Source: an uncultured virus (IMG/VR IMGVR_UViG_3300010885_010158) (lineage: Duplodnaviria; Heunggongvirae; Uroviricota; Caudoviricetes). Taken from it: DNA of 20,000 nucleotides. Made by a program: the position numbers and the translations under genes. The first letter of the stretch is position 1. Every line of letters begins with the position of its first letter. Shown one piece after another: positions 1 through 20,000 of the stretch. The DNA is taken from IMG/VR virus record IMGVR_UViG_3300010885_010158; one strand, written 5' to 3'. The notes beneath the pieces were generated by a model that did not search any database, was not told where the DNA came from, and saw nothing but the letters and a program-made list of their open reading frames with translations.

Positions 1-1039
1 TCATGGCGCATTCTTACCAGAATTGGCACCTATAAAGATGTCCAATCTATGTTGCGAAATCGATTTACCTACTAAACCTTTAACATCATCGGAGGATACA
101 AATGGAGAAATCAGTCTGTGCACTTTGTCGGCCATCAATTGGGGACTCATCAACGAACCAAAAGAATTTGAAAAATATTGCGAGCTTGCAGTCAGAGCTC
201 TCGACAACCTCCTCGACTATCAACAATACCCAGTCTTGGCAGCAGAGAGATCAACCAAAGATCGCCGTCCTCTTGGTGTCGGCATCATCAACCTCGCGTA
301 CTTCTTGGCAAAACGAGGACTTAAATACAACGATGCAGCCCTCACAACGATAGACGAATATGCAGAAGCATGGTCATATTATTTGATTAAAGCTTCTAAT
401 GATTTAGCTAAAGAAAAAGGTGCATGTCCTAAAAATCATGAGACTAAGTATTCACTTGGAAAAACTCCGAATGATACATATAAGAAAGAAGTAGATGAGT
501 TAGTACCACATAGTGAAAGATTAGATTGGAAAACATTGCGAAACGATCTACGCACACATGGTATTCGTAACTCAACACTGATGGCATTAATGCCTGCAGA
601 AACTTCAGCTCAAATTAGTAACTCAACAAATGGTATCGAACCACCACGTGCTTTAGTTTCGTTTAAACAATCTAAAAATGGTGTAATGGCTCAAGTCGTT
701 CCAGGTTTTTATAAATTAAAAAATCAATATGACTTACTATGGGATCAGAAATCTCCTGAAGGTTATTTAAAGATTTGTGCAATACTCCAAAAGTATATTG
801 ACATGGGTATTTCTGTTAATACATCATATAACCCAGAAAATTATGAAGATCATAAAGTCTCGATGGCTGATATGATTAAACACTTGGTTATGTTTTATAA
901 GTATGGTGGTAAACAACTATATTATTTCAACACCTATGACGGTGCTGGTGAACTTCATGAAAAAGAATTCAAAGCAATAGAAGCACAGCTCGCTGAACCC
1001 GTTGATGGTGAAGACGACTGTGATTCATGCAAAATATAA
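1..1039 (+). CDS. nrdA: Ribonucleotide reductase class Ia alpha subunit, C-terminal part (5' truncated by the window; frame starts at nt 2)
   Basis: SNLCCEI active-site motif, RRPLGVGIINLA, MPAETSAQISNSTNGIEP, KQLYY and C-terminal CDSC redox pair. Confidence 0.97.
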   Translation, partial: HGAFLPELAPIKMSNLCCEIDLPTKPLTSSEDTNGEISLCTLSAINWGLINEPKEFEKYCELAVRALDNLLDYQQYPVLAAERSTKDRRPLGVGIINLAYFLAKRGLKYNDAALTTIDEYAEAWSYYLIKASNDLAKEKGACPKNHETKYSLGKTPNDTYKKEVDELVPHSERLDWKTLRNDLRTHGIRNSTLMALMPAETSAQISNSTNGIEPPRALVSFKQSKNGVMAQVVPGFYKLKNQYDLLWDQKSPEGYLKICAILQKYIDMGISVNTSYNPENYEDHKVSMADMIKHLVMFYKYGGKQLYYFNTYDGAGELHEKEFKAIEAQLAEPVDGEDDCDSCKI

Positions 1040-1188
1040 AAGAACTAGCTACAAAAAGATACGAGATCTGTTCTAAGTGTCCTAAGAAAACAGATCTATT
1101 AAAAATAGAACGTTGTAAAGCATGCGGGTGCGTAATTTTATTTAAGATTATAGCACCCACATCTAATTGTCCTTTAGGAAAATGGTAA
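1027..1188 (+). CDS. Small Cys-rich putative Zn-binding protein, 53 aa (DUF6171-like); not in ORF track
   Basis: MQNIKELATKRYEICSKCPKKTDLLKIERCKACGCVILFKIIAPTSNCPLGKW; RxxICxxC, CxxCGC and CPxxKW motifs; fills the nrdA-nrdB gap and its stop abuts the nrdB ATG. Confidence 0.8.
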   Translation: MQNIKELATKRYEICSKCPKKTDLLKIERCKACGCVILFKIIAPTSNCPLGKW

Positions 1189-2313
1189 ATGTCATCAGTA
1201 TTTAAATTAAAAACAACGAGTCACCTCGAATCTCCTATGTTTTTTGGAGAGTCAGTAGATATAGCAAGATATGATACAGTTAGATACCCACAGTTTGAGA
1301 AGATTACAGATAAACAACTAGGTTTCTTTTGGAGACCTGAAGAAGTAGATCTATCTAGTGATCGTAAAGATTTCCATGATTTAAATGATTTTGAACAACA
1401 CATCTTTACATCAAATTTAAAACGCCAAATTTTATTAGATTCTGTACAAGGTAGATCACCGAATCTGGCATTTTTACCTATGGCTTCAGTACCAGAATTA
1501 GAAGTAATGGTTGAAACATGGGCATTTTTCGAGACGATTCACTCACGTTCTTACACACATATAATTAGGAACATCTACGCAAATCCTTCTAAAGTATTTG
1601 ACGAAATTAAAACTATACAACCTATTTTAGATTGCGCTGAAGATATTTCTAAGTATTACGATGACTTCATTACAGCTTCGCGTTACTATGAAATGCTTGG
1701 TGTTGGAATTCATACAATTAACGGTGAAACTATTAACGTAGATCTCTATGAATTAAAGAAAAAATTATTCCTTTGTTTGTTGAGTGTATACATACTTGAA
1801 GGTATTCGTTTTTATGTTTCATTTGCATGTTCTTGGGCATTCGCTGAACTTAAAAAAATGGAAGGCAATGCCAAGATTATTAAGTTTATTGCACGCGATG
1901 AGAATGTGCATTTAGCAGCAAGCACTAGCATTATTAAACATCTTATTAAAGATGATAAAGATATCGAACGTATTCGCCAAGAAACTGAAAAAGAAATTAA
2001 CGATATGTTTGTATCTGCAATAGAACAAGAAAAAGAATGGTCTAAGCATTTATTTAAAGATGGCTCGATGATTGGTTTGAATGAAAAATTATTAGCCGAT
2101 TACGTCGAGTGGATTGGTTGTCGTCGTATGCGTACATTAGGATACCATTGTCCATACACAGTTTCACAATCAAATCCACTCCCTTGGACAGAGAAATGGA
2201 TTTCAGGAGGTAACGTACAAGTTGCACCTCAAGAAACTGAGATCACATCATATATAACTGGTGGTGTTAAACAAGATGCTACCGCAGACTCATTGAAAGG
2301 TTTATCGCTGTAA
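1189..2313 (+). CDS. nrdB: Ribonucleotide reductase class Ia beta subunit
   Basis: FFWRPEEVD, LLDSVQGR, ETIHSRSY (radical Tyr), EGIRFYVSF, RDENVH di-iron ligands, VAPQETEITSY tail; uninterrupted. Confidence 0.97.
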   Translation: MSSVFKLKTTSHLESPMFFGESVDIARYDTVRYPQFEKITDKQLGFFWRPEEVDLSSDRKDFHDLNDFEQHIFTSNLKRQILLDSVQGRSPNLAFLPMASVPELEVMVETWAFFETIHSRSYTHIIRNIYANPSKVFDEIKTIQPILDCAEDISKYYDDFITASRYYEMLGVGIHTINGETINVDLYELKKKLFLCLLSVYILEGIRFYVSFACSWAFAELKKMEGNAKIIKFIARDENVHLAASTSIIKHLIKDDKDIERIRQETEKEINDMFVSAIEQEKEWSKHLFKDGSMIGLNEKLLADYVEWIGCRRMRTLGYHCPYTVSQSNPLPWTEKWISGGNVQVAPQETEITSYITGGVKQDATADSLKGLSL

Positions 2314-2555
2314 TGAAAATTTATACAAGAACAGTTTGCCCTTATTGTGATCAAGCAAAAGCTTTGTTAGATTCAAAAGGAATTAGTTATGAAGCCATAA
2401 ATATAGAAGACGACGCAGATGCTAGGAATTTCTTAGCAACTCAAGGTCTTAGATCAGTACCACAAATCTATGAAGAAAGTACATTGATTGGTGGATTAAA
2501 TAAACTAAAAGAGTGGATATCCATTCAAGAAATTACATCTCAGATAAAATTATGA
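2313..2555 (+). CDS. Glutaredoxin (NrdC/Grx-like)
   Basis: CPYC active site, RSVPQI, IGG; coupled to nrdB by a TAATG overlap. Confidence 0.93.
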   Translation: MKIYTRTVCPYCDQAKALLDSKGISYEAINIEDDADARNFLATQGLRSVPQIYEESTLIGGLNKLKEWISIQEITSQIKL

Positions 2556-2743
2556 CAGAAAAAATACACGAATGTTTAGAATGTGGCGCTGAAGCTACCA
2601 TAAAATATGACTATGATTCAGTCATAGAAGAACCACAATATTGTCCATTCTGTGGATCATCATATATACAAGAGGAATTAGAAGATGATGTTAACCTCTT
2701 GAAAGGTGATGGTTTCGATGATGACATGGATTTACAATGGTAA
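2552..2743 (+). CDS. Small Zn-ribbon protein with acidic tail
   Basis: CLECG and CPFCG pairs, D/E-rich C-terminus; ATGA overlap with the glutaredoxin stop gives start 2552. Confidence 0.8.
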   Translation: MTEKIHECLECGAEATIKYDYDSVIEEPQYCPFCGSSYIQEELEDDVNLLKGDGFDDDMDLQW

Positions 2744-3149
2744 GCCTTACGAATTAGGCGAGCAGACGCATAAAGAAGTATATGGTTTCGTTTACGTAAT
2801 TACTGATTTAAAAACAAATAAACAGTATGTAGGTAAGAAACTATTTTGGTCTAGCAGAACTAAACAAGTTAAAGGTAAGAAAAAGCGGCTTAAAGTAGAA
2901 TCAGATTGGAAAACCTATTTTGGTTCCAATAAACTATTACTTGAAGAACTTGAAAAGAACGGCGCAGATAATTATAAGCGAGAGATCCTTCACCTATGTG
3001 CAGGAAAGGGCGAATGTAATTATTTAGAAGCACATGAACAGTTTACTCGCGGAGTATTAACTAGCGACCAATACTACAATGATTGGATAATGGTTAAAGT
3101 TCATAGAGCTCACATAAAGGGTTTACAGCAGGCAAAAACTGTGGTATAA
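2721..3149 (+). CDS. Stand-alone GIY-YIG family nuclease
   Basis: GFVY...QYVGKK motif, WKTYFGS, conserved E and YYN; nuclease domain only. Confidence 0.85.
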   Translation: MTWIYNGKPYELGEQTHKEVYGFVYVITDLKTNKQYVGKKLFWSSRTKQVKGKKKRLKVESDWKTYFGSNKLLLEELEKNGADNYKREILHLCAGKGECNYLEAHEQFTRGVLTSDQYYNDWIMVKVHRAHIKGLQQAKTVV

Positions 3150-3150
3150 T
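3122..3150 (+). promoter_or_regulatory. sigma70-like early promoter
   Basis: TTTACA-17 nt-TATAAT with TG extended -10, 7 nt before the rnh ATG. Confidence 0.75.
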
Positions 3151-3157
3151 ATAGATT

Positions 3158-4009
3158 ATGATTATTATTGATTATTCGCAAATTTCCATCGCATCTTTCT
3201 ATGCTCAGCCTAATGCTGAACTTAATGAAGACTTTCTAAGACACATGATTCTTAATAGTATTAGAATGTATTCGCATAAGTTTAAGAAAGAATACGGTGA
3301 TATAGTTATTGCATGCGATGGTGGAAAATCTTGGCGTAAAGGTTATTTTCCTCAGTATAAGGCTCATCGTAAGAAAGCTCGTGAGGATAGCGGTTTAGAT
3401 TGGAATTTATTCTATGAATACTTGAATCAGATACGCGAAGAGATTAAAGAAAACTTTCCATATAAAGTTATTCATTTAGAACACATAGAAGCTGATGACG
3501 TTATAGGAACTCTGGTTAAAGAGACACAAGAATTTGGTAAAAATGAACCAGTAATGATCATATCATCTGATAAAGATTTTATTCAATTACAGAAATATAA
3601 AAATGTTAAACAGTTCTCACCAGTCCAGAAGAAAATGGTTACAGATACCAACCCCAACTTATACTTATTTGAGCATGTTCTTCGTGGCGATAGCGGTGAT
3701 GGTATTCCTAATGTCCTATCTGCTGATACTACCTTTGTGGATGGTTTACGACAAACTCCTCTCACTCAGAAAAAGATTGATGCGTGGTTAGAAAAAGCTG
3801 AAGATATCAAATCAGCAATGGATGATGAGACGTATAGAAATTATCAAAGGAATAAAACATTGATTGATCTTGACATGATTCCAAAGGATTATGTAGACTC
3901 AATCAAGTATTCATATGATAACCAAACACCAGCACCTCGTGCAAGAATGTTAGATTATCTTATTAAGAAGCGTTGTAAAATGTTAGTAGAATCTATAAGC
4001 GAATTTTAA
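3158..4009 (+). CDS. rnh: T4-type RNase H / 5'-3' exonuclease (FEN family)
   Basis: IIIDYSQI, SWRK..FP.YKA.R, EADDVI, SSDKDFIQL, GDSGDGIPN motifs. Confidence 0.93.
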   Translation: MIIIDYSQISIASFYAQPNAELNEDFLRHMILNSIRMYSHKFKKEYGDIVIACDGGKSWRKGYFPQYKAHRKKAREDSGLDWNLFYEYLNQIREEIKENFPYKVIHLEHIEADDVIGTLVKETQEFGKNEPVMIISSDKDFIQLQKYKNVKQFSPVQKKMVTDTNPNLYLFEHVLRGDSGDGIPNVLSADTTFVDGLRQTPLTQKKIDAWLEKAEDIKSAMDDETYRNYQRNKTLIDLDMIPKDYVDSIKYSYDNQTPAPRARMLDYLIKKRCKMLVESISEF

Positions 4010-4011
4010 AT

Positions 4012-4446
4012 ATGGCCAAAAAATTACTTGTCACCGAAATGTTAGAAGCTGTCGCTAAGGCGGAAGCACGCAAAGAAAAACTTGAACTGTTAAAACATTT
4101 CAATTGTTTAGAACTTCGTGATATCCTTAAAGGAGCTTTTGACGACACTATCGAATTCACTCTTCCAAAAGGAGTTCCTCCTATCAATGAAGATGAAAAG
4201 AAAAATTATGACAAGACTCGTTTATTGTCAGAGACCAAAAAGTTTAGATACTTTGTTAAAGGTGGTCCTGGAGATCAAGTTAACAGAGTCCGTAGAGAGA
4301 AAATGTTTATAGATATATTATACAGAATAGATTCAAAAGAGATTCCGCTTATATGCCATATGAAAGATAAAACACTTGATGGCGTATATAAAGGTGTCAC
4401 TAAAAAATTAGTTCAAGAAGCATTTCCAGGACTCATTATTAAATAA
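4012..4446 (+). CDS. Conserved T4-like phage hypothetical protein (DUF6433-like)
   Basis: LP.G.PP, RRE.MFI, KD..L...YKG.TK.LV..AFP pattern; 2 nt after rnh. Confidence 0.7.
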   Translation: MAKKLLVTEMLEAVAKAEARKEKLELLKHFNCLELRDILKGAFDDTIEFTLPKGVPPINEDEKKNYDKTRLLSETKKFRYFVKGGPGDQVNRVRREKMFIDILYRIDSKEIPLICHMKDKTLDGVYKGVTKKLVQEAFPGLIIK

Positions 4447-4455
4447 ATATAGTAT

Positions 4456-4491
4456 ATGCTTGCACGCACCCCATCAACCCGTAAGGCCTAG
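4456..4491 (+). other. Candidate 11-codon uORF (MLARTPSTRKA) ending within a terminator stem
   Basis: ATG 4456 just after a late-promoter-like AATAAATA (4442-4449); TAG 4489-4491 lies in the 5' arm of the hairpin. Confidence 0.35.
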
Positions 4492-4517
4492 ATTCCCGAC
4501 AGATCTAGGCCTTTTTT
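4483..4517 (+). terminator. Intrinsic terminator
   Basis: 11-bp perfect stem AAGGCCTAGAT/ATCTAGGCCTT, 9-nt loop, T-run. Confidence 0.85.
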
Positions 4518-4591
4518 GCTTTAGGAGAACGATAGACTAATTAACTTTTATATCATGTGATTTTTAACCTTTCAACTTCACGGAGATATGC

Positions 4592-4771
4592 ATGTTTTTT
4601 TCCAATTTAGAAAAATTAAAACGCGATTCGAGAGAGCTCGGACATTTTATACAAAAAATGCGAAAACGAGGGCGAAGCGATATTGCTGGTAGGCTTAAAA
4701 TAAAAAAAGCACAGATAGATTCACATGTTCAACAATACACAGAAGAAAAAAGAGTTAATTTAGTCAATTAG
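4592..4771 (+). CDS. Small basic hypothetical protein, 59 aa; not in ORF track
   Basis: GGAG SD at 4582; MFFSNLEKLKRDSRELGHFIQKMRKRGRSDIAGRLKIKKAQIDSHVQQYTEEKRVNLVN; followed by a terminator. Confidence 0.7.
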   Translation: MFFSNLEKLKRDSRELGHFIQKMRKRGRSDIAGRLKIKKAQIDSHVQQYTEEKRVNLVN

Positions 4772-4793
4772 TAAAGGCGGTGATCGAATATCT

Positions 4794-4824
4794 CGGGAGG
4801 TTCACAAAACCTCCCGTTATTTTT
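4794..4824 (+). terminator. Intrinsic terminator
   Basis: 9-bp stem CGGGAGGTT/AACCTCCCG followed by TTATTTTT. Confidence 0.75.
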
Positions 4825-4847
4825 ACAAACCCAAAAGGAGATACATT

Positions 4848-4976
4848 ATGGAAGATAAAAAAGAAATAAAACAAATAGAAGAAGTAAAAGAAGAAATACA
4901 ACCAGAAATACCGTGCAAAGATGATGATAAAGCTTGCACTCGCAGATGGATAGATTCTCTTAGTGACTGCGCATGA
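4848..4976 (+). CDS. Small acidic Cys-containing protein, 42 aa; not in ORF track
   Basis: AAAGGAG SD; MEDKKEIKQIEEVKEEIQPEIPCKDDDKACTRRWIDSLSDCA; ATGA overlap with the next ORF. Confidence 0.75.
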   Translation: MEDKKEIKQIEEVKEEIQPEIPCKDDDKACTRRWIDSLSDCA

Positions 4977-5230
4977 TAGTTGAATTTGCTATGGTAAGTG
5001 CCATGTATGTGGCTGATATTTCAACTGCAGCGGATTATATCAATCCTATCACCATCGTTGTGAAAGGCGGAGAAAAATTAATAGATCATATTGATAAATC
5101 TTCTAAAAAGAAAGAACAACTTCTCCCTAAAGAAATAACAGACAAATTTAATTCATGGGAAAAAGAAGATTGGTATAAAGACGATAAGAATAAAGATATG
5201 TGGGATCCTAACTGGATAAAAAAGTCTTAG
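4973..5230 (+). CDS. Hypothetical protein
   Basis: 85-aa ORF coupled to the upstream ORF. Confidence 0.65.
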   Translation: MIVEFAMVSAMYVADISTAADYINPITIVVKGGEKLIDHIDKSSKKKEQLLPKEITDKFNSWEKEDWYKDDKNKDMWDPNWIKKS

Positions 5231-5236
5231 CGCCTA

Positions 5237-5265
5237 TGTACAACGAGTTATTTTCATGGTATAAT
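5237..5265 (+). promoter_or_regulatory. sigma70-like early promoter
   Basis: TGTACA-17 nt-TATAAT with TG extension. Confidence 0.8.
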
Positions 5266-5272
5266 ATTAACT

Positions 5273-5608
5273 ATGATTATACACGCTCCAGCAATCAAAA
5301 GTAAAAAACGCAAGCCTAACGCTAAACAACGAGCTTTAGCTGAATCTTGGCAAGCGATGCTCAAAAAATACGAAACCAAACCAGTACCAAAGTCTGTTAA
5401 GCTTATGCAGTCTACTAAGGCATACGTACGCGAGACACCTCGCTATCCATCGCTTAATAGCGGTGTTGGTTCTTGTACCAAACCCGTTCAAGGCAAAGTC
5501 TACACCGGCACAGCAATGATCGGTATCGGCACACTACACAAATCTAATGCAGTACCTATCTTTAGCGCTGAAGAAGCTATTGAGATCTCTAAGATGCGTC
5601 GTGGTTAA
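5273..5608 (+). CDS. Basic conserved phage hypothetical protein
   Basis: YTG...IGI..LHKSNAVPI...EA..ISKMRR C-terminal pattern recognised from T4-like phages; directly after a promoter. Confidence 0.75.
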   Translation: MIIHAPAIKSKKRKPNAKQRALAESWQAMLKKYETKPVPKSVKLMQSTKAYVRETPRYPSLNSGVGSCTKPVQGKVYTGTAMIGIGTLHKSNAVPIFSAEEAIEISKMRRG

Positions 5609-5710
5609 TCTCAGATTTTTTCCTAAAGTAAAACAGCGCGGGTGACACCCCCGGCCCCCTAACGCACCCAGGATTTAGGGCCCCTAAAAATATATTTAAA
5701 AAGCTAATAA

Positions 5711-5723
5711 AATCAACGACTTG
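5711..5723 (+). promoter_or_regulatory. IHF consensus site
   Basis: AATCAACGACTTG matches WATCAANNNNTTR; AT-tract upstream; 17 nt before a -35 box. Confidence 0.5.
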
Positions 5724-5740
5724 CAAGGCCAGGGGCCCTA

Positions 5741-5769
5741 TGTACAAACAGCGAGAAACGTGGTATAAT
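5741..5769 (+). promoter_or_regulatory. sigma70-like early promoter
   Basis: TGTACA-17 nt-TATAAT with TG extension. Confidence 0.8.
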
Positions 5770-5800
5770 ATTCCTATACAATGAAAAAAGGACAAATTAT

Positions 5801-6187
5801 ATGATACTCGTTATTAGAACACAGTTTATGGAAAACTACGGTGCACACGATTGGGACGGTGAAGGTGAATGTCCGCAATATTGGAAGATGAAAGGTGGTT
5901 CAGAGTACATGATTGACAATGTACCACTTAACATCGATTATGCAGCAGTGGTCGAAATGGCTGAAGTTGAGAAAAATAACGAGTATGTTCGCGAATATAT
6001 TCTTGATTGGTCACTCGAAAGCGATGACTATATGTCATGGTTTGAGAAGTCTCAACTTGAGTATGATGGCAAGATTTCGTGTAAAGAACCACGTCTTGAC
6101 TATAACGAACTAAACGATCGTTATACAGATCCAATGGAATATGCAGAGATGTGTGCAGATAATGACGCAATCGCTTATGGAGCTTAA
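5801..6187 (+). CDS. Acidic phage hypothetical protein
   Basis: AAAGGA SD; TQFMENYGAHDWDG...QYWKMKGG motif. Confidence 0.8.
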   Translation: MILVIRTQFMENYGAHDWDGEGECPQYWKMKGGSEYMIDNVPLNIDYAAVVEMAEVEKNNEYVREYILDWSLESDDYMSWFEKSQLEYDGKISCKEPRLDYNELNDRYTDPMEYAEMCADNDAIAYGA

Positions 6188-6188
6188 T

Positions 6189-6416
6189 ATGAAAACATAT
6201 AAAGGTGTTGAATACAACACTCGTCACGGTGGTCCATTCGATCGCGGATCCGCTGATAGTTGGTACAGTCGTGGCATCAATCCTCATTATTATGTTGGTG
6301 ACACACATATGACTACTAGGATTGATCTAGTCGACATGAGTAAAAAAGAGATAGAAGACTATCTCGCTGGTTTCAATTATAATGAAGAATTTGGTGGAAA
6401 AAAGGAGTATGATTAA
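6189..6416 (+). CDS. Phage hypothetical protein
   Basis: GGAG SD before ATG 6189; RHGGPFDRGSADSWY motif. Confidence 0.8.
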   Translation: MKTYKGVEYNTRHGGPFDRGSADSWYSRGINPHYYVGDTHMTTRIDLVDMSKKEIEDYLAGFNYNEEFGGKKEYD

Positions 6417-6619
6417 TGTTAGCTTATTGTGATTATATGGCGAAAGTCATTCATGATTCTTTGAAAAAAGATGCATATGAATATGGTACATTCGTAGACT
6501 CAGTTGGTAAAGTGAATTGGGATCTTGGCGAAAAAGGCGAATTTTTATCAACTAAAAAAACTATGTCTGTGATTGATAGAAATGGTAAATCGTATCGTAT
6601 AACTGTTGAGGAGCTTTAA
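6416..6619 (+). CDS. Hypothetical protein
   Basis: AGGAG SD, TAATG overlap. Confidence 0.75.
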   Translation: MLAYCDYMAKVIHDSLKKDAYEYGTFVDSVGKVNWDLGEKGEFLSTKKTMSVIDRNGKSYRITVEEL

Positions 6620-6620
6620 A

Positions 6621-7007
6621 ATGGGTTTAGATATGTACGCGTTCTCTGTGCGCAAAGAAGATGCAATTGGAGATTTTGAATGTAAAACCGACAACGATGG
6701 TGGTGAGCATAAAGAAATTGCTTATTGGCGTAAGTTTAATGCTTTGCACGGTTGGATGGAAAAATTGTATCGCGAAAAAGGCGGAGACAAAGAATCTTTT
6801 AATTGTGTACCTGTACGCTTAACAGAAGACGATCTGATACGATTAGATCTTGATCTCATCAATGAAAATTTACAACCAACATCTGGATTCTTTTTTGGAG
6901 AACAAGAGATTGAAGATTATCAATTAGAATCTGCTCATGAATTTCTTGCTAAAGCGAGAGATGAGATTGATGCAGGTCGCGAAGTTTATTATGATTCATG
7001 GTGGTAA
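6621..7007 (+). CDS. Phage hypothetical protein (MGLDMY...YWRK...YDSWW type)
   Basis: GAGGAG SD; MGLDMY start, YWRKFNALHGW, GFFFG, C-terminal SWW. Confidence 0.8.
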   Translation: MGLDMYAFSVRKEDAIGDFECKTDNDGGEHKEIAYWRKFNALHGWMEKLYREKGGDKESFNCVPVRLTEDDLIRLDLDLINENLQPTSGFFFGEQEIEDYQLESAHEFLAKARDEIDAGREVYYDSWW

Positions 7008-7008
7008 T

Positions 7009-7224
7009 ATGATACGAGAAAAACAACTTACACACACTCCTATAATTGATCTTACAGGTCCAGAAGGCAATGCATTTTGTCTAATGGGTTATGCGAAGAA
7101 ATTTGCACGACAGCTTGAATTAGATGGAGATAGTATCATCAATGAAATGAAAGCAGGAAACTATGAACATTTAGTCTCTACTTTTGATAAACACTTTGGC
7201 GAATACGTTATTCTTGAGCGATGA
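7009..7224 (+). CDS. Phage hypothetical protein
   Basis: IDLTGPEGNAF motif; starts 1 nt after the previous stop. Confidence 0.75.
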   Translation: MIREKQLTHTPIIDLTGPEGNAFCLMGYAKKFARQLELDGDSIINEMKAGNYEHLVSTFDKHFGEYVILER

Positions 7225-7343
7225 TAGATAAACTATACATTTGGCTATGTAGACACAAAAAATTACACGCTTTATATTACCAGTGTACTTTTGCCGAATG
7301 GTGTGGTATAATATTATTAATTACTTGGATGTTACTCGCATGA
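7221..7343 (+). CDS. Small hydrophobic protein, 40 aa; not in ORF track
   Basis: MIDKLYIWLCRHKKLHALYYQCTFAEWCGIILLITWMLLA; ATGA overlaps at both ends. Confidence 0.5.
   Translation: MIDKLYIWLCRHKKLHALYYQCTFAEWCGIILLITWMLLA
7284..7312 (+). promoter_or_regulatory. sigma70-like early promoter
   Basis: TGTACT-17 nt-TATAAT with TG extension. Confidence 0.7.
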
Positions 7344-7627
7344 ATGAATTTTTTGGACCAACGTTGCAATGGATAAAAGATGACTGGAATTCTAATCCCT
7401 TTAGGTTTTTTATTGAGTTGCTCGCTTGGGCTATTAGTATTGGTTGCAGTATTACGATGGCAGTCACAGTTCCCAATCCTCCTTTACTTGTATTATATCC
7501 TATCTGGATTAGTGGCTGTGCTCTTTATGCTTGGGCTAGTTATACTCGGAAATCATTTGGGATGTTGGCTAACTACCTTTTGTTAGTTACAGTTGATGCA
7601 ATTGGACTCTTAAGGATGGTCTTGTGA
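7340..7627 (+). CDS. Small multi-pass membrane protein (about 3 TM)
   Basis: Three hydrophobic segments; start reassigned to ATG 7340 downstream of the promoter. Confidence 0.75.
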   Translation: MNEFFGPTLQWIKDDWNSNPFRFFIELLAWAISIGCSITMAVTVPNPPLLVLYPIWISGCALYAWASYTRKSFGMLANYLLLVTVDAIGLLRMVL

Positions 7628-7851
7628 TTCATAGAATAAAATTCATAGCATTATACTTATTTGCTATTAGTGGTCTAATAACATGGCTTACGTTCATGTT
7701 TCAATACACGAGTTCAAGAGAAAGAGTAATAATTTATGATTGTACAATAGCCGAAATTTCTCCAGATTTTCCACAACAAGTAAAAGAAGATTGTAGAAAA
7801 CTATTTTTAGAAGATAATACTAAAAGATCAAATAATACCATGAGGACTTGA
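7624..7851 (+). CDS. Single-TM protein with Cys pair
   Basis: N-terminal TM then YDCTIAEISPDFP...CR; GTGA overlap. Confidence 0.65.
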   Translation: MIHRIKFIALYLFAISGLITWLTFMFQYTSSRERVIIYDCTIAEISPDFPQQVKEDCRKLFLEDNTKRSNNTMRT

Positions 7852-7853
7852 AA

Positions 7854-8096
7854 ATGTCGAATGAAGATCATAAACTTAAACATTCTAAACGAATCTACAA
7901 AAAAGAAACAAAGATTAAGCGTCAAGTTAATATTGCAAAAGAACACAGTGTACCTGTATCTGAACCACATAAATTTATTAAACATAATGCTATGAATTGC
8001 GGCAATCCTAATTGTATGCTGTGCGGAAACCCTCGTAAAATCTGGGGAGAGAAAACTATGCAAGAGAAAAAATTTGAGGAGAGATTAAATGAATAA
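7854..8096 (+). CDS. Basic Cys/His-rich hypothetical protein
   Basis: GAGGA SD; CGNPNCMLCGNPRK motif, TMQEKKF. Confidence 0.75.
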   Translation: MSNEDHKLKHSKRIYKKETKIKRQVNIAKEHSVPVSEPHKFIKHNAMNCGNPNCMLCGNPRKIWGEKTMQEKKFEERLNE

Positions 8097-8253
8097 AGAT
8101 GCTGCCGATTTTATAGAATTAGATTTGTTGTGCGGTAATTTGCAATTAGAAAACAAGAATCTTATAGAAAAAAATAAATTTTTAGAACAAGAATGTGCTG
8201 CCATGAGAGATCAGATTTCACAACTTGAAAAACAAATATATGGTGGTCGATGA
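8089..8253 (+). CDS. Small coiled-coil protein, 54 aa; not in ORF track
   Basis: GAGGAG SD; MNKDAADFIELDLLCGNLQLENKNLIEKNKFLEQECAAMRDQISQLEKQIYGGR with heptad Leu pattern; ATGA overlap with the next gene. Confidence 0.7.
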   Translation: MNKDAADFIELDLLCGNLQLENKNLIEKNKFLEQECAAMRDQISQLEKQIYGGR

Positions 8254-8933
8254 ATATTTTCTATTTAGATTACGATCCTGTTAAATCAGCAGAATATCAT
8301 CTCGACAAACACGTTGTTAAGATGATTATCGAATATGCACAATTGTTATCGACTACACATCGTCTGCTCGATGGTGCACAATTTGTTGAAAAAAAATACG
8401 TAAATGGTTCATTACCTGCACGATATCGTAGTCTTAAGCGATGGAAGCTTGACGATGAACGTGAAAATATTTTGTATAAAGCCACGCATATCAATCATCC
8501 ATCAGCAGTATGGACTCGTTCTCATGCAATGAATTATAATTATCTTTATAAATTGTTTTGTGCTGTGTGTGACGAATACACTTATCGATATGGCAAAATC
8601 CATATGACAGATACAAAATTACGCAATATATTACGTAAAGAACCAGACAACATATATTTTGATAATAAAACTAAAATTTGGTTAGGACCAACTCCTGCAA
8701 TGCCGGACGAATGTAAAATCGACGGAGACTATCTAGCTTCGTATCGTAAATATTATATAGATAAAAAGGTTAGTATGGCCAAATGGACCAAACGACAACC
8801 ACCGCAGTGGTTTATTGAAGGGATTAAAGAGAAAGATGCCTACGTACGCTTACCGATGCAAGAAGTGCAATCACTATTTTGTAGAGATGTTAAAAATGTC
8901 GGATCGAGATCAACCAGTATCTCAACCGTGTAA
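8250..8933 (+). CDS. Pyrimidine-dimer DNA glycosylase / endonuclease V (DenV)-like protein
   Basis: MNIFYLD, DKHVVKMIIEYAQLLST, YKATHINHPS..W, EYTYRYGKIH, AMPD, YR.YY...K...AKW. Confidence 0.8.
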   Translation: MNIFYLDYDPVKSAEYHLDKHVVKMIIEYAQLLSTTHRLLDGAQFVEKKYVNGSLPARYRSLKRWKLDDERENILYKATHINHPSAVWTRSHAMNYNYLYKLFCAVCDEYTYRYGKIHMTDTKLRNILRKEPDNIYFDNKTKIWLGPTPAMPDECKIDGDYLASYRKYYIDKKVSMAKWTKRQPPQWFIEGIKEKDAYVRLPMQEVQSLFCRDVKNVGSRSTSISTV

Positions 8934-9087
8934 AGAATGTGATGGAGAAATATATCGCACTATGGAAACTGGCGGATTAGTTTCTGATGCTAAAGGAATC
9001 CATCGTAGAGCTGGTTCAGAATTCAATGATAGATTAAAACAGATCAAAAAGGGATCTGGTAGAGTTAATACTATTAAACATATTTAG
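8836..9087 (+). CDS. FmdB-family Zn-ribbon protein
   Basis: MPTYAYRCKKC...PCKEC signature. Confidence 0.85.
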   Translation: MPTYAYRCKKCNHYFVEMLKMSDRDQPVSQPCKECDGEIYRTMETGGLVSDAKGIHRRAGSEFNDRLKQIKKGSGRVNTIKHI

Positions 9088-9097
9088 AAAGTGTACT

Positions 9098-9280
9098 ATG
9101 ACAAGTTTTAGACGTCGTGATAGCGCTAAAAAAACAAAGCGCAAAAACGGTAGTCCTAAATTACATGAAGATGCAACATTACATGATGTTCATCTTCGCA
9201 AAATGGAATTAAAAAGAGATAAAAAATTTGAAAAATATAGAAGAGTTGACGAGGAAGAATTTTTCTCATCAAAAAATTGA
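9098..9280 (+). CDS. Small basic hypothetical protein
   Basis: 60-aa K/R-rich ORF filling the gap; overlaps the next gene by 53 nt. Confidence 0.5.
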   Translation: MTSFRRRDSAKKTKRKNGSPKLHEDATLHDVHLRKMELKRDKKFEKYRRVDEEEFFSSKN

Positions 9281-9947
9281 TCTTGGTTATGAAGACTTAA
9301 TAACGGAATCGACTGTAGATGGCAGAAAATATGTCACTCCAAGTGGTATAAAATATCCGTCAATTACCACCGTTCTTGGTCATTTTACAAAGCATGAAAT
9401 TCAAGCTTGGAGAAATAGAGTTGGCGAAGAAGAAGCCAATAAAATTTCTACAAGAGCCGCCGGTAGAGGTACATCATTACACTCTATTTGTGAACGTTAC
9501 ATAGATAACGAGGTAGATTATTTCAAAGAAGCCATGCCGCATGTGCGGGGAATGTTCAATACAATCAAGCCAATCTTGGATGAGCGAATTGGAGTGGTAT
9601 ACATGCAAGAAGTGCCTCTCTACTCGAACCACCTCAGATTGGCTGGCAGAGTGGACCTCATTGCCGAGTTCGATGGAGTACCGTCAATCATCGATTTTAA
9701 AACGTCGTCGAGAATTAAAAAAGTTAAAGACATCACAGATTATTTCCAGCAAGAAGCAGCATACGCAGTAATGTACGAAGAACGAACTAATAAACCAATC
9801 GTGAATCTAGTGACAATCATGGCTGTTGAAAATAGTAACGCACCATTAATCTTCATTGAACACCGGGATAACCATGTCAATGACCTTATACATAAGATAG
9901 CCTTATATGAGAAAGAAAAAGGAATTACCTATGACACCAAAAAATAA
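9228..9947 (+). CDS. PD-(D/E)XK exonuclease (RecB/Cas4-like phage exonuclease)
   Basis: R.Y.TP.G.KYPSITTVL, RGTSLH, E..LYS...LAGRVD, IIDFKTS, QEAAYA; exact start uncertain. Confidence 0.88.
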   Translation: MKNIEELTRKNFSHQKIDLGYEDLITESTVDGRKYVTPSGIKYPSITTVLGHFTKHEIQAWRNRVGEEEANKISTRAAGRGTSLHSICERYIDNEVDYFKEAMPHVRGMFNTIKPILDERIGVVYMQEVPLYSNHLRLAGRVDLIAEFDGVPSIIDFKTSSRIKKVKDITDYFQQEAAYAVMYEERTNKPIVNLVTIMAVENSNAPLIFIEHRDNHVNDLIHKIALYEKEKGITYDTKK

Positions 9948-10626
9948 CCCCACATCTCCACCAGTTCAACAAAATTCTTCTATTCAAAAAGCTTTTGTTA
10001 ATAAATCAATAAATTCTCTACACTCGTTTTATCTTAGCGGTGCAATAGAAGATTCAGCTGAATATGTTGCATGGTTTGAAATCATGCGAAATGCTGGAGA
10101 GAATGATGTGATTCAAATTCATATTAACTCTTATGGCGGTGATTTATTTACAGCTATTCAATTCTTAAGAGCAATCGCCGATACTCAAGCACATGTTATT
10201 TGCTCAGTTGAAGGTGCATGTATGTCAGCTGCAACGATGATTTTCTTATGCGGTGATACTTTTGAAGTTAGTGAGCATTCTATGTTTATGTTCCACAACT
10301 ATTCAAGTATGACACACGGAAAAGGTGGCGAAATGTATGATAATATTGTGCATGAACGTAAATGGTCTGAGCATCTATTAAAACGTATCTATGATGGTTT
10401 CTTGCGCCCTGAAGAAATTTCAGCGCTATTAGCTAATAAAGATCTTTGGATGGATGGACAAGAAGTATTGAAACGTTTAACAGAACGTCAGAAAAAATTC
10501 GAGAAAAAAGTGAGAAGCATAAAAAATGAAGCGGCAACTAAAAAGAAAAAACCAGTACCAAGTAAACGTAAAGTTCAGGGATCACCAAAACCTGCTGCAG
10601 GAAAAACAACTCCAAGTAAAAAGTGA
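9931..10626 (+). CDS. ClpP-like serine protease with basic C-terminal tail
   Basis: IHINSYGGD, GACMSAA (catalytic Ser), FMFH (His), DLWM (Asp); AAGGA SD before ATG 9931. Confidence 0.85.
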   Translation: MTPKNNPTSPPVQQNSSIQKAFVNKSINSLHSFYLSGAIEDSAEYVAWFEIMRNAGENDVIQIHINSYGGDLFTAIQFLRAIADTQAHVICSVEGACMSAATMIFLCGDTFEVSEHSMFMFHNYSSMTHGKGGEMYDNIVHERKWSEHLLKRIYDGFLRPEEISALLANKDLWMDGQEVLKRLTERQKKFEKKVRSIKNEAATKKKKPVPSKRKVQGSPKPAAGKTTPSKK

Positions 10627-10747
10627 TTCTGTAGAAAATGTGCTGCGAGAAATCACAGGCCAGTTTACAAATGTTGAAAAATGTAGTATAATATCCTATA
10701 TGAACGATAATTTTACTGCAAAAGATGGAAATACCACTGCCACTTAG
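10526..10747 (+). CDS. Possible hypothetical protein overlapping the ClpP-like tail
   Basis: 73-aa ORF; 101-nt overlap and an internal promoter make it uncertain. Confidence 0.35.
   Translation: MKRQLKRKNQYQVNVKFRDHQNLLQEKQLQVKSDSVENVLREITGQFTNVEKCSIISYMNDNFTAKDGNTTAT
10664..10692 (+). promoter_or_regulatory. sigma70-like early promoter
   Basis: TTTACA-17 nt-TATAAT. Confidence 0.7.
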
Positions 10748-11465
10748 TTTAGCGAGTTTAGCCTTATCAGCTATGATGGGCACTAGCACTGCTGCAACAG
10801 GCACTGCTGAATGGCACTTTGGGCCAGATGTTAGTGAAAACTATGCATGCCAAAAAGCAGAGATGTATGCTAAGATTGATGCTGTTCGTAATGCAATAGG
10901 CGAAAACATCTTTGTTGATGAATTCAGCCAATGTACTGAACATCGTGGAGATCTAAAGTGTAATGCTAATACAGCACTATATTCTACATCTGATGCATAT
11001 ATTAAAAGCGCAAAGGTTACACGTAAAGAAGTTTACACTGTATACGGTAAAAAAAGTTGTAGCGTTGATGTAGATGTACGTGTTACTAATGAACGACCAA
11101 GTATTGATGCTTTTGTAGATGGTAGATTTTTTTATAAGTCTGGTGAAAACATAAACTTTATGTTGAAAACCAACAAACCCACAAAGGTTTGGGCTTTCCA
11201 TGTTGAAGGTAATAGAGCTACATTAGTTTGGCCTAGTTTTATAGGCACCAATAATGCAGTTGCTAATGAATTAGCTATACCAACACCTGGATACAAAATG
11301 ATTGCTCGAGCAGGAAAGTTTGACGAGTCAGTGGTATTTGTATTTACGAATGAAGATCCAAAATTCATGCGTGATTACAATGTAGAAGATCTCAACAACA
11401 AATTAATGTCGTTGAAGATCAGTGATCGGCGAATTGTTCGTCGAAATCTTATTATTGAACAATAA
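10725..11465 (+). CDS. Putative exported protein: LPP20/FlgT-N-like domain plus C-terminal DUF4384-like domain
   Basis: Hydrophobic signal-like N-terminus; ACQKAEMYAKIDAV helix; YKSGENINF...LVWP...IP..GY pattern. Confidence 0.6.
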   Translation: MEIPLPLSLASLALSAMMGTSTAATGTAEWHFGPDVSENYACQKAEMYAKIDAVRNAIGENIFVDEFSQCTEHRGDLKCNANTALYSTSDAYIKSAKVTRKEVYTVYGKKSCSVDVDVRVTNERPSIDAFVDGRFFYKSGENINFMLKTNKPTKVWAFHVEGNRATLVWPSFIGTNNAVANELAIPTPGYKMIARAGKFDESVVFVFTNEDPKFMRDYNVEDLNNKLMSLKISDRRIVRRNLIIEQ

Positions 11466-11474
11466 GGATATATT

Positions 11475-12194
11475 ATGAAGAAGTTAGTTATAGCAACATG
11501 TATCGCTGCAGCCTTAACTGGATGTGCTGGTACAAAAAGCTTAGTGGGTGAAAAAGCAGAATGGCAGCAAGGATCTGAAAAGGTCGATGTAGCACTTGCA
11601 CCTGAATGGTTTACGATGTACCTAACTAAGGATGATGGTTACATTTATGCAAATGCGACTGAATTCTCGATGGATCTACAATTTGCCATTGATAAAGCAA
11701 CGATGAGCGCTAAGCGTCAATTAGCAACTCAAGTCAATAATCAAGTTGAAAGCATGATGAAAGAATACACTGCTGAAGCTGGTTTAGGACCAGATGCAGA
11801 TATTCAACGTGAAGTCGAACGTACTACACGCACAATCACCAATACAACATTGATGGTAGGATTTAAACGAGATAAGTTTGAGATCCGCAAAGAAGGTAAA
11901 GGATATCGCGTATATACACGAATGATTTTCCCTTATAATGATACCAACAAACTTATGTCGCAAGCTATTAAAGACAACAAAGTCCTTAAAAGCAAGTTTG
12001 ACAAATCTAATGCTTTTAAAGAACTAGATAGAGAAGTTGGTAATGAACCAGCAAAGGTAGATGCTCCCAAGAGCGTATCTCAGAGAGCCCAGGAACTCCC
12101 CCACAACACTATTAGTGATGCCAAAGTTAAGAAACAAGTAGAGGATGCAATAGCTCGCGGGGACGCAGTTATTATGACACAAACTCTAAATTAA
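11475..12194 (+). CDS. Lipoprotein (LPP20-like)
   Basis: MKK, hydrophobic stretch and LTGC lipobox; APEWF...LQFAIDKA...AKRQLA pattern; TAAGGA SD. Confidence 0.8.
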   Translation: MKKLVIATCIAAALTGCAGTKSLVGEKAEWQQGSEKVDVALAPEWFTMYLTKDDGYIYANATEFSMDLQFAIDKATMSAKRQLATQVNNQVESMMKEYTAEAGLGPDADIQREVERTTRTITNTTLMVGFKRDKFEIRKEGKGYRVYTRMIFPYNDTNKLMSQAIKDNKVLKSKFDKSNAFKELDREVGNEPAKVDAPKSVSQRAQELPHNTISDAKVKKQVEDAIARGDAVIMTQTLN

Positions 12195-12197
12195 GCA

Positions 12198-12226
12198 TGT
12201 ACAGCGAGTTATTTTTATGGTATAAT
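12198..12226 (+). promoter_or_regulatory. sigma70-like early promoter
   Basis: TGTACA-17 nt-TATAAT with TG extension; 30/32 identical to the copy at 5236. Confidence 0.8.
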
Positions 12227-12261
12227 ATATCCATATATGATGATAATTTGCGAGGTATAAT

Positions 12262-12525
12262 ATGGCTTTAGATATTGAAGAAGTAAAGAAACAGGTTGAG
12301 CAACAAGTAGAAAAAACCAATACGACTGTGCAAGATGACGGTTGGGGAAAAGCATTTGATGATATAATTCAAGGCGACTTTTCTGGTTTTTCTACATTGA
12401 TTGTTGTTTTGTTGTTTGTGCTACTACTCAAACCTATCTTGTATTTGCTACAGTATGTGGTTGCTGGTTTAATAATTTTTATGATTGTCAAATATTTTCT
12501 ATTTTATAGTGCAGCAACAGTATGA
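12262..12525 (+). CDS. Small membrane protein (2 TM)
   Basis: GAGG SD; two C-terminal hydrophobic segments. Confidence 0.75.
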   Translation: MALDIEEVKKQVEQQVEKTNTTVQDDGWGKAFDDIIQGDFSGFSTLIVVLLFVLLLKPILYLLQYVVAGLIIFMIVKYFLFYSAATV

Positions 12526-13073
12526 ACGATAAAAATTCAAGATACGTCTTAGACGTTTTATCAGATATAAATTTGCATACAACTTATGCTATTGACGAAA
12601 GTTATTTAGAAAAGGCAAATGCGAAGGCAAAATCTTATAAAGATAATAATGGCAAATCTAGAACATATGAAGAAAAACGTCTTGATATAGATTGTGAATT
12701 CGCTGATGAGATTGTTAATCACTCAGCAAAAGATGTTATTTTGCCTTCTACAGAATTGCGCAAGCATGATTTTAGAATTAAAAAACTGCCTGAGAATGTT
12801 GAATGGGCGGTAGACAATAAAGTTTTACATGATTCAGAATTTTATTTGCATATGAATAAATATACGCAATATTTAGAATCGTATAGACAAGGACAATTGC
12901 ATTACTTCGCTTTTTGGAAGTTTATGGATCGTCCAACTAAACCTTTAAAATTAGGTGATAAACCTGAAATGTTGGTGTTATCAGTCATACCAGCTGGAGA
13001 ATTGCTATTGAAAATGTGTGATCCTAAAAAAATGACTAAAGATGGTGAAAAATTCAAAGTTAAAGTAATTTAA
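12522..13073 (+). CDS. Hypothetical protein, possibly PD-(D/E)XK nuclease-like
   Basis: 183-aa ORF with ATGA overlap; HDF...VDNK spacing resembles PD..D/ExK. Confidence 0.6.
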   Translation: MNDKNSRYVLDVLSDINLHTTYAIDESYLEKANAKAKSYKDNNGKSRTYEEKRLDIDCEFADEIVNHSAKDVILPSTELRKHDFRIKKLPENVEWAVDNKVLHDSEFYLHMNKYTQYLESYRQGQLHYFAFWKFMDRPTKPLKLGDKPEMLVLSVIPAGELLLKMCDPKKMTKDGEKFKVKVI

Positions 13074-13088
13074 TATATAGATAAATCT

Positions 13089-13160
13089 ATGAACAAACAT
13101 TATATACACTCAACAAGATTATCATGCTTATGGCTTGAGGATGTGTCACGGGGTATGTAA
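13089..13160 (+). promoter_or_regulatory. Candidate attenuator leader peptide, 23 aa (MNKHYIHSTRLSCLWLEDVSRGM); not in ORF track
   Basis: Open ATG..TAA frame; last codons (CGGGGT) are complementary to the 5' arm of the downstream terminator; codons match downstream tRNA anticodons. Confidence 0.6.
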
Positions 13161-13181
13161 AAGTAAATTAACTAATACATT

Positions 13182-13217
13182 AAAACCCCGGACTTAAAAC
13201 CTCCGGGGTTTTTTTTT
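13182..13217 (+). terminator. Intrinsic terminator immediately upstream of the tRNA array
   Basis: AAAACCCCGGA/TCCGGGGTTTT 11-bp stem and a 9-T run, ending 5 nt before tRNA-Ser. Confidence 0.9.
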
Positions 13218-13222
13218 GTTTT

Positions 13223-13310
13223 GGAAGTGTGGATGAGTGGTTTAAATCAGCAGTCTTGAAAACTGCCGTGTCGAAAGGCACCGTGAGTTCGAATCTCACC
13301 GCTTCCGCCA
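13223..13310 (+). tRNA. tRNA-Ser(TGA)
   Basis: Cloverleaf; GCAGT-CT TGA AA-ACTGC; long variable arm; G73; CCA. Confidence 0.95.
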
Positions 13311-13311
13311 A

Positions 13312-13386
13312 GGGCCATTAGCTTAATGGTAAAGCAGTCGACTCATAATCGATTGAGTGATAGTTCAATTCTATCATGGCCCACCA
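13312..13386 (+). tRNA. tRNA-Ile2(CAT) (lysidine type, reads ATA)
   Basis: CT CAT AA loop; paired G1-C72 and C4/C5 in the acceptor stem as in ileX-type tRNAs; CCA. Confidence 0.8.
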
Positions 13387-13392
13387 AGTTAC

Positions 13393-13467
13393 ACCCTTGT
13401 AGGCTAAATGGTAAAGCCACTAACTTCATGAGAGTTAGGTTTCTTGGTTCGAATCCAAGCAAGGGTA
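13393..13467 (+). tRNA. Atypical tRNA-like gene with expanded anticodon loop, undetermined isotype, no CCA
   Basis: ACCCTTG/CAAGGGT acceptor, GGCT/AGCC D-stem, CTAAC/GTTAG stem with 9-nt loop TTCATGAGA, CTTGG-TTCGAAT-CCAAG T-arm. Confidence 0.75.
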
Positions 13468-13468
13468 T

Positions 13469-13553
13469 GCGAGTATGGTGAAATAGGTAGACACAAGAGA
13501 CTTAAAATCTCTCGACGCAAGTCGTGCCAGTTCGATTCTGGCTACTCGCACCA
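13469..13553 (+). tRNA. tRNA-Leu(TAA)
   Basis: AGAGA-CT TAA AA-TCTCT; long variable arm; A73; CCA. Confidence 0.95.
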
Positions 13554-13557
13554 AGAT

Positions 13558-13634
13558 ACGACTATAGCTCAGACGGATAGAGCAACAGCCTTCTAAGCTG
13601 TGGGTCGCACGTTCGAATCGTGCTAGTCGTGCCA
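13558..13634 (+). tRNA. tRNA-Arg(TCT)
   Basis: ACAGC-CT TCT AA-GCTGT; CCA. Confidence 0.95.
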
Positions 13635-13649
13635 TAAGATTTTTTTGGT

Positions 13650-13723
13650 GTGGCCATGATGTAATGGTAGCATCTCAGACTGTGATTCTGATCGCACGGG
13701 TTCAAATCCCGTTGGTCACCCCA
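13650..13723 (+). tRNA. tRNA-His(GTG)
   Basis: TCAGA-CT GTG AT-TCTGA; C73; CCA; T rather than G at position -1. Confidence 0.93.
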
Positions 13724-13735
13724 AAGAAATTTTAT

Positions 13736-13809
13736 TCCTCGATGGTGTAATGGCAGCATAGCGGTCTCCAAAACCGTTGGTTGGGGTTCGAGTCCCTATC
13801 GGGGGGCCA
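13736..13809 (+). tRNA. tRNA-Trp(CCA)
   Basis: GCGGT-CT CCA AA-ACCGT; G73; CCA. Confidence 0.93.
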
Positions 13810-13811
13810 AG

Positions 13812-13886
13812 AGTGAGATGACAGAATGGCAATGTCGCAGTCTGCAAAACTGTTGTTCGTGGGTTCGATTCCCACTCTCACTTCCA
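13812..13886 (+). tRNA. tRNA-Cys(GCA)
   Basis: GCAGT-CT GCA AA-ACTGT; U73; CCA. Confidence 0.93.
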
Positions 13887-13907
13887 TATTAGAACTTAAG
13901 ACTAATA

Positions 13908-13936
13908 TGTACAACGAGAAAAAAATATGGTATAAT
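13908..13936 (+). promoter_or_regulatory. sigma70-like promoter inside the tRNA array
   Basis: TGTACA-17 nt-TATAAT with TG extension; predicted start about 13942-13943. Confidence 0.8.
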
Positions 13937-13941
13937 AATAC

Positions 13942-14171
13942 CATAATCAGATTTAATTGCATTGGTTACCAAGCCAGTAGGTAATTTAGCAGTGAATAAC
14001 CAGTTGACGGACTGGCACTTCTAAGTTACACGAAAGATGGAAACGAAGTCACTTAGTGACGGATACGGTGGTCACGCTGGAACAAGTTGGCAAGTAATGT
14101 GTGCGAAAGACAAATACGTAGACGATACGTTAGGTTTTTTCAAACATCCAGTGCAATTAAATGTGATTATG
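13942..14171 (+). ncRNA. Unidentified structured RNA 1 (about 230 nt)
   Basis: 24-bp closing stem 13942-13965/14148-14171 (one mismatch, one G-U) starting at the predicted TSS; several internal hairpins. Confidence 0.65.
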
Positions 14172-14173
14172 AT

Positions 14174-14248
14174 GCTCGGTTCGTCTATCGGTTAGGACAT
14201 TGCCCTTTCACGGCAGTAAGACCAGTTCGATTCTGGTACCGAGTGCCA
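14174..14248 (+). tRNA. tRNA-Glu(TTC)
   Basis: TTGCC-CT TTC AC-GGCAG; CCA. Confidence 0.93.
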
Positions 14249-14395
14249 TTTGTTAAGTGTTATCAAAGGTATCGTTATAGGACGCTATAACTATGCGGGT
14301 CCAACTGGCGAGGAACGGATCCTAATATAACTGCTATTCGCTATGGGATGGAAGCACCAGACCCCTAAATTGGCACGATAACACTTAACAAATGG
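14246..14395 (+). ncRNA. Unidentified structured RNA 2 (about 150 nt)
   Basis: Perfect 19-bp inverted repeat CCATTTGTTAAGTGTTATC/GATAACACTTAACAAATGG enclosing 112 nt with internal hairpins; fills the Glu-Tyr spacer. Confidence 0.65.
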
Positions 14396-14477
14396 AGAAT
14401 GAGCAGCATTGGCGACTGCAGCAGACTGTAAATCTGTGTCCTCTGGAAACTTGGTTCGACTCCAAGATTCTCCACCA
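14394..14477 (+). tRNA. tRNA-Tyr(GTA)
   Basis: GCAGA-CT GTA AA-TCTGT; long variable arm; A73; CCA. Confidence 0.92.
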
Positions 14478-14481
14478 AATT

Positions 14482-14556
14482 GGTCTCATAGTATAACGGT
14501 TAGTACGGTGGCTTGTCACGCCACTAATAGGAGTTCGATTCTCCTTGGGACCGCCA
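14482..14556 (+). tRNA. tRNA-Asp(GTC)
   Basis: GTGGC-TT GTC AC-GCCAC; G73; CCA. Confidence 0.93.
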
Positions 14557-14562
14557 AGTTAT

Positions 14563-14637
14563 CGCGGGGTAGCTCAGTAGTAGAGTGCTGGACTCATAAT
14601 CCAGAGGTCGGTGGTGCGATTCCATCTCCCGCAACCA
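14563..14637 (+). tRNA. tRNA-fMet-like (CAT)
   Basis: CGCGGGG 5' end with C1:A72 mismatch; CTGGA-CT CAT AA-TCCAG; T-loop TGCGATT; CCA. Confidence 0.85.
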
Positions 14638-14675
14638 TTGATATATAGCTATACAATAACAAAGAGGACTTATGT

Positions 14676-14855
14676 ATGAATGAAGAAAATAAAGTAGTCG
14701 AAGAAGAATTAGAATTAGAAAAAGAAAAGAAAGAACAAAAACATAAAGTTGTATTACCTCATCAAAAAATTAAAGGCGTTGTTCCACAAAAGAAAATGCC
14801 TAAACAAGTTTTCAACAAAAAACCAATGACAAGAAGTGCAGGTAGAGGTAGGTAA
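14676..14855 (+). CDS. Small charged protein, 59 aa, ending TRSAGRGR; not in ORF track
   Basis: AGAGGA SD; MNEENKVVEEELELEKEKKEQKHKVVLPHQKIKGVVPQKKMPKQVFNKKPMTRSAGRGR. Confidence 0.7.
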   Translation: MNEENKVVEEELELEKEKKEQKHKVVLPHQKIKGVVPQKKMPKQVFNKKPMTRSAGRGR

Positions 14856-14856
14856 T

Positions 14857-15078
14857 ATGTCAAGCAGAGAGGCTGGTAAAGGTTCTAAGCCAAGACCATA
14901 TAGTGTAAGTCAAGAAGAATTTGATAATAACTGGGATAACATCTTTAAAAAATCAAAGGTCAACCTTCCAGAGTATCAACTAAATAAATCGACAGGAGAA
15001 GTAGAATCTATTCCTGTATTAGAAAATGAAGAAATGTGGTCTCAACGCGTCATCGATGAAGAAAGTTCTGTAGATTAA
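14857..15078 (+). CDS. Small phage protein with GKGSKPRP...NWD.IF motif
   Basis: GAGGT SD; start reassigned to ATG 14857. Confidence 0.75.
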   Translation: MSSREAGKGSKPRPYSVSQEEFDNNWDNIFKKSKVNLPEYQLNKSTGEVESIPVLENEEMWSQRVIDEESSVD

Positions 15079-15623
15079 TGAATAATTATATTTCAGTTTT
15101 CGATAATGTTTTAGAAGAAGATTTTTGTGCACGTTTAGTCGATAAATTTGAACGCAATAAACAAATTTGGGTTCGAAGAGATGACAAATTTAAAACGTTC
15201 CACGAAATTAATTTTGGACAATATCCAACATTTGCTGAAGAACAGAATGAAGTACTTGCAAAAGTACAACCTTATGTTGCTAAGTATGTTGAAAAATGGA
15301 ATATTAAATTTTTCCCCGACCAAATCGGATTCGAACAAATCCGTATGAAAAAATATGAAATAGGCGGAGCAGATGAGTTTAGACCTCACGTCGATGTTGG
15401 AGATCATGCATCAGCTCGCAGATTCCTCGTCATGTTTTTCTATTTAAATAATGTCGCTGAAGGCGGAGAAACTGCTTTCAGCGGTATCAACGACGACATT
15501 CGTATTCAACCCAAAACTGGTAGATTGCTAATGTTCCCTCCAATGTGGACGCATCCTCACGCAGGTTTGCCTCCTATCACAAATTCAAAGTATATCGCAG
15601 GTACATATCTGCACTACACTTAA
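15078..15623 (+). CDS. 2OG-Fe(II) oxygenase (prolyl-4-hydroxylase-like)
   Basis: HVD motif, FYLNNV.EGGET.F, PKTGRLLMFPP, distal H, KYI. Confidence 0.92.
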   Translation: MNNYISVFDNVLEEDFCARLVDKFERNKQIWVRRDDKFKTFHEINFGQYPTFAEEQNEVLAKVQPYVAKYVEKWNIKFFPDQIGFEQIRMKKYEIGGADEFRPHVDVGDHASARRFLVMFFYLNNVAEGGETAFSGINDDIRIQPKTGRLLMFPPMWTHPHAGLPPITNSKYIAGTYLHYT

Positions 15624-15641
15624 ATTAATGCTGCAGGCCTA

Positions 15642-15670
15642 TGTACTGCAGGATATTTTTGTGGTATAAT
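15642..15670 (+). promoter_or_regulatory. sigma70-like early promoter
   Basis: TGTACT-17 nt-TATAAT with TG extension. Confidence 0.75.
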
Positions 15671-15697
15671 ATACCATGTATAGCCAAAAGGTGTCTT

Positions 15698-16606
15698 ATG
15701 AAAATCGCAATTTGCTCAGATGTCCATCTAGAATTTGGACAACTTGAACTAGAGAACACACAGAATGCTGAAGTTCTTATTTTATCTGGTGATATTTGTA
15801 CTGCTGTTGACCTTCGTGTTACCGATAGTATTTTATCTTCTGCTAAAACTGATAGGTATCTTGAGTTTTTTACTGCTTGCTCTCGTAACTTTCCTCATGT
15901 GGTTTATGTTATGGGTAATCACGAGCACTATCATGGTGACTTTGCTACTTCTATTGGTTATCTGAAAGATGCACTAAAGCATCTAGAGAATATTCATGTT
16001 CTTGATAAAGAAGTATTCACGCTTGGAGATTATGTATTTCTAGGTGGTACTCTTTGGACTGATATGAATAAGGAAGATGAGATGACTATGAATCATGTTT
16101 CTCGTCGTATGAATGACTTCCAGATTTGTAAAAATAGTCTAAGAAAAGTTAATTTCAAAACAGAAGAACCAACTCTTGACGAGAATGGTGTTCACAAGAA
16201 AAAAGAGAATGGTGCTGGTATGTATCATGCAGTCTTCAAAACTCGTGAAGCAACTTTGTCTCCAGCAGATGCAGTTGAAGATCACAAAGCAATGTTAAAG
16301 TTCATTGAGACTAGTTACAATATGACTCCTCCATCGATGAAAACTATTGTAGTAGGACATCATGCTCCAAGCAAAAGCTCTGAACATCCTCGTTATGCGC
16401 ATGATACACTAATGAATGGTGCATACAATTCTAATTTAGATCAATTCATTATGGATCGGCCAGGAATTAAACTTTGGACCCATGGTCATACTCATGAAGA
16501 CTTTGACTATATGATTAAAGGTTGTCGCGTTGTTTGCAATCCTCGTGGTTACATCAACTACGAGGATCGTGCAGATCGTTTTGAATTAAAATTTGTAGAG
16601 GTTTAA
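15698..16606 (+). CDS. Calcineurin-like metallophosphoesterase
   Basis: SDVHLE, GDI, GNHE, HHAP, HGHTH, CNPRGY motifs; start reassigned to ATG 15698. Confidence 0.92.
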   Translation: MKIAICSDVHLEFGQLELENTQNAEVLILSGDICTAVDLRVTDSILSSAKTDRYLEFFTACSRNFPHVVYVMGNHEHYHGDFATSIGYLKDALKHLENIHVLDKEVFTLGDYVFLGGTLWTDMNKEDEMTMNHVSRRMNDFQICKNSLRKVNFKTEEPTLDENGVHKKKENGAGMYHAVFKTREATLSPADAVEDHKAMLKFIETSYNMTPPSMKTIVVGHHAPSKSSEHPRYAHDTLMNGAYNSNLDQFIMDRPGIKLWTHGHTHEDFDYMIKGCRVVCNPRGYINYEDRADRFELKFVEV

Positions 16607-16607
16607 T

Positions 16608-16943
16608 ATGAGCGATTATACGCCAGACAAATGGGTAGTTATTAAGATTACTGTTAAAGATTATCCATCAATTCATAAAGTGTTTGCTTGTTGGTATGGT
16701 GGATATGCTGGTTCAGATTCTTGGAAACTAAACAGCGGTATTACTAAGGCAACTCTCGAAGGAAATTGTTATTTTTTCGAGGGTTATTCTGGCTCTGTTT
16801 ATAAGTGTCATAAAGAAACATATGGCACAAATATGTATGGCCATGGAGTATTAAAGAATCTAACTGATAATATTGAAAAAGCTAATGGATCATGTGCTAT
16901 CTTACCTGAAGAAACTAACTGGATGGAATTAAATTATGCGTAA
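16608..16943 (+). CDS. Conserved phage hypothetical protein
   Basis: YTPDKWVVIK, KVFA.WYGGY.GSDSWKLNSGI, GYSGSVY.C. Confidence 0.8.
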   Translation: MSDYTPDKWVVIKITVKDYPSIHKVFACWYGGYAGSDSWKLNSGITKATLEGNCYFFEGYSGSVYKCHKETYGTNMYGHGVLKNLTDNIEKANGSCAILPEETNWMELNYA

Positions 16944-17466
16944 ACAATTGGATGAAGCACTGTGTGCAAAATATCCGCTGATCTTCAAAGATCGTAATGC
17001 AGATATGCGAACTACAGCTATGTGCTGGGGATTTGAGTGCGGGGATGGTTGGTATAACATCATTGATGTTCTTTGTGATCTATTGACTTCTGACTATCGT
17101 CAAGCCAAGAGTCGGTATGAATCTATCAAAGATTTGGTTGGTAAACCACGCTGGGAAGGTAGTGACAATATTGTTACTCAAGAACAGATTGATGAAGCCA
17201 AAATAAAACTAGATGAAGAAACATTGAAGGTTCCAATTGCTTCTCAAGTAAAAGAGAAGTTCGGCGGACTTCGATTTTATGTTCAAGCCGCAACTGATAA
17301 ACATCATCAGTATATTACTTTTGCTGAGAGTATGAGTTATCGTACATGCGAATCATGCGGTGCTGACGGTAAGACATACACTGATGGTTGGCACACAACT
17401 CTCTGCGATATACATGCAGCAATGGCTGGTAAGGAAGAAGAATATGAGTATGAGGAGAATGAATAA
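16936..17466 (+). CDS. Conserved phage hypothetical protein with Zn-binding motif (resembles the T4 NrdA.1 type)
   Basis: FECGDGW, QVKEKFGGLRFY, CESCG...TLCDIH. Confidence 0.7.
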   Translation: MRKQLDEALCAKYPLIFKDRNADMRTTAMCWGFECGDGWYNIIDVLCDLLTSDYRQAKSRYESIKDLVGKPRWEGSDNIVTQEQIDEAKIKLDEETLKVPIASQVKEKFGGLRFYVQAATDKHHQYITFAESMSYRTCESCGADGKTYTDGWHTTLCDIHAAMAGKEEEYEYEENE

Positions 17467-17834
17467 TGTTTTATGGTAAAGATATGGTTGAAGAAGAGTT
17501 TAATGTTCTCCTACAGAAATTAGAACAACAAGAATTGTTTTTGTTTGAACCAATGTCAAGTTATAAAAATGGTGAACGATGGACTGATGAATTTCGCATT
17601 CGTGATGGTCATACTAAACTTGCCGATGGTTCATGGGTTACTATTCATAAAGTAACTACTTGGGTTGAGAAACTCAAGAAAGATACCATAGAGTTGTATG
17701 ACACTTATTTGAAAATTTCTCGTGAGTTAGATATTGTGAGACGACAAAAATATGAAATGGAATACGGTCTTCGAGTTGCAGAAAAGGCACTGAAGAATTC
17801 TCTGGCTTTAACTAAGGAGATGATTAATGAGTAA
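17466..17834 (+). CDS. Hypothetical protein with C-terminal coiled coil
   Basis: TAATG overlap; GAGGAG upstream. Confidence 0.7.
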   Translation: MFYGKDMVEEEFNVLLQKLEQQELFLFEPMSSYKNGERWTDEFRIRDGHTKLADGSWVTIHKVTTWVEKLKKDTIELYDTYLKISRELDIVRRQKYEMEYGLRVAEKALKNSLALTKEMINE

Positions 17835-18276
17835 GCCAAAATCATGGGTTTGTGATGTGAAAGAAAAAGATGGAGAACACTACATTGAATTCACTGATGA
17901 AATGTTAGAAGGTTCTGGTTTTAAAATTGGTGATGAATTAGATTGGATAGATAACAAAGATGGGAGCTTTACTTTGACTAAGAAAAAGATAAATACTGTA
18001 TGGGTAATGGTTGAAACTGTTAGTATGTTTAGACAACGATATGTTGTACAAACACCAGCAGATAATCCAGAATATGCTCTTGACGATGTAACCATGGAAA
18101 CTGCAAAAGAATTCTCACAAGAATGGATCGGTGAACAGATCATAAGTCATCGAGTGGTGTCTCAAGAAGAAGCACTACATCAATGTGATAAAGATAATGA
18201 TTACGCAATGTCTTGGTCTGATGACCATAAACTTGACACATTTTTCACTAAAGAAGGAGAAAGACGAGATGTCTGA
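17827..18276 (+). CDS. Hypothetical protein with N-terminal AbrB/MazE-like domain
   Basis: YIEFTDEML...GFKIGDELDW...DGSFTLTK pattern; TAAGGAG SD. Confidence 0.7.
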   Translation: MSKPKSWVCDVKEKDGEHYIEFTDEMLEGSGFKIGDELDWIDNKDGSFTLTKKKINTVWVMVETVSMFRQRYVVQTPADNPEYALDDVTMETAKEFSQEWIGEQIISHRVVSQEEALHQCDKDNDYAMSWSDDHKLDTFFTKEGERRDV

Positions 18277-18490
18277 TGGCATATCTGAAATGTATAAAGA
18301 AGAATACGAAAGAAAACATAAAACCGCTATAGAAAAACTATCTGCTAAAGGTTACGAACAAATTTACCTTTCCTTAAAAGATATGCAATCAGATATGCAA
18401 ATACTATATCATGACGAAAAGATGCAGCTCGCGCGCAATCAATGGGCAGCATTCAATAGGATTAATCAAGCATTGAAAGAACTTTTATGA
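18269..18490 (+). CDS. Hypothetical protein
   Basis: AAGGAG SD before ATG 18269; ATGA overlap with the next ORF. Confidence 0.6.
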   Translation: MSDGISEMYKEEYERKHKTAIEKLSAKGYEQIYLSLKDMQSDMQILYHDEKMQLARNQWAAFNRINQALKELL

Positions 18491-18852
18491 AAGTAGCAAT
18501 TAATCGTTGTTTCGGTGGATTTGGTATTAGTGCTGAAGCTTTTGAGAAACTATTAACACGTAAAGGTATCGCATTCGACAAAGTTGAATCAGATGAAAAG
18601 AGTTTCATTTTTCGTGTAACTTATTATGCAGCTGGACATTCTGGAGATGATGAACATTACTTATGCGATTACGAATTTTGCAAAGATCGTTCTGATCCAG
18701 ATTTAATCGCAGTGATTGAAGAGTTGGGTGATGCAGCAAATGGTTTTGCTGCGGAAATTGGTATCATAGAAATACCAAATGATGTTAAGTGGCATATTCA
18801 TGAGTATGATGGTATGGAACACGTGGCTGAAAATCATAGGACTTGGAGTTAA
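18487..18852 (+). CDS. Conserved phage hypothetical protein
   Basis: KVAINRCFGGFGIS, RSDPDLIAVIEELG, IHEYDGME.V.E.HRTW. Confidence 0.8.
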   Translation: MKVAINRCFGGFGISAEAFEKLLTRKGIAFDKVESDEKSFIFRVTYYAAGHSGDDEHYLCDYEFCKDRSDPDLIAVIEELGDAANGFAAEIGIIEIPNDVKWHIHEYDGMEHVAENHRTWS

Positions 18853-18854
18853 TT

Positions 18855-19628
18855 GTGAAAGTTTATATTGGTAAACCTAAAAATTGGTTTGGTCCTTATC
18901 AATTAGCAGATGCTCTTTGTTTTTGGGTCAAAGATGTAAAAGATGAATGGGATTTAAAATCTAAACCAGATTGGGTTCACAATTTCGGTGAATGGTTAGC
19001 ATATGGTTCTGTAGAAAAAGAAGATGAGAATATTCCATTTTCTTTTAGTAGAAAAAAAACTAGACCTGAAACTTGGTTATATAAACTATTATTGGTTATT
19101 GATAAAATAAAAAATAAAACCCGCAGTCAATATATCAAAATTGATTATTGGGATACTTGGAGTATTGATCACACTCTTGCTCCAATTATTTTGCCAATGT
19201 TAAAGCAACTTAAAGAAACTAAACATGGCTCTGGTCACATTGACTTAGAAGATGTGCCAGAATCAATGCGATTGATCTCATATGAAGAATACGATGCTCA
19301 ATCATGTTTTGATTTTTATCACAAAGAAAATTTGCAAAACATTAAATGCGATGTACACACTCGTTTTGATTGGGCATTAGATGAGATGATATTTGCTTTC
19401 GAACATTTAGTAGATGATTCGTGGGAAGACAAATATAGTAGTGGTGTTATGGATCACTACAACGAACCGTGTGAATGGGATGCAAACGGTAAACCATTAA
19501 TGTATACTATGAAAGAAGGGCCTGATCATACTTACAAATGTGATTATGATGCGCTTAACAAAGAATGGGATCGTATCAATAATGGTTTAAGGCTTTTTGG
19601 AAAATATTTTAGAACTTTATGGGATTAA
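18855..19628 (+). CDS. Trp-rich conserved phage hypothetical protein
   Basis: GGAG SD before GTG 18855; ID.WDTWSIDHTLA.II.PML.QLK, WALDEMI.AF, GLRLFGKY...LWD. Confidence 0.8.
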   Translation: MKVYIGKPKNWFGPYQLADALCFWVKDVKDEWDLKSKPDWVHNFGEWLAYGSVEKEDENIPFSFSRKKTRPETWLYKLLLVIDKIKNKTRSQYIKIDYWDTWSIDHTLAPIILPMLKQLKETKHGSGHIDLEDVPESMRLISYEEYDAQSCFDFYHKENLQNIKCDVHTRFDWALDEMIFAFEHLVDDSWEDKYSSGVMDHYNEPCEWDANGKPLMYTMKEGPDHTYKCDYDALNKEWDRINNGLRLFGKYFRTLWD

Positions 19629-19632
19629 TGAA

Positions 19633-19827
19633 ATGAATGATTTTTTTAAGATTTTTGCTGTAAGTATTATTGTTGTTTTAGTTGTTTTTGGTTTTCCAAT
19701 TATGACTATTACTGCTATCAACGAATTGTTTAAAACTACTATCGAAGTCAACTTTTGGACATGGTTATCTGCATTTTGGTTAACTGCTATCATCGGCGGC
19801 GGTAGCATATCAAATAGAAAAAAGTAA
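19633..19827 (+). CDS. Small membrane protein (2 TM)
   Basis: Two hydrophobic segments; basic C-terminus. Confidence 0.7.
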   Translation: MNDFFKIFAVSIIVVLVVFGFPIMTITAINELFKTTIEVNFWTWLSAFWLTAIIGGGSISNRKK

Positions 19828-20000
19828 ATGGAATTCGTAATTGGAATATTAGCTGGTGTATTAATATGTTTTATTGTGCTTATATTAATAGCACAAGCTT
19901 TAGCTCGCGCACGAATTAAATACATAGAACATAAAGTCAATGAAGGTATAAAAGCTTTTAAAGAACATGTTATAGATTCTCGTATAGAAGCTGTAGCAGA
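19828..20000 (+). CDS. N-terminal TM protein, 3' truncated by the window
   Basis: MEFVIGILAGVLICFIVLILIAQALARARIKY...; ATG abuts the previous stop; open to the window end. Confidence 0.65.
   Translation, partial: MEFVIGILAGVLICFIVLILIAQALARARIKYIEHKVNEGIKAFKEHVIDSRIEAVA

Follow-up and report, generated by a model that had tools for sequence, protein, structure and literature searches.

What governs the expression of a phage tRNA array when an intrinsic terminator stands directly before its first gene? Such arrays are currently regarded as a means of countering codon mismatch and host tRNA-cleaving defences, and, to our knowledge, the control of their expression has been little studied. In the 20,000-nt stretch of DNA analysed here (hereafter, the window), ARAGORN identified 12 tRNAs, all of them above the Rfam tRNA threshold, which fall into two sub-clusters (Table 1). 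An earlier note on this DNA had proposed that a short ORF just upstream of the terminator (the uORF) senses the supply of the array's own tRNAs through its codons; all of its coordinates (uORF, complementary segments, terminator, and tRNA-Ser) were reproduced from the sequence. From sequence analysis, we tentatively explain the segment as a translation-coupled terminator/antiterminator switch, that is, a leader-ORF attenuator, gating the first tRNA sub-cluster, a reading that we hold to be plausible, if short of probable. As part of the same explanation, the switch would be the descendant of a module placed at the head of tRNA arrays in a freshwater T4-like clade, a module that has here been shortened so that it now adjoins tRNA-Ser.

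Table 1. Features of the tRNA array head and its surroundings (coordinates of the 20,000-nt window; folds are predicted).
Feature	Coordinates	Strand	Remarks
Early-type promoter TGTACA-N17-TGGTATAAT	12198..12226	+	Nearest promoter upstream; RNA from it can reach the tRNAs only through the uORF and terminator
183-aa ORF, no family assigned	12522..13073	+	Stop 15 nt ahead of the uORF ATG; anchor for finding relatives
Late-promoter-like octamer TATAGATA	13076..13083	+	7/8 against the T4 late consensus
uORF, 23 sense codons	13089..13160	+	ATG 13089, TAA 13158-13160
Hairpin 1:2 across the uORF	13100..13160	+	5' strand 13100-13111, 3' strand 13150-13160 (predicted)
Antiterminator 2:3	13145..13193	+	GTC, CGGGGT, and ATGTA pair with TACAT, ACCCCG, and GAC (predicted); CGGGGT-ATGTA 13149-13159, TACAT 13176-13180, ACCCCG 13185-13190
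Intrinsic terminator	13182..13222	+	8-11 bp stem, 9-nt loop, nine T, then GTTTT; stem 13185-13192 with 13202-13209, extended by A-T pairs to 13182/13212; T-run 13209-13217
First tRNA sub-cluster, 8 tRNAs	13223..13886	+	Own promoter absent; Ser-tga (from 13223, ARAGORN), CAT (Met or Ile2), aberrant tRNA (13393-13467), Leu-taa, Arg-tct, His-gtg, Trp-cca, Cys-gca
Internal early-type promoter TGTACA-N17-TATAAT	13908..13936	+	Heads the second sub-cluster
Second tRNA sub-cluster: Glu-ttc, Tyr-gta, Asp-gtc, Met-cat	14174..14637	+	Independent of the terminator

The layout leaves the first sub-cluster a single route of transcription. As the earlier note had held, the gap between terminator and tRNA-Ser is too short for a promoter: 5 nt separate the T-run from this gene both in the window and in L001, the relative whose contig alone among the viral contigs carries the window-type 3' end, and no sigma-70-type promoter was found in that space. 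In these two loci, the genes that would be regulated are thus preceded directly by an intrinsic terminator without an intervening promoter. With the module shortened and abutting tRNA-Ser, crossing the terminator is the sole way to transcribe the first eight tRNAs, and no terminator-like site was found on the + strand between the 12198 promoter and 13180. The internal promoter claimed for the second sub-cluster is real, being one of four sites of the TGTACA-N17-TATAAT type in the window, where 0.04 were expected. Contigs of RNA libraries X16, X17, and X18 match parts of 12261-13042 and several tRNAs; they leave 13043-13222 uncovered. Two further strongly structured spacers lie within the same tRNA array.

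The terminator has the G+C-rich stem-loop and T-run of an intrinsic terminator (-14.4 kcal/mol, nine T). Among the window, L001, and a DNA variant from run X3, differences fall only in the loop or the T-run and the stem is intact; DNA runs X1-X15 also contain variants. The stem is kept in the relatives too, where three pairs have changed on both sides among six of them. Competing with the terminator is a predicted antiterminator that takes up the whole 5' arm and encloses the uORF stop codon, which lies within region 2, the 5' strand of the antiterminator. The earlier note had considered this the weaker fold; at about -18.5 kcal/mol, against -14.4 to -17.6 kcal/mol for the terminator hairpin, it is not, and the two mutually exclusive folds that the note described are present and of similar strength. 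Such an antiterminator is rarely found by chance, with 0.45% of 2000 shuffles as low (mean -9.8, sd 2.7). Together with a hairpin across the uORF, these folds define four pairing regions, predicted to form 1:2, 2:3 (antiterminator), and 3:4 (terminator).

Folding of the full-length RNA under ribosome-like masks, 15 of them for the window and all evaluated by equilibrium energies rather than kinetics, showed how translation might select among these pairings. The untranslated RNA is predicted to fold as the 1:2 hairpin plus the terminator, as it does under masks of 0-18 nt; masks of 24-30 and 42-54 nt (5 of the 15) yield the antiterminator, and masks of 60 nt or more return the terminator. Switching as frequent as this occurred in one of 400 shuffles. 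The attenuator architecture put forward earlier holds, more firmly than the note had supposed, in that masking flips the predicted fold as a trp-type attenuator requires. The nascent RNA favours the antiterminator even without a mask.

In the switch that we propose, the nascent RNA would prefer the antiterminator as RNA polymerase leaves the 5' arm. A ribosome at the last codons or the stop would unwind region 2, allowing the terminator to form, while one lagging or stalled at codons ~5-14 would leave region 2 free and permit read-through into the tRNAs, which RNase P would then free. The stall signal could be a lack of those tRNAs that the array itself encodes, which the codon cluster described below suggests, or simply slow translation. 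Translation of the uORF could start on a leaderless late transcript (octamer 13076-13083) or through re-initiation after the 183-aa gene.

The window, L001, and the X3 variant each carry the uORF with its frame open. No Shine-Dalgarno sequence precedes it, as the earlier note had warned; its translation would have to proceed without one. PMC1524935 places the T4 late promoter consensus, TATAAATA, at -13 to -6 from the transcription start. Counted from the A of the uORF ATG, the octamer also lies at -13 to -6, so that, on this placement, the predicted transcript is leaderless, and a leaderless start from the late-promoter-like octamer is possible. At this fixed distance from the ATG, L001 matches the consensus at 8/8 positions, and the window and the other relatives at 7/8. 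Near-matches to the octamer are common in the window (69 versus 58.6 expected) and, alone, are weak evidence; the window has 0 exact late octamers, while relative G002 has 22 forward versus 1 reverse. The sequence TATATATAAWT was rejected as a general promoter motif because it has a single occurrence in the 167.6 kb of G002, at the module itself.

Bacterial leader-peptide attenuators of the trp/his/leu/thr type combine a short ORF, pairing regions 1:2, 2:3, and 3:4, and a terminator before the regulated genes. The window likewise has a short ORF, four pairing regions, and a terminator directly before genes, with termination predicted if the leader is untranslated or fully translated and read-through if a ribosome sits early. 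Unlike these systems, it mixes codons for seven tRNAs without a tandem regulatory codon; the genes regulated would be phage tRNAs rather than biosynthetic enzymes; its uORF lacks a Shine-Dalgarno sequence; and its nascent RNA prefers 2:3 even when untranslated. Leaders of erm and ABCF-type antibiotic-resistance genes, which sense general ribosome stalling, respond to drug-bound ribosomes, often via a specific nascent peptide. The signal here would similarly be slow or stalled leader translation, not a shortage of one amino acid, and the output bypass of a terminator, but the peptide core that the relatives conserve is gone from the window copy. T-box leaders bind uncharged tRNA directly and do not require an ORF; the proposed choice between terminator and antiterminator would resemble theirs in being coupled to tRNA status, whereas the window relies on an ORF and has no T-box match in Rfam. 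Membership in the Rfam leader families was rejected because every score was below threshold: in the window, His_leader reached 32 versus a gathering threshold of 49 bits, in an alignment that rests on the terminator, Thr_leader 17.8 versus 55, and rnk_pseudo 30 versus 55, and the relatives reached at most 28.2 bits. As judged from abstracts, we found no published case in which a tRNA operon or a phage tRNA array is preceded by a leader-ORF attenuator.

No close relative emerged among named phage records. Megablast returned tRNA-sized matches only (39 records, each covering at most 4% of the query), and tblastn of the 183-aa ORF against the same kind of record returned none, nor did a search assign this ORF to a family. 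Homologous proteins were found in two protein clusters only, both labelled "hypothetical protein", and the peptides have no Pfam match and a best PHROG E-value of 0.048. In viral contigs, the terminator string gave 0 matches, a start-region pattern gave nine stretches, including L021 and the incomplete L015, an ORF-core pattern gave nine, including L142, and the final pattern gave 22, of which eight were already known and 14 unrelated. A looser start-region pattern matched at least 117 stretches in a metagenome scan, with no family member among the 30 short ORFs listed.

Anchored on the 183-aa ORF, seven related loci were found at 65-98% identity. In six related freshwater T4-like phages (full-length relatives L002, L021, L142, L003, L005/L006, and L007), a module consisting of a 41-42-codon ORF and a terminator stands at the head of the tRNA array, and the window shares with this module a homologous start region, 3' end, terminator, and position at the array head. 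The uORF itself, whose conservation the earlier note had proposed to check, turned out to be a shortened, frame-shifted derivative of this longer ORF: the window and L001 are without ~19 of its codons and read its 3' end in another frame (alignment gaps of 57, 3, and 7 columns). They have also lost a GAAC:GTTC helix present in the relatives, and they have neither promoters nor a tRNA-Gln between terminator and tRNA-Ser. All six full-length relatives carry one to three early promoters between terminator and tRNAs; attenuation would therefore not be needed there for tRNA expression. In L004, the module is wholly absent and the 183-aa gene is immediately followed by a tRNA, so tRNAs are co-transcribed with genes upstream of them in this clade. 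The module stays beside the tRNA array while its upstream neighbour changes, from the 183-aa gene (window) to a 117-aa ORF (L002) or AhpC and CMD-family genes (L003).

The full-length ORF of the relatives looks translated. Its six internal gaps are of 3 or 6 columns, those after the stop of 1-5 columns, and its differences favour the third codon position (e.g., 4/7/11 and 3/3/7). Conservation of the peptide suggests a peptide function in the relatives, and the conserved core, RPE..TS..WS.G, is missing from the peptides of the window and L001. Between these two, the 5' part of the uORF is the most diverged (78% identity versus 85-100% elsewhere); the ATG, the open frame, and a stop inside region 2 persist despite the deletion and, in L001, a 3-nt in-frame indel. 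L001 keeps the 1:2 hairpin with altered partners. In all eight members, the stop codon starts 0-5 nt after the region 2 G-run, in three different stop contexts.

Pairing of the terminator's 5' arm with upstream sequence extends across the family. In nascent RNA from the ATG to the terminator loop, the arm is paired upstream in 7/8 members, and with 60 nt of upstream sequence added, in 8/8 (shuffle P 0.003-0.06). Region 2-region 3 duplexes average -19.2 kcal/mol in native combinations versus -15.3 in cross-group chimeras, and in L005 and L007 the own partner fits 3-5 kcal/mol better than the other's. Upstream pairing of the arm amounts to -1.0 to -11.9 kcal/mol for the family terminators (six loci) versus -0.6 to -2.4 for seven other terminators in the same DNA, a small and partly orthologous control set. 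Under masking of the full-length RNA, the antiterminator becomes the MFE fold for 5/15 masks in the window, 9/24 in L002, 1/15 in L001, and 1/24 in L142, and never in L021, L003, L005, or L007 (0/24 each). Further, complementarity of group 2 with the 9-nt arm alone did not exceed shuffles (P 0.23-0.40), and RNAalifold on the nascent segment gave seven pairs only, at -1.37 kcal/mol. The covarying antiterminator pairs that the earlier note had called for did not emerge above controls; on a model-fitted alignment, two pairs versus 1.4 in shuffles and a score of 0.128 versus 0.125, with 220 of 500 shuffles as high, leave column-wise covariation unsupported.

The codon cluster is a genuine outlier. 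Codon counts given earlier for the whole tRNA set (16 of 23, and 14 of 17 from codon 4) were reproduced, and 11 of the 23 codons are cognate to first-cluster tRNAs, against a background of 13.0% (binomial 5.5e-5); one of 241 short ORFs is as rich, and dinucleotide shuffles of the uORF give P 0.005-0.017. Codons 4-15 include 10 of 12 cognate to the first eight tRNAs, and this 12-codon stretch, at 13098, is the sole one with at least 10 matches among 39,930 read in six frames. All seven canonical first-cluster tRNAs have a cognate leader codon, in the window as in L001; all seven classes come together within 12 codons in five of the 39,930 stretches, three of them in the uORF, and at two places in all. 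The cluster is mixed, without a tandem run of any single codon.

The foremost alternative to an attenuator, and in our judgment an unlikely one, is that the uORF is the remnant of a decayed 41-42-aa gene and that the hairpin merely ends the upstream operon. A promoter-less tRNA block would have landed behind it during remodelling, the tRNAs would arise by constitutive leak-through off the 12198 promoter, and the codon match and alternative fold would reflect inheritance and coincidence. The alignment gaps and changed 3' frame relative to the relatives, the fast divergence of the uORF 5' part, the arrangement in L004, and the absence of formal antiterminator covariation are all consistent with decay, and some codons of the cluster (TCA, TGG/TGC, TTA) go back to the TCATGGTCATTA stretch conserved in the relatives. 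Local composition accounts for about half of the codon enrichment (shuffle mean 5.2 versus 11 observed), a 22-codon frame often stays open by chance (6465 of 20,000 shuffles were stop-free), and scanning many windows yields some 1-in-1000 coincidences. A decaying gene, however, explains less readily why differences among the window, L001, and the X3 variant spare the terminator stem, or why ATG, open frame, and stop in region 2 outlasted both deletion and indel; antiterminator strength and switching as observed are rare in shuffles, and the codon cluster ranks first among all stretches scanned.

A narrower form of the attenuator, in which the leader codons are tuned to the array's anticodons, seems doubtful to us. 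Depletion of these tRNAs, for example by host anticodon nucleases, to which the leader may thereby be linked, would stall the ribosome and switch on a tRNA rescue cassette. Favouring it, leader codons cover all seven canonical tRNAs in both the window and L001, the seven classes are so concentrated at only two places in the window, and the 10 matching codons of 12 lie exactly where masking predicts that a stall leads to antitermination. Nevertheless, in the comparison that the earlier note had called for, the relatives' ORF codons do not significantly track each phage's own anticodons: with 19-27 tRNAs counted per relative, matches of 28/41 versus a background of 0.58, 35/42 versus 0.73, 29/42 versus 0.62, and 37/42 versus 0.80 were not significant in any of the four relatives tested (P 0.08-0.20). 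L001 has lost two of the 11 matches, and the matching codons arose partly by deletion and frame change. A stall would also require both that the phage tRNA be limiting and that host isoacceptors be absent, and the Ile2 identity given to the CAT tRNA at 13312 is an assumption. Of the earlier interpretation, then, the architecture and the codon cluster stand, while most of the comparative tests (conservation, tracking of own tRNAs, and covariation) went against it. Should tRNA sensing nonetheless operate, which we consider improbable, the array would carry its own supply sensor, a leaderless late leader ORF packed with array-read codons: tRNA shortage, through demand or host anticodon nucleases, would slow the ribosome, keep the antiterminator, and bring replacement tRNAs, and the relatives' longer module would be an ancestral, more general translation-rate sensor feeding late transcription into early-promoter arrays.

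Quite improbable, in turn, is a fixed, tuned leak, whereby the upstream complement of the 5' arm weakens the terminator constantly and independently of translation, so that short transcripts and read-through into the tRNAs would keep a steady ratio. The absence of a Shine-Dalgarno sequence and the preference of unmasked nascent RNA for the antiterminator fit such a leak, but a conserved, apparently translated ORF ends within region 2 in 8/8 members, and the 1:2 pairing would be superfluous. Finally, a small stable non-coding RNA running from the late-like promoter to the terminator (~130 nt here, 190 nt in relatives), with paired 5' and 3' ends that may be likened to stable RNAs from the tRNA region of T4, is very improbable: GAAC at the beginning of the ORF, and likewise a variable stretch, do pair with post-stop sequence in 6/6 full-length relatives, with a G:C to C:G swap between L002 (ATTTGT:ACAAAT) and L021/L142 (TTTCT:AGAAA or GGAAAA), and the same array holds two other strongly structured spacers, but in-frame indels and third-position bias indicate coding, the window and L001 no longer have the GAAC:GTTC helix, and all Rfam families score below threshold.

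If the translation-coupled switch is real, it would feed translation capacity back onto tRNA synthesis and provide a ready-made translation-stress sensor, and it would explain why a terminator has been kept directly before eight intact tRNA genes. If it is not, a conserved module of small ORF and terminator still marks the heads of tRNA arrays in this clade of lake phages.

The locus had the anatomy claimed in the earlier note, with a 23-codon upstream ORF (uORF), a terminator, and a tRNA array at coordinates that match the sequence (table). ARAGORN called 12 tRNAs in the window, and all 12 scored above the Rfam tRNA threshold. A phage promoter type, TGTACA-N17-TGGTATAAT, occurs four times in the window vs 0.04 expected. 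None of these promoters lies between 12226 and 13223 and, therefore, transcripts of the first eight tRNAs must cross the terminator. The same promoter type was seen in 21 forward and 3 reverse copies, vs 0 for the control, in G002, the 167.6-kb record (judged 99% complete) in which the related locus L142 is located; several copies lie between tRNA genes.

Features of the tRNA locus (window coordinates, unless a related contig is named)
Feature	Position	Strand	Description
TGTACA-N17-TGGTATAAT promoters	5237, 5741, 12198, 13908
uORF	13089-13160	+	ATG 13089, 23 sense codons, TAA 13158-13160
Predicted hairpin across uORF	13100-13160
Predicted antiterminator	13145-13193
Terminator stem	13185-13192 with 13202-13209	+	extendable to 13182/13212; loop 9 nt
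T-run	13209-13217	+	nine T, then GTTTT
tRNA-Ser(tga)	start 13223	+	ARAGORN
First sub-cluster	13223-13886		eight tRNAs: Ser-tga, CAT, aberrant (13393), Leu-taa, Arg-tct, His-gtg, Trp-cca, Cys-gca
Second sub-cluster	14174-14637		four tRNAs
Aberrant tRNA	13393-13467; L001 3874-3949
Structured spacers	13937-14173; 14249-14393		z-scores -6.97 and -5.27
Similarly closed spacer	L004 ~3820-3950
147-aa ORF	2706-3149		between nrdB and RNase H-type exonuclease
AhpC/TSA and CMD-family genes	L003 3671-4743		8.1e-20 and 1.9e-10
117-aa ORF	L002 3552-3905		no Pfam match at E up to 0.001
tRNA with anticodon cta	L014 9750-9824		labelled Pyl by ARAGORN
Long tRNA-Ile(tat)	L010 9127-9221; L012 16352-16446; L014 8028-8122		95 nt

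Free RNA from the window was predicted to fold into a hairpin across the uORF plus the terminator (z-score -3.57; 0/200 shuffles as good). The competing antiterminator put forward previously was present but proved larger than described, pairing GTC, CGGGGT, and ATGTA with TACAT, ACCCCG, and GAC, and the fold argument emerged stronger than first put. Specifically, the antiterminator segment (13134-13201) has a predicted energy of -18.5 kcal/mol, matched by 0.45% of 2000 shuffles, vs -14.4 kcal/mol for the terminator hairpin (-16.7 to -17.6 with flanks). When 5' RNA was masked, as by a ribosome, masks of 0-18 nt from the ATG gave the uORF hairpin plus the terminator, masks of 24-30 and 42-54 nt gave the antiterminator, a mask of 36 nt returned to the terminator form, and masks of at least 60 nt gave the terminator. 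These three predicted states behave as in a trp-type attenuator, and 1 of 400 shuffles switched under at least 5 of the 15 masks. In nascent RNA, before the 3' arm exists, the antiterminator is already favored by 8.6 kcal/mol, which suggests possible default read-through of untranslated RNA started at the 12198 promoter.

We collected seven related viral-contig loci through an upstream 183-aa ORF, and pattern scans added L021 and L142. Six distinct relatives (L002, L021, L142, L003, L005, which equals L006, and L007) encode an ORF of 41-42 codons in the homologous position, with a nearly invariant start region lacking a Shine-Dalgarno sequence on its 5' side and a small hairpin, then a terminator, on its 3' side. 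Two groups of relatives have different terminator stems with pairing kept, and three pairs have changed on both sides. All six have one to three early-type promoters and a tRNA-Gln between the terminator and tRNA-Ser, and their arrays are larger than that of the window (19-28 tRNAs found). L001, whose neighboring protein is 98% identical, resembles the window in having a short ORF, here of 24 codons, and a terminator adjoining tRNA-Ser, and in L004 this module is absent altogether. Extra genes lie between the 183-aa gene and the module in L003 and L002.

Judged from its sequence, the long ORF of the relatives appears to be translated. Its six internal gaps are all of 3 or 6 columns, and those after the stop are of 1, 2, 3, or 5; pairwise differences fall mostly at third codon positions (e.g., 4/7/11, 3/3/7, and 3/1/6), and synonymous changes are frequent (e.g., 6 synonymous and 4 non-synonymous for L003 vs L005). 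Its peptide matched no family in Pfam or PHROG and only two clusters in the protein collection. Alignment with these relatives opens gaps of 57, 3, and 7 columns in the window and L001, where the 3' end of the ORF is in a different frame; thus, the uORF is a shortened derivative rather than a design of its own. A decayed small gene followed by a leaky terminator is a serious rival to a working switch, judged somewhat less likely.

According to the folding predictions, the antiterminator can form in every family member (n = 8). The same three helices recur, with the stop codon always inside or beside them, and the 5' arm of the terminator was paired upstream in 7/8 nascent folds starting at the ATG and in 8/8 with 60 nt of upstream sequence (shuffle P 0.003-0.06). 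Upstream pairing of this kind is greater in family terminators than in seven other terminators in the same DNA. Native duplexes between the two antiterminator strands averaged -19.2 kcal/mol vs -15.3 for cross-group chimeras; in L005 and L007, the own partners fit 3-5 kcal/mol better, partly through an A:T to G:C change involving position 2 of the stop codon. For the 9-nt arm alone, group 2 complementarity was not above shuffles (P 0.23-0.40). Masked full-length RNA had antiterminator minima in L002 (9/24), L001 (1/15), and L142 (1/24), and none in L021, L003, L005, or L007. RNAalifold returned 7 pairs at -1.37 kcal/mol, and a model-fitted alignment had 75.6% of its cells paired vs 72.6 ± 1.2 in shuffles (7/500 as high). 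The comparative predictions of the earlier note mostly failed or stayed unproven, given promoters after the terminator in 6/6 full-length relatives and antiterminator covariation equal to shuffles on that alignment (2 pairs vs 1.4; score 0.128 vs 0.125). With eight sequences, selection maintaining the antiterminator cannot be shown.

The uORF is rich in codons read by the tRNAs it precedes. Against 5,395 codons from 33 + strand ORFs, the nine codons that the earlier note counted for the first sub-cluster make up 13.0% of the background and 11/23 of the uORF (binomial P 5.5e-5; 1/241 short ORFs as rich); with wobble, the values are 15.2% and 11/23 (P 2.3e-4; 3/241), and for all 12 tRNAs 38.2% and 16/23 (P 2.3e-3; 5/241). 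Dinucleotide shuffles of the uORF averaged 5.2 matches (P 0.005-0.017), so local composition accounts for part of the enrichment; the other two frames had 5 and 2. Codons 4-15 hold 10/12 matches, the sole case of at least 10 among 39,930 six-frame 12-codon segments (DNA from relatives, 70,213 bases, also peaked at 10, in two segments), and 5/39,930 segments cover all seven tRNA classes, three of them in the uORF. These codons coincide with positions where masking predicts that a stall would give read-through. The cluster goes back in part to a conserved portion of the long ORF, and the enrichment arose largely via deletion of a poorly matching middle part. L001 has 9 matches vs 11 in the window, and the two diverge fastest in the 5' part of the uORF (78% identity vs 85-100% elsewhere). 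The proposal that leader codons track each phage's own tRNA set found no significant match in four relatives (68-88%, backgrounds 58-80%; P 0.08-0.20).

The uORF start lacks the Shine-Dalgarno sequence that neighboring genes have. An octamer upstream of its ATG, at -13 to -6 counted from the A, matches the T4 late consensus at 7/8 positions in the window, 8/8 in L001, and 7/8 in the others; according to PMC1524935, that consensus lies at exactly -13 to -6 relative to the start site, and T4-like phages have early promoters ahead of tRNA genes and lysidine-type CAU tRNAs. Such a position would make the uORF leaderless on a late transcript, which is only a lead. Near-matches in the window are about as frequent as chance (69 vs 58.6 expected) and none is exact, and exact octamers in G002 are strand-biased (22 forward, 1 reverse). 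Separately, the start-region motif (TATATAA, two bases, CT, ATG) stands directly 5' of longer ORFs in unrelated viral contigs (L020, L023, L154, L160, L162, L164, and L169-L171), again without a Shine-Dalgarno sequence, a hint that this combination of promoter and leaderless start may be more widespread.

The arrays hold further features. The aberrant tRNA has an anticodon stem of 6 bp (or a loop of 9 nt), and the anticodon called by ARAGORN is atg ('His') in the window vs acg (Arg) in L001, one base apart; contigs from a DNA run (X3) and an RNA library (X18) listed no change in it. Two non-tRNA spacers are strongly structured (0/200 shuffles as good), with a long helix closing the ends of each and no Rfam match at E up to 1, and are candidate stable RNAs, possibly processed together with the tRNAs. 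The first is missing in L001, where the promoter leads straight into tRNA-Glu. Among relatives, the cta tRNA could read amber stop codons, and three tRNA-Ile(tat) calls, ~20 nt above the usual length, may contain an intron or long insertion.

The flanking genes encode NrdA, NrdB, an RNase H-type exonuclease, a ClpP-like protease, and a 2OG-Fe(II) oxygenase. Identity of the exonuclease to its counterpart in Methylophilales phage Melnitz is 49.5%, and T4-like phages of Pelagibacter, Synechococcus, and Sinorhizobium have versions at 44-47%. At the DNA level, the window has no close match among named phage records, and public runs containing its sequence are labelled freshwater or lake metagenomes. 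The 147-aa ORF matches phrog_447 ('NAD synthetase', 2.8e-44) and, more weakly, homing-endonuclease families, and may be a mobile endonuclease.

No membership in Rfam leader families can be claimed for the element, and no description of one like it was found in the titles and abstracts that our literature searches returned. Our most likely reading, held tentatively, is that a translation-coupled switch, inherited from the module of this family, now gates the first eight tRNAs; within it, the narrower case of tRNA-specific sensing would be improbable.

What the first reader, a model, noticed from the sequence alone, without database searches (positions are those of the whole stretch)
13942..14171. 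About 230-nt unidentified structured RNA with its own promoter inside the tRNA array
Seen: it begins at the predicted TSS of promoter 13908-13936 and is closed by a 24-bp stem (CATAATCAGATTTAATTGCATTGG with CCAGTGCAATTAAATGTGATTATG; one mismatch and one G-U, which suggests selection at RNA level). It ends 2 nt before tRNA-Glu. Internally there is a long arm TAATTTAG..AGTG..CCAGT-tgacgg-ACTGG-CACT..CTAAGTTA. An alternative hairpin TTACC/GGTAA has a loop GCCAGT complementary to ACTGGC, which could be a switch or pseudoknot. Further hairpins are GTCAC/GTGAC and ACGTA/TACGT, and there are two CGAAAGA motifs. Established: T4 encodes stable RNAs of unknown function (RNA C and RNA D) in its tRNA cluster. 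Inference: a stable phage ncRNA released by RNase P cleavage at tRNA-Glu, possibly a decoy or sponge for defence proteins, or a ribozyme.
Basis: partly seen in the sequence, partly recalled or inferred. Interest (0 to 1): 0.75.

Follow-up and report, generated by a model that had tools for sequence, protein, structure and literature searches.

The report
New phage RNA beside tRNA-Glu

Summary
Window 13942-14171 (+) folds far better than shuffles (z -7.1). It is closed by a 23-pair stem with one G.G mismatch and ends 2 nt before tRNA-Glu.

It belongs to a family of at least 87 distinct sequences in uncultivated viral contigs. The shared 67-pair structure is 97.5% paired, against 32-40% when partners are slid. 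Compensatory changes occur at 51 of 67 pairs, and G.U outnumbers A.C 342 to 31, so selection acts on the plus-strand RNA.

- **Not a known family:** there was no significant match in Rfam 15 apart from tRNA-Glu. I found no homology to T4 rnaC/rnaD, GOLLD or E. coli RNase P RNA. It was absent from 50,697 GenBank phage records (BLAST only) and from all cellular-genome loci tested.
- **Genomic setting:** it was single-copy in 5 of 5 large phage genomes (131-367 kb). tRNA-Glu abuts it in 67 of the 79 members that have tRNAs nearby. In 57 members the first four bases of the closing stem are the upstream tRNA's NCCA end.
- **Window copy:** it has swapped order with tRNA-Glu and, alone among 135 aligned copies, lacks hairpin P8. 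It still keeps compensated pairs in P7.

Best reading: a stable RNA co-transcribed with tRNAs and cut out by tRNA-processing enzymes. It probably acts in trans, possibly in tRNA-Glu or translation biology. That function is inferred, not shown.

The parts
13908..13936 (+). Sigma-70-type promoter-like site (TGTACA, 17 nt, TATAAT with TG extension). A transcript from it would start at about the first base of P1.
   Evidence: 10 of 12 matches; the region as a whole is not enriched. Relatives have strong TTGAC.-17-TATAAT sites in the syntenic spacer before tRNA-Glu/RNA1 or directly before stand-alone copies (read by eye).
13942..13965 (+). P1, 5' strand of the closing stem. Bases 13946-13949 (ATCA) are the relic of the ACCA tRNA 3' end that starts P1 in relatives.
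   Evidence: Covariation at 16 of 18 P1 pairs. Alignment to relatives.
13969..13978 (+). P2 (13969-13972) and P2a (13974-13978), 5' strands. They pair with 14087-14090 and 14076-14080 and enclose the 5' domain.
   Evidence: For example, pair 35/188 is A-U in 46 sequences and G-C in 12.
13981..14029 (+). Long arm: P3 (13981-13988 with 14022-14029), P3a (13991-13994 with 14016-14019) and P3b (14000-14005 with 14010-14015), capped by loop GACG (14006-14009).
   Evidence: All 6 P3b pairs and all 4 P3a pairs show compensatory change. The loop is G[A/C]CG across the family.
14030..14036 (+). Junction ACGAAAG. C, A and GAA (14032-14034) are invariant in the 21-sequence alignment.
   Evidence: invariant columns C88 A89 G91 A92 A93. 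GAA is kept in divergent members.
14037..14073 (+). P4, a variable peripheral region that includes hairpin GTCAC-TTA-GTGAC (14048-14060). It is absent or replaced in some relatives.
14076..14090 (+). 3' strands of P2a and P2, with the conserved internal loop AACAAG between them.
14094..14101 (+). GTAATGTG, a nearly invariant linker between the two domains. Its last three bases (14099-14101) begin P5 (14099-14102 with 14144-14147).
14105..14141 (+). 3' domain. P6 is 14105-14110 with 14136-14141. P7 is 14116-14120 with 14126-14130, with loop GACGA (14121-14125). Hairpin P8, present in every other copy, is missing between 14130 and 14136.
   Evidence: the linker is 5 nt here and 19-27 nt in the other 134 of 135 aligned rows. 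Three P7 pairs have changed with full compensation relative to close relatives.
14148..14171 (+). P1, 3' strand of the closing stem.
14174..14248 (+). tRNA-Glu (UUC) with encoded CCA, the family's constant neighbour. Here it lies 2 nt downstream. In the closest relatives it lies directly upstream.
14249..14393 (+). RNA2, a second and unrelated structured RNA module with a 16-bp closing stem. It fills the spacer between tRNA-Glu and tRNA-Tyr, and in relatives it directly follows RNA1.
   Evidence: z -5.3. (25 related spacers). (20 sequences, 36 pairs, 21 with compensatory change). No Rfam match.

Best explanation
I call it RNA1, or the tRNA-Glu-linked RNA. It is found in large uncultivated phages.

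**Expression and processing.** It is transcribed on the same strand as the tRNA array, from a promoter that in this family sits just before the tRNA-Glu/RNA1 pair. The long terminal helix P1 (20-26 bp) joins the two ends. This isolates the fold of the module from the neighbouring tRNAs and marks the boundaries where host tRNA-processing enzymes release it. In this window, RNase P would cut at the 5' end of tRNA-Glu, 2 nt after P1. In most relatives, 3'-end maturation of the upstream tRNA would define the other boundary, because that tRNA's NCCA forms the first four pairs of P1.

**The product.** The released RNA would be stable and resistant to exonucleases. It has two domains: a 5' multi-helix junction carrying the long arm P3-P3b, and a 3' three-way junction carrying P7. 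Its invariant unpaired segments are GGUUAC, GUAGGU, CA.GAA and GUAAUGUG. Its hairpin loops are G[A/C]CG on P3b and GACGR on P7. This pattern points to a defined tertiary fold that binds a partner in trans.

**Likely pathway.** tRNA-Glu stays its immediate neighbour through many rearrangements of the array, so the partner or pathway most likely concerns tRNA-Glu or translation.

**What is shown and what is inferred.** Shown: the family, the structure, strand-specific selection, single copy per genome, the tRNA-Glu linkage and the NCCA pairing. Inferred: transcription start, processing enzymes, stability, trans action and the target.
For: - **Fold:** z -7.1.
- **Family size:** 26 loci from an exact P3b word. 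75 of 79 loci from a P7/P8 word pass the covariance model at 133-276 bits. The window has a single hit of 210 bits. 59 of 80 loci from a 5'-domain word pass. Together this gives 87 distinct full-length sequences.
- **Structure:** 97.5% of cells are paired, against 84.4% in shuffles (0 of 500 reach it) and 32-40% when slid. 51 of 67 pairs change on both sides.
- **Strand:** G.U/U.G 342 against A.C/C.A 31, and 276 against 26 in the second set.
- **Copy number:** one copy in each of 5 genomes of 131-367 kb.
- **tRNA-Glu link:** it abuts 67 of the 79 members that have a tRNA in the flank (47 upstream, 20 within 10 nt downstream). The neighbour on the other side varies: Tyr, Cys, Asn, Lys, Ala, Asp, Ile, Gln, Leu or a promoter.
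- **NCCA pairing:** P1 starts with the tRNA's NCCA in 57 of 87 members, and the discriminator pair covaries (A-U 41, G-U 10, G-C 4).
- **P1 length:** 20-30 pairs in 65 of 76 members measured. Six of the 11 short ones are stand-alone copies with their own promoter.
- **Promoters:** present in the syntenic spacer.
- **Selection in the window lineage:** the ACCA-to-ATCA change is compensated by UGGU-to-UGAU, and three P7 pairs are compensated.
- **Weak hint of expression:** a 173-nt contig from a lake-water RNA library is identical to 13980-14152.
Against: - No experiment shows a transcript, its ends or its stability. The RNA-library contig could derive from contaminating DNA (caveat).
- The promoter-like site is not statistically distinctive on its own.
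- The tRNA-Glu linkage could be inherited synteny among related phages rather than a functional coupling. The loci are not phylogenetically independent.
- Stand-alone copies lie far from any tRNA, so adjacency is not essential.
- No partner was identified. The phage genomes that carry RNA1 encode no Ro60/TROVE, RNase III or GluRS (0 of 5 each).
- The window copy lacks P8, which every other copy has, so this particular copy could be impaired.
Confidence: 0.5

Rival explanations
1. Cis-only module. RNA1 has no trans function. It is a folding insulator and processing signal that controls how, when or how much tRNA-Glu is matured, for example by holding the NCCA end in P1 until a nuclease cuts the helix.
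For: 57 of 87 members pair the upstream tRNA's NCCA in P1, and the discriminator pair covaries. P1 is long where the RNA sits inside a tRNA transcript and short in six stand-alone copies. RNA2 is built the same way, with a closing stem that fills a tRNA-tRNA spacer.
Against: A processing signal needs only a helix. Here about 200 nt of internal sequence, with many invariant unpaired bases and two domains, is conserved. Stand-alone copies with their own promoter and no adjacent tRNA keep the whole core. In the window no tRNA lies upstream, yet P1 is kept and even lengthened.
Confidence: 0.12
2. Anti-defence decoy or sponge. This would be an abundant, stable RNA expressed together with a spare tRNA-Glu. 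It would bind and neutralise a host defence factor, such as a tRNA-targeting nuclease, or sequester a signalling molecule.
For: It is found only in phages: 0 of 80 cellular-genome loci pass the model, and a second word found 0 exact hits. It is co-located with phage tRNAs, which from general knowledge can serve to replace tRNAs cut by host nucleases. It is promoter-proximal. Its conserved hairpin loops look like recognition sites.
Against: No sequence or structural mimicry of the tRNA-Glu anticodon arm was seen by eye. No defence system or partner is identified. Nothing in these data separates this reading from other trans-acting roles.
Confidence: 0.13
3. RNA-only multimer, in the manner of GOLLD and ROOL. 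The RNA would self-assemble into a higher-order particle, possibly carrying the covalently linked tRNA.
For: It shares the genomic niche of GOLLD and ROOL, which are phage-encoded, near tRNA islands and of unknown function, and which form cages (passages read in PMC12286853). A GOLLD lies about 800 nt downstream of RNA1 in one 367-kb genome. Short RNAs can form large assemblies (abstract and passages of bioRxiv 10.64898/2026.07.01.735769). A tRNA can sit between RNA1 and RNA2, as tRNAs can sit in the GOLLD linker.
Against: There is no similarity to GOLLD or ROOL models. No self-complementary conserved loop was found: GACG and GCCG are not palindromes. No assembly data exist.
Confidence: 0.1
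4. Self-cleaving or tRNA-processing ribozyme of a new class. It would cut at its own boundary to release the adjoining tRNA, which is the role proposed for HDV-like theta ribozymes next to phage tRNAs.
For: It starts exactly at the tRNA's 3' end in 57 of 87 members and ends 0-10 nt before a tRNA in 34 of 87. Many unpaired bases are invariant. Theta ribozymes adjacent to viral tRNAs are on record (title and abstract start only, from the search listing).
Against: No match to any ribozyme family in Rfam at E up to 10. The presumed cut after CCA would lie inside a regular helix with no conserved internal loop, and the bases after CCA vary (GAUU, UAUU, AAUU, AACU). Copies with a promoter and no upstream tRNA keep the full core. 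At 210-250 nt it is far larger than known small self-cleavers (general knowledge).
Confidence: 0.07
5. A DNA-level element: a miniature inverted-repeat transposon or a recombination or replication site whose terminal inverted repeats only look like an RNA stem.
For: It has 24-bp terminal inverted repeats. The module changes place relative to tRNA-Glu.
Against: G.U pairs outnumber A.C mismatches 342 to 31, which makes sense only on one RNA strand. Internal helices covary. There is one copy per genome in 5 of 5 genomes. Terminal repeats differ completely in sequence between members while pairing is kept.
Confidence: 0.02

Closest known systems
Phage T4 rnaC and rnaD (species 1 and 2 stable RNAs)
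   Same: They are small RNAs encoded inside a phage tRNA cluster, on the tRNA strand, starting 1-6 nt after a tRNA or after each other. They are annotated as stable RNAs and no function is stated (T4 GenBank record). rnaC also folds well (z -4.6).
   Different: There is no homology: the RNA1 model scores at most 3.0 bits on rnaC (E 0.34, filters off). The T4 RNAs are 119-139 nt and follow tRNA-Arg. RNA1 is 210-250 nt, has two domains and follows or precedes tRNA-Glu.
GOLLD (RF02032) and ROOL ornate RNAs
   Same: They are encoded by phages, often near tRNA islands. They are large and intricately folded, their function is unknown, and a tRNA can be embedded between domains (passages of PMC12286853). 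One RNA1-bearing genome also has a GOLLD about 800 nt away.
   Different: There is no model match. RNA1 is two to four times smaller. It is linked specifically to tRNA-Glu, and it occurs without GOLLD in 4 of 5 genomes. No assembly data exist for RNA1.
Bacterial Y RNAs (YrlA) bound by Ro60/Rsr
   Same: A long stem is formed by the 5' and 3' ends, joined to a complex module. Most members have a T-loop-like hairpin (GGUUCAAAAC in P8). My description of Y RNA features is recalled, not taken from a call.
   Different: No Rfam match at E up to 10. No TROVE/Ro60 gene in 0 of 5 RNA1-bearing phage genomes, although the control genomes did match. P8 is replaced by unrelated hairpins in divergent members and is absent in the window.
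T-box leader RNAs
   Same: A UGGN segment pairs with a tRNA's NCCA end, here in cis, in 57 of 87 members. The invariant GAA in a junction equals the Glu codon that would pair with the UUC anticodon. T-box features are recalled, not taken from a call.
   Different: No Rfam match. There is no downstream terminator/antiterminator and no regulated gene. The GAA never varies, so its pairing cannot be tested by covariation. The NCCA pairing also occurs with tRNA-Gln, Ile and Leu.
HDV-like theta ribozymes next to phage tRNAs
   Same: They are structured RNAs placed directly beside phage tRNA genes (title and abstract start only, search listing).
   Different: No match to HDV-type models. RNA1 is several times larger, no pseudoknot is supported by covariation, and the tRNA's CCA is paired inside P1.

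Membership tests
Any Rfam 15 family (4227 models) | Covariance-model match at or near the gathering score | tested here: not met
   - Window at gathering threshold: only 12 tRNAs.
- Window 13850-14420 at E up to 10: the only matches over RNA1 are CRISPR-DR38 (17.1 bits against 44; E 4.3; minus strand) and RAGATH-22 (13.2 bits against 120.3; E 7.1).
- Relative L008 1440-1840: only Zeta-pan (13.4 bits against 56.7; E 9.2).
T4 rnaC/rnaD | Sequence or structure homology | tested here: not met
   cmsearch with R1, filters off, over T4 70.7-72.7 kb: the best score over rnaC is 3.0 bits (E 0.34). All hits are 6.1 bits or less.
T4 rnaC/rnaD | Location inside a phage tRNA cluster, same strand, abutting a tRNA | tested here: met
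T4 rnaC/rnaD | Accumulates as a stable RNA in infected cells | not testable with these tools
   The only data are an identical 173-nt contig in one RNA library. This shows neither transcription nor stability.
GOLLD (RF02032) | Match to the conserved 3' domain model | tested here: not met
   No GOLLD hit over RNA1. The model does find a true GOLLD elsewhere in L003/G002 at 201 bits.
Y RNA / YrlA | Model match, and a Ro60 (TROVE) partner | tested here: not met
   No Rfam hit. PF05731 in 0 of 5 RNA1-bearing phage genomes, 4 of them complete. The controls match in Deinococcus and Bacteroides. A host-encoded Ro cannot be excluded.
Y RNA / YrlA | Long terminal stem plus a tRNA-like module | tested here: inconclusive
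   The terminal stem is present. A T-loop-like P8 is present in most members, replaced in divergent ones, and absent in the window.
Bacterial RNase P RNA | Model match, or significant similarity to the conserved core | tested here: not met
   No Rfam RNase P hit. The best local alignment of a typical member to E. coli rnpB is a 9-nt word scoring 18, and 232 of 500 shuffles score at least as high.
HDV-like (theta) ribozymes | Compact nested double pseudoknot, with cleavage at its own 5' end just after the tRNA | tested here: not met
   No HDV-family hit. No pseudoknot pair stands out in an all-against-all covariation screen. The CCA is base-paired inside P1. Cleavage itself is not testable here.
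T-box | Specifier codon, UGGN-NCCA pairing, and a downstream expression platform | tested here: inconclusive
   UGGN-NCCA pairing in cis is met in 57 of 87 members. An invariant GAA is present but cannot be tested by covariation. No expression platform and no Rfam T-box hit, so it is not a member.
Miniature inverted-repeat transposon | Many copies per genome, and conservation that does not depend on strand | tested here: not met
   One copy in each of 5 genomes. G.U 342 against A.C 31.

The most novel reading that the evidence does not exclude
RNA1 could be a dedicated receptor for tRNA-Glu that reads the tRNA the way a T-box does. The invariant GAA in the junction would pair with the UUC anticodon. 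The UGGU at the end of P1 would pair with the NCCA end. A phage would use this as a free-standing RNA, not a gene leader, to escort, sequester, or sense the charging state of tRNA-Glu during infection. It might also present tRNA-Glu as part of an RNA-only particle together with RNA2.
Probability: 0.07. Interest if true: 0.9.

Novelty: new variant of a known kind. Interest (0 to 1): 0.62.

Why it matters
Phage tRNA islands are known to hold large folded RNAs (T4 rnaC/rnaD, GOLLD, ROOL) whose functions have stayed open for years or decades. This finding adds a compact class of about 240 nt with unusually clear covariation and at least 87 distinct sequences. Unlike the others, it has a specific and rearrangement-proof link to one tRNA, tRNA-Glu, including base pairing with the tRNA's NCCA end.

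That link gives concrete handles for experiments:
- processing of a defined tRNA-RNA1 precursor;
- binding to tRNA-Glu or its enzymes;
- structure determination of an RNA small enough for cryo-EM or crystallography.

The intergenic "spacers" of phage tRNA arrays may therefore be a rich and under-annotated source of RNA families.

Tried and rejected
- **RNase P RNA.** A remembered likeness (AAGUCC ... UAGGGCAGG) prompted a test against E. coli rnpB. The likeness is a 9-nt word, no better than 232 of 500 shuffles. Rejected.
- **T4 rnaC/rnaD homology.** Rejected.
- **Y RNA with a phage Ro.** No TROVE gene in 5 genomes.
- **Phage-encoded RNase III or GluRS as partner.** 0 of 5 genomes each.
- **GenBank phages.**
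  - BLASTN of the window copy and of a typical copy found no match in 50,697 records.
  - BLASTN of RNA2 likewise found nothing.
  - The model found nothing in three cultured jumbo phages whose NrdB is nearest to the window's, at 63% identity: 121Q, fHe-Yen9-03 and Kaldavass.
- **Cellular genomes.**
  - The 3' word gave 0 hits.
I judge these to be chance matches, since I expect hundreds by chance in 596 Gb (my own estimate).
  - 0 of the 80 loci fetched pass the model.
- **Pseudoknot screen.** An all-against-all covariation screen produced only pairs explained by two clades changing together.
- **RNA1 against tRNA-Glu duplex prediction.** It gave long meaningless duplexes and was dropped.
- **Nearest held virus record G001.** It is a 10-kb fragment without the region.
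- **Earlier notes of this scan.** Nothing by place or by sequence.
- **Metatranscriptome contigs (4 runs laid).** Only one identical contig lies inside RNA1 (X16, 13980-14152). One diverged contig covers 13991-14085 (X17; 8 differences, 3 gaps). Contigs cannot show ends, strand or level. Stretches without cover mean nothing.
- **Catalogue of about 10,000 viral structured-RNA candidates (PMC10690425).**
  - Six contig numbers were absent from the readable tables.
  - The alignment archives could not be read.
  - So I cannot say whether this motif is among its unnamed candidates.
- **Literature searches.** Searches on tRNA array or island, phage, structured RNA, GOLLD, theta ribozyme, novel RNA motif and covariation found no description of this RNA.
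Full report
**1. The observation**

The sequence at 13942-14171 is as described. ARAGORN and Rfam place 12 tRNA genes on the plus strand between 13223 and 14637. There are two long gaps: 13887-14173 (between tRNA-Cys and tRNA-Glu) and 14249-14393 (between tRNA-Glu and tRNA-Tyr).

As RNA, the 230 nt fold to -76.1 kcal/mol. Dinucleotide shuffles average -48.6 +/- 3.9, giving z -7.1, and 0 of 200 shuffles fold as well. The ends form 23 pairs with one G.G mismatch and one U.G pair. The element ends 2 nt before tRNA-Glu.

A promoter-like site (TGTACA, 17 nt, TATAAT, with a TG extension) lies at 13908-13936. A transcript from it would start at about the first base of the stem. Such sites are not enriched in the region as a whole (8 found, 9.7 +/- 3.2 expected).

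**2. It is a member of a family**

No Rfam 15 family matches. The gathering-threshold scan of the window gave only the 12 tRNAs. A permissive scan (E up to 10) of 13850-14420 gave only chance-level hits over the element. A permissive scan of a typical relative gave the same result. BLASTN against 50,697 GenBank phage records found nothing, either for the window copy or for a typical member.

Three scans of the viral contig collection brought in relatives:
- An exact 19-nt word from one hairpin gave 26 loci, all alignable at 74-94% identity.
- A degenerate word from the 3' domain gave 79 loci.

I built a covariance model from 21 sequences. It matched 75 of the 79 loci at 133-276 bits. The window gave a single hit, 13946-14167, at 210 bits. 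It also matched 59 of the 80 loci, with scores down to 90 bits for full-length hits. After removing duplicates there are 87 distinct full-length sequences.

**3. The structure is under selection, on this strand**

The counts below are on 59 distinct sequences.

| Measure | Consensus structure | Control |
|---|---|---|
| Cells forming standard pairs | 97.5% | 84.4% in column shuffles (0 of 500 reach it) |
| Same, with 3' partners slid 1-3 columns | - | 32-40% |
| Pairs changed on both sides | 51 of 67 | - |

That alignment was fitted to the model, which favours the structure. However, the independent MAFFT/RNAalifold run on 21 sequences already showed 32 of 67 pairs with compensatory change. 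The closing stem has entirely different sequences in different members.

G.U pairs outnumber A.C mismatches 342 to 31, and 276 to 26 in the second set. This is expected only if the plus-strand RNA is the selected object. It argues against a DNA element with terminal inverted repeats.

**4. Anatomy (window coordinates)**

- **P1** (13942-13965 with 14148-14171) closes the molecule.
- **The 5' domain** is enclosed by P2/P2a (13969-13978 with 14076-14090). It contains:
  - the long arm P3-P3a-P3b (13981-14029), capped by a G[A/C]CG loop;
  - the junction ACGAAAG (14030-14036), whose GAA never varies;
  - a variable, sometimes absent, P4 (14037-14073).
- **The linker** GUAAUGUG is nearly invariant and leads into the 3' domain.
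- **The 3' domain** consists of P5, P6 (14105-14110 with 14136-14141) and P7 (14116-14130) with loop GACGR. In every other copy there is also a hairpin P8.

P8 comes in at least three unrelated forms across the family. The window is the only one of 135 aligned rows with a 5-nt linker in place of the usual 19-27 nt.

The window copy is nevertheless still under selection. Three P7 pairs differ from close relatives with full compensation. The stem start ATCA, which is ACCA in relatives, is matched by UGAU, which is UGGU in relatives.

An all-against-all covariation screen gave no convincing pseudoknot.

**5. Context**

The window is phage DNA. It encodes ribonucleotide reductase, exonucleases and a Clp-like protease. 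Its NrdB is 63% identical to those of 350-kb jumbo phages such as 121Q.

RNA1 is present once in each of five large phage genomes of 131-367 kb, four of them rated complete. It is absent from three cultured jumbo phages searched with the model. It is also absent from all cellular-genome loci tested: one word gave 0 exact hits, and 0 of 80 fetched hits of the other word pass the model.

Of the 87 distinct members, 79 have a tRNA in the fetched flank, and tRNA-Glu abuts RNA1 in 67 of them.

| Position of tRNA-Glu | Members | Detail |
|---|---|---|
| Directly upstream | 47 | Overlaps RNA1 by 4 nt, so the tRNA's NCCA is the first four bases of P1 |
| Downstream | 20 | Starts within 10 nt of the end of P1 |

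Ten more members have tRNA-Gln, Ile or Leu in the upstream, NCCA-sharing position. Several of these have tRNA-Glu just downstream. The neighbour on the other side varies widely: Tyr, Cys, Asn, Lys, Ala, Asp, Ile, or a promoter. The discriminator-base pair of P1 covaries (A-U 41, G-U 10, G-C 4).

In the window's closest relatives the order is tRNA-Cys, promoter spacer, tRNA-Glu, RNA1, RNA2, tRNA-Tyr. In the window, tRNA-Glu and RNA1 have changed places.

The spacer in front of the pair forms its own family of 29 members. By eye it holds strong TTGAC.-17-TATAAT promoters and a conserved GTTCTTTAAAAATT leader.

A minority of members sit far from tRNAs, directly behind such a promoter. Six of these have a P1 of only 4-10 pairs. 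In contrast, 65 of the 76 members measured have 20-30 pairs. The contigs with these stand-alone copies are only 5-16% complete, so tRNA arrays elsewhere in those genomes cannot be excluded.

**6. Expression**

Contigs from four metatranscriptome runs were laid on 13200-14700. One 173-nt contig from a lake-water RNA library is identical to 13980-14152. A diverged contig from another run covers 13991-14085. Contigs cannot show ends, strand or level, and DNA can contaminate RNA libraries. This is only a weak hint of expression.

**7. What it most likely is and does**

*Shown:* a conserved, strand-specific, single-copy, two-domain RNA structure. It is phage-restricted as far as I searched. It is physically coupled to tRNA-Glu and base-paired to the 3' end of the preceding tRNA.

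*Inferred from general knowledge of tRNA operon processing:*
- It is co-transcribed with the tRNAs from the promoter in front of the pair.
- RNase P cutting at the next tRNA sets its 3' end. In this window that is tRNA-Glu, 2 nt downstream.
- Maturation of the upstream tRNA's 3' end sets its 5' end, or transcription initiation does so, as in the window.
- Cleavage of the 20-26-bp P1 by a double-strand nuclease such as host RNase III is possible. No RNase III is encoded by 5 of 5 phage genomes.
- The long P1 then protects the ends and keeps the module from interfering with tRNA folding.

The amount of invariant unpaired sequence, and the survival of the full core in stand-alone copies, argue for a function of the folded RNA itself and not only of the helix. 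Because tRNA-Glu remains adjacent through many rearrangements, I favour a role in tRNA-Glu or translation biology. This is the weakest step.

*Rivals:* a purely cis processing or insulating module, an anti-defence decoy, an RNA-only assembly like GOLLD or ROOL, a new self-cleaving ribozyme, and a DNA element. These are weighed in the Rival explanations section.

**8. Comparison with known RNAs**

- **T4 rnaC/rnaD.** T4's record annotates them as small stable RNAs directly after tRNA-Arg. The niche is the same, but there is no homology.
- **GOLLD and ROOL.** They are described as phage RNAs near tRNA islands with unknown function, forming cages (passages read in PMC12286853). The niche is the same, a GOLLD lies 800 nt from RNA1 in one genome, but no model matches.
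- **Y RNA.** A long terminal stem is shared. There is no model match and no Ro60 gene.
- **RNase P RNA.** Rejected.
- **T-box.** NCCA pairing and an invariant GAA are intriguing. There is no expression platform, and the GAA cannot be tested.
- **Theta ribozymes.** They share the position beside phage tRNAs (listing only), but the size and fold differ.

**9. Novelty**

I searched the following:
- Rfam 15;
- GenBank phages (by BLAST);
- three full-text queries;
- the readable tables of a catalogue of about 10,000 viral structured-RNA candidates;
- this scan's earlier notes.

None describes this RNA. The catalogue's alignment archives could not be read, so an unnamed entry there cannot be excluded.

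I rate it a new class within a known kind, namely the structured RNAs of phage tRNA islands. The interest is moderate to high for RNA biology. The structure is unusually well supported, and the tRNA-Glu link gives testable handles. The function remains unknown.

Noticed in passing
window 14249-14393 (+): A second, unrelated structured RNA (RNA2) fills the spacer between tRNA-Glu and tRNA-Tyr. It has a 16-bp closing stem and z -5.3. There are 25 related spacers in relatives, usually directly after RNA1. Of 36 consensus pairs, 21 show compensatory change in 20 sequences. No Rfam match.
   Followed up: partly
relatives, e.g. L010:1239-1361 (-), L053:427-553 (-), L031:669-801 (+): A third spacer family (16 members, 123-143 nt, plus one of 208 nt) takes the place of RNA2 after RNA1. 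It has a closing stem and conserved words such as GTAAGCC, AAACGGTA and TAGCAAATAGT. The Rfam gathering scan of L010 and L031 showed nothing there.
   Followed up: no
L003:2482-2947 = G002:164359-164824: A GOLLD RNA (201 bits) with a tRNA-Lys inside it lies about 800 nt downstream of RNA1 in a 367-kb phage genome. GOLLD is absent from the other four RNA1-bearing genomes.
   Followed up: partly
relatives, spacer before tRNA-Glu/RNA1 (e.g. L065, L114, L162): The upstream spacer is itself a family of 29 members. It has one or two strong TTGAC.-17-TATAAT promoters, often preceded by a hairpin, followed by a conserved leader GTTCTTTAAAAATT just before the tRNA or RNA1. The window lacks this leader.
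   Followed up: partly
window 13942-14248 compared with relatives: tRNA-Glu and RNA1 have swapped order in the window relative to its closest relatives. The former tRNA end ACCA survives as ATCA at 13946-13949, with a compensating UGGU-to-UGAU change. P1 has gained four extra pairs.
   Followed up: yes
window 13393-13467 (+): ARAGORN calls a tRNA-His with anticodon ATG at an unusual position (36), beside a normal tRNA-His(GTG) at 13650-13723. Rfam scores it 52.6 bits as tRNA. Its identity is doubtful.
   Followed up: no
L002, L012, L025 (stand-alone RNA1 copies): Synteny is conserved around the stand-alone copies. Upstream lies a small predicted membrane protein ending ...RVANKPQ...GLYKA.G. 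Next come a promoter, RNA1, a second promoter (absent in L002) and a small gene beginning MKALQEFIAQKN / MNIQTIEAYVAQKN. The functions are unknown.
   Followed up: no
L227:1909-2047 (-) (T4 rnaC): T4 rnaC folds well (z -4.6) and ends in a T-arm-like hairpin, CCGGGUUCGAAUCCCGG. T4 rnaD does not fold better than shuffles (z -0.8).
   Followed up: no
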